Origin: Deltaproteobacteria bacterium | Lineage (GTDB): Bacteria > Myxococcota > Kuafuiibacteriia > Kuafuiibacteriales > Kuafuiibacteriaceae | DNA length: 64,000 nt | Assembly (NCBI GenBank): GCA_040218735.1 | Contig: JAVJQW010000057.1 | Coordinates: 288,001 to 352,000, forward strand | Direction of reading: 5' to 3' | Shown: in pieces, positions 1 to 64,000 of the stretch | How positions within the stretch are numbered: the first letter of the stretch is position 1 | Layout of the letters: every line of letters begins with the position of its first letter | Made by a program: the position numbers and the translations under genes | Notes under the pieces: generated by a model | Told to the model about the DNA's origin: nothing | Database searches by the model: none | What the model saw: the letters and a program-made list of their open reading frames with translations, nothing else

Positions 1-696
1 TTCTGGCCCGGGCCGCTCACCGTCGTCGCGAAGAAGGTCGACGCCGTCCCCGACCTCGTCACCGCCGGCCACGACACCGTCGCGGTCCGCGTCCCCGCCC
101 ACCCGATGGCCAGGGCGCTCCTCGAAGCGGTCGCCCTCCCCATCGCCGCGCCCAGCGCGAACCCGTTCGGTGCGGTGAGCCCGACCCGCGCCGAGCACGT
201 CGTCGCTCAGCTCGGCGATCGGGTGTCGATCGTCATCGACGGAGGCCCCTGCGAGGTCGGTGTGGAGTCGACCATCGTGGCGCTCGAGCCGACGCCGACC
301 CTCCTGCGGCCCGGCGGTGTCGCGCTCGAATCGCTGGAGCGTGTTCTCGGGAGCGTCATGCTCCCGGACGCCGCCGAATACACGACCGCCTCGCCCGGGC
401 GCCTTTCGAAGCACTACGCCACGTCGACGCCGCTGTATCTGGACCCGACCGAAGCGCCCGAAGGCGGCCGACGCGGGCTCCTCGCGTTCGAGGCCCCGGC
501 CGACGGCTACGAGGTCGTGGAGGTGCTGAGCCCCGCCGGCGACCTCGCGGAGGCGGCGCAGCGCCTCTTCGCCGCGATGCGTCGTCTGGACGCGCTCGAC
601 CTCGACGTGATCGTGGCCGAGCCGGTGCCGGAGACGGGTCTGGGGCGCGCGATCATGGACCGGCTCCGGCGCGCCGCCGCCAAACGCGGCCCGTGA
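1..696 (+). CDS. sua5: L-threonylcarbamoyladenylate synthase, Sua5/TsaC family with SUA5 C-terminal domain (5' truncated)
   Basis: Frame 1 is open from base 1 (FWPGPLT...VAVRVPAHP), then APSANPFG, GVESTIV, LLRPG, SPG..KHYA and AIMDRLRRAA motifs. Confidence 0.93.
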   Translation, partial: FWPGPLTVVAKKVDAVPDLVTAGHDTVAVRVPAHPMARALLEAVALPIAAPSANPFGAVSPTRAEHVVAQLGDRVSIVIDGGPCEVGVESTIVALEPTPTLLRPGGVALESLERVLGSVMLPDAAEYTTASPGRLSKHYATSTPLYLDPTEAPEGGRRGLLAFEAPADGYEVVEVLSPAGDLAEAAQRLFAAMRRLDALDLDVIVAEPVPETGLGRAIMDRLRRAAAKRGP

Positions 697-739
697 ACGC
701 TTGCCAAGACCCCGGCCGAAATGATGTACCGCGTCACGC

Positions 740-946
740 ATGACGACGCCGCAGATCGTCTTTTGGTCCATCACGGTGGGCCTGTGCGCCGTCCTGACCG
801 TCGTCATGTTCCCGGGCGTGAAGCGACACGCCGAGTCCGAGCGCGACAGCTGGATCGCGTCCTTCATGGCCTCGGCCCTCTTCTCGACGTCGGTGGGTTT
901 CGTCGTGTCCGCGATCGTCAACGCGGTCCTGGTGGCAGGAGGCTGA
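740..946 (+). CDS. small membrane protein (2 TM)
   Basis: 68 aa, two hydrophobic segments, GC3-rich codons, fits between co-oriented genes. Confidence 0.7.
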   Translation: MTTPQIVFWSITVGLCAVLTVVMFPGVKRHAESERDSWIASFMASALFSTSVGFVVSAIVNAVLVAGG

Positions 947-950
947 TCGC

Positions 951-1628
951 GTGCGCGTGGACGAGCTCGACCGCCGCCTCGACGCCGTCCTCGCGGACGG
1001 GCGTGTCTCGCGCGCGGAGCTGAAGGCGCTGCGCGCCGAGCTGGCCGACGCCGACCCCGACCGCATCCCCGAGCTACGCGCGCGCGTCTTCGACCGGGCG
1101 CGAGCGAGCGCCGAACACCTCGGCGCCGCCGCGACGCTCGACTGGGTCGAAGCCGTCGTCAAAGCGATGACCGTCCCGGCCGAGGCGCCGGTGAAGTCCG
1201 CCGCGTTCTTCAGCCCCGGCGAAGAGTGCCTCAACGCGATCCTCGCGGCGCTCCGCACCGTGCAGAAGAGCGCGGACATCTGCGTCTTCACGATCACCGA
1301 CAACCGCATCGCGGACGGGATCCTCGGCGCGCACCAACGCGGCGTGAACGTGCGGGTGATCAGCGACGACGACAAGTCGGAGGACCGCGGCTCGGACGTG
1401 GACCGCATCGGCTTCTCGGGGGTCGCGCTCAAGTACGACGACTCACCGGCGCACATGCACCACAAGTTCGCGGTGTTCGATCGCGAACGGCTGCTCACCG
1501 GCAGCTACAACTGGACGCGAAGCGCGGCGCGCGAGAACCACGAGAACATCCTCGTGACGACGGATCGCGGCCTCGTCGCGCGCTACCAACACGAATTCGA
1601 TCGGCTGTGGTCCGACCTAGGGAGATGA
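951..1628 (+). CDS. phospholipase D-family nuclease-like protein (single HKD)
   Basis: HMHHKFAVFD...TGSYNWT..A...NHEN motif after a helical N-terminal domain. Confidence 0.9.
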   Translation: MRVDELDRRLDAVLADGRVSRAELKALRAELADADPDRIPELRARVFDRARASAEHLGAAATLDWVEAVVKAMTVPAEAPVKSAAFFSPGEECLNAILAALRTVQKSADICVFTITDNRIADGILGAHQRGVNVRVISDDDKSEDRGSDVDRIGFSGVALKYDDSPAHMHHKFAVFDRERLLTGSYNWTRSAARENHENILVTTDRGLVARYQHEFDRLWSDLGR

Positions 1629-3445
1629 CGATGACGAGCTACCGTTCCGTGGCAGACATGTTCGAGAAGCGTGTCGCCTCCACCCCCAACAACCTCGCCT
1701 ATCAGTTCCCGGAAGGGGAGTCGGGCTGGCGCGGCATCACCTGGCGCGAAGCCGGTGAGCGTGTCCGCGCGATCGCGTGCGGCCTGCGGTCGCTGGGCCT
1801 CGAAGACGAGCAGCGCGTCGCGATTCAGTCGACCACGCGCGTCGAGTGGATCCTCGCCGACTTCGGCATCCTGTGTGGCGCCGGCGCGACGACGACGGTG
1901 TACCCGTCGAACACCTCCGAGGAGTGCGCGTTCATCCTGAGCGACTCCGAGACCGTCATGGTCTTCGCGGAGAACGACGAGCAGGTGCAGAAGCTCGTCG
2001 AGGCCAAGCCGAACATCCCCACGGTGAAGCAGGTCATCACCTTCGAAGGGAAGGCGAGCGACGACGGTTGGGTCATGACGCTCGACGACCTCATCGAGAA
2101 GGGCAAAGCGTGGGACGCCGAGAACGAAGGTCAGTACACGAAGATCGTCGAGAGCGTAGAGAGCACCGACCTCGCGACGTTGATCTATACGTCCGGGACG
2201 ACCGGCCGGCCGAAGGGGGTGGAGCTCACCCACGACTGCTGGGTGTTCGAGGGTGAGGCGATCCGCGAGACGGGCATCCTGCGCGCGGACGACCACCAGT
2301 ACCTGTGGCTCCCGCTGTCGCACTCGTTCGGCAAGGTGCTCGAGGTCGCGCAGCTCGCGGTCGGGTTCCCGACCACGGTCGACGGTCGCATCCCGAAGCT
2401 CGTCGACAACCTCGGCGTCATCAAGCCGACGTTCATGGCGGCGGCGCCGCGCATCTTCGAGAAGGTCTACAACAAGGTCGTGACCGGCGCGGCCGAGGCC
2501 GGCGGGATGAAGTACAAGATCTTCTCCTGGTCGGTGCAGGTCGGCCGTGAGGTCTCCGCGCTGAAGCAGCAGGGGCAGGAGCCCGGCGGCATGCTCGCGA
2601 TGAAGTTCTCCATCGCGGACAAACTCGTGTTCTCGAAGCTGCGCGATCGTTTCGGCGGGCGCATTCGTTTCTTCATCTCCGGCAGCGCGCCGCTGTCGCG
2701 CGAGATGGCAGAGTTCTTCCACGCGGCGAACATCCTCATCTGCGAGGGCTACGGGCTCACCGAGTCCAGCGCGGCGAGCTTCGTGAACCTACCGGGTGAG
2801 TTCCGGTTCGGCACCGTCGGCAAGCCCGTTCCGGGCGTGAAGGTGAAGATCGCGGACGACGGCGAGATCCTCCTCGGCGGCCGCGGGATCATGCGCGGTT
2901 ACCGCAACCTCCCCGACGTCACGTCCGAGACGCTCAACGAAGAAGGCTGGCTGATGACCGGCGACATCGGTGAGCTCGACGGCGACGGGTTCCTGAAGAT
3001 CACCGACCGCAAGAAGGACCTCATCAAGACGTCCGGCGGTAAGTACATCGCGCCGCAGAAGATCGAAGGCACGCTGAAGGCGCTGTGCCCGTACCTCAGC
3101 CAGGTCATCGTGCACGGCGACCGCCGAAACTTCTGCTCCGCGCTGGTGACGCTCGACGACGAGGCGATTCCGAAGTGGGCCGCCGAGCACGGCGTGGCCG
3201 GGAGCACCGCGGCGGACTTCTGCAAGGACGCGAAGGTCATCGCGATGGTCCAGGAGGCGGTCGACGAGCTGAACAAACAGCTCGCGAGCTACGAGACGAT
3301 CAAGAAGTTCGAGATCCTCGAACGCGACCTCACGATCGAGGACGGCGAGCTGACCGCGAGCCTGAAGGTGAAGCGCAAGGTCGTCGAGAAGAAACACATG
3401 GACAAACTCGACGCCTTCTACGGCGACGCCATGAAGAAGATCTGA
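1625..3445 (+). CDS. long-chain fatty acid-CoA ligase (AMP-dependent synthetase)
   Basis: YTSGTTGRPKG, GYGLTE, TGDIG, DRKKDLIKTSGGKYIAP. Start at ATG 1625 or 1631 (ORF-track start 1226 is an upstream extension). Confidence 0.93.
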   Translation: MTMTSYRSVADMFEKRVASTPNNLAYQFPEGESGWRGITWREAGERVRAIACGLRSLGLEDEQRVAIQSTTRVEWILADFGILCGAGATTTVYPSNTSEECAFILSDSETVMVFAENDEQVQKLVEAKPNIPTVKQVITFEGKASDDGWVMTLDDLIEKGKAWDAENEGQYTKIVESVESTDLATLIYTSGTTGRPKGVELTHDCWVFEGEAIRETGILRADDHQYLWLPLSHSFGKVLEVAQLAVGFPTTVDGRIPKLVDNLGVIKPTFMAAAPRIFEKVYNKVVTGAAEAGGMKYKIFSWSVQVGREVSALKQQGQEPGGMLAMKFSIADKLVFSKLRDRFGGRIRFFISGSAPLSREMAEFFHAANILICEGYGLTESSAASFVNLPGEFRFGTVGKPVPGVKVKIADDGEILLGGRGIMRGYRNLPDVTSETLNEEGWLMTGDIGELDGDGFLKITDRKKDLIKTSGGKYIAPQKIEGTLKALCPYLSQVIVHGDRRNFCSALVTLDDEAIPKWAAEHGVAGSTAADFCKDAKVIAMVQEAVDELNKQLASYETIKKFEILERDLTIEDGELTASLKVKRKVVEKKHMDKLDAFYGDAMKKI

Positions 3446-4571
3446 TCCCCACCCCCAACAACACGATCGCGAGCGCCGCGCCGAACGAAGGGCGGCCCGC
3501 GGTCGTGCATCCGCCGCTCGGCTCCGACACCATCGGCTCGGGCATCGGCTCCGTCAGCCCCGCCTCCGTCCGAAGGTCGTTCCACTGGAAGTCACAGGTC
3601 GCGGCCTGGTCGGTCGTCAGGCCCTCCACGCTCGGCGACTCGACCCACGGCATCAGGAACACCGGTTCGCCGAGCGCCCCGTCGTCGGCCATCGCGAAGA
3701 CCTGCAAGTTCGAGCAAGCGTAGGCGCCCGCGGGGCCGTGCCCGAAGCACGTGACCTGCCGATCGTCGCCCGTCGGGGTCGCGACACCTTCGTTCACCAC
3801 GTGCAGCGCACTATCGATTGAAACGAACATCCGCCCATCGAGCCGCGTCACCGCGCCGACGATACCCGGCGTCTCGAACACGATCTCCATGACGCCCCCC
3901 ACCCGCTCCATCACGACGGAGGACACCGCGTCCGTCGCCACGGCGAACCGCGCGCCGTCCGGCGATGCGTGCAAGCTCACCTCCCAGGCGAGCCGCGGTA
4001 CGCCGTAGGTCGACGTCACGGTCCCCGCCACGTCGAGCTCCGTGAACTCGACCACCGACGCGGTCGTCGTGCGCGCGAGCAGCAGGCCGTCGTCGGTCGC
4101 GATGAGGTCCTGCCAAGGGTCGCGGTCCGCGAAGATGCGCTCCGGGCCCTCCTCGCGGAGACGGTAGAGCGCCGAGCCCTTCCCCTCGAGCACCAGCGCA
4201 AACGCACCTTCGGGGAGCACGGCGAGCTCCGGGAGCGCGACGACCGTCACGTCACCGAACTTGTCGGTGAGCGGCGTGAGGTCCGGCTCGAACAGCTGCG
4301 CGCCGTCGATCGTCACGAGCCACGTGCGGTCGTCGGCGGCGATCGCGGGCGGCGTATCGGGCCCGCCGTGCCGGACCGGGCACACGTAGCGCCATACTTC
4401 GTCCTCGCGGAGGACCAGCCCGTACGTGGTGAGGAGCAGCTGCGGGCGCGCCCCCGCGTCGTAGCGAACGACGCCGAGCGTTCGGGGCGCCAGGTGCGCC
4501 TCCGCCGTCCCCGCGAAGCCGAGCGCGAGGAGCGCTGCGATGAGCCCCCGCTTCAAGACGGACGTCATCAT
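3330..4571 (-). CDS. secreted beta-rich protein with MYXO-CTERM-like C-terminal sorting signal
   Basis: Signal peptide ending AEA-H, and a C-terminal SGGC + hydrophobic helix + RRRRRRR. The tail overlaps the 3' end of the acyl-CoA ligase. Confidence 0.7.
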   Translation of the reverse strand: MMTSVLKRGLIAALLALGFAGTAEAHLAPRTLGVVRYDAGARPQLLLTTYGLVLREDEVWRYVCPVRHGGPDTPPAIAADDRTWLVTIDGAQLFEPDLTPLTDKFGDVTVVALPELAVLPEGAFALVLEGKGSALYRLREEGPERIFADRDPWQDLIATDDGLLLARTTTASVVEFTELDVAGTVTSTYGVPRLAWEVSLHASPDGARFAVATDAVSSVVMERVGGVMEIVFETPGIVGAVTRLDGRMFVSIDSALHVVNEGVATPTGDDRQVTCFGHGPAGAYACSNLQVFAMADDGALGEPVFLMPWVESPSVEGLTTDQAATCDFQWNDLRTEAGLTEPMPEPMVSEPSGGCTTAGRPSFGAALAIVLLGVGIRSSSWRRRRRRRVCPCVSSRRPCASPSGSRSARRPRS

Positions 4572-4659
4572 CGAGCGCCCGCCCCGATGGACGCAACCGG
4601 CGTGCGTCGGCGCACCTTGCGACCAACGTCACGCAGATTCGCCGACGCGATTCGAGGGA

Positions 4660-4684
4660 CGCAGTTGCCACAAACGCAACTGCG
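4660..4684. promoter_or_regulatory. palindrome, candidate enhancer-binding-protein site
   Basis: CGCAGTTGC-N7-GCAACTGCG perfect inverted repeat about 50 bp upstream of a sigma54-like promoter. Confidence 0.5.
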
Positions 4685-4730
4685 GTCGCCGCCGTGGTCC
4701 CGATCCGTGCACGAGGGGGCTCCGCGGAGC

Positions 4731-4747
4731 CTGGCACGAAGCCTGCG
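4731..4747 (+). promoter_or_regulatory. sigma54 (-24/-12) promoter
   Basis: CTGGCACGAAGCCTGCG versus consensus YTGGCACG-N4-TTGCW, with correct GG-N10-GC spacing, 21 nt before ATG 4769. Confidence 0.65.
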
Positions 4748-4768
4748 ACTAAGAGGCCCACCACACTC

Positions 4769-7225
4769 ATGGCACCGCGAATCCGAGAATCCGACCCCAC
4801 CCGCCGCGTCGACCGCCCCGACCTCACGCACCCGCGCGTGACCTCGCGTCCGGTCCGCACCGAGGCGCCCCGCGACGTCGAGGGCCCCGCCACCGTCGAG
4901 CGCCCGCGTTGGGAGCGGTCGGAGGCGTACGCGGAGCGCGCGCCGCGCGTGGGTGACGGCGACCGAGCGGAGACCGACGACCCTCGCGGCCCCGAGTTCC
5001 GGAGCATCGGTGCCTCGGGATCGACGGCGCGCCCCTCCGGCGCGCAAGCGGCGCCCGGCGCATCGAGTGTGCGGGCGAGCCGGCGCACGGGCATCGGCGC
5101 GGGGGGCGGCTCGGCGCGGCCCAGCGACTCGCCGGCGGACGCGCCCGGCGGGATGGACCGCGCCGCGGCGCGGGCGATCATCGACGAGGCGATGTCGAAG
5201 GCCGTGACGGACCTCGACTCGGACGACTACGTCCGCAACAACGTCACCGCCGAAGTCCTCGCCCACGCCACCGTCGAAGAGAAGGCGCACATGCTCCGCT
5301 CGCTGATGGACGGCTGGACCGGCGAGGAAGACCAGGCGGCGATGGCGCGCATCCTCGAGAGCGTCGGTTCCCCCGCCGAGATGGAGACGCTGCTCCGCCG
5401 GGCCGGCGGCGCCGAGGCCGTACTGAGTGAGCTCGGCGAGACGCAGCTCGACGCGGTCGCGAACCACTTCCGCGGTCAGGGCGCGAACGGCGCACGGATG
5501 CTGATCACGATCTCGAACGAGCTCGACACCAGCAGCAGCTGGTCCGACGACTTCGTGCGCAACCACATCGACGCGAGTGTGTTGCAGCACGCGACGAACG
5601 AAGAGAAAGGCCGGATGCTCCGCCACCTGATGGAGGGCATCACGGTCGCCGAGGACGAGGCCGCGATGGCGCGCATCCTCTCTTCGGTGACGAGCCCCGA
5701 CGACATGATGGAGGTCATCGCGGCGGCGGGCGGCAGCGAGGCCGTGATGGACGAGCTCGAAGGCGCGACGTCCACGTTCATGCAGCACCTCGACAGCCTC
5801 GGCGCCGACGGCGACCAGATCATCGCGCGCATGGCCGCGGACTACGCGGTGGGCTCGTGGGAGTCGGACGACTTCGTACGCAACTACGTGGACGCCGACG
5901 TCCTGCAGCACGCGACGCAAGATCAGAAGGCGCACATGCTCCGCTCGTTGATGGACGGCTGGACCGGCGAAGGCGACGAGCAGGCGATGGTCCGCGTCCT
6001 CAACAGCGCGACGGACCGCGCCGACCTCGAGGCGCTCATGACCGCCGCGGGCGGCGCCGACACGATCTGGAACGAGCTGGAAGGCCAGCAGAGCGCGTTC
6101 ATCGCCGAGCTCCGCGGACGCGGCGCGACCGGCGAGGAGATGATCCTCGGCCTCGCGCTCGCGCACTCCGACGACTCGACGGGCGCGCAGCTCATCCGCG
6201 ACCACGTGGATGCGCGGGTGCTCGCCCACGCCACCGTCGCCGAGAAGGGTGCGCTCGTCGCGGCGCTCCGCGCGGCGGGGACGAGCAGCGAGAACCAGGC
6301 GGCGATCCGCGAGATCCTCCGCTCGGCCGCGAACCCGGTCGAGCTGATGGACATCGCGCAGGCCGCGGGCGGCGTGCAGCAGGTGCTCGGTCTGACGCCG
6401 GCGCAGCGGCAGCTCGTGACCGACGCGTACAACGCCAACTCCGGCGACGCGACGTTCACGCAGAACCTCGAGAACCTGATCACCGACCCGAACTTCACGC
6501 GACTGTCGTCCGACCAGCGGACGGCCGTGCTGAGCCAGGCGAAGAACTACCCGGACGCGCGCTCGGTCGCGAACCTCACGCGGCTGATGAGCAAGGACTG
6601 GTTCCGCTCGATGTCCCTCGCGGACACGCAGCGTTCGGCGGCGATGATCGCCTACGTCTCGCAGCACGCGGGCGATAGGACGATCATCGACAACACCCTC
6701 GACCGCTTCCTCGCGGACGACGCGCCGTACACGTTCGACTGGGGCGAGACGGGCACGCCGTACGGCTCGGCGGGGTCGGACACGTTCCACTTCAACCGCG
6801 CGTACCTCCCGGCCGGCAACGGTCCGGTCGACACGACGAACGCCAACACGCTCCACATGGTCACCCACACCGTGGCGCACGAAGTGAACCACCTCGTGAA
6901 CAACGATCGTGTGCGTGAGTCGTTCGACTACTTCATGGAGGAGTACCGTGCGTTCTACGTCGGCTTCCGCGCGCAGCACGGTCGCGACCCGACCCGCGCC
7001 GAGGTCCTCAACCGCGTCCGTGGCCTCCTGACCGCGAACTCGGGCGCCTACAACAGCATCCGCCTCGCCCTCGCCGACGCGACGGAGGGCCCGCGCTTCC
7101 TCCCGTTCCTGCAGCAGGTGCTCGGTCGCAACGACGTGACCCAGGCAAATGCTGGTACGCTCCCCGTCGTGAACGGAGGCGCCCCGGCGCCCGCCCCCAC
7201 CGACGGCGGAGACATGGACAATTGA
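4769..7225 (+). CDS. large protein: disordered N-terminus, four ~107-aa helical repeats, C-terminal HExxH metallopeptidase-like domain
   Basis: Repeats SDD(Y/F)VRN..VL.HAT..EK..MLR.LM(D/E)G.T..EDE.AM.RIL, then VAHEVNH followed by EEYRA. No signal peptide. Confidence 0.8.
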   Translation: MAPRIRESDPTRRVDRPDLTHPRVTSRPVRTEAPRDVEGPATVERPRWERSEAYAERAPRVGDGDRAETDDPRGPEFRSIGASGSTARPSGAQAAPGASSVRASRRTGIGAGGGSARPSDSPADAPGGMDRAAARAIIDEAMSKAVTDLDSDDYVRNNVTAEVLAHATVEEKAHMLRSLMDGWTGEEDQAAMARILESVGSPAEMETLLRRAGGAEAVLSELGETQLDAVANHFRGQGANGARMLITISNELDTSSSWSDDFVRNHIDASVLQHATNEEKGRMLRHLMEGITVAEDEAAMARILSSVTSPDDMMEVIAAAGGSEAVMDELEGATSTFMQHLDSLGADGDQIIARMAADYAVGSWESDDFVRNYVDADVLQHATQDQKAHMLRSLMDGWTGEGDEQAMVRVLNSATDRADLEALMTAAGGADTIWNELEGQQSAFIAELRGRGATGEEMILGLALAHSDDSTGAQLIRDHVDARVLAHATVAEKGALVAALRAAGTSSENQAAIREILRSAANPVELMDIAQAAGGVQQVLGLTPAQRQLVTDAYNANSGDATFTQNLENLITDPNFTRLSSDQRTAVLSQAKNYPDARSVANLTRLMSKDWFRSMSLADTQRSAAMIAYVSQHAGDRTIIDNTLDRFLADDAPYTFDWGETGTPYGSAGSDTFHFNRAYLPAGNGPVDTTNANTLHMVTHTVAHEVNHLVNNDRVRESFDYFMEEYRAFYVGFRAQHGRDPTRAEVLNRVRGLLTANSGAYNSIRLALADATEGPRFLPFLQQVLGRNDVTQANAGTLPVVNGGAPAPAPTDGGDMDN
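5216..6400 (+). repeat. intragenic tandem repeat, about 321-bp unit x4
   Basis: Units start near 5216, 5540, 5861 and 6179. AAGGCGCACATGCTCCGCTCG.TGATGGACGGCTGGACCGGCGA recurs in units 1 and 3. Confidence 0.85.
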
Positions 7226-7230
7226 GAAGG

Positions 7231-7806
7231 ATGCTGTACGCCCTCGCCCTCGGCGCGCTGATCTCGGCGTGCCCCGCGAAGCCGAACACGATGAGAGAAG
7301 GTACCCAGATGTCCAAGCACGAAGACCGAATCAAGAGCGAAGCCGCCCAGCAGATGAGCTGGAGCGCGGGTGACGTCGTGGTCGAGACGATCGACGCGAT
7401 CGAGCTCGGTGGCTGCCACTTCTACGGCGCGTTCCACGCGACCAAGCCCACCGGCGCCCCCCTCGCCTACGCCGTCCTCGCGAACGGCGAGGTCGTCGGC
7501 CAGGCGAAGCAGGACGCGGTCGACGCGATCGCGGCGGGCTGCCGAACGGACGGCGCGAGCGCCAAGAGCTGGGCCGAGCTGCTCGCCCGCTTCGACACGA
7601 AGGTCGCGCCCGGGCAGGTCCTCTACGCACCGCCCCCGCCCATCGAGGAGGGTGACGCCCCGGACGCACGCATCCAGGCGCCGAAGCTCGACAACGGGAC
7701 GCTCACGTTCTTCACCCACAACATGCACACCGACCGCACCTACGTCGTGACGGCGAAGGTCTCGGACGGCGGCGTGTCGGACGTCCAGGCGAAGGACCAC
7801 TCCTGA
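7231..7806 (+). CDS. lipoprotein, candidate immunity/partner protein
   Basis: Lipobox-like LISA-C. Starts 5 nt after the upstream stop (alternative TTG at 7222 overlaps it). Confidence 0.7.
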   Translation: MLYALALGALISACPAKPNTMREGTQMSKHEDRIKSEAAQQMSWSAGDVVVETIDAIELGGCHFYGAFHATKPTGAPLAYAVLANGEVVGQAKQDAVDAIAAGCRTDGASAKSWAELLARFDTKVAPGQVLYAPPPPIEEGDAPDARIQAPKLDNGTLTFFTHNMHTDRTYVVTAKVSDGGVSDVQAKDHS

Positions 7807-7835
7807 TTGACGGTGCTGCGCCACGTGCGCAGTAC
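7807..7835 (+). promoter_or_regulatory. sigma70-like promoter for a leaderless uORF/tuf transcript
   Basis: TTGACG (7807-7812), 17 nt, CAGTAC (7830-7835), 7 nt, ATG 7843. Confidence 0.5.
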
Positions 7836-7842
7836 CTCCGTC

Positions 7843-7923
7843 ATGCGCTTTCGCGCCCGCTCATCAGATTCGCGTTCGAACGACTCGGTCGAGTCGTCGG
7901 CGGATCCGAGCGATCTTCGGTAG
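7843..7923 (+). CDS. putative leader peptide (26 aa, MRFRARSSDSRSNDSVESSADPSDLR)
   Basis: ATG..TAG uORF directly after the promoter, inside a highly structured 5' leader. Confidence 0.5.
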   Translation: MRFRARSSDSRSNDSVESSADPSDLR

Positions 7924-8034
7924 CGGGCCTTCGCGCATTCTCACTGAACAAGTCAGCTCGGTTTCGCCGCACGCTCTTTTCGCGTGCGGTCCGGGGCCTC
8001 CGTCCGCACGCGCTACGACAAGGAGGAGGCACCC
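7843..8034 (+). promoter_or_regulatory. putative translational attenuator (alternative helices plus anti-SD)
   Basis: Pairings 7843-7861:7922-7938, 7898-7911:7956-7969, 7967-7974:7982-7989, 7981-7989:8004-8012 and anti-SD 7993-8005:8022-8034. Confidence 0.65.
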
Positions 8035-9204
<1,170 letters not shown>

Positions 9205-9211
9205 ATTGAAC

Positions 9212-9240
9212 GGGGCGGCGGCGCGTTGCGCCGTCGCCCC
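9212..9240. terminator. hairpin between convergent genes
   Basis: GGGGCGGCGGCGC-GTT-GCGCCGTCGCCCC, 13-bp stem. Confidence 0.6.
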
Positions 9241-9254
9241 ACCTTCGATGACCT

Positions 9255-9974
9255 TCAGAAGACGTAGCCCGCTCCGAGCTGGAACACGTGGTACGTGTTG
9301 AATGGGCTCGATTGGAACTCGTCCGTGAGGCGAGCGACGAGCGCGCGGCGGTCGGCGTCCGAGAGCGCGACGCCCTGCACGTCGATCTGGGGGGACGGCG
9401 CACCGAACATCCACCAGCCCGACCACTCCGCGTGGATCGAGAGCCCGAAGTCGAAGGCGTACGCGTAGCCGAGCCCGATCGCGGGGCGAAGGCCCGCGGG
9501 GCGCGACTGAACGAGCGTGACGGCACCGTCGTAGGTCGACGAACCGATCTGCCGCGAGCGCGCGTCGAACCGCATCGTCTCGGTGTCGCGATCGTTGAAG
9601 ACCACCCCGAGCGAGACGTACGGCGACAGCCGATGCGGCCGGATGCGGGTCTGGAGGTACGCGCGCTGACCTACCTCCTCGCTGGACTCCAGCAAACCGC
9701 CGAAGCCGACCGCGTTGGCGTTGAAGGAGGAACCGTCGCGCTGGATGTCGTCGGCGATCTGGTAAGTGAAGCCGACGTAGACCAGATCGTTGAAGTGATA
9801 GCCGACGTCGAAGCCGAGCTTGAAGGACCCGCCGAAGGGCAGCTCGCCGAAGTTGAGGCCCACCTGCCAGACGCCGTCGAGCGCGCTGACGTCGCTCTCG
9901 AACGTGGTCTGCGCGTGAACCGGGAGGCTGACGAGGGTGAGGAGGGTCGTGGTGAGGAGCAGCGTGTTGTTCAT
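9255..9974 (-). CDS. outer-membrane beta-barrel protein
   Basis: Signal peptide (VHA-Q), alternating beta strands, C-terminal LGAGYVF. Confidence 0.75.
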   Translation of the reverse strand: MNNTLLLTTTLLTLVSLPVHAQTTFESDVSALDGVWQVGLNFGELPFGGSFKLGFDVGYHFNDLVYVGFTYQIADDIQRDGSSFNANAVGFGGLLESSEEVGQRAYLQTRIRPHRLSPYVSLGVVFNDRDTETMRFDARSRQIGSSTYDGAVTLVQSRPAGLRPAIGLGYAYAFDFGLSIHAEWSGWWMFGAPSPQIDVQGVALSDADRRALVARLTDEFQSSPFNTYHVFQLGAGYVF

Positions 9975-10015
9975 GCGTCGACGATGCCGCTTCGACGCGG
10001 CGCCGACTCGAACGA

Positions 10016-10045
10016 GCGCGCCGAAGACGTTGGACGATCGCGCCA
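10016..10045 (-). promoter_or_regulatory. candidate AraC operator, copy 1
   Basis: GCGCGCCGAAGACGTTGGACGATCGCGCCA, 27/30 identical to 12570-12599. Both start 42 nt from the downstream start codon. Confidence 0.7.
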
Positions 10046-10046
10046 G

Positions 10047-11009
10047 TCAGCGCGCGCCGCGGAACGCGGAGGGGGTCTTCGCGTGCCTCTTCTTGAAGCT
10101 ACGCGAGAAGTGGGCGGTGTCTGCAAAGCCGCACACGTAGCCGATCTCGGTGATGGACAGGTCGCTGTCCGACAGGAGCCGCGCCGCCTCTTCGTTGCGA
10201 ATGCGATCGAGCAGCTCGCTGTACTTCAGACCGGCGGCGCCGAGCGTGCGCTGAAGCGAACGCGACGACGTCCCGAGCGCCTCGGCGACCTCCGCGAGCT
10301 TCCACGTCCGCCCGAGGTCGCGTCGCACGACGGCCTCGACGCGCGCCGCGGGGCCTGGCTCGTCGTCGAGCGCGCGTTCCGGCGCCGACCCGAGGAGGAT
10401 CGCGTCGAGCCCCGCCATCGGTTTCCGCGTCGGCTCGAAGGCGCCCCACTCGAACCGCCACGTCGAAGTCGCCCCCGACGCAGGCTCCTCGAAGCGACCG
10501 GCATCGTAGACGAGCCGATCGGGGTCGTCGCTCGCAGGGAGACGGAGCCGCAGCGGGCGACAACCAATCTCTTCCAGCAACACGATGTGCTGACCGCAGG
10601 AGGCGAGGCTGTCGGTGGCTTCGGGCGCGCCGTGGTCCGAGACGTGGCGCAGCAGGAGGGCGTTCGGCGACTCCTCGTCGATCACCACGCGGTGGCGCGA
10701 GTGGAAGAAAGCCGCGAGCCGCGCTTCCTTCTCGATGAGGATCCGGGGGGCGTCGCTGTTGAGGAGAACGAACAGCAACGGATGCGCGAGCCCGCGCAGG
10801 GACTCTCCCGCGCGGAGGATCGCCGCGCCCCCCGCGCTCACGTGAACGTCACGGAGGATGCGACGGTAGGGCTCGAGCGGCGCGCCCTCCTCGCCGGCGG
10901 CGAGGACCTCGTTCACATCGACGGCGCGGGCGGCGAGGACGTCCGGGGCGCTCTTCTTCAGGCCTTCGAGGATCAACGAAGCGACGACGATGCTGATCCG
11001 CCCGGCCAC
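10047..11009 (-). CDS. AraC-family transcriptional regulator
   Basis: C-terminal LAEVAEALGTSSRSLQRTL...SITEIGYVCGFADTAHFSRSFKK double HTH. Probable GTG start at 11009. Confidence 0.9.
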   Translation of the reverse strand: MAGRISIVVASLILEGLKKSAPDVLAARAVDVNEVLAAGEEGAPLEPYRRILRDVHVSAGGAAILRAGESLRGLAHPLLFVLLNSDAPRILIEKEARLAAFFHSRHRVVIDEESPNALLLRHVSDHGAPEATDSLASCGQHIVLLEEIGCRPLRLRLPASDDPDRLVYDAGRFEEPASGATSTWRFEWGAFEPTRKPMAGLDAILLGSAPERALDDEPGPAARVEAVVRRDLGRTWKLAEVAEALGTSSRSLQRTLGAAGLKYSELLDRIRNEEAARLLSDSDLSITEIGYVCGFADTAHFSRSFKKRHAKTPSAFRGAR

Positions 11010-11032
11010 GTCGGCCGAATGCTCCCACGAAC

Positions 11033-11758
11033 TCAGCGGTGGCGCACGAGGCGGGCGACGAGCCCGGGCGCGAAACGCTCCAGCAGGTGGACCGTCTTCG
11101 CCTTGCCGACGCGAACGTCGGGACGCTCGCGCACGAGACCGTCGATACACGCCACCGCGACCTCGCGCGGATCGATCGCCCCCTGCTGTCGCCCCGCGGT
11201 CATCTGCGTCGCGACGAGCGGCGGGACGAGCTCCATCACCAGGACGCCGCGGGATTCGAGCTGCCACCTCAGCGACTTCGTCCACGAGGCGAGCCCGGCC
11301 TTGGTCGCACCGTAGACGGGCGCGCGTTGCGTCGGCGTCAGCGCCATGATCGACGTGACGTTGACGACCGCCGCCCGAGGCGCGGCGAGCAGCCGCGGGA
11401 GCAGCGCCGCCGTGACGCGCATCGGTGCGAGCAAGTTCACTTGCACCTCCAGCTCGACGTCCACCGAGCGGTCCTCGACGAGGTTCATGGACCGCTGGAC
11501 GCCGGCGCAGTTCACGAGGATGTCGAGGCCACCCAGGCGCGTGTCGACCGCCGCGGCGAGTGACTCGATCTCCGCCGGCTCGCTCAGGTCGCAGCACACG
11601 GCGCGGATGCCGTTCGTCGCCGCGAACCCGGCCACGCTCTCTTCACTGCTCCCGCAGACGATCACCGTCGCGCCTGCCTCGTTCAGCGCCACGGCGATCG
11701 CAGCGCCGATGCCCCGCGTCCCGCCGGTGACGAGCGCCCGTTTACCTTCGAGCTTCAT
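11033..11758 (-). CDS. SDR family oxidoreductase
   Basis: TGGTRGIG, NCAG, YGATK. Confidence 0.92.
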   Translation of the reverse strand: MKLEGKRALVTGGTRGIGAAIAVALNEAGATVIVCGSSEESVAGFAATNGIRAVCCDLSEPAEIESLAAAVDTRLGGLDILVNCAGVQRSMNLVEDRSVDVELEVQVNLLAPMRVTAALLPRLLAAPRAAVVNVTSIMALTPTQRAPVYGATKAGLASWTKSLRWQLESRGVLVMELVPPLVATQMTAGRQQGAIDPREVAVACIDGLVRERPDVRVGKAKTVHLLERFAPGLVARLVRHR

Positions 11759-12528
11759 CACGCCACCCCCACCGTCGCCGCGAGGAGCAGGAGCGTCGCG
11801 CCGCCCGCCACGAACGCGACAGCGCGTCGCCCCACGGGGACGAACGCGTCGTCCGGACGACGCGCCGCTTTCAGGAGCGTGGTGGCGAGGAGCGCCAACC
11901 AGGCGAGCCACGCGACGTGGAAGACGACGTTGAGTTGCCCGAGCCCCGCGAACACACCGCCGAACTGCTCGAGGGTGTAGACGACGAACGCGGCGCCCGT
12001 CGCGACGCCCGCGTAGCCGAGGCCGCGCGAGAAGCGCTCGTCCCGAACCAACGCGACGCCGACGGCGATCGTCCAGACGCCCTGGAACAGGAACGAGAGG
12101 TGCTCGCCCACCGAGACGCCGGCGAACTGGTGCATCGCCTCGAAGACGACGAGGGCCGCGTCCCGGCTCGCGTCGCTCGCCCCGGGGTCCGTCGCCGTCG
12201 CGGCGAGGGCCGGTACCAGCCAAACCCACCGGATGAAGCCGAAGGCCTGGGTCAGCCCCGCGAGCACCCCGGTGGTGTGCGCCGTGCGCGACGGGACCAC
12301 TCCGCTCACCGCGACGGCCATCGCGATGAAGGTCACGCCGGTCATCGTGAAGACCCAGTAGGTCGGGACGACCAGGTGTCGAGACGCGCGGAACACCGCG
12401 AGGATGTGCGCCGGAGGCTCGCGGAGGATGTCGGGGAACTCGAACACCGCCGCGAGCACGAAGAACGCGACGACGAGGAGGATGGCGTGGGTCAGGACGA
12501 CGAGGGCCGCCGTGGTGTGTCTGTTCAT
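11758..12528 (-). CDS. multi-pass membrane protein (DUF4386-like)
   Basis: FEFPDILREP, GFIRW, GVSVGEHL, about 6-7 TM. Stop overlaps the SDR start. Confidence 0.75.
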   Translation of the reverse strand: MNRHTTAALVVLTHAILLVVAFFVLAAVFEFPDILREPPAHILAVFRASRHLVVPTYWVFTMTGVTFIAMAVAVSGVVPSRTAHTTGVLAGLTQAFGFIRWVWLVPALAATATDPGASDASRDAALVVFEAMHQFAGVSVGEHLSFLFQGVWTIAVGVALVRDERFSRGLGYAGVATGAAFVVYTLEQFGGVFAGLGQLNVVFHVAWLAWLALLATTLLKAARRPDDAFVPVGRRAVAFVAGGATLLLLAATVGVA

Positions 12529-12569
12529 GGGTCCACGGTGCCGGGTTCTGCCTGGCGGAGATTGAAGCG

Positions 12570-12599
12570 GCGCGCCGACGGCGTTGGAAGATCGCGCCA
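12570..12599 (-). promoter_or_regulatory. candidate AraC operator, copy 2
   Basis: GCGCGCCGACGGCGTTGGAAGATCGCGCCA, see 10016-10045. Confidence 0.7.
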
Positions 12600-12724
12600 T
12601 CCCCTCGAGTCTCGATCGATCCTTGGGTGCCCCCCGGCCTCTTCGGCTCCGAGGGCATGGTCTTTGGGTCGACGACCGCGACTTTTCGCCGACGGCGTCG
12701 CGATGGCCCGGGCAGGCTGCTCCC

Positions 12725-13939
12725 ATGAACCGCACTTCTGCCCTCCTCGCCCCCCTCCTCCTCGCTTGCTCCGGCGCCGGAACCGAACCGCTCGACGGCG
12801 TGCGGGACGCCGGCACGCCCCAGGCCGCGCACGACGGCGGCGCCCGCGACGCTGGCCCCGCGCCGCGCGACGCCGGACCCCGTGACGCCGGCCCACCGCC
12901 CTTTTTGTGTGTGAGCGACTACCCCGTCGCGAGCTGTGACGCCCAGGACGCCCTGGTGCGGATGATCGAGACCATCAACACGCTCCCGTACTTGTGGACG
13001 GGGGACTTCCGCATGGAGGAGACCGGCGTGTACGTCGGCATCTACCTCGACGGTGAGGCGCCCGTCGGGTTCCTTGTGGACCCCGAGGCCCTCCCGCCGG
13101 AAGCGACCGCTGTCCCGGTGGCGCTGGCCCGTGGCCGCGCCGTGTATCACTACGATGACCCCGACGGGTACTTGGACGACCTGACGGGGCGCGCGTACAT
13201 CCACCGTATCGGCGGCGAGGACGTCCTCATGATGCGCCTCACCTCCGAGGACCTGTCGGCGATGCGACGCGGCCGCTACGGCCTACCCGGGAGAATGGTC
13301 CGCGAGGGCTTCGACATCCACCAGCGAGCCACGTTCGAGCCGCTCGTCGGCGCCGACCGCTTCCTCCCGTGGACCGCATTCCCGATGACGGCGGAGATCC
13401 TCGCGCACGAGCTCCTGCTCCTGGACGCACTCACCGACCTCGACGACGCGCAGACGGCGCCACTGAGGCGTGAGCTCCTCGAGAGCTACGTCGCCGTCAT
13501 CGACACCATCGCCCAGCTCGACACGACCGCGGAGGGCGACGCGCTCTACATCATTCAGGAGACGGAGCACTGGAGCGGCTCGGATGCCTATATCGGCTAT
13601 CTGGCGCAGGAGCGCCTCGCACGTGAATCGTTCTACGAGGCGTTCGGGGGCCTGCAGTACACGATCGACGGAGAGCTCTCGGCGGTCGGGGTGTCGGGTC
13701 TGGAAGAGCTCCTGAAGCGCCACGTGTGGATTCTCTCCGGCGCAGCGGCCCTGTATCTGACGACGGAGCTCGGCGGGAACACCTATGAGAGGCTGCGCAC
13801 CGGAGCGTCGCCGTACACGATGGCTGCAGAACTTACGGACCTCGACGACGAAACGCGGCAGCAGCGGCTGGATGCGCTGAAGGTCCGCTACAACTACGGG
13901 GAGAAGCTCCGAATCGCGACCGACGCGATGGCCCGCTGA
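12725..13939 (+). CDS. lipoprotein with RDAG linker, possible degenerate zincin fold
   Basis: LLLA-C lipobox and RDAG repeats. REGFDIHQ sits where HExFH would be expected. Confidence 0.7.
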   Translation: MNRTSALLAPLLLACSGAGTEPLDGVRDAGTPQAAHDGGARDAGPAPRDAGPRDAGPPPFLCVSDYPVASCDAQDALVRMIETINTLPYLWTGDFRMEETGVYVGIYLDGEAPVGFLVDPEALPPEATAVPVALARGRAVYHYDDPDGYLDDLTGRAYIHRIGGEDVLMMRLTSEDLSAMRRGRYGLPGRMVREGFDIHQRATFEPLVGADRFLPWTAFPMTAEILAHELLLLDALTDLDDAQTAPLRRELLESYVAVIDTIAQLDTTAEGDALYIIQETEHWSGSDAYIGYLAQERLARESFYEAFGGLQYTIDGELSAVGVSGLEELLKRHVWILSGAAALYLTTELGGNTYERLRTGASPYTMAAELTDLDDETRQQRLDALKVRYNYGEKLRIATDAMAR

Positions 13940-13978
13940 CCCTCGCCCATTGCGCGTCGACTGCTGTACAGTGAGCCC

Positions 13979-14218
13979 ATGAAGCGTTGGCTCCCCGTGG
14001 TCGTCATGGCCTCGTCGTTTGCGTTTGCAGGCTGCGCGACGATGGCCGCTCAAGACGACAAGCCCAAGATCTGCCGTACGGTGAAGCGCACCGGATCGCG
14101 CATCGCGCGCCGAGAGTGCACGGACGACACTCGCGGCACCGCGGCGCGATCGATGGACTCCGAGACCTACCGTCAATCGAACCGCGGCGCCAAGCCGGGC
14201 GCGGTGCCCTCGGGCTGA
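13979..14218 (+). CDS. small lipoprotein with C-x5-TGSRI-x4-C motif
   Basis: FAG-C lipobox, and TACAGT 6 nt before the ATG. Confidence 0.7.
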   Translation: MKRWLPVVVMASSFAFAGCATMAAQDDKPKICRTVKRTGSRIARRECTDDTRGTAARSMDSETYRQSNRGAKPGAVPSG

Positions 14219-14234
14219 GTTTCGGCAGCTTCGG

Positions 14235-15659
14235 TCACGGACACGCGCGGCCGTTCACCACTTCGAACGCGATGAGATAGCCGCGCGTGCAATTGGCGGT
14301 GCTACAGCCGCCCACGACATAGCCGCAGTCCGTGCCCGGGCGCCACGCGGCCTCGAGCAACACCACCCCGTTCGTCCCTCCGTAGGGCGACGCATCGAAG
14401 TTCGCGATCGAGATGTCCGTGATGCCGCTCGTCGAGTAGGCGCCGTCGCGGTACTCGCGCATCTGCGCGACGCTCCCGATCATCTCACCGGTGATCAACG
14501 CGCGTCGACCGTCGTCCGCGAACGTGATGTCCCACAGATCGAGTGAGCCGAGATCGGGCGCCGCGGCACCGACCGTGAACGCGCCCTGGTCGTAGCGCGC
14601 GAGCTTGCCGATCGACCAATTCACGAACAGCGCGTAGTCACGCTGCGGGCGGCTCGCGACGTGGGACGTGTTGCCGACGGCCGGGCCCGCGTAGAAGCTC
14701 ACGCCGTCGAACTCACCGACCGCGCCGCCCGTCATGCCGCACGCGTAGACCGCGCCCATGTTGCCGAAGGCGTCGACGACCGGGGCGGCGTCCTGACACC
14801 CCGCGGTTACGGCGGCCTGGCCCTCGAGCGCGGGGGCGTTGGCGTTCGGATCCATCGAATAGATTCGTACGAAGCCGTTGGTGCGACCGACGATCATGAC
14901 GCGACCGGCGACGGTCGGGTGGCCGTCGATGCTCTCGTACGCAACGTTCGGGAACGCGGGGCCGACGGCCGACGGCGACTCACCGAGCGCCCCGAGGCGG
15001 AAGACTCGGCCCGAGATCGCGCTGCCTTCGTACGCTGTCGCGATGACGAGGATCTGCGCGCCGCCCGAGACGTAGCGAATGCCCGTGATGCCGAGGAGCT
15101 CCGAGCCCGACTTCGGGAGGTGCACGGTGCGGACGTGGGTCTCCCCGGGGAGCGCGATGACGTGGAGGCGGTCGTAGCGCTCGGAGACGATCATCGACGC
15201 CCCGTCCGGCGCGATGGCGACGTGGGTGAGCTCCTGATTCGGCGCGATCGGGGAGACGATCTTCCGCGTGAACACGTAGGTCCCCGGGAGCGCGACGCCC
15301 GGGTTGCCGGCGTCGACCGGCGTGCCGCCGTCGCGCGGCGTGGGGCCGGCGTCGCGCGGTGGCGCCCCTGCGTCGCGTGGTGCGGGCCCTGCGTCGCGCG
15401 GTTCGCCGGCGTCGACGAAGCCGGCGTCGTGGGTCACCGCGGCGTCGCGTCCGTTCGAAGCCCCGCCGTCGCGGAGGCCGCCGTCACTGTCGAGCAGCAC
15501 GTAGGTCCCGCCGTCGGGGCGGAGGCTCCCGGCGTCGAGCGGCGTGCTCGGATCCTCGACCCAGCACTCGCCGACGCACGGTCCGCCCGGGAGCGCAGGT
15601 TCGTCCTGGCAGGCCGCGACGGACATCACGGCGAGCAGCGCAACACGTCGCGTGATCAT
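14235..15659 (-). CDS. lipoprotein with RDAG/RDGG linker and beta-propeller-like domain
   Basis: VAA-C lipobox, DAG/DGG repeats, then blades such as HVAIAPDG, DITFADDG, EAAWRPG. Confidence 0.75.
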   Translation of the reverse strand: MITRRVALLAVMSVAACQDEPALPGGPCVGECWVEDPSTPLDAGSLRPDGGTYVLLDSDGGLRDGGASNGRDAAVTHDAGFVDAGEPRDAGPAPRDAGAPPRDAGPTPRDGGTPVDAGNPGVALPGTYVFTRKIVSPIAPNQELTHVAIAPDGASMIVSERYDRLHVIALPGETHVRTVHLPKSGSELLGITGIRYVSGGAQILVIATAYEGSAISGRVFRLGALGESPSAVGPAFPNVAYESIDGHPTVAGRVMIVGRTNGFVRIYSMDPNANAPALEGQAAVTAGCQDAAPVVDAFGNMGAVYACGMTGGAVGEFDGVSFYAGPAVGNTSHVASRPQRDYALFVNWSIGKLARYDQGAFTVGAAAPDLGSLDLWDITFADDGRRALITGEMIGSVAQMREYRDGAYSTSGITDISIANFDASPYGGTNGVVLLEAAWRPGTDCGYVVGGCSTANCTRGYLIAFEVVNGRACP

Positions 15660-15713
15660 CTTCACCAGTGTCAGGGCATCGACAGGAGGCCGCACGAACG
15701 AACTGCCGAGCGT

Positions 15714-15776
15714 TTCGATTCGATCCACGTCACACGGATCGACCGCTTCGATTCGAACCACGTGATGCGGGTCAAC
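15714..15776. repeat. imperfect 30-bp direct repeat (33-bp period) in divergent intergenic region
   Basis: TTCGATTCGATCCACGTCACACGGATCGAC / TTCGATTCGAACCACGTGATGCGGGTCAAC (24/30). Confidence 0.65.
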
Positions 15777-15857
15777 GAACGCGGCGAAAGTAGACCTTTT
15801 TCGCGGCTCGTACGTCCAAAGGGGTAGGCGCCGTAGGAAGCGCCGGGAGGAAACGCT

Positions 15858-16319
15858 GTGACGAAACTACGACTTGCTCTGACCTCGATGCTGACTGCGG
15901 CGGCGCTGGTGACGAGCTCCGTTGCGATGGCGAGCGACAACCGCGCCATTCACAAGTCGCGCGTGACCCACTCGATGGACGCCGCGAGCGAAGCGATGAA
16001 GCGGCTCGACTACCACGCGAACATGCAGTGCGAGACGCGCTGCGCGCGGTACGAGATGGACCTGGTCATCGCCAAGCGCGCGATGATGAACCTCGAGAAT
16101 TACGCGAACCTCGCGCTCGGTGGGAAGTCGGTCGGTGAGCTCGACCTCGCGCGCATCGACCACGCGCTCAAGGCGGCCAACGAGGCCATCTCGCGCCTCG
16201 ACTACTACGCCGACCGCGTGAACGACCGTTACCGCGCGCGCGTCTCGACGGACGTCTCGATCCTCGACCGCGCGATGTCCATCCTCGGTAACTACGCGCG
16301 CCTCGCGCCGACCGCCTGA
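15858..16319 (+). CDS. secreted all-helical protein with internal duplication
   Basis: Signal peptide (AMA-S), SD GGGAGG, two copies of AA.EA..RLDY.A...RAM..L.NYA.LA. Confidence 0.8.
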   Translation: MTKLRLALTSMLTAAALVTSSVAMASDNRAIHKSRVTHSMDAASEAMKRLDYHANMQCETRCARYEMDLVIAKRAMMNLENYANLALGGKSVGELDLARIDHALKAANEAISRLDYYADRVNDRYRARVSTDVSILDRAMSILGNYARLAPTA

Positions 16320-16335
16320 GAGTCCCGCCGAAGCC

Positions 16336-16366
16336 ACGGCGCTCCCCCGTCCGGGGTGAGCGCCGT
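16336..16366. terminator. hairpin between convergent genes
   Basis: ACGGCGCTC...GAGCGCCGT stem. Confidence 0.5.
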
Positions 16367-16368
16367 CT

Positions 16369-17460
16369 TCATTCCGTCAGCACCCGCGAAGCCAATCGAT
16401 ACAACCGATCTCGATCCTCCGTGTCGCCGAACCGGCCGCGAATGAACGCGTCCGAGTTGGCGACGAGCGCGACCCCGACCGCGCGCTCCGGATCCATGAA
16501 GAGCATCGCGCTCGCGCCCGAGGCCGAGCCCGTGTGGCCGAGGTAACGAACGCCTTCGATCTTGTCGTAGTACCAGCCGATGCACTGGTCCGGATCCACG
16601 TCGGGGGCCTGCACCGTCAGCAGGCGTGACGTCGCGTCGGCCGCGAGCACGCCCTCGCCTCCGTTCATGATCGCCGCGAGGTAGCGAGCGAGGTCGTCGA
16701 TGCTCGTTCGCCACGAGCTCGCGGGGTAGAAGTCGAAACCTTCGTGGGGCTGCGGAAAGAGGCCGTCATCGACATTGCCTCCGTACGGCACCGCGACGCG
16801 GTCCACGTCGAGGTCGGCGAGGCGCCACGCCGAGTCGTTCATCGCGAGCGGTCCGAAGATCCGCGTCGCGCTGAGCTGGGGGAGCGGTGTGTTCGTCGCG
16901 CCCTCGAGGACGGCGCCAAGGACTCCGAACCCGGCGTTGGTGTAGCTGTGTCGCTCGCCGGGCGCGCCGTCGAAGTGCTCCGGGTCGGCGAGGTAACTCG
17001 ACGCGAACTCCGCGAGCGACGTCGTCGGGTCACCTTCGCCGGTCGCCGCGCCGAGCGTGATGAAGTCGTCGACGAGCCCCGAGCTGTGCGTGAGCAACAT
17101 GCGGGCGGTGATCGCGTTCGGCTGGGCGATGACCTCGTAGCCGAGCGCGTCGTCGATCGGGGCGTCGAGGTCGATGACACCGTCCTCGGCGAGCTGCATC
17201 GCGAGGAGCGCGGTGACCGTCTTCGACAGGGAGGCGACGTGAAAGGGCGTGCCCGTTTCGGCCGGGCGCCGCGCTGCGTAGTCGGCGAACCCGTACGTAC
17301 CCGTCCACACGACGCGACCGCCCTCGACGCGCGCCGCGACCAGCCCCGGGAAGCCGCCAGCGCGTCCTTCGGCGCGGAGCGCTTCGTCCAGCGACGCGAA
17401 GCGATCGACCTCGGCGCCCCCGCACCCGACGAGCAACAGGCTCAGGACCGCGCCGCGCAT
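16369..17460 (-). CDS. serine hydrolase, beta-lactamase class C-like family, lipoprotein
   Basis: SLSK (SxxK), LLTHSSGL, YTN, GHTG, and LVG-C lipobox. Confidence 0.9.
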   Translation of the reverse strand: MRGAVLSLLLVGCGGAEVDRFASLDEALRAEGRAGGFPGLVAARVEGGRVVWTGTYGFADYAARRPAETGTPFHVASLSKTVTALLAMQLAEDGVIDLDAPIDDALGYEVIAQPNAITARMLLTHSSGLVDDFITLGAATGEGDPTTSLAEFASSYLADPEHFDGAPGERHSYTNAGFGVLGAVLEGATNTPLPQLSATRIFGPLAMNDSAWRLADLDVDRVAVPYGGNVDDGLFPQPHEGFDFYPASSWRTSIDDLARYLAAIMNGGEGVLAADATSRLLTVQAPDVDPDQCIGWYYDKIEGVRYLGHTGSASGASAMLFMDPERAVGVALVANSDAFIRGRFGDTEDRDRLYRLASRVLTE

Positions 17461-17500
17461 GACGTCGAGGATCGACGAGAGTGGGACGCGGCGCCATCCG

Positions 17501-19381
17501 TCAGAGCTGGTCGAGCCCGCGGCGCGCGGCCTTCTTCACACGCGCGTCGCCGGTGGCCGCGGCGCGCTCGAAGAGCGCCTTCGCCTCGACTTCGTCGCCG
17601 TCCGCGAGGCGCCTCCACGCGAGCATCAGCGTGACCTCGGCGGCGCGGCGGCCCTCGGGGTGCGCGGCCAAGTAGGCGCGGAGCGCGGGCGTCGCGTCGG
17701 CCGCATCGGCCTTCGCGAGCGCCGCCGCGCGCCAGTACCGCGCGTCCTCGGCGAGCGCCCCACCCGGCTGGTGCTCGAGCACCTCCGCGAAGCGCTCGGC
17801 GGCCGTGCTCGGATCACCCGCGCGCAGGAGACGCCACCCGGAGGCAAACGCGCGCTCGGCCGGCGTGGGGAGCGGCGGCGTGGTCGTCCCGGCGTCGGGC
17901 GCCGAGGCGCCGTCGCCGGACGCTGGAGGGGCGGCCCCGGGCCCAGCATGCTCGCGCGGCGAGTCCGCCGCCGAGGCCGAGGCGCCGGGCGAAGCGGCGC
18001 CCGCGGCGGTGCGCGACGAGGCGGACACACCGGTACCGCGGCCCGACGATGCGGACCCGTCGGGCGACACGCCGCCCGCCCGCGACGAGGCCGACCCGAC
18101 GCCAACGCGCGACGTGCCCGCGGCGCCCGCGCGCGAAGATGCCGAGGCGACGCCGACGCGAGACGGTTCCGATGCACCAGCCCGTTCAGCGCCAGTGGGC
18201 GACGATGCCGACGCACCATCCCGCCGCGACGATGCCGACGCGCCATCACTACCCGCGCCCGCAGACGCGCCCGCGCCCGCGCCGCGACGCGACGATAACG
18301 ACGCACCATCCCGCCGCGACGCTACCGACGCGCCATCGCTACCCGCGCCCGCAGACGCGCCCGCGCCTGCGCCGCGACGCGACGATGACGACGCACCATC
18401 CCGGCGCGACGATGCCGACGCGCCATCGGTACGCGCGCCCGCAATCCCGCCCGCGCCTGCGCCGGTGCGCGATGATGCCGACGTACCATCCCTGCGCGGC
18501 GATGCCGACGCGCTGTCGCGATGTGCGCCCGCGCCGGTTCGCGCGGACGCCGATGCGCCCTCCATCCCGCCTTCGCGCGCCGGTGTTCCCGCGTGCGTCG
18601 CGAGCGCGCCAGCGCCTCGGGGCGCGGTCTGCACCGTGGGCTGGGAGGCACCGTCGGCCGTCGTTCCTCCGGCCCCAGCCTCCGCGTCGGCCTGACCGAC
18701 CTTCGCGGCTCGAGCGCTCGGAGCGCCTTCCCTGGGCGGGCGCGCCGGGCGCGTCCACCGCTCGCCGAGGCGAACGATGTGCGTGGCGCCGTCCGGCGTG
18801 CGCACCGCGACCTGGCCGGAGCGGACGAAGACCTCGCTCAACCGATCGTCCACGACCACCACCTCGAAGTCCGAGCTCTGTACCTCGATGGTCCCGTCCG
18901 CCGTGAGCACCTCGAGCGGCGCGGCCTCGTCCGCCGCTTCGATCGAGACACGGCCCTCACGGACGCGCACGACCTCGCGCGGGGCGTCGCGCTCGACGCG
19001 CGTGAAGTGCTCGAACTGCGCGCCGGCCGGCGCCTGGACTACGGCGGTCCGCGGGGCGTCGTCCGGGCGCGCCGTGAAGAAGAGCGTCACGCCCGCGGCC
19101 ACGGCGGCCGCGGCGAGCGGTGCGGCGTAACGTCGCCAGGTCGGCGCCATCGGCGCAGGCGCGAGCGCCGCCGAGAGGAGCCGGTCCTCCAGGTGGATCG
19201 CCTCGGCGGCCGTCGGGCTCCGCGTCGGGATCTGCTGCGCCGCCTCGCGGAGCGCCTCGAGATCCGCCCACACCCCCGCGCACGCATCGCACGTCGCCAG
19301 GTGCGACGCGATCATCTCGCGGTTCTTCGCGGAGAAGAGCTGCGACAGCTCCTCGAACGTCGGGCACGACCGGCGGGTCAT
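17501..19381 (-). CDS. anti-sigma factor: zinc-finger-like N-terminus, TM, FecR-like domain, low-complexity linker, C-terminal TPR
   Basis: HLATCDAC (HxxxCxxC), TM helix, FEVVV...EVFVRSGQVAV, LAEDARYWRA TPR. Start overlaps the sigma factor stop. Confidence 0.8.
   Translation of the reverse strand: MTRRSCPTFEELSQLFSAKNREMIASHLATCDACAGVWADLEALREAAQQIPTRSPTAAEAIHLEDRLLSAALAPAPMAPTWRRYAAPLAAAAVAAGVTLFFTARPDDAPRTAVVQAPAGAQFEHFTRVERDAPREVVRVREGRVSIEAADEAAPLEVLTADGTIEVQSSDFEVVVVDDRLSEVFVRSGQVAVRTPDGATHIVRLGERWTRPARPPREGAPSARAAKVGQADAEAGAGGTTADGASQPTVQTAPRGAGALATHAGTPAREGGMEGASASARTGAGAHRDSASASPRRDGTSASSRTGAGAGGIAGARTDGASASSRRDGASSSSRRGAGAGASAGAGSDGASVASRRDGASLSSRRGAGAGASAGAGSDGASASSRRDGASASSPTGAERAGASEPSRVGVASASSRAGAAGTSRVGVGSASSRAGGVSPDGSASSGRGTGVSASSRTAAGAASPGASASAADSPREHAGPGAAPPASGDGASAPDAGTTTPPLPTPAERAFASGWRLLRAGDPSTAAERFAEVLEHQPGGALAEDARYWRAAALAKADAADATPALRAYLAAHPEGRRAAEVTLMLAWRRLADGDEVEAKALFERAAATGDARVKKAARRGLDQL
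18201..18500. repeat. 90-bp tandem repeat (about 3.3 copies) in anti-sigma linker
   Basis: Units start at 18201, 18291, 18381 and 18471, encoding roughly SSRRGAGAGASAGAGSDGASASSRRDGASA. Confidence 0.9.
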
Positions 19382-19956
19382 GGTGCCTCCTTCTGTAGCG
19401 CCTTGCGCAGCCGACGCCGCGCGTGGTGGAGGCGCTTCCACATCGTCCCTGGTCGAACGCCGACGGCGCGCGCCGCGTCGACCCCGGACAGGTCCTCGAG
19501 CTCACACAACACGTAGGCGACGCGGAGGTCGTGCGGCAGGTCGTCCAGCGCCTCCATCACCCGCTCCACGAGCTGACGCCGCGACACGACGTCCTCGATC
19601 AGCGGCGCCTCCTCCTTCGGTTTCGCCGAGAACACTTCGAACAGGTTCGTGCGGCGACGCTCGGACCGACGCTGGTCGCGCGCCACGTTCGACGCGATCC
19701 CCAACAGCCAGGTGCGCACCGTCGACCGGCCGCCGAAGCTCCCGGCGCGGCGCCACGCGGTGAGGAACGTGAGCTGTACGGTGTCGTCGACGCCCGCGTG
19801 CGTCGCGCCGAGGAGCCGCGAAACGAAGCGGAACACCACGTCGCGGTGACGACGGAAGAGCTCCCGCAGCGCATCGCCGTCCTGGCGCGCGCACGCCTGC
19901 AGGAGCGCCTCGTCGCTCGCGGGCGCTTTGCCCAACGCGATGACCTTCGCCGTCAT
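19378..19956 (-). CDS. ECF RNA polymerase sigma factor
   Basis: DDTVQLTFL, STVRTWLLGIASN (region 2) and PGTMWKRLHHARRRL (region 4). Confidence 0.92.
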   Translation of the reverse strand: MTAKVIALGKAPASDEALLQACARQDGDALRELFRRHRDVVFRFVSRLLGATHAGVDDTVQLTFLTAWRRAGSFGGRSTVRTWLLGIASNVARDQRRSERRRTNLFEVFSAKPKEEAPLIEDVVSRRQLVERVMEALDDLPHDLRVAYVLCELEDLSGVDAARAVGVRPGTMWKRLHHARRRLRKALQKEAP

Positions 19957-20891
19957 CGGCCCCACCTCAGCCCCACGCCGAGCCGCGCCAACCACGCCGA
20001 TTCGGAGGGGAGCGCAAGGGCGGTCGTCGTGGCGGCGTACGACGGCGTGGGCGCGTCTTCCGCTAGGAGCACGTAGGCACCCGACAGGGCGGCCTCGAGC
20101 TGCGTCGACGCCGACAGCGCCCAGCTCGCGCGCACGTGAACCTCGACCGTCGGGCGCACCGAGCTGAAGACGAAGTCGTCGCGCACCAACGGCTCGTCCA
20201 GCACGCAGCGCTCGAACGAACACTGCGACACGTCCGGCTCGACGCGCGATGTACGCGACCACCGCAACCCCGCGGCGACCCCCGGCGCCAACGTTCCGCC
20301 CAACGCCGCCCACGGGCGCTCGACGCCGACCTGCGCCGCCGCGCTCGCGCGACGGCCATCGGACGCGTCGCCTGATACGTCCGCGGGGGCGACGAAGAAG
20401 CGCCCCCCGACGAACCCCACGAAGTCACCCAACGCCAGGTCCACGCGCCCGTAGACCCCGGTCATCAGCACCGCGCGCTCGTCCAGTCCGGCCTCGGCGC
20501 GCACCGCGCCACCGAACGACGTGGGGGCCTCCGTCGCCTCCGGTCGGGCCACCGCACGCACCGGCGCCGAAGGAACGACGGGGCGCGGCGCCTCGACCCG
20601 CGGCGCTCCGGGCGCGGGTCCTTCGACGAGCGCGTCGGTCAGCTCGGTCTCCGCCCAGGACTCCAACACCGCCGCGGCGACGGCGACCGTCGACACGACC
20701 CGAGCTTCACCGTCGGACGAGAGCCGCAAGCGGCCTTGCACCGACTCGACCGTCGCCTCGATGACGCGACAGGTCTCGGGCTCACTCAGCGCGACCTCGA
20801 TCGCTCTCACGATCTCCGATGGTCCACTGAGACGAATACACTCAGTGCCTCCCGAGATCTGCGCAAACAGAGCAAACGCGACGATCATCAT
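19953..20891 (-). CDS. exported protein with C-terminal beta-barrel-like region
   Basis: Hydrophobic N-terminus, Pro linker, amphipathic strands ending ARLGVGLRW. 4-nt overlaps with both neighbours. Confidence 0.65.
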   Translation of the reverse strand: MMIVAFALFAQISGGTECIRLSGPSEIVRAIEVALSEPETCRVIEATVESVQGRLRLSSDGEARVVSTVAVAAAVLESWAETELTDALVEGPAPGAPRVEAPRPVVPSAPVRAVARPEATEAPTSFGGAVRAEAGLDERAVLMTGVYGRVDLALGDFVGFVGGRFFVAPADVSGDASDGRRASAAAQVGVERPWAALGGTLAPGVAAGLRWSRTSRVEPDVSQCSFERCVLDEPLVRDDFVFSSVRPTVEVHVRASWALSASTQLEAALSGAYVLLAEDAPTPSYAATTTALALPSESAWLARLGVGLRWGR

Positions 20892-21658
20892 AGCGGCGGG
20901 CCCCCCGTCGCACAGACCGAGATCACCGGCTCTTCCGCTACGAAGACGAACCCGGGCGTGCAGGGCTCGGGCGGCTGCGCGCAGACGGCGTCGTGCGTCG
21001 CCTGCTCGACGGTGCACGGATCGCCGCAACGCTCACCGACCATCTCTCCCAGGGCGCCGCAGTCGAACATCCCCTCGCACATCGTGAGCGCGTCGAGCTC
21101 CATCTCACAGGGCGACGTCGTCTCGATACACGCCTCGAAGGTCATACGGAGCGGGCCACAGACCGACTCTTCGTCCGCGTGGCACCGGGTGAGTTGCTCG
21201 TGCAGGCCGTCGCAGACGACCGCCGTGTCCTCGAAACACCGCGTCAGGATGAGTTGCGCCTGCGTGCACAGCTCCTGCGGCTGCGTCAGGCACTGCGACG
21301 GATCCGGCACGGCGAAGATCGCCCCGAGATCGATCGTCGCTTCGGTGGAGCAAACCTCGAAGACCTGATCGAGTCCGTACGTCACCCCGTCGGCGGTCGC
21401 GAACGTCACCTCGAGCAGCGGCGTCTCGGGGACCGCCAGGACGAACGCCCCGTTCGATGCCACCGGCGTCGCCGCGACGAGCACCCCGGCGTTCCGCGCC
21501 ACCACCGTTGAAACCTCCAAGGGCATCTCGACCAGCTCCCCCATCACCAACGCCAGCGGTGACACCTCCGTGCAGCCGGCCACCGCAAACGTCGCCACCG
21601 CCGTCACGAAGACGGTGCGGAGTCGACGGTCGCGGGGCCGAGTGCTCATCGGGGACAC
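20888..21658 (-). CDS. Cys-rich lipoprotein with CX9C-CX7C periodic helical domain
   Basis: VAG-C lipobox, Cys spacing 7-9-7-9-7-9-6-9-5-10-3-10. Start at GTG 21658 or ATG 21649. Confidence 0.75.
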   Translation of the reverse strand: MSPMSTRPRDRRLRTVFVTAVATFAVAGCTEVSPLALVMGELVEMPLEVSTVVARNAGVLVAATPVASNGAFVLAVPETPLLEVTFATADGVTYGLDQVFEVCSTEATIDLGAIFAVPDPSQCLTQPQELCTQAQLILTRCFEDTAVVCDGLHEQLTRCHADEESVCGPLRMTFEACIETTSPCEMELDALTMCEGMFDCGALGEMVGERCGDPCTVEQATHDAVCAQPPEPCTPGFVFVAEEPVISVCATGGPPL

Positions 21659-21676
21659 CTCATTGTACGCGCGGGC

Positions 21677-22462
21677 TCACTCGCCCGGCGGCACCTCGGG
21701 ATCGCCGTCCTCGGGCGGCGCGTCGGGTGGGTAGTGTTCGCCGGGCGGCGGCTCGCCGCCGGGCCCACCGGCGCACAGCGAGAAGACCGCCGCTTCGATG
21801 CTGATGCAGGCCTCGGGGCCGTGCTCGCCGAAGCATTGGTCGAGCGCGACGAGCAGGTGGTCACACGTCGACAGCTCGGGGAACGCCCCCGGCGGGCACT
21901 CCGGTCCACGGCCACACACGTGGTCGAGCTCGCGTTCGAGGTCGTGGCACGGCTCCATGCAGGCCACCGCGGCCTCCTCGACCCCCGCGCAGAGCTGATG
22001 CGCCTGTTCGAAGCACTGCTCCGCCTGCAGCCGCAGCGGCTCACAGCCGCCGCCGGCCTGCTCGCAGTCGAACACCGACTCCATCAACGCCTCACACGGC
22101 GCGAACTGCGATTCGTAGCAAGCGCCGAGGTCCTCGTGGAGGTCGCCGCACAGCGGATCGTGCGCCTCGTAGCAGACGTGCACGTCGACCATGAGCTGCT
22201 CGCACAGGTCGCCCCCCTCGGGCGGCCAGGGCTCGGGGCCCTCGGGGCCCTCCGGACCACCGGGCATGCCAGGTTCGCCAGGCATCCCGGGGCCGCCGGG
22301 CGGGCCGGGGTCCTGCGGGCCCTCGGGGCTCATCGTGTCGCCCTGGTTGTTTGTCAGCGCGGCGGCGCCGTTGCCGTCCGCGGTCGGGTCGACGCACGCG
22401 GGCGCCAGCATCCACGCCGCGAGCCCGAGGCTCGCCAGCGCTGAAGACCAAGATCTGCTCAT
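21677..22462 (-). CDS. Cys-rich lipoprotein with Pro/Gly linker and CX9C-CX7C periodic domain
   Basis: APA-C lipobox, GPx-like linker, Cys spacing 9-7-9-7-9-6-9-7-9-3-10, SD GAGGAG. Confidence 0.78.
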   Translation of the reverse strand: MSRSWSSALASLGLAAWMLAPACVDPTADGNGAAALTNNQGDTMSPEGPQDPGPPGGPGMPGEPGMPGGPEGPEGPEPWPPEGGDLCEQLMVDVHVCYEAHDPLCGDLHEDLGACYESQFAPCEALMESVFDCEQAGGGCEPLRLQAEQCFEQAHQLCAGVEEAAVACMEPCHDLERELDHVCGRGPECPPGAFPELSTCDHLLVALDQCFGEHGPEACISIEAAVFSLCAGGPGGEPPPGEHYPPDAPPEDGDPEVPPGE

Positions 22463-22556
22463 CGTTTCCACTCCTCCTCGAACCGCGCAGCGCGCGCTCA
22501 TGAGGTCGTGGCGGTGAGCCGGGGGACCCTTCCCGATTTTTCGAGAAAAGTGCGGT

Positions 22557-22852
22557 TCAGCCGAACAGGCCGTCCATGCGGCAGGGGTAGCCGTAGTCGA
22601 AGGTCCCGCGTCCGCCGGGGTTGTCGGCCGGCGGCGCGCGCCCCGGAGAGCCCGGAGACGGCGCGGTGCCCGGCGAGCTCGTGTACGTGTCGACGACCAT
22701 GTCCTGGTACAGCTCCCCGACGTACCCGCCGTCCGACAAGCGGTGGACGTGGGTCGCGTCGAGGAACCCGACGGGGTGGCCGCTCATGTCGTAGAGGTAC
22801 TGGCCCTCCAGGAACGTGCGCGGCTCTCCCTTGCCGTCGTACAGGAACTTCA

Positions 22853-22853
<1 letters not shown>
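22557..22853 (-). CDS. small beta-repeat protein (4-fold beta-flower-like)
   Basis: LYDGKGEP / LYDMSGHPVG / LSDGGYVG repeats and Pro-rich tail. ATG overlaps the icd stop. Confidence 0.65.
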
Positions 22854-24160
<1,307 letters not shown>

Positions 24161-24199
24161 GGGTGCGCGCTGTAGCCCACCCTCCGCGACGTGTCCACA

Positions 24200-24259
24200 C
24201 CGCCTGCGGACACCTGTCCGCACCCCCTCGCCGCGCCGCCTGCGGACATCTGTCCGCAG
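24200..24259. promoter_or_regulatory. tandem palindromes TGCGGACA-N2-TGTCCGCA (two copies, 36-bp period)
   Basis: 24205-24222 and 24241-24258, each within the direct repeat CCGCCTGCGGACAYCTGTCCGCA. Partial half-site TGTCCACA at 24192. Confidence 0.7.
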
Positions 24260-24315
24260 TCGAGCCAGACTCGCCGCCGCACGCGCTGGCCCCTTCCTTG
24301 CGTCGGTCCGGCGCG

Positions 24316-25515
24316 ATGCACCCCCGACACACGCTCCCCTGGCTCGGCCTCCTCGCCGCGTGCGGCGCCGACCCCATGACGCCCAGCGTCACGCCGCCGA
24401 GCGGCGCCGCGACGGCCGTGGTCCGGCCGACCACCGTCGTCGACGCGTCGCTCGCGCGGACGTCGATCGCCCTCCCCGCCGAGCTCGACGGCGCCTCGAT
24501 TCGCCACGTCGCGACCCTCGGGACCGCGACCCTCGTCGGTGGCCCCGCGGGGCTGTTCGAGATCGGCGTCGATGGCCTCGCCGCGATCGACCCCACGCCG
24601 GTCTCCGGCCTCACGACGCTCGACGGCGTCGGCATCGTGGTCGCGACCGCGAGCGGCGTGTCGATCTGGAATGGCTCGCTCGAACCGTCCGGCCTCGGCG
24701 ACGCACTCGCGACGATGTCGGTCGACGCCCTCGCCCGCCGCGGCGACGAGCTGTGGCTCGCGACGAACGCGGAGCTGTACCGCTTCGTCGATGACGCGCT
24801 CGTCGCGTTCACGGCGCTACGCGGCCACGCGGTCGGGACGTACAACGGCGCGAGCCGGATCCTCGTCGAGACCGACGGCGGCTACGTCGCGCTCGCCGAG
24901 GCGCCCGACGGATCGTGGACGACGCAGACGATCGACGGCGTCGACGCGGTCGTCCCTGGCGCGAACGATCGGATCTTCGGGCTCCTCGACGGCGCGCTCT
25001 TCGAACGTGTCTCGGTGTCCGCGGACGAGGTCGCGTGGCGGCCCGTCGCGCTGACCGACGCGACCGAGGACCCCGGCGCGCAGGGCGTCACGTTCACCGC
25101 GCTCGACCCCGTGACCGGCGGCGTGTGGTTCGCGACCGCGTCCGGCTACGCGCGGCTGACCGGCGCGACGGTGGAGCGCCTCGACGTCGACGTCCCCGGC
25201 GCGACGTCGCTGCTCGTGTCGACGGACGGCACGCTGTTCGTCACCACCGACTCGACGCTCGAACGCTTCGGCCACGACGGGCCCCCCGTCACGTGGGCCA
25301 ACGACGTGAAGCCGTTCGCCGAGGCGAACTGCGCGCGCTGCCACGTCACGCTCGGCATCGCGCACCCGCTCGAGACCTACGCCGCGTGGGTCGAAGAGGC
25401 GGACCTGATCATCGAAGAGATCGCGGCGTCCCGCATGCCGCAAGACGGCGCGGCCCTCGTGGGCGGCAGCGCCGAGCTCATCCGTCGCTGGAAACTGGGA
25501 GGTTTCGAAGAATGA
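24316..25515 (+). CDS. lipoprotein: beta-propeller-like domain plus C-terminal c-type cytochrome domain
   Basis: LLAA-C lipobox and [18 protein letters not shown]...RMP (CxxCH with distal Met). Confidence 0.8.
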
Positions 25516-27098
25516 GTCCCCGTACGTTGACCCTCGCCGTGGCGTTCACGCTCGCGGCCTCGCCCGCGTGGGCCGAGGTCTGTGACGAGTCCACCGCGAT
25601 CGCCGAATCGCTTCAGTATCTTCGTCGGCTGAGCCTCGACCTACGCGGTCGGGTACCGACGCTCGAGGAGCAGTCCTCGGTCGTCACCAACGGCGCGATC
25701 GACCCGAGCATCATCGAAGCGATGGTCGAGTCCGACGACCTGCTCCACCAGGTTCGACGGCACCACCTCGACATGCTCTGGACCAACCTCGCGAACCTGC
25801 GCATCACGAACCCGCCGTGGATCCTGTCGCCGCCGAACGGGCGTCAGACCGCGCCCGCCTACTTCATCCAGGCGCAGGTGCGACGCACGCGCTATCGCGG
25901 CGGCCCGGTGACCTGCCTCGACGAACCCGCGCGGTTCGACGGCGAGGGCAACATCCAGACGACGGTCGACGCCAACAACCCGAACATCCGGCGCGAGGGG
26001 TGGGTCGAGGTCTCGCCGTACTGGGCGCCGGACACGACGATCCGGGTGTGTGCGTTCGACGCGCAAGAGAACCTGACGGTCACCGACGAACGCGGGAACT
26101 CGATCGACTGCTCGGTGAACATCAACAACACGGGGTGCGGCTGCGGACCGAACCTCCGCTGGTGCCAGTCGCCCGTCGACGGGACGCTCTCGGCGATCAC
26201 CACGTCGATGAACGAGCAGCTGCTCCGCTACATGGACCACGTCGTCCGCGACGACCGGCCGTACACCGACGTCATCCTCGGCAAGGACTTCGAGATCGAC
26301 GGGCCGCTCGCGTTCTGGCTGAACAACCAGTCGCGCACCGGCGGCAACACGCTGCCGGCGGCGCCCCTGCAGGACCACCCGATCCCCGACCGCGCGTTCA
26401 CCGACGCTACGTGGCAGACCGTGCAGCGCGGCGACCAGCACGCGGGGGTGCTGTCGATGCCCGGCTACCTGCTGAAGTTCGGCAGCAACCGCGGCCGCGC
26501 GAACCGCTTCTACGACGCGTTCCTCTGTAAGCACTTCGAGTCGAACGAGCCCATCCCGCCGGCCACGGACGAGTGCCACAAGGAGCCCGACCTCACGAAG
26601 CGCTGCGGCTGCAAGGGCTGCCACCTCGCGGTGGAGCCGGCGGCGGCCCACTGGGGCCGCTGGGCGGAAGCGGGCCTCATCGCGATGACCGACGCGCAGT
26701 TCCCGACCTACAACGAACAGTGCGCGGGTCGAAACGGCGCGCGCATCCCGGTGTGCCGACTCTTCTACTTCACCGAGGCGGACGTCACGGATTCGGCGTC
26801 CGAGTCCGAGTACGTCGGGATGCTCCGCGCGTACGTGTTCGCCGACGAGGCGCGCGCCGCGAACATCGAGGAGGGACCGATCGGCATCGCCGAGAGCGCG
26901 GTCGACACCGGGACCTTCGCGTCCTGCACGGTCGAGAAGATGTGGACGCGGCTGATGTCACATCCGCCGACCGAGGCCGAGGCGGAGACGGTCGCCGAGC
27001 TCGCGGCCGACTTCGCGAATGGCTACAGCCTGAAGTCCCTGATCCACGCGATCGTGCAGCGCCCCGAGTACGTCGAAGCGGCGCGAGGAGGTGAGTGA
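25512..27098 (+). CDS. secreted DUF1549/DUF1588/DUF1585-like protein with CxxCH
   Basis: Signal peptide, YLRRLSLDLRGRVPT, AGVLSMPGYL, NRGRANRFYDAFLC, CKGCH, FASCTVEKMW...LKSLIHAIV. Confidence 0.75.
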   Translation: MSPRTLTLAVAFTLAASPAWAEVCDESTAIAESLQYLRRLSLDLRGRVPTLEEQSSVVTNGAIDPSIIEAMVESDDLLHQVRRHHLDMLWTNLANLRITNPPWILSPPNGRQTAPAYFIQAQVRRTRYRGGPVTCLDEPARFDGEGNIQTTVDANNPNIRREGWVEVSPYWAPDTTIRVCAFDAQENLTVTDERGNSIDCSVNINNTGCGCGPNLRWCQSPVDGTLSAITTSMNEQLLRYMDHVVRDDRPYTDVILGKDFEIDGPLAFWLNNQSRTGGNTLPAAPLQDHPIPDRAFTDATWQTVQRGDQHAGVLSMPGYLLKFGSNRGRANRFYDAFLCKHFESNEPIPPATDECHKEPDLTKRCGCKGCHLAVEPAAAHWGRWAEAGLIAMTDAQFPTYNEQCAGRNGARIPVCRLFYFTEADVTDSASESEYVGMLRAYVFADEARAANIEEGPIGIAESAVDTGTFASCTVEKMWTRLMSHPPTEAEAETVAELAADFANGYSLKSLIHAIVQRPEYVEAARGGE

Positions 27099-27766
27099 TG
27101 AACCTGCGATGGACCGCGCCGCTGCTGGCGCTGGCGATGCTCGCGTGTGACACGGCGACCCCCGACGGGACGCCGAACGAGAACCCGACCGAGACGCTGT
27201 ACCCGGATGAGTGGGCGCACGCGATGCCCGAGGACCGTGGGACGGCGACGATTCACCCCACGCCCGTCGACGTCGACGTCGACGGACGGATCGCACGACG
27301 GATGTCCGTCGACCAGCTGCGCCGCTCGATCCCGGTGCTGTTCGACGGCATCACCTGGACCGTGACCGTGCGTGGCCGGGAGCAGATCGGCTTCGACGTG
27401 CTCTCGCGAACGCTCGGCGAGGCGGATTACATTCAAGCGACCTCCCACAACGAGGAGCCTTCGCCGCTGTTCGCGAAGTTCATGGACGACATGGCGTCCG
27501 ACGTCTGCAACAAGGCGATCCGTGCGGACCTCGAGGCCACCGCCGGCGAGCCGCGGTTGGTCATCCACGACGAGGCCGACGTCGACGCGACGCTTCGGTT
27601 CCTCCGCCTGAAGCTGCACGGAATCTACGTGCCCGACGGCTCCACGGAGGGGCTAGAAGATCTGCGCGCGCTCTACGACGACGTGACGGCGGCGCAGGGC
27701 ACGCAGGTCGGCTGGTTCTCGGTGTGCATCGCGATGCTCACCGCGCCCGAGCTCATTGCGTACTGA
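27098..27766 (+). CDS. lipoprotein of the DUF1501/DUF1585 cluster
   Basis: MLA-C lipobox, RRMSVDQLRRS and W.SVCIAMLT.PE motifs. Translationally coupled to the upstream gene. Confidence 0.75.
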   Translation: MNLRWTAPLLALAMLACDTATPDGTPNENPTETLYPDEWAHAMPEDRGTATIHPTPVDVDVDGRIARRMSVDQLRRSIPVLFDGITWTVTVRGREQIGFDVLSRTLGEADYIQATSHNEEPSPLFAKFMDDMASDVCNKAIRADLEATAGEPRLVIHDEADVDATLRFLRLKLHGIYVPDGSTEGLEDLRALYDDVTAAQGTQVGWFSVCIAMLTAPELIAY

Positions 27767-27789
27767 AGGCGAGCGAAGGAGACACCACG

Positions 27790-29124
27790 ATGAAACGACG
27801 TACGTTCCTCAAGACCCTCGGCATCGGCGCCGGCGCCTTCATGGCGCACAACTACCTTCGCCCACGGCGCGCGTTCGCCGCGGCGGACCGCAGCTTTGTG
27901 TTCTGCTACTTCAGGGGCGGCTGGGACACGCTCCTGTCACTCGACCCACGGGACCCGAACGTCTTCACGGAGGCGCGACGGGAGGAGACGCGGATCGAGC
28001 TGGCGTGGGATCAGCTCCCCGCGGGCTACCCGCGCACGATCCTCCAGCCCTCGGGATCCAACATCCAGTTCGGTCCGGTGATGGAGGCGATGGCGCCACA
28101 CTACGAGAAGATGTGCGTGGCCCGCGGCCTGTCGATGAACACCGTCGCGCACGACGTCGGGCGGCGCTACTTCATCACCGGCCAGACGCCCCGCGGGAAC
28201 ACCGCGGCGGGATCAGCGGTGCCGACGCGCATCGTCGCGCAGCAGGGCGACCAGTCGCCGTTCCCGAACCTGGTGATGGGCGCGGAGACCTACAACGACG
28301 GGCTCCCCGCGTTTGCGTCGGGGCTGACGGTCAACTCGGTGACGGATCTGGTGACCTCGCTGACGGTGGGCCCCGGCGCGCCGCCGGCGGCGGTCCGCGA
28401 TCGCATCGCGGCCTACCGCGACGGCAAGCCGCTGTGTGATCCGGTCGGGCACGACCGCCGTGGTCTGCTGACCCGTTTGGGCGACAGCCAGATCAAGGCG
28501 CGCGAGCTCGTGGAGTCCGGCCTCTCTTCGAAGTTCGCGTTTGCGAACGCCAACGACTCGGAGATGACCGCGCTGAGGTCACGCTACGGGATCCAGAACA
28601 TCGACGGCGTCCCCGCGCAGGCGGCGGCGGCGTTCCAGGCGTTGAAGTACGAGCTGACGCAGGTCATCACGATCGACGCGACGCAGAACCTCGACACCCA
28701 CGACGGCAACTGGGCGACCGACCAACCGGACAACCAGGCGGAGGGGTGGACGGCGCTCGCGCAGCTGATCACCGATCTCGAGAGCGAGCCCGACCCCACG
28801 CGCGGCGGGACGCTCCTCGACAACACGACGATCCTCTGCTTCTCGGAGTTCTCGCGGACGCCGCTGTTGAACAACCGCGGCGGGCGCGACCACCACCTCG
28901 CCACGAGCTGCGCGCTGATCGGCGCGGGCGTCCCCGGCAACCGCGTGGTGGGCGCGACGAGCGACGTCGGCATGACGCCGATGGCGATCGACCCGAACAC
29001 CGGCGCGGTGCAGGACGGCGGCACCATCATCACGCCGACCTTGGTCATCGCCTCGCTGATGCAGGCTGCGGGTTACGACGTCACCGCGCTGCGCACCGAC
29101 GGCCTCCCCTGCCTGATGGCGTAG
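27790..29124 (+). CDS. DUF1501-family Tat-exported protein
   Basis: MKRRTFLK twin-arginine signal, FRGGWD, LDTHD, SEFSRTP, GRDHH. Confidence 0.88.
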   Translation: MKRRTFLKTLGIGAGAFMAHNYLRPRRAFAAADRSFVFCYFRGGWDTLLSLDPRDPNVFTEARREETRIELAWDQLPAGYPRTILQPSGSNIQFGPVMEAMAPHYEKMCVARGLSMNTVAHDVGRRYFITGQTPRGNTAAGSAVPTRIVAQQGDQSPFPNLVMGAETYNDGLPAFASGLTVNSVTDLVTSLTVGPGAPPAAVRDRIAAYRDGKPLCDPVGHDRRGLLTRLGDSQIKARELVESGLSSKFAFANANDSEMTALRSRYGIQNIDGVPAQAAAAFQALKYELTQVITIDATQNLDTHDGNWATDQPDNQAEGWTALAQLITDLESEPDPTRGGTLLDNTTILCFSEFSRTPLLNNRGGRDHHLATSCALIGAGVPGNRVVGATSDVGMTPMAIDPNTGAVQDGGTIITPTLVIASLMQAAGYDVTALRTDGLPCLMA

Positions 29125-29128
29125 CGCC

Positions 29129-29875
29129 TCACCGTGTGAACGCCTCGATCGCCGCGACCATCGTCGCCGGCTCGGCGGTGGTCGCTCGGCGCAGGTGCTC
29201 GGCGTAGAGCGCGGCGACCTCCACGGGGTGCTCCGGATCCGTGCCGGGGATGACCAACGCCGGCGCATCGATCCGCGCGAGCGCCTCCAAACCTTCGAAC
29301 GGCGCGGCGCACGACGCGAGGAACCGCGTGGTGGCCGCGACGCTCGCGGGGTCGAAGCCGAGCATCATCTCGATCGCCGCGCCCCGAATCGGATCCGGCA
29401 GCGCCGCGTAGAGGGGGCGCAACGCTTCGATCCCTTCGGCGAGCGTTCGTTGCCCCGCCTCGTCCATCTTCGCGAACGCGGCGCGCTGCGCGTCGTTCCA
29501 GTGGCCCGCGTAGACGGGTGAGACGAACACCAGCCCGAGGAGGCGCTCCGGGAAGTCGAGCGCGAAGCGCGCTGCGACCGCCGACCCCGCGGACGTGCCG
29601 CCGACGAAGGCCCGCTCGATACCGAGGTGGTCGAGGAGCCCCGCGACGTCCGCCGCGAGCAGCCCCCAGTCGAGCGCGCCCGCGTAGCACGAGCGCCCGC
29701 TCCCGCGCATGTCGGGCGTTATCACCCGGCGCGCCCCGGCGAGCGCGCCGACGTACATCAGCGCCGCCCGGTGATCGGCGAGCCCTCCGTGGAGAAAGAC
29801 CAGCGGCGTCCCTTCGCCTTGGTCGAGTGCATACAGAACGGCGCCTTCACGCGCGAACGTCGTGTCGTCAGTCAT
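29129..29875 (-). CDS. alpha/beta hydrolase
   Basis: FLHGG, PDMRGSGRS, GTSAG nucleophile elbow, DPEHP, SD AAGGAG. Confidence 0.88.
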   Translation of the reverse strand: MTDDTTFAREGAVLYALDQGEGTPLVFLHGGLADHRAALMYVGALAGARRVITPDMRGSGRSCYAGALDWGLLAADVAGLLDHLGIERAFVGGTSAGSAVAARFALDFPERLLGLVFVSPVYAGHWNDAQRAAFAKMDEAGQRTLAEGIEALRPLYAALPDPIRGAAIEMMLGFDPASVAATTRFLASCAAPFEGLEALARIDAPALVIPGTDPEHPVEVAALYAEHLRRATTAEPATMVAAIEAFTR

Positions 29876-29907
29876 GTTGTCGTGCTCCTTCGGACGCGGT
29901 GGTCCTG

Positions 29908-29945
29908 AAAATGAAAACGCCAGCTCCCGCGAGGGGAGCCGGCGT
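29908..29945 (-). terminator. intrinsic terminator-like hairpin with U-tract
   Basis: Minus strand ACGCCGGCTCCCC-TCGC-GGGAGCTGGCGT followed by TTTCATTTT. Confidence 0.65.
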
Positions 29946-29992
29946 CCGATGCCGATGAGTGTCGTCGAAACGGCGGGGCGCCGCAACCCGCC

Positions 29993-31819
29993 TCAGCGGA
30001 AGACGGCCGTCCAGTTCAGCTGCGTCGGATCGGCCTCGCCGAAGTACGCGCCGCTCGCGAGCGGGTCGCGGTCGGCGGAGGGCCACGGGGTCGCCGTGCG
30101 ATCGTAGCTCCCCGGCCCGAGCGAGATGATGCTGAGGCGGTCGTCGCTGAGCGTCACGAGCTCGAGGTCACGCAGCGCGAACGAGTCCTCGTCGTTGTCC
30201 TCGGGGCCATCGATGTCGGTGATCACCACGTGGCGACGTCCGGTCTGGCTCGTCATCGCGATCGGCCAACCTTCGAGCACACGCCCCTCCGCGTCGGCCG
30301 CCGAGAGCTGCGGCGCGTACGTGGAGTGCGAGACGATCTCCAACCCCGGCGCGCCGTCGACGTTGCCGAGCAAGGCGTATTGCGCTCCCGACGCGACGCC
30401 TTCGCCCCACAGCGGCCTCGACACACTCACCCCGCCGCCCGTGAGGGAGAAACGATGCGCGACACCGTCGTCGACGATCACCGCGTACGGCGGAGCATCC
30501 GGATCCACGCGCCCCACCGCGACCCGCACGTCGAGATCCTGCGTCAGCGGCGGCGACACGTCGCGGAGGCTGTGCCCGTGCCGAACCCACGATCGCCAAC
30601 CGCGCCCCGCCGGCTCCAACCCGATGAGCTCGACGGCGTCGGCCGTCACGCGCACGACGCCGGGCTCCTCCACGCTGGCGAGCGCAGCGGGCGCCCGCAT
30701 CAACGCACCCCGCGGTGCGCCGGGCGCGGGGAAGTAGTCACCCCGGATGTAGATGCCGAACGGTGGCGTCGCCGCGGGCACCACGAGCACCGCGCCGTCC
30801 TGCGCCGCGAACGCGAGCGGCGCGAGCGGGACCGTGGCGCTCGTGTTGACGAGATCGATCTCCTCGAGCGGATTCGTCGTGCGCTCCGGATGGAAGACGA
30901 GGAGCGTCACCGGCGCCTCGTCACCGACGGGCACACCCGTGCGGTCGAGCGCGGCGTAGATGATCTCCGGGTTGGCGTCGCCGTCGAGGTCGATGACGAC
31001 CGGGTCCGAGATGTCGTCGACACCGAAGCGCGCCGGCGCGCGCACCGAACGAACGCGTCCACAACGCCCCACGGGGAACGCGGCGATCAGCTGGAACGGG
31101 GCCTCGCAGAGCGCGCCGACCACCGCGCGCGCGACGTCCGCACCGCTCGGCCCGACGGCCATCGCGCCGGAGCGGACGTGGCACCACTTGAAGGTGGAGT
31201 CACCGACGCACTGCCGCATCTCGGCGAGCGGTTGCAGGCGCACCTCGCAGGTGTCATCACCGCGGAGGAGACCGGCGTGGGCAAGGTTCCCGTTGGCGCT
31301 GACGATCACTTCACGCTCGACGCGCGAGCCGTACAGATCGAACACCGCGAGCGCGTTGGTGTCCGGAGGCGCCGGGATGCCGACGTCGCCGACCGGAACC
31401 TCCACCTCGCAGCGCGAGCGCTCGCTGGTCCGCGAGAGGAGCGCGAGGTCGAGCACGCGCCGTTCGCCCTCGGCGGCGGGGAGCGCGGTGAACGCCTGCG
31501 TCGCCGTCACGCTGCGCCCGGTGCGAAAGCCGTCGATCGCCACGGTCACCGGCGTCTCGGGTTCGCCGTAGACGACGAAGCTCAGGCGATCGGGATCCGT
31601 CCAACGCCCGTCGCCGGCCTCGAACGGACAGGTCCCGCTGAGAGCGCCGTCGAAGGGGATCGTGCAGGAGACGAATGCGCTCTGTTTCATCGCGTCGCCC
31701 TTCGCGACCTCCAGGTACATCTGCTCGAGATCCTGGTCGCGGATCGTCACGCGGACTTCGAGCGCCGCCGGGTCGGCGCAGCAGGACAACGCGAGCGCGA
31801 GGAGCCACGGCCTCTTCAC
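29993..31819 (-). CDS. lipoprotein with FG-GAP-like Ca-binding repeats
   Basis: LSC-C lipobox, DLDGDANPEI, NVDGAPGLEI, DIDG, GWP motifs. Confidence 0.75.
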   Translation of the reverse strand: MKRPWLLALALSCCADPAALEVRVTIRDQDLEQMYLEVAKGDAMKQSAFVSCTIPFDGALSGTCPFEAGDGRWTDPDRLSFVVYGEPETPVTVAIDGFRTGRSVTATQAFTALPAAEGERRVLDLALLSRTSERSRCEVEVPVGDVGIPAPPDTNALAVFDLYGSRVEREVIVSANGNLAHAGLLRGDDTCEVRLQPLAEMRQCVGDSTFKWCHVRSGAMAVGPSGADVARAVVGALCEAPFQLIAAFPVGRCGRVRSVRAPARFGVDDISDPVVIDLDGDANPEIIYAALDRTGVPVGDEAPVTLLVFHPERTTNPLEEIDLVNTSATVPLAPLAFAAQDGAVLVVPAATPPFGIYIRGDYFPAPGAPRGALMRAPAALASVEEPGVVRVTADAVELIGLEPAGRGWRSWVRHGHSLRDVSPPLTQDLDVRVAVGRVDPDAPPYAVIVDDGVAHRFSLTGGGVSVSRPLWGEGVASGAQYALLGNVDGAPGLEIVSHSTYAPQLSAADAEGRVLEGWPIAMTSQTGRRHVVITDIDGPEDNDEDSFALRDLELVTLSDDRLSIISLGPGSYDRTATPWPSADRDPLASGAYFGEADPTQLNWTAVFR

Positions 31820-32592
31820 GGCGGTGCCTCCGTCCTGCCGAGGGTTCCGTCCGCGGATGGCAAGTCAGGTTGCGCGACGAACGCCACCGCCACGGCCGAC
31901 CCGACCACCGCCGTCCCGACGAGCGCCCAGACCCACCACGCCGGACCGGAGTCGACCTCGACCACGACCCCCTTGGCGTTCGGGCGCGTGGGCAACAACA
32001 GCTCCGACGAGAACTGGTGCACCTCACGGCCGAGCCGGTCGACGACGCGACCGTCGACGCGAACGGTGCGGACGTCCAGGTTGGGGACCGTGACCGTCGC
32101 GGTCGCCGCGCGCACCGTGAGCGCGATGCGTCCGGAGGTGAAGCCCCCCTCGGGCCCGAAGTGTGCGTCGTAGCGGACCTCGTCGGCGCCGCGGAGCCCG
32201 CCCTCCAGCGCGACGTCGAGGCGGAGCGACTCGTGCACGATCCATCGGGCCGCGACGCGCGCGCGCAACGGCAACAGCTGCTCGCGGATCTCCTCGATGA
32301 AGCGCTGCACGGAGGGCGCGAGGGACTTGTCCTCGATCGGGCGACGCGGATCGCGCTCGAACATCTCGGTGAGGACGGCCCGCGCCTCCTCACGACGCCC
32401 GAGCACCAGGAGCGCCAGCGCCTCGACCTCCAGGCACGCGAGCGGGCGCGAGGGGTCCTCTTCGACCACCGCCTGCGCCGCGCTCAGCGCGGCCTCGACG
32501 TCCAGCGCCTCGTACTGCGCTCGCGCGGCCGCACAACCGCCCGGCGTCTGGCCCAGGAGCACCAAGGCCACGGTTGTGAGAACGCCCACCAC
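31816..32592 (-). CDS. exported TPR protein with C-terminal TM (WWVWA motif)
   Basis: Signal peptide, TPR-like helices, PAWWVWALVG TM. 4-nt overlap with the next gene. Confidence 0.7.
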   Translation of the reverse strand: MVGVLTTVALVLLGQTPGGCAAARAQYEALDVEAALSAAQAVVEEDPSRPLACLEVEALALLVLGRREEARAVLTEMFERDPRRPIEDKSLAPSVQRFIEEIREQLLPLRARVAARWIVHESLRLDVALEGGLRGADEVRYDAHFGPEGGFTSGRIALTVRAATATVTVPNLDVRTVRVDGRVVDRLGREVHQFSSELLLPTRPNAKGVVVEVDSGPAWWVWALVGTAVVGSAVAVAFVAQPDLPSADGTLGRTEAPP

Positions 32593-32608
32593 CGCCGACT
32601 ATATCGGC

Positions 32609-34441
32609 ATGGGGGCGACGGGCCCAGCAGAACGCGCCGGCGCGGGTGTCCCTTTTGGACGCTACGCGATCCGCGCGCGCCTCGGACGCGGGGGCATGGG
32701 CGAGGTGTTCCTCGCGGACCAGCTCGGGCCCCGCGGACCGGTCCGGCCCGTCGCGCTCAAGCGCGTGCTCCCGCGCTTCGTGGAGGACGACGCCGCCGTC
32801 GAGCTCTTCCTCTCCGAGATGCAAACCGCGGCGCAGCTCAACCACCCGAACATCGCGACCACGTACGACTTCGGCGAGGTCGACGGCGTCTACTTCATGA
32901 CGATGGAGTACGTCGACGGCATCACGCTCGACCGGCTCCTCGTTCACCACCAACGCATCGCCGTGCCGGAGGCGCTGACGATCGTCTTGGCCATCACGGA
33001 CGCCCTCGCCCACGCGCACACGCAGGGCGTCGTGCACCAGGACGTCACGCCGCACAACATCATGGTCTCGCGCACGGGCGCGGTGAAGCTGTTGGACTTC
33101 GGCATCGCGCGCGCGGAGGCGGCGGTGCTGAAGGCGGGCGTGCGCGCGAAGATCGCGTACGCAGCGCCGGAGCAGCTGGAGGGGTACGCGCCGGATCGAC
33201 GCTTCGATCTGTGGAGCCTCGGCGTCGTCCTCTACGAGGCGGTGGGCGGACAGCGCCCCTTCGCACCGACGGAAGCCGAGAAGGTGCTCGCGCTCGCCCG
33301 TCACAAACGCTTCCTCCCGCTGTCGGGCCTCGTGCCCGCAGTGGAGGATCTCGACGCGATCGTCGAGGGTGCGCTCGAGCCGGATCCGAATCGACGCTGG
33401 CTGAGCGCCGAGACCTTCGCGGCCGCGGTGCGCACCGCCGCGAACCGTCGGGCGGCTGCGGCCGACGCCGACCTCGCGGCGCTCGTCGCGCCGGTCCTCG
33501 CCGCGGCGAAGCCACCCGATCTCTCGGAGACCAGCGCGACCGGCGTCGCGGCGGTCGACCGCGCCGCGCTCGCGGCGCTGGAGGGGGAGCCGGAGGACGA
33601 CCGACCGACGCTCGTGCCAGGCCCCGCGGTGTCGGAGACCGCGACGACCTCCCCGCGCGGCGCCCCGCAGGGCACCCGCGCGATCGAGCGCGCCGCGGGG
33701 GTGAGCTCGAACCGTCGCTTGCTCCTCGCGCTGTTGTTGGTCGCGGCGCTCGTGGGGGGCGTGGGGTGGCTCGTCACTCGGGACGTCGGCGCGCCGATCT
33801 CCGCAGCGATGCCGGTGAAGGCCAACGCGCTGGACGAACCGAGCGCGCCCGACACACGCGACGAGGAACCGGTGAAACCGGGCGCAGCGCGCGACGAAGG
33901 CGCGCCGGCCCGGAGCCTCGACGCGCCGGCCGAAGCGGCGGCCGAAAAGCCGGGCGAAGATCCGGCCGAAGCGCCGACCGCGAAGCTGGCCGAAGCGCCG
34001 CGCGAGGATCGGACCGAAGCGGCGGGCGAGAAGCCGACCGAAGCGACCGGCGTCGAGCGGGTCGCGGACGTCACTTCGGACCCCGCGCGGGCGAAGCGCC
34101 CCTTGCGGAAGCGCCCGCGACGCAAACGGCGCGCGCCGCCGGCCCCGCCGACGGAGGCCCCCGGCGCGGCGCGTCTGGCGTCCCCGCCTCCGCCCCCCCC
34201 GAGCGGGCTGGGGCTGCTGTCCGTGCGCAGCGTCCCGTGGGCGCGCGTCGCGCTCGACGGACGCGCGATCGGTGAAGGGGTGATCGCGAAGCGCCCCGTC
34301 GAGACGGGTCGACACACGCTGACGCTGCGCCCGGGCGAGGGGCCCTACGAGACGAAGACGGTGACGTTCGAGATACGGCCCGGTGTCACCACGAAGATCT
34401 TCGCGGACCTGCGGACGGGCACCGTGCGTGTCGAGCCATGA
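32609..34441 (+). CDS. membrane Ser/Thr protein kinase with C-terminal PEGA-like domain
   Basis: LGRGGMGEVF, VALKR, HQDVTPHN, DFGIAR, APEQ, DLWSLG, TM, SVPWARVALDG. Confidence 0.9.
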   Translation: MGATGPAERAGAGVPFGRYAIRARLGRGGMGEVFLADQLGPRGPVRPVALKRVLPRFVEDDAAVELFLSEMQTAAQLNHPNIATTYDFGEVDGVYFMTMEYVDGITLDRLLVHHQRIAVPEALTIVLAITDALAHAHTQGVVHQDVTPHNIMVSRTGAVKLLDFGIARAEAAVLKAGVRAKIAYAAPEQLEGYAPDRRFDLWSLGVVLYEAVGGQRPFAPTEAEKVLALARHKRFLPLSGLVPAVEDLDAIVEGALEPDPNRRWLSAETFAAAVRTAANRRAAAADADLAALVAPVLAAAKPPDLSETSATGVAAVDRAALAALEGEPEDDRPTLVPGPAVSETATTSPRGAPQGTRAIERAAGVSSNRRLLLALLLVAALVGGVGWLVTRDVGAPISAAMPVKANALDEPSAPDTRDEEPVKPGAARDEGAPARSLDAPAEAAAEKPGEDPAEAPTAKLAEAPREDRTEAAGEKPTEATGVERVADVTSDPARAKRPLRKRPRRKRRAPPAPPTEAPGAARLASPPPPPPSGLGLLSVRSVPWARVALDGRAIGEGVIAKRPVETGRHTLTLRPGEGPYETKTVTFEIRPGVTTKIFADLRTGTVRVEP

Positions 34442-34458
34442 CGTGCTAGCACCGGCGC

Positions 34459-35745
34459 ATGGACGTCCTCGCGATGGTGCTCGCCGGCGGTGAAGGCACG
34501 CGGTTGTGGCCGCTGACGCAAGAGCGCGCGAAGCCCGCGGTGCCCTTCGGCGGCAAGTACCGGATCATCGACTTCGTACTGTCGAACCTCGTCAACTCGG
34601 GGGTCCAACGCATCAAGGTCCTCACGCAGTACAAGTCGGACTCGCTGCTCAAACACTTGCTGCGGACCTGGAACGCGTACGCGGGCTTCGGTGGGTTCGT
34701 CGAGCCCGTCCCGCCGCAACAGAACCTGACGAAGGCCTGGTACTCGGGGAGCGTCGACGCGATCTTCCAGAACCTCAACATCATCTCGGACGAGCGGCCG
34801 GAGATCGTCGCGGTCTTCGGCGGCGACCACGTCTACAAGCTCGACGTCCGACAGATGATCCAGTTCCACGTCGAGCGCGGCGCGGCGGCGACCGTCGCCG
34901 CCATCCCCGTGCCGGTGGCCGAAGCGACGCGCTTCGGCTGCATCGACTGCGACGCGAAGGGGCGGATGACGGGCTTCGTCGAGAAGCCGAAGAACCCGCC
35001 CGAGATGCCCGGTCGCCCCGGGTACGCGCTCGCGTCGATGGGCAACTACCTGTTCGATCCGAAGGTGCTCGTCCGCGAGTGTGAGAACGACGCGACGAAA
35101 GCCGGGAGCCGCCACGACTTCGGCGGCGATCTCATCCCCGGCATGTTCGGGCGCGAGCCGGTCTACGTCTACGACTTCTCCGAGAACATCGTGCGCGGGG
35201 AGCACCCATCGACGTCCGGCTACTGGGTCGACATCGGGACGATCGAGGCCTACCACCAGGCGTCGATGGACCTCGTCGCGGTGTCGCCGACGTTCAACCT
35301 CTACAACCGCGGCTGGCCGATCCGCTCCGCGGTTCAGAACTCACCGCCGGCCAAGTTCGTGTTCGCGGACCAGCAGACGAAGCGCATCGGCATCGCGACC
35401 GACTCCCTCGTGTGTGAAGGCTCGGTCATCTCCGGTGGTCACCTCGAGCGGAGCATCCTCTCGCACAACGTCCGCGTGAACTCCTACGCGCACGTGAGTG
35501 AAGCGATCATCTTCGCGGGCGTGACGATCGGTCGGCACGCACGCATTCGCCGCGCGATCATCGACAAGGGCGTGACGATCCCCGAAGGCATGACGATCGG
35601 CTACGACCCGGACGAGGACAGGAAGCACTGGTACGTGTCGAAGGACGGCATCGTGATCGTCCCGAAGGGCGGTGCGCTCGCGCGCGCCCGGCCTGCGACG
35701 AGCGACCTCTCCGCGACGGACGACCTCCCGTCGATCACCGACTGA
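34459..35745 (+). CDS. glgC: glucose-1-phosphate adenylyltransferase
   Basis: [51 protein letters not shown]. Confidence 0.96.
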
Positions 35746-35822
35746 TCCCCCTCCGATCCGCCCTTCCTCGCCCGAATCCGCGCCCTGCGGCTTTGCCCTG
35801 TTCTGTCAGAGAGATCCGGAAA

Positions 35823-36410
35823 ATGGATCTCGTGAAAGAGAACAACATTCAGCACAAGAGTCCCAATGGTTGGCGCAACATCGGCCGTTCGCTGGTCGTC
35901 GTGGTCGTCGGTTCCGACGCCCTCGCCCGAGTATTTTCAAAAGATCCCGACGTCGTCGTGATTCACTTCGACGGCATCCCGAAGAACGTTCACGAGCTGC
36001 GTGCGTTCAGCCCGTCCGTCGTCGACGTCGCGGTGCTCGACGCGACCACGTTGCCGCGTGGTCGCATGGTCAAACTCGCGCAGTCGCTGCGTCATCGACT
36101 GCTCGCTTCCGTCATCCTCCTTCCGTCCGACAGCTACGGCGAAGCGATGTTTCGTCGTTGGCTCGGCGTCGTGAAGGAAGAACGGAGCCCGTGGATGCGG
36201 TACCTGTGGATGTCGGTCGCCGTCGCAGCTCAGGAGACGTGGGCGCTCGGTTGGGTCACGATGACGCGGAGCACCGCGAAGAACGTGATGCAAGCGCCTT
36301 CGCTTCCGAAGTCGGATGAGCAGCTGCTGCCGCGTCCGCCGAGTCGGACGGCGCCGTTCTCTCCCACGCCGGAGATGTTGGCGATGCTCGCCGAGGCGTA
36401 TCAGGAGTAG
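35823..36410 (+). CDS. hypothetical protein
   Basis: Open frame filling the gap between glgC and the next gene. Alpha/beta pattern, no recognised motif. Confidence 0.55.
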   Translation: MDLVKENNIQHKSPNGWRNIGRSLVVVVVGSDALARVFSKDPDVVVIHFDGIPKNVHELRAFSPSVVDVAVLDATTLPRGRMVKLAQSLRHRLLASVILLPSDSYGEAMFRRWLGVVKEERSPWMRYLWMSVAVAAQETWALGWVTMTRSTAKNVMQAPSLPKSDEQLLPRPPSRTAPFSPTPEMLAMLAEAYQE

Positions 36411-36443
36411 GCCCTCTGGGTTGTGCACGGGCGAAGCGCTAGT

Positions 36444-38168
36444 ATGGCGCTTCGCCTCGTGAAGATCCCTCCGCCACCGCTTACGTACTCGAAGGACCGA
36501 ACGCTCACGCGGCGCACGGTCAAGGGTGCGGCCGGCGGCATGAAGGGCGTCGACTACGAAGACGATCGCCGCCCGGACGTCAGCACCGAGAAGGCCACCG
36601 CCGGCGCGGGCTCGAACGCCGAGAGTCACGCGGTCGAAGCCGCTCGCCACGCGAAGGCCCACGAACAAGTCGCGAAGAACGCCGAGCCCGAAGAGAAGCC
36701 CGGAAAGATCCGCGAAGAAGACGAGATGGTCCTCGACGACGAGGACGCGATCACCCGCGACAAGAAGGCGAAGGAGAACCGGCGCAACTTCGTTCCGCGC
36801 GATCGCATGACCGTCGACAAGGACGCGCCGAAGCTCCTCCGCAAACACAGTTGGTCCGAGGATGAGGAAGAGGACGAAGCGTTCGAAGAGGAAGAAGAGC
36901 AGGAGCTCGACCTCGACGCGATCGGCGAAGCCGTCTTCTCTCCCGAGCTCGAAGAGGCCCACGACACCCGAACGCGCCGTCGCCCCGGTGACCCCGCGCT
37001 GACCGACCCGGCCGACATCCAACGCCTCCTCGGCGCGCCGCACCACTACGCCAAACACGTCATGATCCTCGCCGAGGCGTTCCGCTCGGCGACGGGCGCG
37101 ACGCGCCGAGAGGCGATCGGCTACCTCACCGCGATGTTCTGCGCCGCACCGGACCGAAGCTTCGGCCGACTCGCACTCAAGGAGTTCGGCCCGGCGACCG
37201 GAATCCTCGACATCTATCCGCTGGAGGTCGTCGAAGACATCCTCACGCGCTACCCCGCGTTCCTGCCCAAGGTCGGCTTCGGTCGCCTGTTCGCCGACGT
37301 GCCGCGCGACGCCTCGCGCCCGCTCCTCCTCATCGCCAACGAACCAACCCTCCTGAGCTACCCGGCGCAGGTGAAGATCCGCGGCTTCGCCGTGCGGGGC
37401 GGCGATCGACCGGGGTACCGCTTCGAGCCCGCCGCCGAGCCCGGCACCTACGCGCTCACGGTGCACGCCGGCGGTGAGTTCGCCTTCCTCGTCTCGGCGC
37501 TGGTGAAGTCCGGCCACACGATCATCGATCGCCTGCACGTGCAGGTCGCCGGCGAGCCGCGCGAGCTGCCTGCGGACACCTGGCCGGAGCGGGACGCGGA
37601 GAAGGTCGCGGCGTGGCCGATCCCGACGCCGCCGCCGATCGACCCGCGCGAAGCGCTCGAGCCCCACGCGGAGGAGGTCGACCCGAGCCTGATGAGCTCG
37701 TCGCAGATCATCCAGAAGAAGCAGATGGGCGCGCTGCGCGGCCCGAAGGGTGAGGACTACGAAGCGCAACACGGCTTCGCCTACGAGGACGAGCTCGACG
37801 ACGTCGTCGAGGAGGAGTTGGAGCGCTTCTCGCTGGAGTCGGACGACGCGATCGAGCTGGTCGACGGGCCGCCCACCGACGAGATCGAGATCCCGCCGGA
37901 CATCACGGACGACGTGCCGATGGCGTTCGACGACACGACACACGACGACCTCGACGCGCTCGCGGCCGGCGAAGGGATCGAGGTCGTCGGTGCGGACACG
38001 ATCGACGAGCCGCTCCCCTCCGCCGCCCAGAGCGCGTTGATCCGCATCCGTGAAGAGGCCGGCGGCGACCGCAGCGAAAACGCGTTGTCGGTCGCGGACC
38101 GCGCGCTGCTCGACATCGCGTTCGCGACGCTCGCCGACGAGCCGCTCCCTAGCGACGAAGAGGAGTGA
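36444..38168 (+). CDS. hypothetical protein with acidic disordered flanks and a central globular domain
   Basis: GC3-biased codons, E/D-rich N- and C-terminal regions. Confidence 0.75.
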   Translation: MALRLVKIPPPPLTYSKDRTLTRRTVKGAAGGMKGVDYEDDRRPDVSTEKATAGAGSNAESHAVEAARHAKAHEQVAKNAEPEEKPGKIREEDEMVLDDEDAITRDKKAKENRRNFVPRDRMTVDKDAPKLLRKHSWSEDEEEDEAFEEEEEQELDLDAIGEAVFSPELEEAHDTRTRRRPGDPALTDPADIQRLLGAPHHYAKHVMILAEAFRSATGATRREAIGYLTAMFCAAPDRSFGRLALKEFGPATGILDIYPLEVVEDILTRYPAFLPKVGFGRLFADVPRDASRPLLLIANEPTLLSYPAQVKIRGFAVRGGDRPGYRFEPAAEPGTYALTVHAGGEFAFLVSALVKSGHTIIDRLHVQVAGEPRELPADTWPERDAEKVAAWPIPTPPPIDPREALEPHAEEVDPSLMSSSQIIQKKQMGALRGPKGEDYEAQHGFAYEDELDDVVEEELERFSLESDDAIELVDGPPTDEIEIPPDITDDVPMAFDDTTHDDLDALAAGEGIEVVGADTIDEPLPSAAQSALIRIREEAGGDRSENALSVADRALLDIAFATLADEPLPSDEEE

Positions 38169-39123
38169 GGCGCTCCAGCAGCTCTGCCCAGCGATCGGCG
38201 ACGGCGTCGTAGGTGTACGTCGTCTCCACGCGTCGACGTCCCGCGGCGCCCATCTTCGCGCGGCTGTCGGCGGAGGCTGCGATTCGAGAGAGCGCTTCGA
38301 CCCACGCCTCGGTATCGCGGGCGAGGAACCCCTCCTCGCCCGGCACGACGACCTCGCGGTTCATACCGACGTCGGAGCCGACGACCGGCAGCTCGGCGGC
38401 CATGTACTGCAAGAGCTTGTACGCGCACTTCCCGCGCGTCCACGGTGAGTCGGCGTCGAGCGGCATCACGCCGACGTCGCAGCTCGCGATCGTCTGCTCC
38501 TGTGCTTCCAACGACCAGGCCACGTTCTCGACGCGACACTCGTTCGTTTCAAAGGATTCGTTTGAAACGACGACAAGCTCGACGTCGGTCCCATCCGAGG
38601 CGAGCCGACGCCACACCGGATCGAGCGTCGCGAGGTGCCGGAGGTTGTGGCCGAGCCCCACCCACACCACACGAAGTGGGCCTCCGTCGACGTGTCGTCG
38701 CCGGGCCACCTCGTGGGGCACGGCGGACGGGATGATCGCGTGCGGCTTGTCGGCGGGGAGAAACGACGCCAGGTACGCGTTGCCGGGTGTGAAGGCGTCC
38801 GCGAGCTGAACCGCCCGGCCAAACCGCGCGGCGCGTGTCTTGGATTCGTGTGACCCGTCCTTGGGGTGATCGCGGTACATCACCGCGTCGTCGAAGTCGT
38901 AGACGAGCGGCCCGCGGATCCGCGCCCAGCTCCGCCCGCTCCACCACGTCGGTGTCTTCTTCTGGATGACGACGATGCCCTCGGACGGGAGCCCGTCTTC
39001 GTACCGCCGCAGCCGAACGTCGAAGCCGCGCGCCGCGAGGTGCGAAGCGAGATCGATCATCCGGATCCGAGCCGAGGGGCGCGACGGATCCTGATGCACG
39101 AGCGTGACGAGCGGGCGAGGCAA
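38149..39123 (-). CDS. glycosyltransferase family 4
   Basis: VYDFDDA, DVGVMPL..WTRGKCAYKLLQYMA..PVVGSDVG. Confidence 0.9.
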   Translation of the reverse strand: MPRPLVTLVHQDPSRPSARIRMIDLASHLAARGFDVRLRRYEDGLPSEGIVVIQKKTPTWWSGRSWARIRGPLVYDFDDAVMYRDHPKDGSHESKTRAARFGRAVQLADAFTPGNAYLASFLPADKPHAIIPSAVPHEVARRRHVDGGPLRVVWVGLGHNLRHLATLDPVWRRLASDGTDVELVVVSNESFETNECRVENVAWSLEAQEQTIASCDVGVMPLDADSPWTRGKCAYKLLQYMAAELPVVGSDVGMNREVVVPGEEGFLARDTEAWVEALSRIAASADSRAKMGAAGRRRVETTYTYDAVADRWAELLERLTPLRR

Positions 39124-39345
39124 CCGCTGCGCCGTCGCACGGGGGACGGAGAGGGTCGAGCCCCGGGTTCGGCTCGCGCGGATGTCGGGTTTTGTGTCCT
39201 CTCGTCGAATACCTCGGGGGGCCCTCGGTTCGGGCCGCCGGCCTTGGAGTGATTCATTTTGGATTTCGATAGGTTGCGCGAGACGGGAAGCAGTGTCTGG
39301 AGCCGTCGACCCCCACCCGATGAACCACTACAATGGTCCGGCTCG

Positions 39346-41685
39346 ATGGGGCTAGACCCGCATACCGTCGAACAGACGCCTCCGGGGGGAAGCGAGCTCG
39401 TTGGAAGGATCATCGGAGGCCGACTCCGGGTGCTGGAGTGCATCGGAAGCGGCTCGATGGGCACCGTCTATCGCGCGCACCACGAGACCCTCGACAAGGA
39501 CGTCGCGATCAAGGTGCTGAGCCGGCTCGGCACGCGCGACGACATCCGCACGAAACGTTTCGTGCGTGAGGCGCGCACGGCGAGCCGCCTCGACCACGCC
39601 AACACGGTACGGATCCTCGACTTCGGCGAAGACGGTGACGACGGCCTCCTCTACCTCGCGATGGAGTATCTCGAGGGCGAGGACCTCGCGCAGCTCCTCG
39701 CGCGCGGGGAGAAGCTCGAGAGCGAGCGCGTCGTGAAGATCATGACGCAGACGCTGGCGGCGGTGGCGGCGGCGCATGACCACGGGATCATCCACCGCGA
39801 CATCAAACCTTCGAACATCTTCCTGACGAAGCGACGCAACGACGAAGGCCAGCTCGTCGACTTCGTGAAGGTGTGTGACTTCGGGGTCGCGAAGTTCCTC
39901 GCGAGCACGCGCGACTCCCTCAGCGGCACGGCCCCCGGCGCGACGGAGGTCATCGGCACGCCGTTGTACATGTCACCGGAGCAGGCGGTCGGCGACACGT
40001 TGGACCCGCGCACGGACGTCTACTCCTGCGCCGTCGTCCTCTACGAGATGCTCACCGGGCGGCCTCCGTTCCTCGGCGAAACGGCCATGGGGGTGATGCT
40101 CAAACACGTCTCCGAGCCGCCGGCCGCGCCGAGCACCCTCGTCCCGAACATCGACCCCGACCTCGAGTCCGTTCTCGGCTGGGCGCTCGTGAAGGACCGC
40201 GATGCGCGTTGCCCGTCGGCACGCGAGTTCCGGAACGCGCTCCGCGAGCTGCGGAAGCGCCAGACGGGACCGCACGGCGTCAACTCGACGATTCCTCCGG
40301 AGAGCTCGTCGGACATCGACCTGCAGCTCCAGGCGTACCTGCAGGCGATGACCAAGCCGGGGCTCACGGATCCTGGGCTGCCGTCGGACCTCACGCCGCA
40401 CCCGAACCGCCCGGCGACGGATCCGCGAATCCTCGTCGCCGACTTGACCAGTGAGATGACGCCGCTCCCGTCCAACATGGAGCCCTCGCCGCTCCCGCCC
40501 GACTCGGTCGTGTCCAATCCACCAATCGAGCTGAAGCCGGTCGAGGATGACGCATCGATGGACGACCTCGTCGCGGAGGCCGTCGGGCTGACCCCGGAGA
40601 TTCGCGAGCGGCAGCAAGGGCCCTCGGATCCGTCACACGGCATCCCGGGGCTCGACCGGAGACGTATGGGCGCGGAGGTCTCGGACCGCGCGCAGTACAT
40701 GTGGAACAACTACGGGATCATCTTCGAGACGTATCACGGCGGGTACCCGTTCTTCGTGCGTGATGCGAAGGGCGAAGTGATGGGCCCGTGTGACTATCCG
40801 GACGTCACGAAGATCATCCAGATCGAAGCCGCGCGCGGGCACATCGGACACGTCTCGCTGTGTGGAGAGTCGCAGCAGTGGATCAGCGCCATCGACTTCG
40901 CGCGACTGACCGGCCAGGAGTCGATCCTGGAGTCGACGTTCGAGCGGGTACACGAACCCCCGCCGGGTCCATTCAGTGGAACGTTCCGCAAGACGAGCCT
41001 CGCGGCGCTCTTCGCGCGCGTGACGCGAGAGCGGCCGACGGGGCGATTGATCTTCAACCTGAGCCAGCACGTCGACGAGACGCGCATCGAGATTCACCTC
41101 GTGCAGGGCCGCCCCACGTTTGTGTACTCGAGTGATGCGAGCCTGCAGATCCCCGCGCTGCTCGTGCGCCGCGACCTCCTCCGCGAGAACCTCATCCCGA
41201 AGTTCCTGCAGATGGTGATCGAGGAGGAGATGGCGCTCGAACAGATCGTCGGGCGTGAAGCGAACCTCGACATGCGGCAGTACCACAGCATCTTCATGCG
41301 GGAGCGACTGTGTAATCTGTTCCGCTGGTCGCAGGGTGTGTTCTGGCTGGACGCCGACAACCTCCCCGCGCGCATGAGCCCGTTCGCTCACTCGCTCATG
41401 GCGGTCCTCCCGGACGTCGTGTACCGCGCGATGAGTCGCGACACGCTGCGGTCGGAGGTCCAGCCCTACCTCCACATGGCGATTCAGCGCTCCCAGCGGT
41501 TCAACCACGGGATCGCCGCGATGCAGCTGTCGTCCGCGCAGAAGAGCATCGTGCGGAGGTTCCTGCGGTCGAAGACCCTCGGCGAAGCGGTCCCGTCGGA
41601 GCCGAAGCTCGAGAAGCTGTACTACGCGATGGCGTACATCCTCCTCGAGACGGAGTTGTTCCTCAAACCCATCGGGTTGCGGTAG
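39346..41685 (+). CDS. cytoplasmic Ser/Thr protein kinase with C-terminal GYF/DUF4388-like region
   Basis: IGSGSMGTVY, VAIK, HRDIKPSN, DFGVAK, GTPLYMSPEQ. C-terminal GPC.Y and G.F..TSLAALF...TGRL motifs. Confidence 0.9.
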   Translation: MGLDPHTVEQTPPGGSELVGRIIGGRLRVLECIGSGSMGTVYRAHHETLDKDVAIKVLSRLGTRDDIRTKRFVREARTASRLDHANTVRILDFGEDGDDGLLYLAMEYLEGEDLAQLLARGEKLESERVVKIMTQTLAAVAAAHDHGIIHRDIKPSNIFLTKRRNDEGQLVDFVKVCDFGVAKFLASTRDSLSGTAPGATEVIGTPLYMSPEQAVGDTLDPRTDVYSCAVVLYEMLTGRPPFLGETAMGVMLKHVSEPPAAPSTLVPNIDPDLESVLGWALVKDRDARCPSAREFRNALRELRKRQTGPHGVNSTIPPESSSDIDLQLQAYLQAMTKPGLTDPGLPSDLTPHPNRPATDPRILVADLTSEMTPLPSNMEPSPLPPDSVVSNPPIELKPVEDDASMDDLVAEAVGLTPEIRERQQGPSDPSHGIPGLDRRRMGAEVSDRAQYMWNNYGIIFETYHGGYPFFVRDAKGEVMGPCDYPDVTKIIQIEAARGHIGHVSLCGESQQWISAIDFARLTGQESILESTFERVHEPPPGPFSGTFRKTSLAALFARVTRERPTGRLIFNLSQHVDETRIEIHLVQGRPTFVYSSDASLQIPALLVRRDLLRENLIPKFLQMVIEEEMALEQIVGREANLDMRQYHSIFMRERLCNLFRWSQGVFWLDADNLPARMSPFAHSLMAVLPDVVYRAMSRDTLRSEVQPYLHMAIQRSQRFNHGIAAMQLSSAQKSIVRRFLRSKTLGEAVPSEPKLEKLYYAMAYILLETELFLKPIGLR

Positions 41686-41694
41686 TACGCGCGC

Positions 41695-42189
41695 ATGAAC
41701 GAAGCCGACCGACCGACGGTCGCCATCATCATGGGCAGCATCTCCGACTGGGAGACGATGCGGCACGCGGCCGAGACCCTCGACGCGCTCCAGATCCCGT
41801 ACGAGCGCGCCATCGTCAGCGCGCACCGCACGCCCCAGCGCCTCTACGACTTCGCGAAGGACGCGGAGCCCAAAGGGCTACGGGTGATCATCGCGGGTGC
41901 GGGCGGCGCCGCGCACCTCCCCGGGATGACGGCGGCCATGACGCACCTCCCGGTGCTCGGGGTGCCGGTCGAGTCGCGCACGTTGAAGGGCGTCGATTCG
42001 CTGCTCTCGATCGTGCAGATGCCCGGCGGCATCCCGGTGCCAACGCTCGCGATCGGGAAGGCCGGCGCGAAGAACGCCGCGCTCTCGGCCGCCGCGATCC
42101 TCGCGCTGTCCGACGACGGCGTCCGTGAGCGCCTCATCGCGTTCCGCGAACAGCAGACCGAGACGGTGCTGGGGACCGAGCTCCCGTGA
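41695..42189 (+). CDS. purE: N5-CAIR mutase
   Basis: [37 protein letters not shown]. Confidence 0.97.
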
Positions 42190-43307
42190 AACACATCGGC
42201 ATCCTCGGAGGTGGTCAGCTCGGACGCATGTCGATCCTCGCGGGGCGCGCGCTCGGCATGCGGTTCTCCGTGTTCGACCCCAGCCCCACGGCGTGCGCCG
42301 GGCCCGTCGCCGACCACGTCTTCTGCGCCGGGTACGACGACGTCGATGCGCTGAACCGTTTTGCCGAGGGGCTCGACGTCGTGACGCTCGAGTTCGAGAA
42401 CGTCCCGGGTAGCGCGTGTGAAGTCGTCGCGCAGCACGCGCCGGTCCACCCCAGCCAACGAATCCTCACCGTCGCCCAACACCGACGGCGCGAGAAGACG
42501 TACCTCTCGGAGCACGGCTTCCCGTGTGTCCCGTTCGAGGTCGCCGAGGACGAAGCCGCGCTCGAGGCGGCGGCGGAGCGGCTCGGCTTCCCGTGCGTCG
42601 CCAAGACCGCGGCGTTCGGCTACGACGGCAAGGGTCAGATCCTCCTGAAGGCCCGCGGCGATCACGCGGGGGTGTTCGATCGGCTCGGGCAGCCCGACGC
42701 CGTCGTCGTCGAAGCGTGGATCCAACACACCGGTGAGTTCTCGATCGTAGTCGCGCGCCGTCCCGACGGGACGATGGCGACGTACCCGATCGCCGAGAAC
42801 ATCCACCGGCACCACATCCTGCACACGACGATCTTCCCCGGCCGCGTCGGCGACGACGAAGCGGCCGAGGCCGACGCGCTCGTGCGACGCCTCGCGGTGA
42901 CGATGGACCTCGTCGGCGTCATGGCGGTCGAGCTGTTCCGCACGGACGACGGCTGGCGCGTGAACGAGATCGCGCCGCGCCCGCACAACTCCGGGCACGC
43001 GACGATCGACGCCGCGGTGACGAGTCAGTTCGAGCAACACGTCCGCGCGGTCGCGGACCTCCCGCTGGGCAGCACCGACATCGTGCGCCCCGCCGTCATG
43101 GTGAACCTCCTCGGCGACCTCTGGTCGAACGGCGCCCCGCCGTGGTCACAGCTCCTCGAAGACCCGACCGTAAAGCTCCACCTCTACGACAAGGGCGACG
43201 CCCGCCCGGGGCGGAAGATGGGGCACTTCACGGTGCTGGACGACGACGTCGAAACCGCGCTCGCGCGCGCCGAGCGTCACTTCGAGACGTTACAACCCAA
43301 AGCGTAG
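42186..43307 (+). CDS. purK: N5-CAIR synthase
   Basis: [38 protein letters not shown]. Confidence 0.97.
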
Positions 43308-43748
43308 GCCGAACGCGACCTCACCCGACGCGTCGCGCTCGGGGATGAACACCACGCCGTACGCGACCGAGCCGAACACTTCGACGCCCGAGGTGTCGTC
43401 GAAGTACGAGACACCGAACGGCACGCGCATCCCGAAGGCGTCCTCGCTCGCGTCCACGTCACTCGCGGCGTAGCGCACGCCGAGCCCGAACCAGACCGAC
43501 ATCCAGCCCGTGCCGAACACCCGGCCGATGATCTCGGACATGTCGTAGGTGAAGTCGAACGTCACGAGCGCGTCGCGGTCCGGGTCGGCGGAGAGCCCGG
43601 CGGCCGCGTGCACCCGAAACGTCTCGAGCACCGGCGCCGCGAGCGTAAGGCCGTTCGGTTCACCCACGAGGAGCCCCACGGCGAGATCGGGCGGCGTCGA
43701 CGTCGGCGCGCACACCAACGTCGTGAGGAGCGCGAGGGTCGTGATCAC
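43290..43748 (-). CDS. small outer-membrane beta-barrel-like protein
   Basis: GLLVGEPNGLT, GMRVPFGVSY, terminal GLRF strand. Confidence 0.65.
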   Translation of the reverse strand: MITTLALLTTLVCAPTSTPPDLAVGLLVGEPNGLTLAAPVLETFRVHAAAGLSADPDRDALVTFDFTYDMSEIIGRVFGTGWMSVWFGLGVRYAASDVDASEDAFGMRVPFGVSYFDDTSGVEVFGSVAYGVVFIPERDASGEVAFGLRFGL

Positions 43749-44512
43749 GGTAGCTGCTGCGCGCGACCGGTCATCGGCACGAAGCTCACGTCGAAGACTC
43801 GGTACTTCTTCACGCCGTCCGCGGTGCGTTCGTACACCTCGAGGCGCTGGTGCTCTTCACCGACCGGAATGACGAGGCGTCCGCCGAGCGCGAGCTGTTC
43901 GACCAACGCGGGCGGCACGTCCTTTGGCGCGGCGGTCACGACGATCGCGTCGAACGGCGCCCCGCTGGGGTACCCGGACCAGCCGTCGCCGACGACGACG
44001 CGTACGTTGTCGTAGCCGAGGCGTTCGAGCGTCGTCTGCGCGCGGTTTGCGAGCGGCTCGACAATCTCGACGGTCACGACTTCCTTCGCCACCCGCGAGA
44101 GCACGGCCGCGCCGTAGCCAGAGCCGGCGCCGATCTCCAACACCCGCTCGGCGTCCGACAGCTGCGCGAGCTCGACCATCGCCGCGACCATGTACGGCTG
44201 CGAGATCGTCTGGCCCTCGCCGATCGGGAGCGGGCGATCTTCGTACGCGTGCTCGCGTTCGTCCTCGGGAACGAAGACGTGCCGCGGGACGAGGCGCATC
44301 GCATCGATGACACGTGGGTCGGTCACGTCGCGGCCGGCGATCTGGCGGTCGACCATGTCCTGGCGCAGGCGCTGGTGGAGCTTGGAGTCGGGCATGACGG
44401 GGCGACCGTGGGCGACACCGTACACGAAGACCCCCGCGCCAAAGAGCACGACGAACAACGTGAGGATGGTGGTGCTCCTCCGTTTTCGCTTCGCTGTCGC
44501 CCGGTCCATCAT
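43745..44512 (-). CDS. pcm: protein-L-isoaspartate O-methyltransferase with N-terminal TM
   Basis: VPRHVFVP, GQTISQPY, LEIGAGSGY, PFDAIVVTAA, FVPM. Confidence 0.93.
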   Translation of the reverse strand: MMDRATAKRKRRSTTILTLFVVLFGAGVFVYGVAHGRPVMPDSKLHQRLRQDMVDRQIAGRDVTDPRVIDAMRLVPRHVFVPEDEREHAYEDRPLPIGEGQTISQPYMVAAMVELAQLSDAERVLEIGAGSGYGAAVLSRVAKEVVTVEIVEPLANRAQTTLERLGYDNVRVVVGDGWSGYPSGAPFDAIVVTAAPKDVPPALVEQLALGGRLVIPVGEEHQRLEVYERTADGVKKYRVFDVSFVPMTGRAQQLP

Positions 44513-44647
44513 CGAACGCCCCATTCGCTCGCACCTTTGTCCCAGGCGGCATCCGCCAAGGTGACCACAGTCAGCAAACGGTCGCGGAACGTACCCGTAC
44601 GAGCCGTTGGGCGACTCGGACATCAGGGGGATGAGTGGACGAACGAC

Positions 44648-46240
44648 CTAGGGGGCCAGTGTGTGCTGTTGGTTTCCCTCTACGTTGCGCCACACGTCGT
44701 ACTGGCCGTTGGGCCAGAGCACGACGACCCACTCCGCCCCGGTGTACGGCCCCAATCCGAACCGCGCGCTGTGTTCGTTCTGCGACGCGCGGCTCGAGCC
44801 GCCGAGGATGTCGTAGAACTGCACGAGCTCGCCCGACTTCACGGCCACGCGCGCCGTGACCCCCGTACCGTTGCCCGCGGACGGTTCGACGTAGACGTGC
44901 AGGTAGCGGTGGTCGCCGACCGGCGTTTCGTTTCGGTAGAGCCGGATCGGCCGCCCGTCGGTGCCGGCGAGCACGACGTCCACGCGCCCGTCCTTGTCGT
45001 AGTCCGCGAACCCCGCCGCCACGTTGTGCGCGCGTCGACTGCTGATGACGCCGGGGTGATTGAGCTCGATCCGCTCGAACGTCGGCGGCACTTGCCCGTC
45101 GTGTGCGAACAACAGGTGCGGTCGGTCGTCCTCCTGCGCGACGAAGAGATCCGGCCAGCCGTCGAGATCGAAGTCCTCGAACGACAAACCCCACCCGTAG
45201 TCGCCGCCGGTCCCCGCCTGGTCCGTGATGTCCGAGAACGTCCCGTCGCCGTTGTTCCTCAGGAGTGGATTGTCGCCGATGTTCGACACGTAATAGTCGA
45301 GGTCACCGTCGTGATCGATGTCGGCGCCGTCGATACCCATCGGGTGTCGAATGCCGACGTCCAACGCGTCGTCGGTGACGTTCGCGAAGCGACCGCCGTC
45401 GTTCCTCAACAACACGTGGCCGCCCCGGTCGTTCCAGATCCACAGGTCCTGATCGCCGTCCGCGTCGTAGTCGGACCACAACACGGCGCACGGGTTGCCG
45501 GAGGGCTCGATCGTGACGCCGCTGGAGGCCGTGATGTCGGTGAACGTTCCGTCGCCGTCGTTCTTCAGCAGGTACGCGCCCGGAGCAGGCAACGCGCTCG
45601 ACGCCGACACGATGTCGAGGTGGCCGTCACCGTCGAAGTCTCCGAACGACACGACCTTGCTGCGCCCGTCCCCGAACAGCGCGGGCTCCGACGGGGGGCC
45701 GCCGGCGTCGGACTCGACCGTCGCGTCCACGAAGGTGGCGTCGCCCTGGTTCTTCATGAGCACGTCGCCCTGGCTCGCGCCGACGTAGAGGTCGACGTCA
45801 CCGTCGCCGTCGTAGTCCGCCGCCGCGACCGAGAAGAGGTTCGCGTTCGCGAGGACGCCGAAGCCCGCGGCGGACGTTCGATCCAGGAACGTCCCGTCGC
45901 GTTGGTTCTCGTAGTACAGCGACGGCACCTGCGTCCCGTCCTGGTCCCGGCCGTTCGCCACGAAGATGTCCGGCCACCGATCCCCGGACAGATCGACGAA
46001 CGCGATCCCGACGCCGTGGGAGTTGCCGCCTCCCACGCCGTCGCCGAGCCCCACGTCGGCGGTCACGTCGATCAGGCGGAGGCGACCGGCGGGCGCAGCG
46101 TCTTCGATGCGTTCCGGCACGAAGCCGAGATCGGTGCCCCCGGTGGTGTCGACCTCCACCCAGAACGGATCGCCGCCCGCATTGGGAGGCAGCGGTTCGG
46201 AGCACGCGACCAGGAGCGCGGCAACGGCGACGCGACGCAT
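44648..46240 (-). CDS. CRTAC1/ASPIC-UnbV family FG-GAP repeat lipoprotein
   Basis: LVA-C lipobox, many DxDGDGDxD and N.GDGTF.D.T repeats, C-terminal FGLG...V.WPNG. Confidence 0.88.
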   Translation of the reverse strand: MRRVAVAALLVACSEPLPPNAGGDPFWVEVDTTGGTDLGFVPERIEDAAPAGRLRLIDVTADVGLGDGVGGGNSHGVGIAFVDLSGDRWPDIFVANGRDQDGTQVPSLYYENQRDGTFLDRTSAAGFGVLANANLFSVAAADYDGDGDVDLYVGASQGDVLMKNQGDATFVDATVESDAGGPPSEPALFGDGRSKVVSFGDFDGDGHLDIVSASSALPAPGAYLLKNDGDGTFTDITASSGVTIEPSGNPCAVLWSDYDADGDQDLWIWNDRGGHVLLRNDGGRFANVTDDALDVGIRHPMGIDGADIDHDGDLDYYVSNIGDNPLLRNNGDGTFSDITDQAGTGGDYGWGLSFEDFDLDGWPDLFVAQEDDRPHLLFAHDGQVPPTFERIELNHPGVISSRRAHNVAAGFADYDKDGRVDVVLAGTDGRPIRLYRNETPVGDHRYLHVYVEPSAGNGTGVTARVAVKSGELVQFYDILGGSSRASQNEHSARFGLGPYTGAEWVVVLWPNGQYDVWRNVEGNQQHTLAP

Positions 46241-46245
46241 CCCGC

Positions 46246-46794
46246 TCAGGATGTCGTGCTCGTACCGACTCGGTCCAGGACGGTGCGGATCAGCGCGGCT
46301 TCCTGGGGCTTCGGTTCCAGCTCGAGGTACCGCCGAAGGTGCGGGTAGGCGGCGCCATCCCCGGCCGTCAGCAAGACCAGGCCGAGCTCGAGATGACACG
46401 CCGGGAGGTCCGCCTGGCGGATGCACTCCTCGAACGCCTCGACGCCCGCGTTGCCGTCGAGCGACTTCACGGACGCCCGCGCCGCCGCGAGCGCCTTGCG
46501 AGCTTCGACCCCGGCCTCGGGTGTGATCCCGGCCCCGACGTGTACCGCGCGGGGCGGCGCGGGGGACATCGTCGGCGCCGCGAGCTCGATGGTTTCGGCG
46601 ACGCGCAGCGGGATCAAGTTCGACGCCGGGAAGCCCGTGAAGACCACGTGGACGAAGAACCCCAGCGCGCTCCCGATCAGGAAGCCGAACAGCAGCGCGG
46701 GCGGCGGGATCGCGCCCCGGAACATCGATTCGCTCAGATCAGAGGTGCCTGGATCCGAGAGCTCAGGCGCGGGATTCTCCACCGGGGCGGTCAC
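46246..46794 (-). CDS. membrane-anchored TPR-like protein
   Basis: TM helix, then ECIRQADLPACHLELG...RRYLELEP. Confidence 0.7.
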   Translation of the reverse strand: MTAPVENPAPELSDPGTSDLSESMFRGAIPPPALLFGFLIGSALGFFVHVVFTGFPASNLIPLRVAETIELAAPTMSPAPPRAVHVGAGITPEAGVEARKALAAARASVKSLDGNAGVEAFEECIRQADLPACHLELGLVLLTAGDGAAYPHLRRYLELEPKPQEAALIRTVLDRVGTSTTS

Positions 46795-46888
46795 GAGCGA
46801 GCGCGATTGTCGTGGCCATCGACGATCGCCGCAAGAGCAGCCTGCCCGAAAGGAGTGGTCAAAGCCCCCGGTCTACGCGACAATTCGA

Positions 46889-47275
46889 ATGCTCGTGGTC
46901 GCGCAGAAGGTCTACCGTCCGCGCATCGGCCTGGCGATCGCGCTCGGTCTCGCGATCGGACTCGTGGGGTCCCTGATGGCGCTCAAGGTCATCACCCCGC
47001 CCCCGAACTACGTGGCCAATCCACATCCGCGCTACGAATACGAGGACGATACGCCGCCGAGCGAGTCGCGCGAGGACTCGGCGCGGATCCTCCTTCAGCA
47101 GGCGAACGCCGCCGTCGAGCGCCGAGACTTCCTCAGCGCCGACCGCCTCTACGGACACTGCATCGAGCTGGCCGACCTCGGTGAATGCCACCGCGGCCTC
47201 GCCGGGGTGCTGTTCCTGGCGCGAGACCCGTCCGCGCGCGCGCACTACGACAAGTACGCGGCCGCGACGCCGTGA
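46889..47275 (+). CDS. membrane-anchored TPR-like protein (paralog of the divergent neighbour)
   Basis: TM helix, then HCIELADLGECHRGLA...DKYAAATP. Confidence 0.7.
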   Translation: MLVVAQKVYRPRIGLAIALGLAIGLVGSLMALKVITPPPNYVANPHPRYEYEDDTPPSESREDSARILLQQANAAVERRDFLSADRLYGHCIELADLGECHRGLAGVLFLARDPSARAHYDKYAAATP

Positions 47276-48595
47276 TCAGCCCTCGAACGCTTCGTCGGTG
47301 ATGTCGAGCCCGCGGTCGATGATCGCGTAGCCCTCGAGCAGCTGCTCCTCGGTGATACAGAGCGGCGGGTTGCACATGAAGCTCGACCACCGCACGAACG
47401 TGAACAGACCGGAGTCGATGAAGAACTTCGACAGCTTCTGCATCATCGGGTGCGTCCCGTTGTAGGGGGCGAGCGGTGCACCGGCCGCGTTCTTCTGCAC
47501 GTCGATCATCCCGAACAGACCGATGGCCCGCCCTTCCTTCATCGACGGGTGCTTCGCCTGCAGCCGATCCATCTCGCTCCGCATGACCTTCTCCATGCGT
47601 GCGGCGTTCTCCACCATGCCTTCGCCGACGAGCACGTCGATCACCGCCTCCGCCGTCGCGAGCGCGAGCGCGTGGGAGTTGTAGGTCAGCCCTCCCCAGA
47701 AGACGTTCTCGCGGAAGTGCTCGGCGATCGCGTCGCGCACGCCCATCGCGCCGAGCGGGATGTACGAGCTGGTCAGGCCCTTCGCCATACACAGGATGTC
47801 CGGGACGATGCCGGCGTGTTCGAACGCAAACATCTTCCCGGTGCGACCGAAGCCACACATCACCTCGTCGCAGACGAGCAGGATGCCGTGGCGATCGAGC
47901 AGCGCGCGGAGGCCTTCGAGGTAGCCCTTCGGCGGCGGGAGGATGCCGTTCGTCCCGGTGACCGTCTCGATGAACATCGCGGCGATGTTGTCGGCGCCTT
48001 CGTACTGGATGACCTCTTCGAGGTACTGCAGGTTGTTCTTCGTCCGGGTCTCGTCGTCGTCGCCGAACGAGTAGTCGTACGGTCGCGGATCCATCACCCG
48101 CACGATGCCCGGCATGCCCGGCTCGTTCGCCCAGCGACGCGGGTCGCCGGTGAGCTGCATCGTGGCGTTCGTGCCGCCGTGATAGCTGCGGTAGCGCGTG
48201 ATGATCTTGTGTTTGCCGGTGTAGAGGCGCGCCGCGCGAATCGCGTTTTCGTTGGCCTCGGCGCCCCCCAGCGTGAAGAAGAACGTGTTGATGTCGCCCG
48301 GCACCAGGTCGGCGAGTTTCTTCGCCAGCCGCGCACGTTCCTCGGTCGCCGTGCCGGGGAAGACGTAGAGCAGCTTGTCGAGCTGCCGCTTCATCGCTTC
48401 GCGGACCTTCGGGTGCGCGTGTCCGATGTTCACGCTCATCAGCTGGCTGTTGAAGTCGAGGATCTTGCGACCGTCGGTCGTGTACATGTACACGCCCTCG
48501 GCGCGCTCGATGGGGAGCGGGTTCACCTTCCCCGTCGCAGCCCAGGTGTACAGCGTGTGTTGCTTGCACAGGTCGACGATCTGCTGCGTTTCCAT
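47276..48595 (-). CDS. class III PLP-dependent aminotransferase
   Basis: GAEANENA, SYHGGT, DEVMCGFGRTG, AKGLTS, GGLTY. Confidence 0.93.
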   Translation of the reverse strand: METQQIVDLCKQHTLYTWAATGKVNPLPIERAEGVYMYTTDGRKILDFNSQLMSVNIGHAHPKVREAMKRQLDKLLYVFPGTATEERARLAKKLADLVPGDINTFFFTLGGAEANENAIRAARLYTGKHKIITRYRSYHGGTNATMQLTGDPRRWANEPGMPGIVRVMDPRPYDYSFGDDDETRTKNNLQYLEEVIQYEGADNIAAMFIETVTGTNGILPPPKGYLEGLRALLDRHGILLVCDEVMCGFGRTGKMFAFEHAGIVPDILCMAKGLTSSYIPLGAMGVRDAIAEHFRENVFWGGLTYNSHALALATAEAVIDVLVGEGMVENAARMEKVMRSEMDRLQAKHPSMKEGRAIGLFGMIDVQKNAAGAPLAPYNGTHPMMQKLSKFFIDSGLFTFVRWSSFMCNPPLCITEEQLLEGYAIIDRGLDITDEAFEG

Positions 48596-48637
48596 CCGGC
48601 CGTCCTAGCGGACCGCGGGACCCCTGGCAACGGACGG

Positions 48638-49417
48638 TCAGCGCCCGTCGAGCGGCCGGGTGAGCGTGTACAGCGCGATCGCCGCGGCCGTCGCGACGTT
48701 GAGCGAGTCGTGCCCGGGCGCCATCGGGATCGACGCGGTGTGGTCGGCGCGGGCCATCGCCGCCGCGCTGAGCCCGGCCCCTTCCGTCCCCACGAGCACC
48801 ACCGTCCGAGCGCTCCGAGGGACCTCTGCCAGGTCCCGACCGGCGGGGCTCATCGCGACGACCTCGAAACCTTCCAGCGCGTCGAGATCTTCGAGCCGCG
48901 CGCGGGCGAAGGGCACCGTCAGCGCCGCGCCCATCGAGGTGCGAATCGCCTTGCGGTAGAGCGGGTCCGCGCAGGCCTCGTCGAGCCACACCGCGCCGAC
49001 GCCGAACGCCGCGGCGTTTCGGAACGCCTGCCCGACGTTGTCGTGGTTGGCGAGGCCCTCCAGGAACAACACGGTCTGCGCCCCGGTCGGGACGACCTCG
49101 TGCGGCGACGCCGGCCGCGGCACGACGCCCGCCGCGAGGCAGCCGCGGTGGATGTCGAAGCCCACGATGCGATTCATCACCTCGGGGGCGGCGACGTAGA
49201 CCGGGACCTCGGCCGCGTCGATCACGTCCCGCAGGGCGTCGACGCGGCGGTCCGCGATCAGGACCGAGCGCTTCTCGAGCGGGCTCTTCGTGAGGAAGGT
49301 GCGGACGACCTCGGTCCCCTCGGCGAGGAAGACGCCGCGGCGTTTGACGAGGTGGGCTTCGCGGATGTCGACGTAGTCGGCGACACGCGGGTCCTTCGGA
49401 TCGTCGATGACGATCAC
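48638..49417 (-). CDS. TrmH/SpoU family RNA methyltransferase
   Basis: NHDNVGQAFRNA, GTEGAGL, IPM...DSLNVATA. Confidence 0.92.
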   Translation of the reverse strand: MIVIDDPKDPRVADYVDIREAHLVKRRGVFLAEGTEVVRTFLTKSPLEKRSVLIADRRVDALRDVIDAAEVPVYVAAPEVMNRIVGFDIHRGCLAAGVVPRPASPHEVVPTGAQTVLFLEGLANHDNVGQAFRNAAAFGVGAVWLDEACADPLYRKAIRTSMGAALTVPFARARLEDLDALEGFEVVAMSPAGRDLAEVPRSARTVVLVGTEGAGLSAAAMARADHTASIPMAPGHDSLNVATAAAIALYTLTRPLDGR

Positions 49418-50181
49418 GGTCGCATCCTCGGGATCGCGTCGAAGAGCTTCTTTGTGTACGGGTGCGTCGCCGCCGCGCGTGCGTCGCGCGCCGGGAGGCG
49501 TTCGACGATCTTCCCCGCGTTCATCACGAGGATGTGATCGCAGAAGTACTCGACCACCGAGAGGTCGTGGGAGATGAACAGGTACGTCAACCCAAGTTGC
49601 GCTTTGAGGTCCGAGAGCAGCGCGAGGATCTGCGCACGAACCGAGACGTCGAGCGCCGACACGGGTTCGTCCGCGACGATCAGCTTCGGCTCGACCGACA
49701 CTGCGCGCGCGATGCCGATGCGCTGACGCTGTCCGCCCGACAGCTCGTGCGGGAAGCGGTCGAACGTCGAAGCCGGCAGCCCCACCCGGTCCAACAGCTC
49801 CGCCGCGCGCGGCCGCAGCTGCGCCTTGTCGACGACCCCGTGGAACGCGAGCGCCTCCGTCAACGCGGCCCCCACCGTGCGCCTCGGGTTCAGCGCGCCG
49901 TACGGATCCTGGAAGACCATCTGCAACCGGCGACGGTGCGGCCGCATCGCGCGCTCGTCGAGCGCGCTGATCCGCGTGCCGTCGAAATCCACGGTACCGG
50001 CCTCCAGCGAGACGAGGCCGAGGAGCGCGCGCGCGAGGGTGCTCTTCCCCGAGCCGGACTCCCCGACGAGGCCGACCGTCTCTCCGGGCTCGAGCGAGAG
50101 GTCCACGCCGTCCACCGCGTTCAACACGTGCCCGCGCCGACGGAACACGACCGACACCCCCTTGGCGACGAGCAGGTTCAT
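49414..50181 (-). CDS. oligopeptide-family ABC ATPase (OppF/DppF-like)
   Basis: GESGSGKST, LSGGQRQR, DEPVSALDVS, HPYT. Confidence 0.92.
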   Translation of the reverse strand: MNLLVAKGVSVVFRRRGHVLNAVDGVDLSLEPGETVGLVGESGSGKSTLARALLGLVSLEAGTVDFDGTRISALDERAMRPHRRRLQMVFQDPYGALNPRRTVGAALTEALAFHGVVDKAQLRPRAAELLDRVGLPASTFDRFPHELSGGQRQRIGIARAVSVEPKLIVADEPVSALDVSVRAQILALLSDLKAQLGLTYLFISHDLSVVEYFCDHILVMNAGKIVERLPARDARAAATHPYTKKLFDAIPRMRP

Positions 50182-51125
50182 CACGCGTCCAGCGGGAAGT
50201 GGCAGCGAACGGCGCCTTCCAGGGCGGGCGCGTCGGTCTCGCACTTCGCTTCCTTCTTCGAGCAACGCGGGTGGAAGCGACACGCCTTCGGCAGTTGATC
50301 GAGGTCCGGTACCGAGCCGGGGATCGGCTTCAGCGGGCGGTCGGGGCCCGCGGGCACCGAGTCGAGGAGCCCGCGTGTGTACGGGTGCCTCGGCGTGGTG
50401 AACAGCGCGTTCGGCTCGGCCTCCTCGATGATCTGACCGGCGTACATGACGACGACGCGATCGCAGGTCTCGGCGACCACCGCGAGATCGTGCGTGATCA
50501 GGAGGACACCCATCTTTCGCTCCTCACGGAGTCGGGCGATCAGCTCGAGGATCTGAGCCTGGATGGTGACGTCGAGGGCGGTCGTGGGTTCGTCGGCGAC
50601 GAGGACGTCCGGCTTCATCGACAACGCCATCGCGATCATCACGCGCTGCCGCATCCCGCCCGAGAGCTGGTGGGGGTAGTCGTCGATGCGGCGCTCGGGA
50701 TCCGGGATGCCGACCTCGCGGAGCAGCTCCACCGTTCGGTCGCGGCGCTCGCGGCGTGACACCTTCTCGTGCGCGGCGATCGCCTCCATGATCTGGTAGC
50801 CGATCGACAGCACCGGGTTCAGCGCCGACATCGGCTCCTGGAAGATCATCGCGATCCGTCCGCCGCGCACCTGCCGCAACGCGGGCGGCGCCATCTTCAG
50901 GACGTCGTCCCCGTCGAGGAGCACCTGCCCCGCGACGTGCGCGGGCGGCTCCGGGAGGAGGCGGAGCAACGACTTCGCCGTGACCGACTTGCCGCAACCC
51001 GACTCCCCGACGAGCCCGACGGTCTCACTACGGTCGACCGCGAACGAGACGCCATCGACCGCCGTCAAGCGACCGCGCCGGGTCTCGAACCCGACGACGA
51101 GATCTCGAACCTCGAGCAGCGCCAC
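50181..51125 (-). CDS. oligopeptide-family ABC ATPase (OppD/DppD-like)
   Basis: [33 protein letters not shown]...C C-terminal cluster. Confidence 0.93.
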
Positions 51126-51146
51126 GCGCGGGGGAGCATAGCAGCT

Positions 51147-51956
51147 TCACTCGCAGAGGCTCGTGCCCCACAGCGTCTCGCCGCACTTCACCTCGGTGAT
51201 GCGTCCGTCGCGCTGCCTGAAGTGCACCCGGCAGCGCATCGTGTCGCCGTCCATGGTGACCGTGACCTCGTCGCCGCGCACCTCGTAGCGACCGGCGGTG
51301 CTCGGGTCGAACTGGTTGCCGGCCGCCGCGCTCCAGCTACCACCGACGAAGTTGCCGCCGCCGACCAGCTCGCTGCCGTAGGTCACGTGCCCGCGACCGT
51401 CGAACGTGACGCGCTGGGTACGGCCCATCTCGCTGTTCCCCGAGTGGGTGCAGAGCGCGCCCTTCAACAGCGCGGCGCCCGAGGGACGGGGCGCGAGCTT
51501 CGCGGAGCGTGCGATCGCGTCGAGCCGCTTCGCCAGCCCGCCGAACGCCTTGGGCGCCGCCAGCGCGAGGACCGCGAGCGCCCCGCCCTTCGGCGCGAGG
51601 ACGGCGACGATGCGACCGCGGAGCGCGCCGCCCTGCCCATCGGTGCCTTCGAGATCCACGAACAGCGTGCGCAACCGCTTGGACGCGTGAACACGCACGT
51701 CACCTCGGGGCCGGAGCGTCACGCCGCCCTCCGACAGCCCCTCCTTGGCGTCGCTGCGCAACGAAGCCTCGGTCGCGGACGGATCGACCCACAGCGCGAC
51801 CAGGCCCGGCTCCTGGGCGTGACCGAGCACCACCCGGTCGCCCTGGCGCTGCGCGTTCCAGCCGGCCGGTGTGTTCACGGTCCAGCCGCCGATTTCGACC
51901 TCGGCGGCCTGCGCCGATCCGGCGAGACAGAGGGACACGAGCGCGATCCACTTCAT
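51147..51956 (-). CDS. secreted hypothetical protein
   Basis: Signal peptide AQA-A, and TACGAT 6 nt before the ATG. Confidence 0.75.
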   Translation of the reverse strand: MKWIALVSLCLAGSAQAAEVEIGGWTVNTPAGWNAQRQGDRVVLGHAQEPGLVALWVDPSATEASLRSDAKEGLSEGGVTLRPRGDVRVHASKRLRTLFVDLEGTDGQGGALRGRIVAVLAPKGGALAVLALAAPKAFGGLAKRLDAIARSAKLAPRPSGAALLKGALCTHSGNSEMGRTQRVTFDGRGHVTYGSELVGGGNFVGGSWSAAAGNQFDPSTAGRYEVRGDEVTVTMDGDTMRCRVHFRQRDGRITEVKCGETLWGTSLCE

Positions 51957-52108
51957 GCGCGCATCGTAGTGCAGAGCGCGTGCCGAAACGAACGACGCGC
52001 GGATGCCGCCCACTGCGCTTCGACGACGGCCCGACCGGCGACGTGTGCCGGCAGGTGCTGCCGGTCACCTCCGTTGTGACCGCGGATACGGGCTGCTCTA
52101 ATCGCGCC

Positions 52109-53296
52109 GTGCGCTGCCTCCGCCGAACCGGACTCGCCTTCTTCGCGGTCGCGCTCGTCGCCGGGTGCTCCGCGGACCGCGAGGACCTGGGTGACGACGA
52201 CGGCACCCCGCGCGACGGCGGTGCCGTCTCCCGCGACGGCGGTGAGGTCCGGGACGCAGGGCCGCGCGACGGCGGCGTCGAGCCCGACGGCGGCGTCGAG
52301 CCCGACGGCGGTGATGAGCCGGACGGCGGGCGTGACGGCGGCGAGCCGCGCGATGGCGGACGCGACGGCGGAGCGCCGCGCGACGGTGGACGCGACGGCG
52401 GCGTTCGCGACGGCGGCGGCGTGCCGACGCAGTGTTCGGTCGACCAGGACTGCCCCAGCGGCAACGTCTGTAACTTCGCGACGACCCCGCGCAGCTGCGT
52501 GCCCGGGCGCGCGTGCACTTCGAACGCGGACTGCGACATCTGCTCGGACATCAACCCGATGCAGCGACTCGACTGCGGCCAGGGCATCTACGTGACCGCA
52601 ACCTGCGACGCCGCGCACGGGTCGGTGTGCGTGCGCGGACGCGGCCTCTGCGAGCCGTGCCAGACCGACGCCGAGTGCGGACGCCTGCACCCGATCTTCG
52701 GCGGCGGGACGAAGTCGTGCGTCGTCTACCCCGACGGCAACCGCTACTGCACACGCCCGTGCCCCAACTGCCCCGACGGGATGGTGTGTGATTCCAGCTC
52801 GAACCTCTGCACGCGGTTCTCCGGCTGCGGGGCGATGCCGATCTACTGCCCGCTGAATCCGAACCCAGCGTCGACCTGCGGCAGCGGCCAGATCTGCGAG
52901 GGGGAGACCTGCCCGAACACCGGCGGCGCGCGCTGCGCGACGAACAACCAACCCGGAGAGATCGGGCTCTGCCTCGGCTTCTGCACCCAAGACGCCGACT
53001 GCCCCGCGACGCTCCCGATCTGCAACCTCGCCAACGGCAACTGCATCGCGGGCTGCACCCCCGCGAGCTGCCCGTCGAGCCAGGTCTGCCACGCCGACGG
53101 GTACTGCCGCCCGCCGTGCAGCACGGACGCGGACTGCACCGCGGCCGAGTTCTGCAACGTGCCCGGCGGCGTCGGCCCCCGCGCGTTCAAGAGTTACCGC
53201 GACACCAACGCGTGCGCGCCGCTCGGCTGCGAGCGGCCTGCGGACTGCCCCGGCGGGACTTGCGACACGACGCAGTCCCCGCCCGCCTGCATCTGA
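52109..53296 (+). CDS. Cys-rich lipoprotein with RDGG linker
   Basis: VAG-C lipobox, RDGG/PDGG repeats, many C.xDADC disulfide modules. Confidence 0.8.
   Translation: MRCLRRTGLAFFAVALVAGCSADREDLGDDDGTPRDGGAVSRDGGEVRDAGPRDGGVEPDGGVEPDGGDEPDGGRDGGEPRDGGRDGGAPRDGGRDGGVRDGGGVPTQCSVDQDCPSGNVCNFATTPRSCVPGRACTSNADCDICSDINPMQRLDCGQGIYVTATCDAAHGSVCVRGRGLCEPCQTDAECGRLHPIFGGGTKSCVVYPDGNRYCTRPCPNCPDGMVCDSSSNLCTRFSGCGAMPIYCPLNPNPASTCGSGQICEGETCPNTGGARCATNNQPGEIGLCLGFCTQDADCPATLPICNLANGNCIAGCTPASCPSSQVCHADGYCRPPCSTDADCTAAEFCNVPGGVGPRAFKSYRDTNACAPLGCERPADCPGGTCDTTQSPPACI
52191..52420 (+). repeat. GACGGCGG-based (DGG) coding repeat
   Basis: More than ten DGG/DAG units in the lipoprotein linker. Confidence 0.75.
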
Positions 53297-53300
53297 CGGC

Positions 53301-54317
53301 TCAGAGATCCCGCAGCGTCCGCGCCATGTCCTCCAACAGCGCGCGGCCCTCGGGGAAGAGCGCGGCGAAGGACATGAAGCCGTGGAACATCGTCGGGTAG
53401 TGCTGGTGCGCGACGTCGACGTTCGCTTCGCGGAGGCGCTTCGCGTACGCCTCACCCTCGTCCCAGAGCGGATCGAACCCCGCGGTGACGATCTTCGTCC
53501 GGCACAGGCCGGTGAGGTCCTCGCGCCGGAGCGGTGAGGCCATCGGGTCGCGCACCTTCTCGCGGTCGTCGACGAGGTGACGACCGAACCAATCCAGGAG
53601 ATCGGAGCCGAGCAACAAGTCCATCGACGGGAGGTCGCGGAAGGACTGCGTGTCGTGGAGCAGATCGGTCGCGGGGTAGACGAGATACTGAAACGAAAGC
53701 GGCGCCCCGATCTCCTGGGCGTGCTGCGCGGCGGACGCGGCGAGGTTGCCCCCGGCGCTGTCCCCAGCGACCATCCACGCCGACGGAGCACCGATCGCCG
53801 GCGTGCCCGCGATCGCGGCCTCGAGCACACGACGCGCGTCGAGGTGCGCCGCCGGGTACGGGTGCTCGGGCGCGAGCCGGTACTCGACGGAGACCACGGT
53901 CGCGCGCGCCGCCTTGGCGATGTAGCGACACACCCGGTCGTACGTCTGAATCGAGCCGACGACGAAGCCGCCGCCGTGAAAGAACAACATCGCGGGCGCG
54001 TCCGCCGAGCCGCCGCGGTAGAGGCGTACGGGGAGATCGGCGAGCGTCGTGTCGGCGATCGGAACCTCGACGTGCTCGACCTCGAACGGCCCGCCCAACG
54101 TTGCAGCCGCCTGACGTGCGCGCGGCGGCTCCATCTCGTGCAGACCGGCGCGGCCGCTTCGTTTGAAGAGACCGAACATCAGGTGGGCGGTGGGATCGAG
54201 CGTGGCCGACCGGTACGTCTTGCGCCGGGTGGAGAGCAGGAGGTCCAGCACCGTCGGCGGCACGCCGAGCAGCTGCCGCGCGATCGAGAGCTGAACCTGG
54301 TCGGCGATCCGGGACAT
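53301..54317 (-). CDS. HSL-family esterase/lipase (alpha/beta hydrolase)
   Basis: HGGGF, YRLAPEHPYPAA, GDSAGG, FDPL, HGF. Confidence 0.92.
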   Translation of the reverse strand: MSRIADQVQLSIARQLLGVPPTVLDLLLSTRRKTYRSATLDPTAHLMFGLFKRSGRAGLHEMEPPRARQAAATLGGPFEVEHVEVPIADTTLADLPVRLYRGGSADAPAMLFFHGGGFVVGSIQTYDRVCRYIAKAARATVVSVEYRLAPEHPYPAAHLDARRVLEAAIAGTPAIGAPSAWMVAGDSAGGNLAASAAQHAQEIGAPLSFQYLVYPATDLLHDTQSFRDLPSMDLLLGSDLLDWFGRHLVDDREKVRDPMASPLRREDLTGLCRTKIVTAGFDPLWDEGEAYAKRLREANVDVAHQHYPTMFHGFMSFAALFPEGRALLEDMARTLRDL

Positions 54318-54352
54318 CAAGCGATCGGTACCACGTTGGACCTCTCGCTGCG

Positions 54353-55186
54353 TCAGGAAGCCTTCGGATCCAGCGCGTCCTGCAGGGCGTCGCTGAACAC
54401 GTTGAACGCGAGGACCAGTCCGAACATCGCGACGGAGGCGGCGCCGATCTGCCAGAAGAAGCCGTTGATGAGCTCGCCGCGCGACTGGTTGATCATCGTG
54501 CCCCAGCTCGGCTCCCCCTGAACGCCGAGGCCGAGGTACGAGAGGATGACCTCGGACTTGATCGCGCCGACGAACGCGAGCGCGAAGCTCACCAGCGCGA
54601 GGTGGAGGGTGTTCGGGACGACGTGCGCGACGAGGATGCGCAGCGGTCCGTACCCCAACGCACGCGCGGCCTCCACGTATTGCGCCTCTCGGATCTTGGC
54701 GGCTTCCCCACGGACGACGCGGCACGGGCCGACCCAGAACGTCGCGCAGAACGCGAGGTACACGCCGAAGAGCCCGCGTCCTGCGACGTACGCGATGGCG
54801 ACCAGGAGGAGGATCGACGGGACGGACTGCACGGTCGAGTAGAGCCACACGATCGCGGCGTCGACCTTGCCGCCGAAGTACCCCGCGACAGCGCCGAGGG
54901 CCGTCCCGATCGTGACGGAGACCGTCGCGGTGACGAGGCCGACGGAGAACGCGATCTTCGTGGAGAACAGCGCGCGCGCGAGGATGTCGCGGCCCTGTCG
55001 ATCCGTGCCGAGCCAGTGGCCGGGGCCCGGTGCGAGGAAACGCTCGCCGACGCGTGCGTTGACATCGGTGGCGAGGACACCGCTCGCGACGAGCAACGCG
55101 ACCGCGGCGTAGACCGCGATGACGACGAGGCACAGGAGCGCGCCGCGGTCGCCGCGCAGGCGCGTGATGACGGAGCGCCCGATCAC
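54353..55186 (-). CDS. ABC transporter permease (OppC-like)
   Basis: HWLGTDRQGRD, YVEAARALG, LSYLGLG..PSWG. Confidence 0.92.
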   Translation of the reverse strand: MIGRSVITRLRGDRGALLCLVVIAVYAAVALLVASGVLATDVNARVGERFLAPGPGHWLGTDRQGRDILARALFSTKIAFSVGLVTATVSVTIGTALGAVAGYFGGKVDAAIVWLYSTVQSVPSILLLVAIAYVAGRGLFGVYLAFCATFWVGPCRVVRGEAAKIREAQYVEAARALGYGPLRILVAHVVPNTLHLALVSFALAFVGAIKSEVILSYLGLGVQGEPSWGTMINQSRGELINGFFWQIGAASVAMFGLVLAFNVFSDALQDALDPKAS

Positions 55187-56118
55187 GACAGACGGATCCT
55201 CGGGTCGACCCACGCGTAGAAGACGTCGGTGAGCACGTTGGTGAGGACGAACAGCACGGAGACCAGCACCGTGTAGGCCTTGATGATCGGGAAGTCGGCG
55301 CGGTCGAGGGCTTCGAGGAGCGTGCCGCCGAGCCCAGGGATTCCGAAGAAGGACTCGAGGAGGAGCGAGCCCGTGACGAGGAACGGGACGGAGATCATCA
55401 CGCGGGTGACGATCGGGACCATCGCGTTCTTGAGCACGTGGACGAACAGCACGCGGCCGGCGCCGAGACCCTTCGCGTAGGCGGTCGTGATGTGCTCCTT
55501 GTCGACCTCCTCGGCGATCGCGCTGCGGTAGAACCTCGAGTCGTAGCCCATCCCGACCACGACGAGGATGAGGATGGGCAGCGCGAGGTATGGCCACCGC
55601 TCGACGAGCCCGGGGCGGTATCCATGGATCTGGAACAGCGGCCATTCGAAGGCGAGCAGGTACTGCCCGACCACGATGTAGACGAGGAAGCTCACGCTCA
55701 TCCCGACGACGGCGAGCACCATGAGGCCCCGGTCGATGGCACGTCCGCGGAAGCGCGCGGCGACGAGGCCGATCGAGACCGAGAGGATGGTCGTGGCGAA
55801 CAACGCAGGGACCGTCAGCGACAACGACGGCCCGACCCCGCGCAAGAGGACTTGCGACACCGGCTCACGCGTCGTGAACGACCGACCGAAGTCGAGCGTG
55901 AGGATCTCCCGCAGGTAGGCGAGATACTGAATATAGAGGGGTCGGTCGAGGCCGTACTCGCGTTCCAACGCGGCGATCTCGTCGGGTGTCGCGTGTTTGC
56001 CGAGGAACTCGAGCACCGGGTCGCCGCCGAACACGTAGAACAGGAAGAACGTGATGAGCGTGACGCCGAGGATGATCGGCACGCCCTCCAGCAGCCGGCG
56101 AGCGACGAAACGAGTCAT
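55183..56118 (-). CDS. ABC transporter permease (OppB-like)
   Basis: YGLDRPL..QY, DFGRS, TAYAKGL, ESFFGIPGLG, DPRI. Confidence 0.92.
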   Translation of the reverse strand: MTRFVARRLLEGVPIILGVTLITFFLFYVFGGDPVLEFLGKHATPDEIAALEREYGLDRPLYIQYLAYLREILTLDFGRSFTTREPVSQVLLRGVGPSLSLTVPALFATTILSVSIGLVAARFRGRAIDRGLMVLAVVGMSVSFLVYIVVGQYLLAFEWPLFQIHGYRPGLVERWPYLALPILILVVVGMGYDSRFYRSAIAEEVDKEHITTAYAKGLGAGRVLFVHVLKNAMVPIVTRVMISVPFLVTGSLLLESFFGIPGLGGTLLEALDRADFPIIKAYTVLVSVLFVLTNVLTDVFYAWVDPRIRLS

Positions 56119-57794
56119 CGCGCCCGTGGCTCCACGTCGACGTACTTGAGCCACGTCCACCACGTCTCGTTGGGGACGAAGCGCGACACGCGGCGGTTCT
56201 GCGCGTAGTAGCGCTGGCGCGCGAAGGCCCCCATAAACGGTGCGTCTTCGATCACGAGGTCCCGCATCTCGGTGTACAGGCGCGTACGCTCGTCGGAGGG
56301 CGGCATGACCCGCGCGCGTTCGTAGAGGCGGTCGTAGGCGTCGCGTCGGTAGTTGAAGTGGTTGCTTCCAGGTGCGGCGTTCGGGCCGTAGAACATCGCG
56401 AGGTTGTTCTCGGCGTCCGGATAGTCGGAGCCCCAGGCGAGCGAGAAGACCTGAGCCTTCTTGTCGCGGATGCGCCGCGACAGCTCCGGGAAGCTGAACA
56501 GCTTCACGTCGACGTCGACGCCGATCTTCGACCATTGACGACGGATCATCTCCGCCTGCTCGGGGGAGGATCCGCCACGGTAGAAGTTCAGCTCGATCGG
56601 CGGCAGACCGCGGCCGCCCGGGTAGCCGGCCTCGGCGAGGAGCTTCTTCGCGAGCGCGAGGTTCGGACCGCGGTAGGGCTCGCGCAGCGCATCGTCGTGA
56701 CCGGCGAGCCCCGGCGGGATCGGGCCGGCGTACGCGGTGATCGCACCGTCGTAGAAAGCTCGACCGATCTCTTCGACGTCGTAGGCCGCGGCGAGCGCCT
56801 TGCGGACCAGCTTCCCCTTCTCGAAGCCGCCGACGACCGGGTCCTCCATGTTGAAGCCGCGGAAGACGAAGTCGAGTTTGTCGTACTGGAACATCGATAC
56901 GCCGTCTTCGACGAACGCCTCACGTAGGCCCTTGTCGCGATCGAACAGCGCCGGTTGGTAGTCGAACGGCACGATGATCACGTCGAGATCGCGCACGCGC
57001 CACTTCAGCCACATCGGCTGCTCCTGCGGGAAGATGTGGAGACGAACGCCGTCGAGCGCGACCTGTTCGTGACGGCTCGGCCGCCGTGTGAAGTCGAGCT
57101 CGACGCCCGGCGCCCAGCGATTCAGCTGGAACGGCCCGGAGCCGATCGCGAGGCGAGGAAACGCTTCACCGGCGTGCTCGACGACCTCGCGCGGAACGAC
57201 CGCCGTGTACGCCATGGCGAGGATGTAGAGGAGCTGCGGGTACGGGTGGGTGAGGTGGATCGAGAAGCGCCTCGCGTCGTGGATCTCGAGCCCCTCCACC
57301 GGTGCGTCGTAGTCGAACTTCGGCGCGGCGTTCTGCGCCTCCTTGTAGTCGTCGAAGCCGACGATGCGGTCCGCGAAGATCCACCACCCCTTCGGCGCGT
57401 TCTTCGCGTCCGCCATCCGCTTGAACGCGTAGACGACGTCGGTGGACGTGACGGTGCGCCCGACGCCATCGGCGAACGCTTCGTGGTCCGAGAACTTCGC
57501 GTCGTCGCGCAGCGTGAACGTGTACGTGCGTAGGTCTTCGCTCACCTCGGGCATCGCGGCGAGGAGCAGCGGGCGGAGCACGAGCGGGCGCGCCTCGTAG
57601 TCGTACTGGAGCAGCGGTTCGTAGACGAGCCCCTGCGCGATGCTGGAGGCCTCGTCGGAGGCGTGCACGGGGTCGAGCGAAGCGACCTCCGAGCGTACGC
57701 CGAAGTGGAGGATCTTCTTCCCGACCTCGGCGGAGTCGACGCGCTTGCACGCCGTCGCGGCGAGAAGCGCGGACAGCCAGAGGGCGCGCCTCAT
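56115..57794 (-). CDS. ABC substrate-binding lipoprotein, family 5 (OppA-like)
   Basis: ATA-C lipobox, SLDP, YEPLLQY, IGSGPF, WGSDYPD. True start at 57794. Confidence 0.9.
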   Translation of the reverse strand: MRRALWLSALLAATACKRVDSAEVGKKILHFGVRSEVASLDPVHASDEASSIAQGLVYEPLLQYDYEARPLVLRPLLLAAMPEVSEDLRTYTFTLRDDAKFSDHEAFADGVGRTVTSTDVVYAFKRMADAKNAPKGWWIFADRIVGFDDYKEAQNAAPKFDYDAPVEGLEIHDARRFSIHLTHPYPQLLYILAMAYTAVVPREVVEHAGEAFPRLAIGSGPFQLNRWAPGVELDFTRRPSRHEQVALDGVRLHIFPQEQPMWLKWRVRDLDVIIVPFDYQPALFDRDKGLREAFVEDGVSMFQYDKLDFVFRGFNMEDPVVGGFEKGKLVRKALAAAYDVEEIGRAFYDGAITAYAGPIPPGLAGHDDALREPYRGPNLALAKKLLAEAGYPGGRGLPPIELNFYRGGSSPEQAEMIRRQWSKIGVDVDVKLFSFPELSRRIRDKKAQVFSLAWGSDYPDAENNLAMFYGPNAAPGSNHFNYRRDAYDRLYERARVMPPSDERTRLYTEMRDLVIEDAPFMGAFARQRYYAQNRRVSRFVPNETWWTWLKYVDVEPRAR

Positions 57795-60439
57795 GGCCCG
57801 CGTGCGAGGACCTTGATCTGATCGATGTTCACGCGGAAGAACGCGCCGGTCGAGCCGCCCGATCCTCCGGTGTACCGCTCGAAGAACCGACGCTCGGACA
57901 TGTTCACCGCGAAGGCGTCCATGTCGACGACGATACGATAGGTCTCGCCGGCCTGCAGCTGGGCGGCCACGAAAGACCCGTCGCGCCACACGCTCCAGTC
58001 CCCGAGGTGCGGCATCACCGCGTACCCTTCGGCGACCGGCGCGCCCGCCATCGTCTCGACGCGCACGCGTTTGATACCGCACGTGATGCCGGTGTCGACC
58101 GGCCCCGCGCCGTTGCCCGCGGAGAGCTGCACGAGGTGCTCGCCGCTGCGGGCCGCGGTGTACGTGGCCTCGAGGGAGTGGCCCGAATCGCCCCACGCTT
58201 CGTAGTGCGAGCGGCCGTGGTTGAAGACGAGTGAGCCACCGACCGCCGTGAACGCGTTTGCGTCGATCGACGCGGTGCGCTCGAACGCGGGCCCCCACCA
58301 GCAAGCGGGGTTGCTGCGGTGGGACGCGCGGCCATCCACCACGAGCTCCGCCGTGTAGCAGTGACTGGGGGACGCGGCGGACGTTCCGGGGTCGGTGTAG
58401 CTGGTGTTCGTCCCCGGCAGGCCCGTCGCGACGCGGACACCGTCGCGGTAGATCGACCAGGTCGCCGCGTTCGTTCCGCCCTGGAGCGTGAGCGTCAGCT
58501 CGGGGCTCGCGGCGATCGCCGAGATGCTGGGCGTGGGCGGCGCGAAGATGGCGCCGTCGGTGACGAGGCGGAGGGCTCCGTTCGTGGCGCCGTTGTCCTT
58601 GAGGACCACGCTGATGACGTCGCCGTCGGCGGGGACCAGCGGCGGCGCCACCGCCACCCCGTTCACGAGGACCTCTTCGACTTCGAGCATCGCGTCGCCG
58701 TCCTCGACCGACTCGGGGAGCTCGAGCTGCACCGAGAAACGCGCGCCGCGGAAGGGGAGCGCGCTCAGCGCGACGACGCTCGTGCCTTCGAACCAGGTCC
58801 GTCGCAGCGCCCGCGTGAGGCCTGGCGCGAAGTCGAGGCCGCCGTCGACGGGCGTGACGCCGAAGACCGTCTCGTGCACGAGTGTGAAGAACGCCGCGAC
58901 CGACCACAGCTGACGCTGGGAGTTCACGACGGGCCCCGAGTGACCGCCGTCCTCGACCCACGGGAGGCCGGACTCGACCTCCAGGTTCTCCATGTTCGAC
59001 AGGTTCAGCGCGGCGCCGTCGTATAGCGAAAGCGCGGCGTGGGTAACGACCTCGGCGGCGCCGACCTGCTTCGCCGCGCGCATGCCGTACGCGGTGACGA
59101 ACGGCCAGATCGCTCGGTTGTGATAGATCGGGACCTCGTTCGACTCCGGCCACATCACCGGCGGCCCGCGGACGAGGTGCGGGTAGTTGGTGATCGCCTC
59201 GGTGCGCGCGGCTTCGTCGCCGATGCCCGCGAGCACCGCCAGCGAGGTCCCGAGGAGATCGAACCGACGCGCGGGGGCCGGGTCGAGCGTGGTCGGGATG
59301 TGGCTGGACCACCCGCCGTCCTCGGCGAGCCAGAAGCGCTCGTGGATGCGGGTCGCGAGGGCGTCGGCCCACCCTGCGTAACGCGCGGCGCGTGGATCGT
59401 TGGCGTCGGTCGCGAGCGCGGCGGCGTAGCGGAGGGCTTCGAGGTGCAGGACGTTGGTCGACAGCGCCTTCGACATCGCGATGTGCGCGGTGTCCTGCGC
59501 GGTCCACGGAGCGTAGCTCTGCTCGCGCCAGTCGAGGAAGGAGTGCTCGCCGCGGTAGAGGCCGTCGGCGGCGTCGAACACCGCGACGCGGTCCTGCTCG
59601 ATCGTGTTGGCGATCGCGTCGAGCGCGCGGCCGGCGTGTGCGGTGGGATCCGCGAGGGCGCGGTAGAGCACGCGTGAGCCGAGCGCCCAGGCGACACGAT
59701 CCGTCGACACCGGGTAGCTCCCGCCAGAGCCCGTGTCCTGAACGATTTGGACGTCGCCGCCGCTGCGGTCCGGCGAGAGCTTGAGCTCGAGCGTCGTCTG
59801 CATTCGGGGCGGGTCGACGAGCGCGAGGCCGAGGTCGGCCGCGTACGCGGAGTCGCGGGTCCAGACGAACGTCCACAGGCGGCCGGTCTCGAAACACCCC
59901 GGAGACGGGCAGTCGATCGGGGCACCGCGGTCGAACGCGAAGTCCACGATCTTGTCGACGCTCGCGTCGTGTCGCTCGAGGTGCGCTAGCGCGTAGAGCG
60001 CGTCGAGGAGGACGTCGCCGGAACGAAGAACGGGATCGTTCGCGCTCTCCGCGATCACTCGCGGGTTGCCGTACGGGTGGTCGCGCAGGGGCTGCGTCGT
60101 GCTCAGCGCGTACTGACGTGCGCACGGGTCGTCGCGTTCGATCGTCACCGCTGCGGTGAAGCCGTCGTGGGAGACGTCGCGCGTGGTGACGGCGCCCTGC
60201 GCCGAGAGACATCGAGGGGGCGGTCCTGCGTCGCGACGGCCCCCGTCGCGGAAGCCCGCGTCCGTGCTGACACCTGCGTCGCGCTCGCCGCCGTCGCGGT
60301 CCGGTCCGGCGTCTCGCGTGGTCACCGTGGGTCCGGAGTCTCGCACGCCGGCGTCGTGGGAGGCGGGGGGGTCGACCTCGCCGCCGTTACACGCGACCAG
60401 CGCGACGAGCGCGGCGGCGGCGGCGATGCGAGCGTCCAT
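57791..60439 (-). CDS. six-hairpin glycoside hydrolase lipoprotein (amylo-alpha-1,6-glucosidase-like) with C-terminal beta-sandwich
   Basis: LVA-C lipobox, RDAG linker, WTRDSAY, DTGSGGSYPVSTDR, SFLDWREQSY, YHNRAIWPF, SQRQLWS. Confidence 0.75.
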   Translation of the reverse strand: MDARIAAAAALVALVACNGGEVDPPASHDAGVRDSGPTVTTRDAGPDRDGGERDAGVSTDAGFRDGGRRDAGPPPRCLSAQGAVTTRDVSHDGFTAAVTIERDDPCARQYALSTTQPLRDHPYGNPRVIAESANDPVLRSGDVLLDALYALAHLERHDASVDKIVDFAFDRGAPIDCPSPGCFETGRLWTFVWTRDSAYAADLGLALVDPPRMQTTLELKLSPDRSGGDVQIVQDTGSGGSYPVSTDRVAWALGSRVLYRALADPTAHAGRALDAIANTIEQDRVAVFDAADGLYRGEHSFLDWREQSYAPWTAQDTAHIAMSKALSTNVLHLEALRYAAALATDANDPRAARYAGWADALATRIHERFWLAEDGGWSSHIPTTLDPAPARRFDLLGTSLAVLAGIGDEAARTEAITNYPHLVRGPPVMWPESNEVPIYHNRAIWPFVTAYGMRAAKQVGAAEVVTHAALSLYDGAALNLSNMENLEVESGLPWVEDGGHSGPVVNSQRQLWSVAAFFTLVHETVFGVTPVDGGLDFAPGLTRALRRTWFEGTSVVALSALPFRGARFSVQLELPESVEDGDAMLEVEEVLVNGVAVAPPLVPADGDVISVVLKDNGATNGALRLVTDGAIFAPPTPSISAIAASPELTLTLQGGTNAATWSIYRDGVRVATGLPGTNTSYTDPGTSAASPSHCYTAELVVDGRASHRSNPACWWGPAFERTASIDANAFTAVGGSLVFNHGRSHYEAWGDSGHSLEATYTAARSGEHLVQLSAGNGAGPVDTGITCGIKRVRVETMAGAPVAEGYAVMPHLGDWSVWRDGSFVAAQLQAGETYRIVVDMDAFAVNMSERRFFERYTGGSGGSTGAFFRVNIDQIKVLARGP

Positions 60440-60479
60440 CGCGCCCGTCCTTAGCAGGTCGTCGGACTCGGGGCGTCGG

Positions 60480-61688
60480 TCATCGGACTTGGGGGTCCAA
60501 CGCCGCGATTCGCGTGCGCATCTTCCCGTGGACGAGCGGGAGCAAGACGTCGGCGACCACCGCGCCGCCCTCGGGGCTGAGGTGGCAGTAGTCGATCAGG
60601 AGCTGTCGGCCCCGGAGCGCGGGATCGTCGAACGCCGGGTTGGTGTCGATGAACTCGGCGCCGTTCTCCTCGGCGACCGCGCGCACCTCGTCGACGACCG
60701 TTGGATAGAGGTCGACGATGTGCGGCTGTGGACGGAGGAACGCGCGCTCGGCGTCGGAGAGCATCGCCGGGTCGCGGAGCACGAGCATCGGCTGGAGGGC
60801 CACGATCGCGTCGACCCCCGCCGCGTTCAGGATCACGAGGTTGGCCTCGATCGCGCGCAGGAAGCCGCGACGTGCGGCGGCGCGATGCCCCGCGAGGAGG
60901 TCGGCCTGGGTCTCGTAGGTCACGACCGCGTCGACCTCGGATCGATTCGAACGCGCGTCCTTCTGCAGGCGCCACGCGAAGGCCCCGCGGAAGAACGCGC
61001 TGTGCCGACTCGCCCACAGGGCCGTGTAGTCGAAGAGGCCGACGGCGGATGGTCGCTGAAGACGCCGCTTCCAGAACTGGTAGACGAAGTCGCCCTGGTA
61101 CTGGTGCTCGGGGTTGTTGACGTAGTGATCGTTGGCGCCATCGAGGAACACCACGAGGTCTGGCGCGTAGTCGAGGAGCTCACTCGTCAGGTAGGCGGTG
61201 TGTTGGAAGACCTGGTAGCCGGTGACGGCGGCGTTGATGACTTCCACGTCACGCCCGTCCGACAGAGCCTCGAGCTTCGCCTCGAGGTGCGCGTCGATCG
61301 TCTCGTCCGGGTAGATGTGGCGCACGGGGTAAGGCGGTGCGCTGGAGATGCCGTGTGCCGCGGAGCCGCCGAGCAGGAACACCCGGAACGTGTTCGGTGG
61401 CTTCTGTTTGGCGACGGGCTCGGTGCGCCGAAAGCCATGTTCGTCGATGACGATCCAGTCGCGCGCGCCGTCGCCTTCCCGGAAGCCGGGGACGTGCTCG
61501 TACACGCGATAGCTGTTGAAACGGAACTTGCGCTGCGTGGACTTCTCCAGGACGCGCCCGAGGTAGAACCGCGCGCCCAGCTCGGCCATCCCGCCGAGCG
61601 CGAGCGCGACGAACCCGAACATGATCAGGGCGTAGGTCACCCGTCTTCGCACGCCGATCTCGGGCGTACGGCTCTTCACCGCAGTCAT
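60480..61688 (-). CDS. SGNH/GDSL hydrolase-like membrane-anchored protein
   Basis: N-terminal TM, LGGSAAHG, INAAVTG, DGAND, DYCH. Confidence 0.85.
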   Translation of the reverse strand: MTAVKSRTPEIGVRRRVTYALIMFGFVALALGGMAELGARFYLGRVLEKSTQRKFRFNSYRVYEHVPGFREGDGARDWIVIDEHGFRRTEPVAKQKPPNTFRVFLLGGSAAHGISSAPPYPVRHIYPDETIDAHLEAKLEALSDGRDVEVINAAVTGYQVFQHTAYLTSELLDYAPDLVVFLDGANDHYVNNPEHQYQGDFVYQFWKRRLQRPSAVGLFDYTALWASRHSAFFRGAFAWRLQKDARSNRSEVDAVVTYETQADLLAGHRAAARRGFLRAIEANLVILNAAGVDAIVALQPMLVLRDPAMLSDAERAFLRPQPHIVDLYPTVVDEVRAVAEENGAEFIDTNPAFDDPALRGRQLLIDYCHLSPEGGAVVADVLLPLVHGKMRTRIAALDPQVR

Positions 61689-61767
61689 CGAATCCCTCCC
61701 GTCGACGTGTGCAGTCGTCGACACCGCTTTCAGTGCCGGGGGACCGAGATACGTTCAGAAGATTCAC

Positions 61768-62523
61768 TCAGAAGGTGAGGCCGAAGTCCTTCGCGAGCGC
61801 CGCGGACCACGACTGTGCGTCGGTGAGCGGCGTCTCGGTGACGACACCGTCGACCGTGTGGATGCGACGGTCGTCGCGGAGCGTGACGCGTCCGTCGGGG
61901 GTCAGCTTCGACACCACCCGCTTCTGGGTGAAGTGCGATTGAGGCGAGGTCGAGTGATGGACACACATCGCGTCGAAGTCCGACCAGGCGCGCGCATGAG
62001 GAGTGAACTGATACTGGTCCCGCCACTCCCCGTCCTTCTCCCGTGAATAGACGAGCTCGTCCCGCGCGAATGAAATCCGATGGGCGCCGTTTCTCTGCTG
62101 AACGAAATCCGAAGTGTCGGCACTCAACGGGTGGATGAAGGCGTCGCCGAAGCCGACGTCGACGAGCCACATCCCCTCGCAGTCCACCAGCAGCGCGAGG
62201 TGGTCGTGCTCTGGGCCCAGCTGCCCCCCTTCTCCGAACACCCGCGCGGAGACCCGCCGGACGCGATAGCCGAGGCCCGAGAGAAATTCGCAGAACAGGC
62301 CATTGAGCTCGTAACAAAATCCGCCGCGCCCGCGCGTGACGATCTTGTCGAACAGCGCGTCCTCTTCGAGTCGAATCGGGTGTCCCGCGTGGACGTCGAG
62401 GTTCTCGAACGGCACGGCGAGCAGGTGCGCCTCCTGTAGCGCGGCGAGCTCCGACGCGCCGCAGGTCGTGGGGGGCTCGACGCCGATGCGTCGGGCGTAC
62501 GCGAGCACACGATCTCGGTTCAC
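61768..62523 (-). CDS. arylamine N-acetyltransferase
   Basis: VPFENLD, RGGFCYELN, HLAL, DVGFG (Cys-His-Asp triad). Confidence 0.93.
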   Translation of the reverse strand: MNRDRVLAYARRIGVEPPTTCGASELAALQEAHLLAVPFENLDVHAGHPIRLEEDALFDKIVTRGRGGFCYELNGLFCEFLSGLGYRVRRVSARVFGEGGQLGPEHDHLALLVDCEGMWLVDVGFGDAFIHPLSADTSDFVQQRNGAHRISFARDELVYSREKDGEWRDQYQFTPHARAWSDFDAMCVHHSTSPQSHFTQKRVVSKLTPDGRVTLRDDRRIHTVDGVVTETPLTDAQSWSAALAKDFGLTF

Positions 62524-62596
62524 CGCGCCAGCATCGCACCGTCTCCGTGACGAAGCTCGCACGCTGCCAACGGATTGGCAGAAGGTTGATACGTCG

Positions 62597-63172
62597 TCAC
62601 GCCCGGCCGCGGCTGTGGCCGGTCGTGACACCGCCGGCGATGAGGTGCGCGAGGCGCAGCGGCTCCGGGATGTTCCCGTGGAGCGTCGTCGCCGCGAGCA
62701 GGTCGCGCGCCATCGGCACCGAGAGCCCCACGCGCTGCACGAAGACGTTCCGCAACGGCTCCATCGGCCCGGCCGCCTCGATCAGCCGCCACTTCCGCGC
62801 CGCGCCCGGCACCGCGTCGAAGAGCGCGCGCCGGATCCTCGCTTGGTTGGGTCGGCGACGCGCCACGACGAGCACCGGGATGCCGAGCGCGTCGTGGAGA
62901 CGGTGCACGTCGACGACGTTGAAGCCCGCCACCGCGATCCCCTGGAGGATCACCGCACGCACGTGACCGTCGAACGCCGAGGAGCGCACGACCTCGATCA
63001 TGCGGTCGGTCGAGTTCCGTCCGTCGCGTCGTACGCGCGTCGACAACACGCCGTCGCAGCGCGTGCGGGAGCAGACCACGCCCACCAACCGCACGTCGCC
63101 ACGATGCGAACGTTCGAACGGCGCGTCGTCGAAGCCGATCACGTTGGTGAGCGCCACGGCGCCGAGGAACAT
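62597..63172 (-). CDS. DUF99 family (endonuclease V-like) protein
   Basis: VIGFDDAPF, DGRNST, GIAVAGFNVVD, IPEPLRLAHLIAGG. Confidence 0.88.
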   Translation of the reverse strand: MFLGAVALTNVIGFDDAPFERSHRGDVRLVGVVCSRTRCDGVLSTRVRRDGRNSTDRMIEVVRSSAFDGHVRAVILQGIAVAGFNVVDVHRLHDALGIPVLVVARRRPNQARIRRALFDAVPGAARKWRLIEAAGPMEPLRNVFVQRVGLSVPMARDLLAATTLHGNIPEPLRLAHLIAGGVTTGHSRGRA

Positions 63173-63196
63173 AGCAGACCGTGTTAACTTCGCGCC

Positions 63197-64000
63197 GTGG
63201 ATCTCCGCCCCGCCGAGCTGATGGGCCACTGGTACCCCGCCACCGCCGACGCGTGTGACGCCGCGCTCGCGAGCGCCGTCGTGCCCGAAGTCGACGGCGA
63301 AGCCTTCGGCGCGATCGTTCCCCACGCCGGGTGGACGTACTCCGGCGCCGTCGCGTTCGAAGCGCTCGCCGCCGTGCAGCGCCGCCGCCCCGACGCCGAC
63401 CTCGTCGTCGTGTTCGGCGGCCACCTCGGTCCGCGCGTTCCCGTGCGGGTGTTCCTCGGCGGCGCGTGGGAGACACCGTACGGACCAGCCGAGATCGCGG
63501 GGGAGCTCGCCGAGGACATCGCGATGGGCATCGAGTGTGACCCGGAGACACCGGACGAGTACTACGACGACAACGCCGTCGAGGTGGTGATGCCGATGGT
63601 CAAGAAGCTGTGGCCCGACGCCCGGTTCCTCACGATCGGCGTCCCCCCCACGGAGCGCGCGACGAAGATCGGCGCCGAGGTCCTCGACCTCGCCCGACGC
63701 CGCGGCTACGAGCGCATCGTCGCGGTCGGCTCCACCGACCTCACCCACTACGGCCCAAACTACCGCTACGTCCCCCACGGCCGCGGCCGCGTCGGGCTCG
63801 ACTGGGTGAAGAACGTCAACGACCCCGAGCTCATCGCAAAGCTGGAGTCGTTCGACAGCACCCGCATCGTCTGGACCGCACAGCGCTCGCGCAACGCGTG
63901 TTGCCCCGGCGCCGCCGCCGCCGCGATGGCCGTCGCCAAGGGCCTCGGCGCCGAGCGCGGCGTCGTCACGCGCTACACCACGAGCTACGACGTCCGCCCC
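63197..64000 (+). CDS. amrB: AmmeMemoRadiSam system protein B (MEMO1 family), 3' truncated, absent from the ORF track
   Basis: Read by hand: MDLRPAELMGHWYP...GAIVPHAGWTYSG...WETPYG...GSTDLTHYG...NACCPG. Confidence 0.85.
   Translation, partial: MDLRPAELMGHWYPATADACDAALASAVVPEVDGEAFGAIVPHAGWTYSGAVAFEALAAVQRRRPDADLVVVFGGHLGPRVPVRVFLGGAWETPYGPAEIAGELAEDIAMGIECDPETPDEYYDDNAVEVVMPMVKKLWPDARFLTIGVPPTERATKIGAEVLDLARRRGYERIVAVGSTDLTHYGPNYRYVPHGRGRVGLDWVKNVNDPELIAKLESFDSTRIVWTAQRSRNACCPGAAAAAMAVAKGLGAERGVVTRYTTSYDVRP

What the first reader, a model, noticed from the sequence alone, without database searches (positions are those of the whole stretch)
7807..8037. Leader-peptide attenuator with a five-helix switch controlling the SD of a spare EF-Tu
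Seen: promoter TTGACG-17-CAGTAC, then ATG 7 nt later (leaderless uORF 7843-7923, MRFRAR...). Helix A pairs 7843-7848:7933-7938 and 7855-7861:7922-7928. Helix B pairs 7898-7911:7956-7969 (13 of 14 pairs, one G-U). Helix C pairs 7967-7974:7982-7989. Helix D pairs 7981-7989:8004-8012 (9 of 9). Helix E is an anti-SD, GGGGCCTCCGTCC (7993-8005), pairing with GGAGGAGGCACCC (8022-8034). A crosses B, B overlaps C, C excludes D, and D competes with E. Inference: the default A+C+E state hides the SD (OFF). A ribosome stalled on the first uORF codons, as expected when EF-Tu is poisoned or limiting, melts A and allows B+D, freeing the SD (ON). Established analogy: ermC/cat-type translational attenuation. 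I know of no described example of this on a tuf paralog in this lineage.
Basis: partly seen in the sequence, partly recalled or inferred. Interest (0 to 1): 0.9.

Follow-up and report, generated by a model that had tools for sequence, protein, structure and literature searches.

The report
Serine-codon leader peptide before spare EF-Tu
A short serine-rich mini-gene in front of a second, divergent copy of the translation factor EF-Tu looks like a built-in sensor that turns this spare factor on when ribosomes stall at serine codons, a circuit shared by many myxobacteria for which I found no published description.

Summary
The described features are in the sequence. The uORF 7843-7923 and helices A-D are exact, and helix E is looser than stated.

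The organism is a myxobacterium, not an actinomycete. The gene at 8035-9204 belongs to a divergent EF-Tu paralog clade of Myxococcota.

The new result is comparative. 26 of 29 loci of this clade carry, at the same distance upstream, a 20-31-codon uORF with a run of serine codons. Those codons are 251 UCN against 11 AGY. Controls gave 1 of 29 and 2 of 102. In 25 loci an intrinsic terminator follows the uORF.

So the leader-peptide attenuator idea is supported, but the sensor is a serine-codon run. It is not a stall on the first codons caused by EF-Tu poisoning. Forcing 7843-7865 single-stranded leaves the SD closed. Only a ribosome with its A site at 7870-7879 partly opens it.

This window has no U-tract terminator, so the output (SD sequestration or termination) stays open. 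Fold stability (7 of 200 shuffles) and SD sequestration (25 of 300) are not significant alone. No RNA data were available.

Five literature searches found no description. I rate it a new variant of a known kind.

The parts
7807..7812 (+). -35-like hexamer TTGACG, starting 36 nt before the uORF ATG
   Evidence: Sequence. TTGAC sits at -36 in L121 too, and at -42 and -44 in L120 and L030. GTCAG lies in -70..-26 in 23 of 29 loci against 3 of 29 on the reverse complement. Not found by the consensus promoter scan. No TSS data.
7830..7835 (+). Weak -10-like hexamer CAGTAC, 17 nt after the -35 and 7 nt before the ATG
   Evidence: Sequence. Same geometry as L121, TTGACA-17-TAAAAC-7-ATG. Inference only.
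7843..7923 (+). Leader peptide uORF of 26 codons plus TAG, with 8 Ser codons of which 7 are UCN. Ser codons at 7861-7866, 7870, 7876, 7885, 7894-7899 and 7909 (AGC).
   Evidence: Enrichment matched by 1 of 5000 shuffles. Same position (-192..-112 from the tuf ATG) and composition as the uORFs of relatives, e.g. L113 at -193..-113.
7843..7938 (+). Helix A domain. 7843-7848:7933-7938 and 7855-7861:7922-7928 enclose an inner stack 7863-7886:7891-7921. Locks the OFF state when no ribosome is on the uORF.
   Evidence: Pair probability 0.95 in the free RNA.
7891..7976 (+). It is the antagonist of hairpin C.
7966..7990 (+). Hairpin C, 9 bp with loop UCUUUUC, -17.2 kcal/mol. It sits where relatives have their terminator, but no U-tract follows.
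   Evidence: nhmmer aligns 7976-8039 to the post-terminator part of the relatives' profile, but at E = 0.24, which is not significant.
7981..8012 (+). Helix D, 7981-7989:8004-8012, 9 bp, -22.1 kcal/mol. Excludes C by a shared strand and E by crossing.
7993..8034 (+). Hairpin E, -22.2 kcal/mol. Anti-SD GGGGCCUCC pairs with the SD region. SD AGGAGGAGG lies at about 8021-8030.
   Evidence: SD unpaired probability 0.11. Equally low in 25 of 300 shuffles.
8035..9204 (+). Divergent EF-Tu paralog, 389 aa, with all three EF-Tu domains
   Evidence: Pfam GTP_EFTU 1.4e-60, D2 7.1e-16, D3 9e-26. 58% identical to the genome's housekeeping tuf. In the paralog clade of the tree, SH-aLRT 100. All relatives share the short N-terminus, so ATG 8035 rather than GTG 7984 is the start.
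7928..8061 (.). Stretch replaced by 8 nt in natural close relatives. It covers the 3' half of the leader, the SD, the ATG and the first 9 codons.
   Evidence: Joint 7927->8062 in DNA contigs of 3 of the 4 runs laid (X3, X4, X16), which come from three studies. The fourth run, X8, spans the full form.

Best explanation
The 228-nt leader (7807-8034) is a ribosome-mediated attenuator. Its sensor is the translation of a serine-codon-rich leader peptide (uORF 7843-7923). It belongs to a leader type conserved upstream of one divergent EF-Tu paralog clade across Myxococcota.

Proposed working, as inference:
- When Ser-tRNA(UCN) is plentiful, the ribosome runs to the TAG and leaves. Helix A closes, hairpins C and E form, and the SD is buried (OFF).
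- When decoding of the UCN codons is slow, a ribosome stalled around codons 10-13 (A site 7870-7879) holds helix A and the inner hairpin open.
- The extended helix B (7891-7928:7933-7976) then takes the 5' arm of C, D replaces C and E, and the SD is freed (ON).

In most relatives the same kind of leader peptide is followed by a canonical intrinsic terminator, so there the output is transcription attenuation. In this window the U-tract is missing, and the output is probably translational.

Shown: the conserved Ser-rich uORF, its position, the codon bias, the terminators in relatives, and the alternative helices. Inferred: that ribosomes stall there, that serine supply is the signal, and which output is used here.
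For: 1. The uORF is conserved. 26 of 29 paralog loci examined (window included) have an upstream small ORF with at least 6 Ser in 12 residues. The reverse-complement control gives 1 of 29. Non-paralog EF-Tu loci give 2 of 102, and 1 of 28 among those with at least 60% GC.
2. Position and length agree. The window uORF lies at -192..-112 and L113's at -193..-113; others start at -171 to -281.
3. Ser codons in the uORFs are 251 UCN against 11 AGY. In the EF-Tu paralog genes themselves the counts are 191 against 113. Third positions vary while Ser is kept, for example L124 against L125.
4. The window uORF alone is matched by 1 of 5000 shuffles.
5. 26 of 29 loci have a U-run after the uORF, and 25 have a terminal hairpin before it. 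An alignment of 17 leaders gives an 11-pair terminator, 4 pairs with compensatory changes.
6. The EF-Tu tree separates the paralog clade, window included, from all housekeeping EF-Tu (SH-aLRT 100, branch length 0.56; quick tree).
7. In the window, the SD unpaired probability rises from 0.11 to 0.15-0.43 only with the A site at 7870-7879. There D reaches up to 0.83 and E falls to 0.17. OFF is -87.6 and ON is -77.5 kcal/mol.
8. In truncated transcripts of relatives, the terminator's 5' arm is more paired during Ser-run stalls than at the stop codon in 8 of 25 loci.
9. In a strain 2.7% divergent over 2401 nt (X8), 27 differences are listed in 7090-7786 and none in 7787-8585.
Against: - There is no RNA evidence. 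No TSS, no ribosome footprints and no RNA run are available.
- The leader has no detectable sequence similarity to any relative's leader. Best blastn E is 0.53, single-sequence nhmmer E is 4.6, and the profile nhmmer E is 0.24. Homology of the leader therefore rests on architecture.
- Fold stability is marginal, with 7 of 200 shuffles as good.
- SD sequestration is not significant, with 25 of 300 shuffles as low.
- The modelled switch is partial (SD unpaired at most 0.43). It works for only 4 of 27 ribosome positions. Stalls at the Ser codons 7861, 7864, 7885, 7894, 7897 and 7909 do nothing.
- Equilibrium folding of relatives' full leaders shows terminator loss on Ser stalls in only 2 of 25.
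- The two other U-tract-less leaders, L134 and L030, show no SD response.
- The window's Ser run is interrupted, with 8 Ser of 26 codons.
- 84 rows of the variant table were hidden. 'No X8 difference in the leader' is therefore an inference.
- The regulated gene is not a serine-biosynthesis gene, so the logic of the signal is unexplained.
Confidence: 0.6

Rival explanations
1. The uORF senses EF-Tu poisoning or shortage. A ribosome stalled on the first codons melts helix A, the B+D cascade frees the SD, and the spare EF-Tu is made (ermC/cat-like translational attenuation). A softer form keeps the serine codons as the slowest-decoded reporters of general elongation capacity, giving EF-Tu homeostasis.
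For: The helices exist and A+C+E is the MFE. The regulated gene is itself an EF-Tu, so feedback on elongation capacity is logical (inference). Melting A does give B, at probability 0.65-1.0.
Against: With 7843-7865 or 7843-7875 unpaired, or the A site at codons 2-7, C and E stay at 1.0 and 0.99-1.0, D at 0.0-0.01 and the SD at 0.11 unpaired. The feature conserved across 26 of 29 loci is a UCN serine run, not the first codons. A general elongation sensor would not need one amino acid's codons and would not avoid AGY. Most relatives use a terminator, not an SD hairpin.
Confidence: 0.12
2. Same serine leader-peptide sensor, but the output in this window is premature transcription termination. Either hairpin C acts as a U-tract-less terminator or pause site, or Rho acts on the C-rich unstructured stretch 7928-7960. 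SD sequestration would not be the output.
For: Hairpin C sits where 25 relatives have their terminator. Helix B extended competes directly with C. Canonical U-tract terminators are not enriched in this genome region, with 7 found against 6.6 expected in 20 kb, so U-less termination may be usual here. SD sequestration is not statistically supported.
Against: No U-run with at least 6 T in 9 lies between the uORF and tuf. U-less hairpins are weak terminators in the systems I know of (recalled). The rut site is a guess. The D/E pair would then have no role.
Confidence: 0.18
3. A decaying relic. The paralog and its leader arrived by transfer, the terminator was lost, and the leader no longer switches. 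The SD hairpin simply keeps translation low and constant.
For: The window is the only one of the 20 genomes of its family with this clade's Ser-leader type. The window protein has a long branch (0.52) and changes at positions invariant in the housekeeping set, E. coli F218H, N273S and E259Q. Close natural relatives have lost the SD, the ATG and 9 codons. The Ser run is interrupted. The modelled switch is weak.
Against: The ORF is intact with GC3 of 0.94. No differences are listed in the leader or the first 550 nt of tuf in a strain that differs at 27 listed places in the 700 nt upstream. Serine enrichment of the uORF is still matched by only 1 of 5000 shuffles.
Confidence: 0.08
4. Chance. An ordinary GC-rich 5' UTR whose helices and small ORF mean nothing.
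For: z = -1.93 only. 25 of 300 shuffles hide the SD as well. 196 of 36,782 small ATG ORFs in the genome reach the same serine score.
Against: The same kind of uORF occurs at the same place in 26 of 29 loci of the clade, against 2 of 102 controls.
Confidence: 0.02

Closest known systems
Classical leader-peptide transcription attenuators of amino-acid operons (trpL, hisL, thrL, leuL, pheL, ilv leaders)
   Same: A short uORF with a run of codons for one amino acid. Alternative RNA pairings depend on where the ribosome sits. In 25 relatives an intrinsic terminator lies just downstream.
   Different: The codons are serine, for which I found no described attenuator. The controlled gene is a translation factor, not a biosynthetic operon. 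This window lacks the U-tract and has an SD-hiding hairpin instead.
ermC / cat / cmlA translational attenuation
   Same: A uORF whose stalled ribosome could open a downstream hairpin that hides the SD.
   Different: Those systems stall on a specific nascent peptide plus a drug (recalled). Here the conserved feature is a codon run, no drug is implied, and relatives use terminators.
UCN serine codons of sinR as a serine sensor in Bacillus subtilis (PMC3862929; abstract seen in the listings)
   Same: The four UCN (TCN) serine codons, not AGC/AGT, report serine depletion through slow translation. The leaders here use UCN 251 to 11.
   Different: In sinR the codons lie inside the regulated gene itself. 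There is no leader peptide, terminator or SD switch.
Streptomyces tuf3 / actEF-Tu, a divergent condition-specific EF-Tu (passages of PMC4342817 seen)
   Same: A clearly divergent extra EF-Tu beside the housekeeping copy, thought to serve under stress.
   Different: A different phylum, and the two clades were not compared here. PMC4342817 calls actEF-Tu the only clearly distinct EF-Tu-like subfamily. I know of no leader peptide for tuf3 (recalled).
T-box leaders of serS in Gram-positive bacteria (recalled)
   Same: A cis-acting leader that reports the charging state of tRNA-Ser.
   Different: T-boxes bind the tRNA directly and need no translation. No T-box or other Rfam family matches here.

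Membership tests
Ribosome-mediated leader-peptide attenuator | Short translatable ORF in the 5' leader | tested here: met
   ATG 7843 to TAG 7923, 26 codons. Translation itself was not shown.
Ribosome-mediated leader-peptide attenuator | Leader ORF enriched in codons of one amino acid | tested here: met
   8 Ser of 26 codons, 7 of them UCN. Matched by 1 of 5000 shuffles.
Ribosome-mediated leader-peptide attenuator | Leader ORF and its codon run conserved upstream of related genes | tested here: met
   26 of 29 loci against 1 of 29 and 2 of 102 in controls.
Ribosome-mediated leader-peptide attenuator | Intrinsic terminator (hairpin plus U-tract) between leader ORF and gene | tested here: not met
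   No U-run in the window. It is present in 25-26 of the 28 related loci examined (terminator covariation).
Ribosome-mediated leader-peptide attenuator | Mutually exclusive structures selected by ribosome position | tested here: inconclusive
   In the window the switch appears only with the A site at 7870-7879 and is partial. In relatives it appears in 2 of 25 at equilibrium and 8 of 25 in truncated transcripts. The process is kinetic and was not modelled.
Ribosome-mediated leader-peptide attenuator | Controlled genes make or handle the sensed amino acid | tested here: not met
   The downstream gene is an EF-Tu, followed by a convergent outer-membrane protein gene.
ermC/cat-type translational attenuation | SD and start of the gene buried in a hairpin that a leader-stalled ribosome opens | tested here: inconclusive
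   Hairpin E buries the SD at 0.11 unpaired, but 25 of 300 shuffles do as well. Opening is partial.
ermC/cat-type translational attenuation | Drug-dependent arrest on a specific nascent peptide | not testable with these tools
   Needs toeprinting or Ribo-seq with drugs. The conserved feature is a Ser run, not an arrest motif.
Any Rfam cis-regulatory family | Covariance-model match | tested here: not met
   No match in L138 (window 5300-10800) at E up to 1.
Myxococcota Ser-leader of the EF-Tu paralog clade (defined here) | Downstream gene falls in the paralog clade | tested here: met
   Quick ML tree, SH-aLRT 100. Up to 71% identity to clade members against 58% to the genome's own housekeeping tuf.
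Myxococcota Ser-leader of the EF-Tu paralog clade (defined here) | Detectable nucleotide similarity of the leader | tested here: not met
   blastn E 0.53, nhmmer E 4.6, and profile E 0.24.
Streptomyces tuf3 / actEF-Tu subfamily | Clusters with actinomycete EF-Tu3 | not tested
   No tuf3 sequence was placed in the tree.

The most novel reading that the evidence does not exclude
The Myxococcota paralog clade is not merely a spare EF-Tu. It would be a specialised elongation factor with an altered aminoacyl-tRNA binding surface. The evidence is substitutions at sites that are invariant (M260, R333; 36 of 36) or near-invariant (R262; 33 of 36) in the housekeeping set: E. coli M260 to A/S/T in 29 of 30, R262 to H in 28 of 30, and R333 to G in 30 of 30. 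On this reading it is made only when decoding of UCN serine codons stalls. It could be a dedicated carrier or rescuer for Ser-tRNA(UCN). It could be a starvation or development factor, since serine exhaustion signals the end of growth in amino-acid-eating myxobacteria. Or it could be a counter-measure against agents that hit SerRS or tRNA-Ser.
Probability: 0.15. Interest if true: 0.9.

Novelty: new variant of a known kind. Interest (0 to 1): 0.75.

Why it matters
Leader-peptide attenuation is textbook for amino-acid biosynthesis operons. A serine-codon version that controls a translation elongation factor appears not to have been described. My five searches of the held library found none, and a 2015 survey of translational GTPases names only the actinomycete EF-Tu-like subfamily as distinct (PMC4342817, passages).

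It gives a concrete, testable handle on two open points. The first is what the divergent EF-Tu clade of myxobacteria is for. The second is whether UCN serine codons act as a general hunger signal beyond Bacillus.

It also shows one sensor coupled to two different outputs, a terminator in most lineages and an SD hairpin or U-less hairpin here. That is a useful natural case of how attenuators are rebuilt.

Tried and rejected
- RNA evidence: no RNA holder listed among the 22 runs. Only DNA contigs could be laid.
- The metagenome scan with the upstream 194-aa protein gave 599 pattern matches, none a relative.
- The genome-contig scan with the EF-Tu was swamped by housekeeping EF-Tu. The best hit was 61% (Labilithrix) and no close ortholog appeared.
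- The family-wide DNA search found no match to the leader part of the query in 19 related genomes.
- blastn and nhmmer of the leader against 136 loci found nothing. A profile of 20 leaders against the window gave E = 0.24.
- Rfam at E up to 1 gave nothing on the leader.
- Neighbours are not conserved. The ParM-like, 194-aa, OMP and AraC proteins had no tblastn hit in the 1.5-kb flanks of the paralog loci.
- Self-resistance gene in a biosynthetic cluster: no PKS/NRPS-size ORF or cluster-like Pfam hit was seen among the neighbours tested.
- A wider serine regulon was not found. The genome-wide small-ORF scan gave 196 hits, and the listed ones I looked at read like off-frame or antisense coding sequence, though I did not check their contexts. 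The pattern ATGCGC(TCN)4 in 5 genomes gave 15 matches, of which 14 were examined. Of those, 4 are the EF-Tu leaders, and none of the other 10 is a short ORF followed by a terminator and a gene.
- Equilibrium modelling of terminator loss in relatives was mostly negative, 2 of 25.
- SD response in L134 and L030: none.
- The careful tree search did not finish, so the quick tree was used.
- Supplementary files of PMC4342817, which list the EF-Tu subfamilies, could not be read.
Full report
WHAT IS IN THE SEQUENCE

TTGACG lies at 7807-7812, CAGTAC at 7830-7835 and the ATG at 7843. The 26-codon uORF ends with TAG at 7921-7923.

Helices A (6+7 pairs), B (12 WC + 1 GU of 14), C (8 of 8) and D (9 of 9) are exact. 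Helix E in the register given has only 8 WC + 1 GU of 13. RNAfold uses a bulged 12-bp form, 7993-8005:8022-8034.

- The fold has z = -1.93, and 7 of 200 shuffles fold as well.
- The SD is hidden as well in 25 of 300 shuffles of 7924-8015.
- The consensus promoter scan finds nothing in 7000-9600.

The uORF is the unusual part. It has 7 UCN serine codons within 14 codons, matched by 1 of 5000 dinucleotide shuffles and 5 of 2238 tiles of the window.

CONTEXT

The window lies in an 11.6-Mb, 69.6% GC genome. The nearest named homologs are from Archangium, Pendulispora, Polyangia and Labilithrix. The genomes that genome-search runs 'same phylum' include 12-13.8-Mb genomes matching those names. So this is a myxobacterium, not an actinomycete.

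The gene at 8035-9204 has all three EF-Tu domains. It is 58% identical to the genome's housekeeping tuf, which sits beside an EF-G-like match on another contig. A database record calls the gene from GTG 7984 (406 aa). All 32 related genes examined share the short N-terminus M-x-K-x-H-x-N-V-G-T-I-G-H, so ATG 8035 behind the AGGAGGAGG SD is the start.

A quick maximum-likelihood tree was built from 70 EF-Tu sequences. It separates a paralog clade from every housekeeping EF-Tu, with SH-aLRT 100 and branch length 0.56 (the careful search did not finish). The clade holds the window, 28 loci from other Myxococcota families, Labilithrix, three 'MSQ-type' copies from the window's own family, and one Pseudomonadota MAG.

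No homolog above 71% identity was found, neither among the best 120 listed of the 8000 candidates scored in the 5.8-billion-protein search nor in 401 genomes of the phylum. Neighbouring genes are not conserved. Nothing cluster-like surrounds the gene. The neighbours are Sua5, a PLD-like protein, a ParM-like 843-aa protein, a 194-aa protein, then tuf, a convergent OMP, and AraC.

THE COMPARATIVE RESULT

The leader has no nucleotide similarity to any relative. When the upstream regions of the paralog loci were read, however, almost all showed the same architecture.

26 of 29 loci, the window included, carry a small ORF with at least 6 Ser in 12 residues. The reverse-complement control gives 1 of 29. 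Non-paralog EF-Tu loci give 2 of 102, and 1 of 28 among those with at least 60% GC.

Examples of the peptides:
- L128: MRSSSSSSSSASARGRGVAMR
- L123: MRFSSASSSSSSSSASAETDAP
- L124: MRSSSSSSSSSSSGSPEARA
- L113: MFRSSSSSSLLRDARSRREEVRAGST, at -193..-113 from the tuf start
- Window: MRFRARSSDSRSNDSVESSADPSDLR, at -192..-112

The serine codons are 251 UCN against 11 AGY. In the paralog genes themselves the counts are 191 against 113. Between related loci the third positions turn over while serine is kept, which is the signature of selection on the translated codons. The three MSQ-type copies and the Pseudomonadota copy lack such a uORF.

In 26 of 29 loci a U-run follows the uORF, and in 25 a GC-rich hairpin ends just before it. 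An alignment of 17 leaders gives an 11-pair terminator, with compensatory changes at 4 pairs and a conserved CTGAGG at the uORF stop. From the U-run to the tuf ATG is only about 40-60 nt, too short for a promoter plus 5' UTR. The terminator therefore lies inside the leader, which makes this a classical transcription attenuator.

The window, L030 and L134 lack the U-run. A -35-like element recurs upstream of the uORF start. GTCAG occurs in 23 of 29 loci (3 of 29 on the reverse complement), and TTGAC in the window, L121, L120 and L030. In 17 loci it lies 33-38 nt before the start. L121 has the same TTGACA-17-hexamer-7-ATG geometry as the window.

Doing so melts A and forms B as predicted. Hairpins C and E stay at probability 1.0, D stays at 0.0, and the SD stays 0.11 unpaired. 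B and C share only 3-4 nt, so they coexist.

I then scanned a 27-nt ribosome footprint codon by codon. The SD opens partly, to 0.15-0.43, only with the A site at 7870-7879 (Ser, Arg, Ser, Asn). There the ribosome holds both helix A and the inner hairpin 7880-7897 open, and B extends to 7891-7928:7933-7976. That extension removes C. D then forms (up to 0.83) and E falls (to 0.17). The OFF fold is -87.6 and the ON fold is -77.5 kcal/mol.

So the five helices can act as a switch, but the trigger position is inside the serine block and not at the first codons. The modelled effect is also partial and narrow.

For relatives, equilibrium folding rarely removes the very stable terminators (2 of 25). 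Transcripts cut before the terminator's 3' arm show its 5' arm more paired during Ser-run stalls than at the stop codon in 8 of 25. Attenuation is kinetic, and these models are only indicative.

STRAIN-LEVEL DATA

No RNA run holds the locus. DNA contigs of four runs were laid.

One 12.5-kb contig (X8) spans the whole stretch with 65 differences in 2401 nt. The variant table lists 27 of them in 7090-7786 and none in 7787-8585. This suggests the leader and the 5' part of tuf are under constraint. However, 84 rows of that table were hidden, so this is an inference.

In three runs from three studies (X3, X4, X16), 7928-8061 is replaced by 8 nt, a net loss of 126 nt. This removes the 3' half of the leader, the SD, the ATG and nine codons, while the uORF is kept. 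In those strains the gene has no evident start, so the paralog is dispensable in nature.

HOW IT MOST LIKELY WORKS

My best reading (0.6) is a serine-codon leader-peptide attenuator. Fast translation of the uORF leads to the closed state. A ribosome waiting for Ser-tRNA(UCN) inside the uORF lets the alternative pairing form, and the EF-Tu paralog is expressed.

The family-wide output is antitermination. In this window it is either SD exposure through C/D/E (my preference) or termination at the U-less hairpin C or by Rho (0.18).

A decaying relic gets 0.08 and chance 0.02.

Why serine? This part is inference. Myxobacteria live on amino acids, and serine depletion may mark the end of growth. In Bacillus subtilis the four UCN codons, not AGC/AGT, act as a serine-depletion sensor (PMC3862929 and bioRxiv 10.1101/564526; only abstracts seen).

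The paralog clade also differs from housekeeping EF-Tu at sites that are invariant (M260, R333; 36 of 36) or near-invariant (R262; 33 of 36) in the housekeeping set. In E. coli numbering taken from the PDB alignment:
- M260 to A/S/T in 29 of 30
- R262 to H in 28 of 30
- R333 to G in 30 of 30

The window protein additionally has F218H, N273S and E259Q. I recall these sites as lying near the aminoacyl and 3'-end pocket and the tRNA-binding face, but I did not verify that here. A specialised tRNA preference is therefore possible.

COMPARISON WITH WHAT IS KNOWN, AND NOVELTY

The element works like trp/his/thr-type attenuators, but with serine codons and a translation factor as target. In this window it may work like ermC-type SD control.

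It matches no Rfam family. Five full-text searches found no serine leader peptide and no account of a myxobacterial EF-Tu paralog. The phrases 'serine-rich leader peptide', 'serine leader peptide' and 'serine attenuator' occur in no paper of the library.

Atkinson 2015 (PMC4342817, passages) names only actEF-Tu as a distinct EF-Tu-like subfamily. Its supplementary lists could not be read. Naville and Gautheret 2010 (PMC2965389, one passage) mention tufA only as part of the rpsL-leader operon.

I rate it a new variant of a known kind.

LIMITS

Everything about function is inferred from DNA. The tree is a quick one. The loci are a sample of 401 genomes. The folding models ignore kinetics.

Noticed in passing
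window 7928-8061: In DNA contigs of three runs from three studies this 134-nt stretch is replaced by 8 nt, a net loss of 126 nt. It holds the 3' half of the leader, the SD, the ATG and the first 9 codons of the EF-Tu paralog. The uORF and the rest of the gene remain. This is a natural variant in which the spare EF-Tu has no evident start.
   Followed up: partly
L110-L137, 25-70 nt upstream of the uORF starts; window 7807-7812: A GTCAG motif lies in -70..-26 of the uORF start in 23 of 29 loci, against 3 of 29 on the reverse complement. It is mostly at -33..-38 and is often followed by a CGTC-like element near -10. This may be a shared promoter type for the paralog, perhaps for an alternative sigma factor. 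The window, L121, L120 and L030 have TTGAC instead.
   Followed up: partly
window 8035-9204 and the paralog clade (alignment): There are clade-specific replacements at sites that are invariant or nearly so in 36 housekeeping EF-Tu. In E. coli numbering they are V104L, A/S106D, M260A/S/T, R262H, G268A and R333G, plus a small insertion near window residue 175. The window protein alone also has F218H, N273S and E259Q.
   Followed up: partly
window 7984-9204: A database record (P0001, 406 aa) starts this gene at GTG 7984, inside the leader. All relatives support ATG 8035.
   Followed up: yes
alignment A1 columns 93-100 (uORF stop region of relatives): A conserved CTGAGG overlaps the uORF stop codon in most Myxococcota leaders. 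It could pair with the CCCUC of the terminator's 5' arm and act as an antiterminator that a terminating ribosome would cover. The window has CGGTAGCGGG instead.
   Followed up: no
L128, L129, L131-L133, L135 uORFs: ATGCGC occurs both at the start and, in frame as Met-Arg, at the end of the uORF just before the TGA. The meaning is unknown.
   Followed up: no
L120:3681-3770: A SAM riboswitch (RF00162, 58.1 bits, E 6.6e-11) lies about 1 kb downstream of the EF-Tu paralog in genome G127.
   Followed up: no
window 4694-7225 and 7222-7806: There are two overlapping same-strand ORFs upstream of the leader. One is 843 aa with a sub-threshold ParM_N hit (21 bits against a cut-off of 27.4). The other is 194 aa with no Pfam hit. 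Both have GC3 of 0.93. The 194-aa gene ends at TGA 7804-7806, one base before the -35-like hexamer. No relative of the 194-aa protein was found in the metagenome scan.
   Followed up: partly
L011:1192-1275: One of the 'MSQ-type' paralog copies in the window's own family is preceded by a tRNA-Tyr gene, a tufB-like arrangement. It has no Ser-rich uORF.
   Followed up: no
G000:C17:21538-21819 (minus strand): Two adjacent small ATG ORFs have runs of 9-11 UCN serine codons, the top hits of the genome-wide scan. They are probably an off-frame or antisense reading of an acidic repeat in a coding gene.
   Followed up: no
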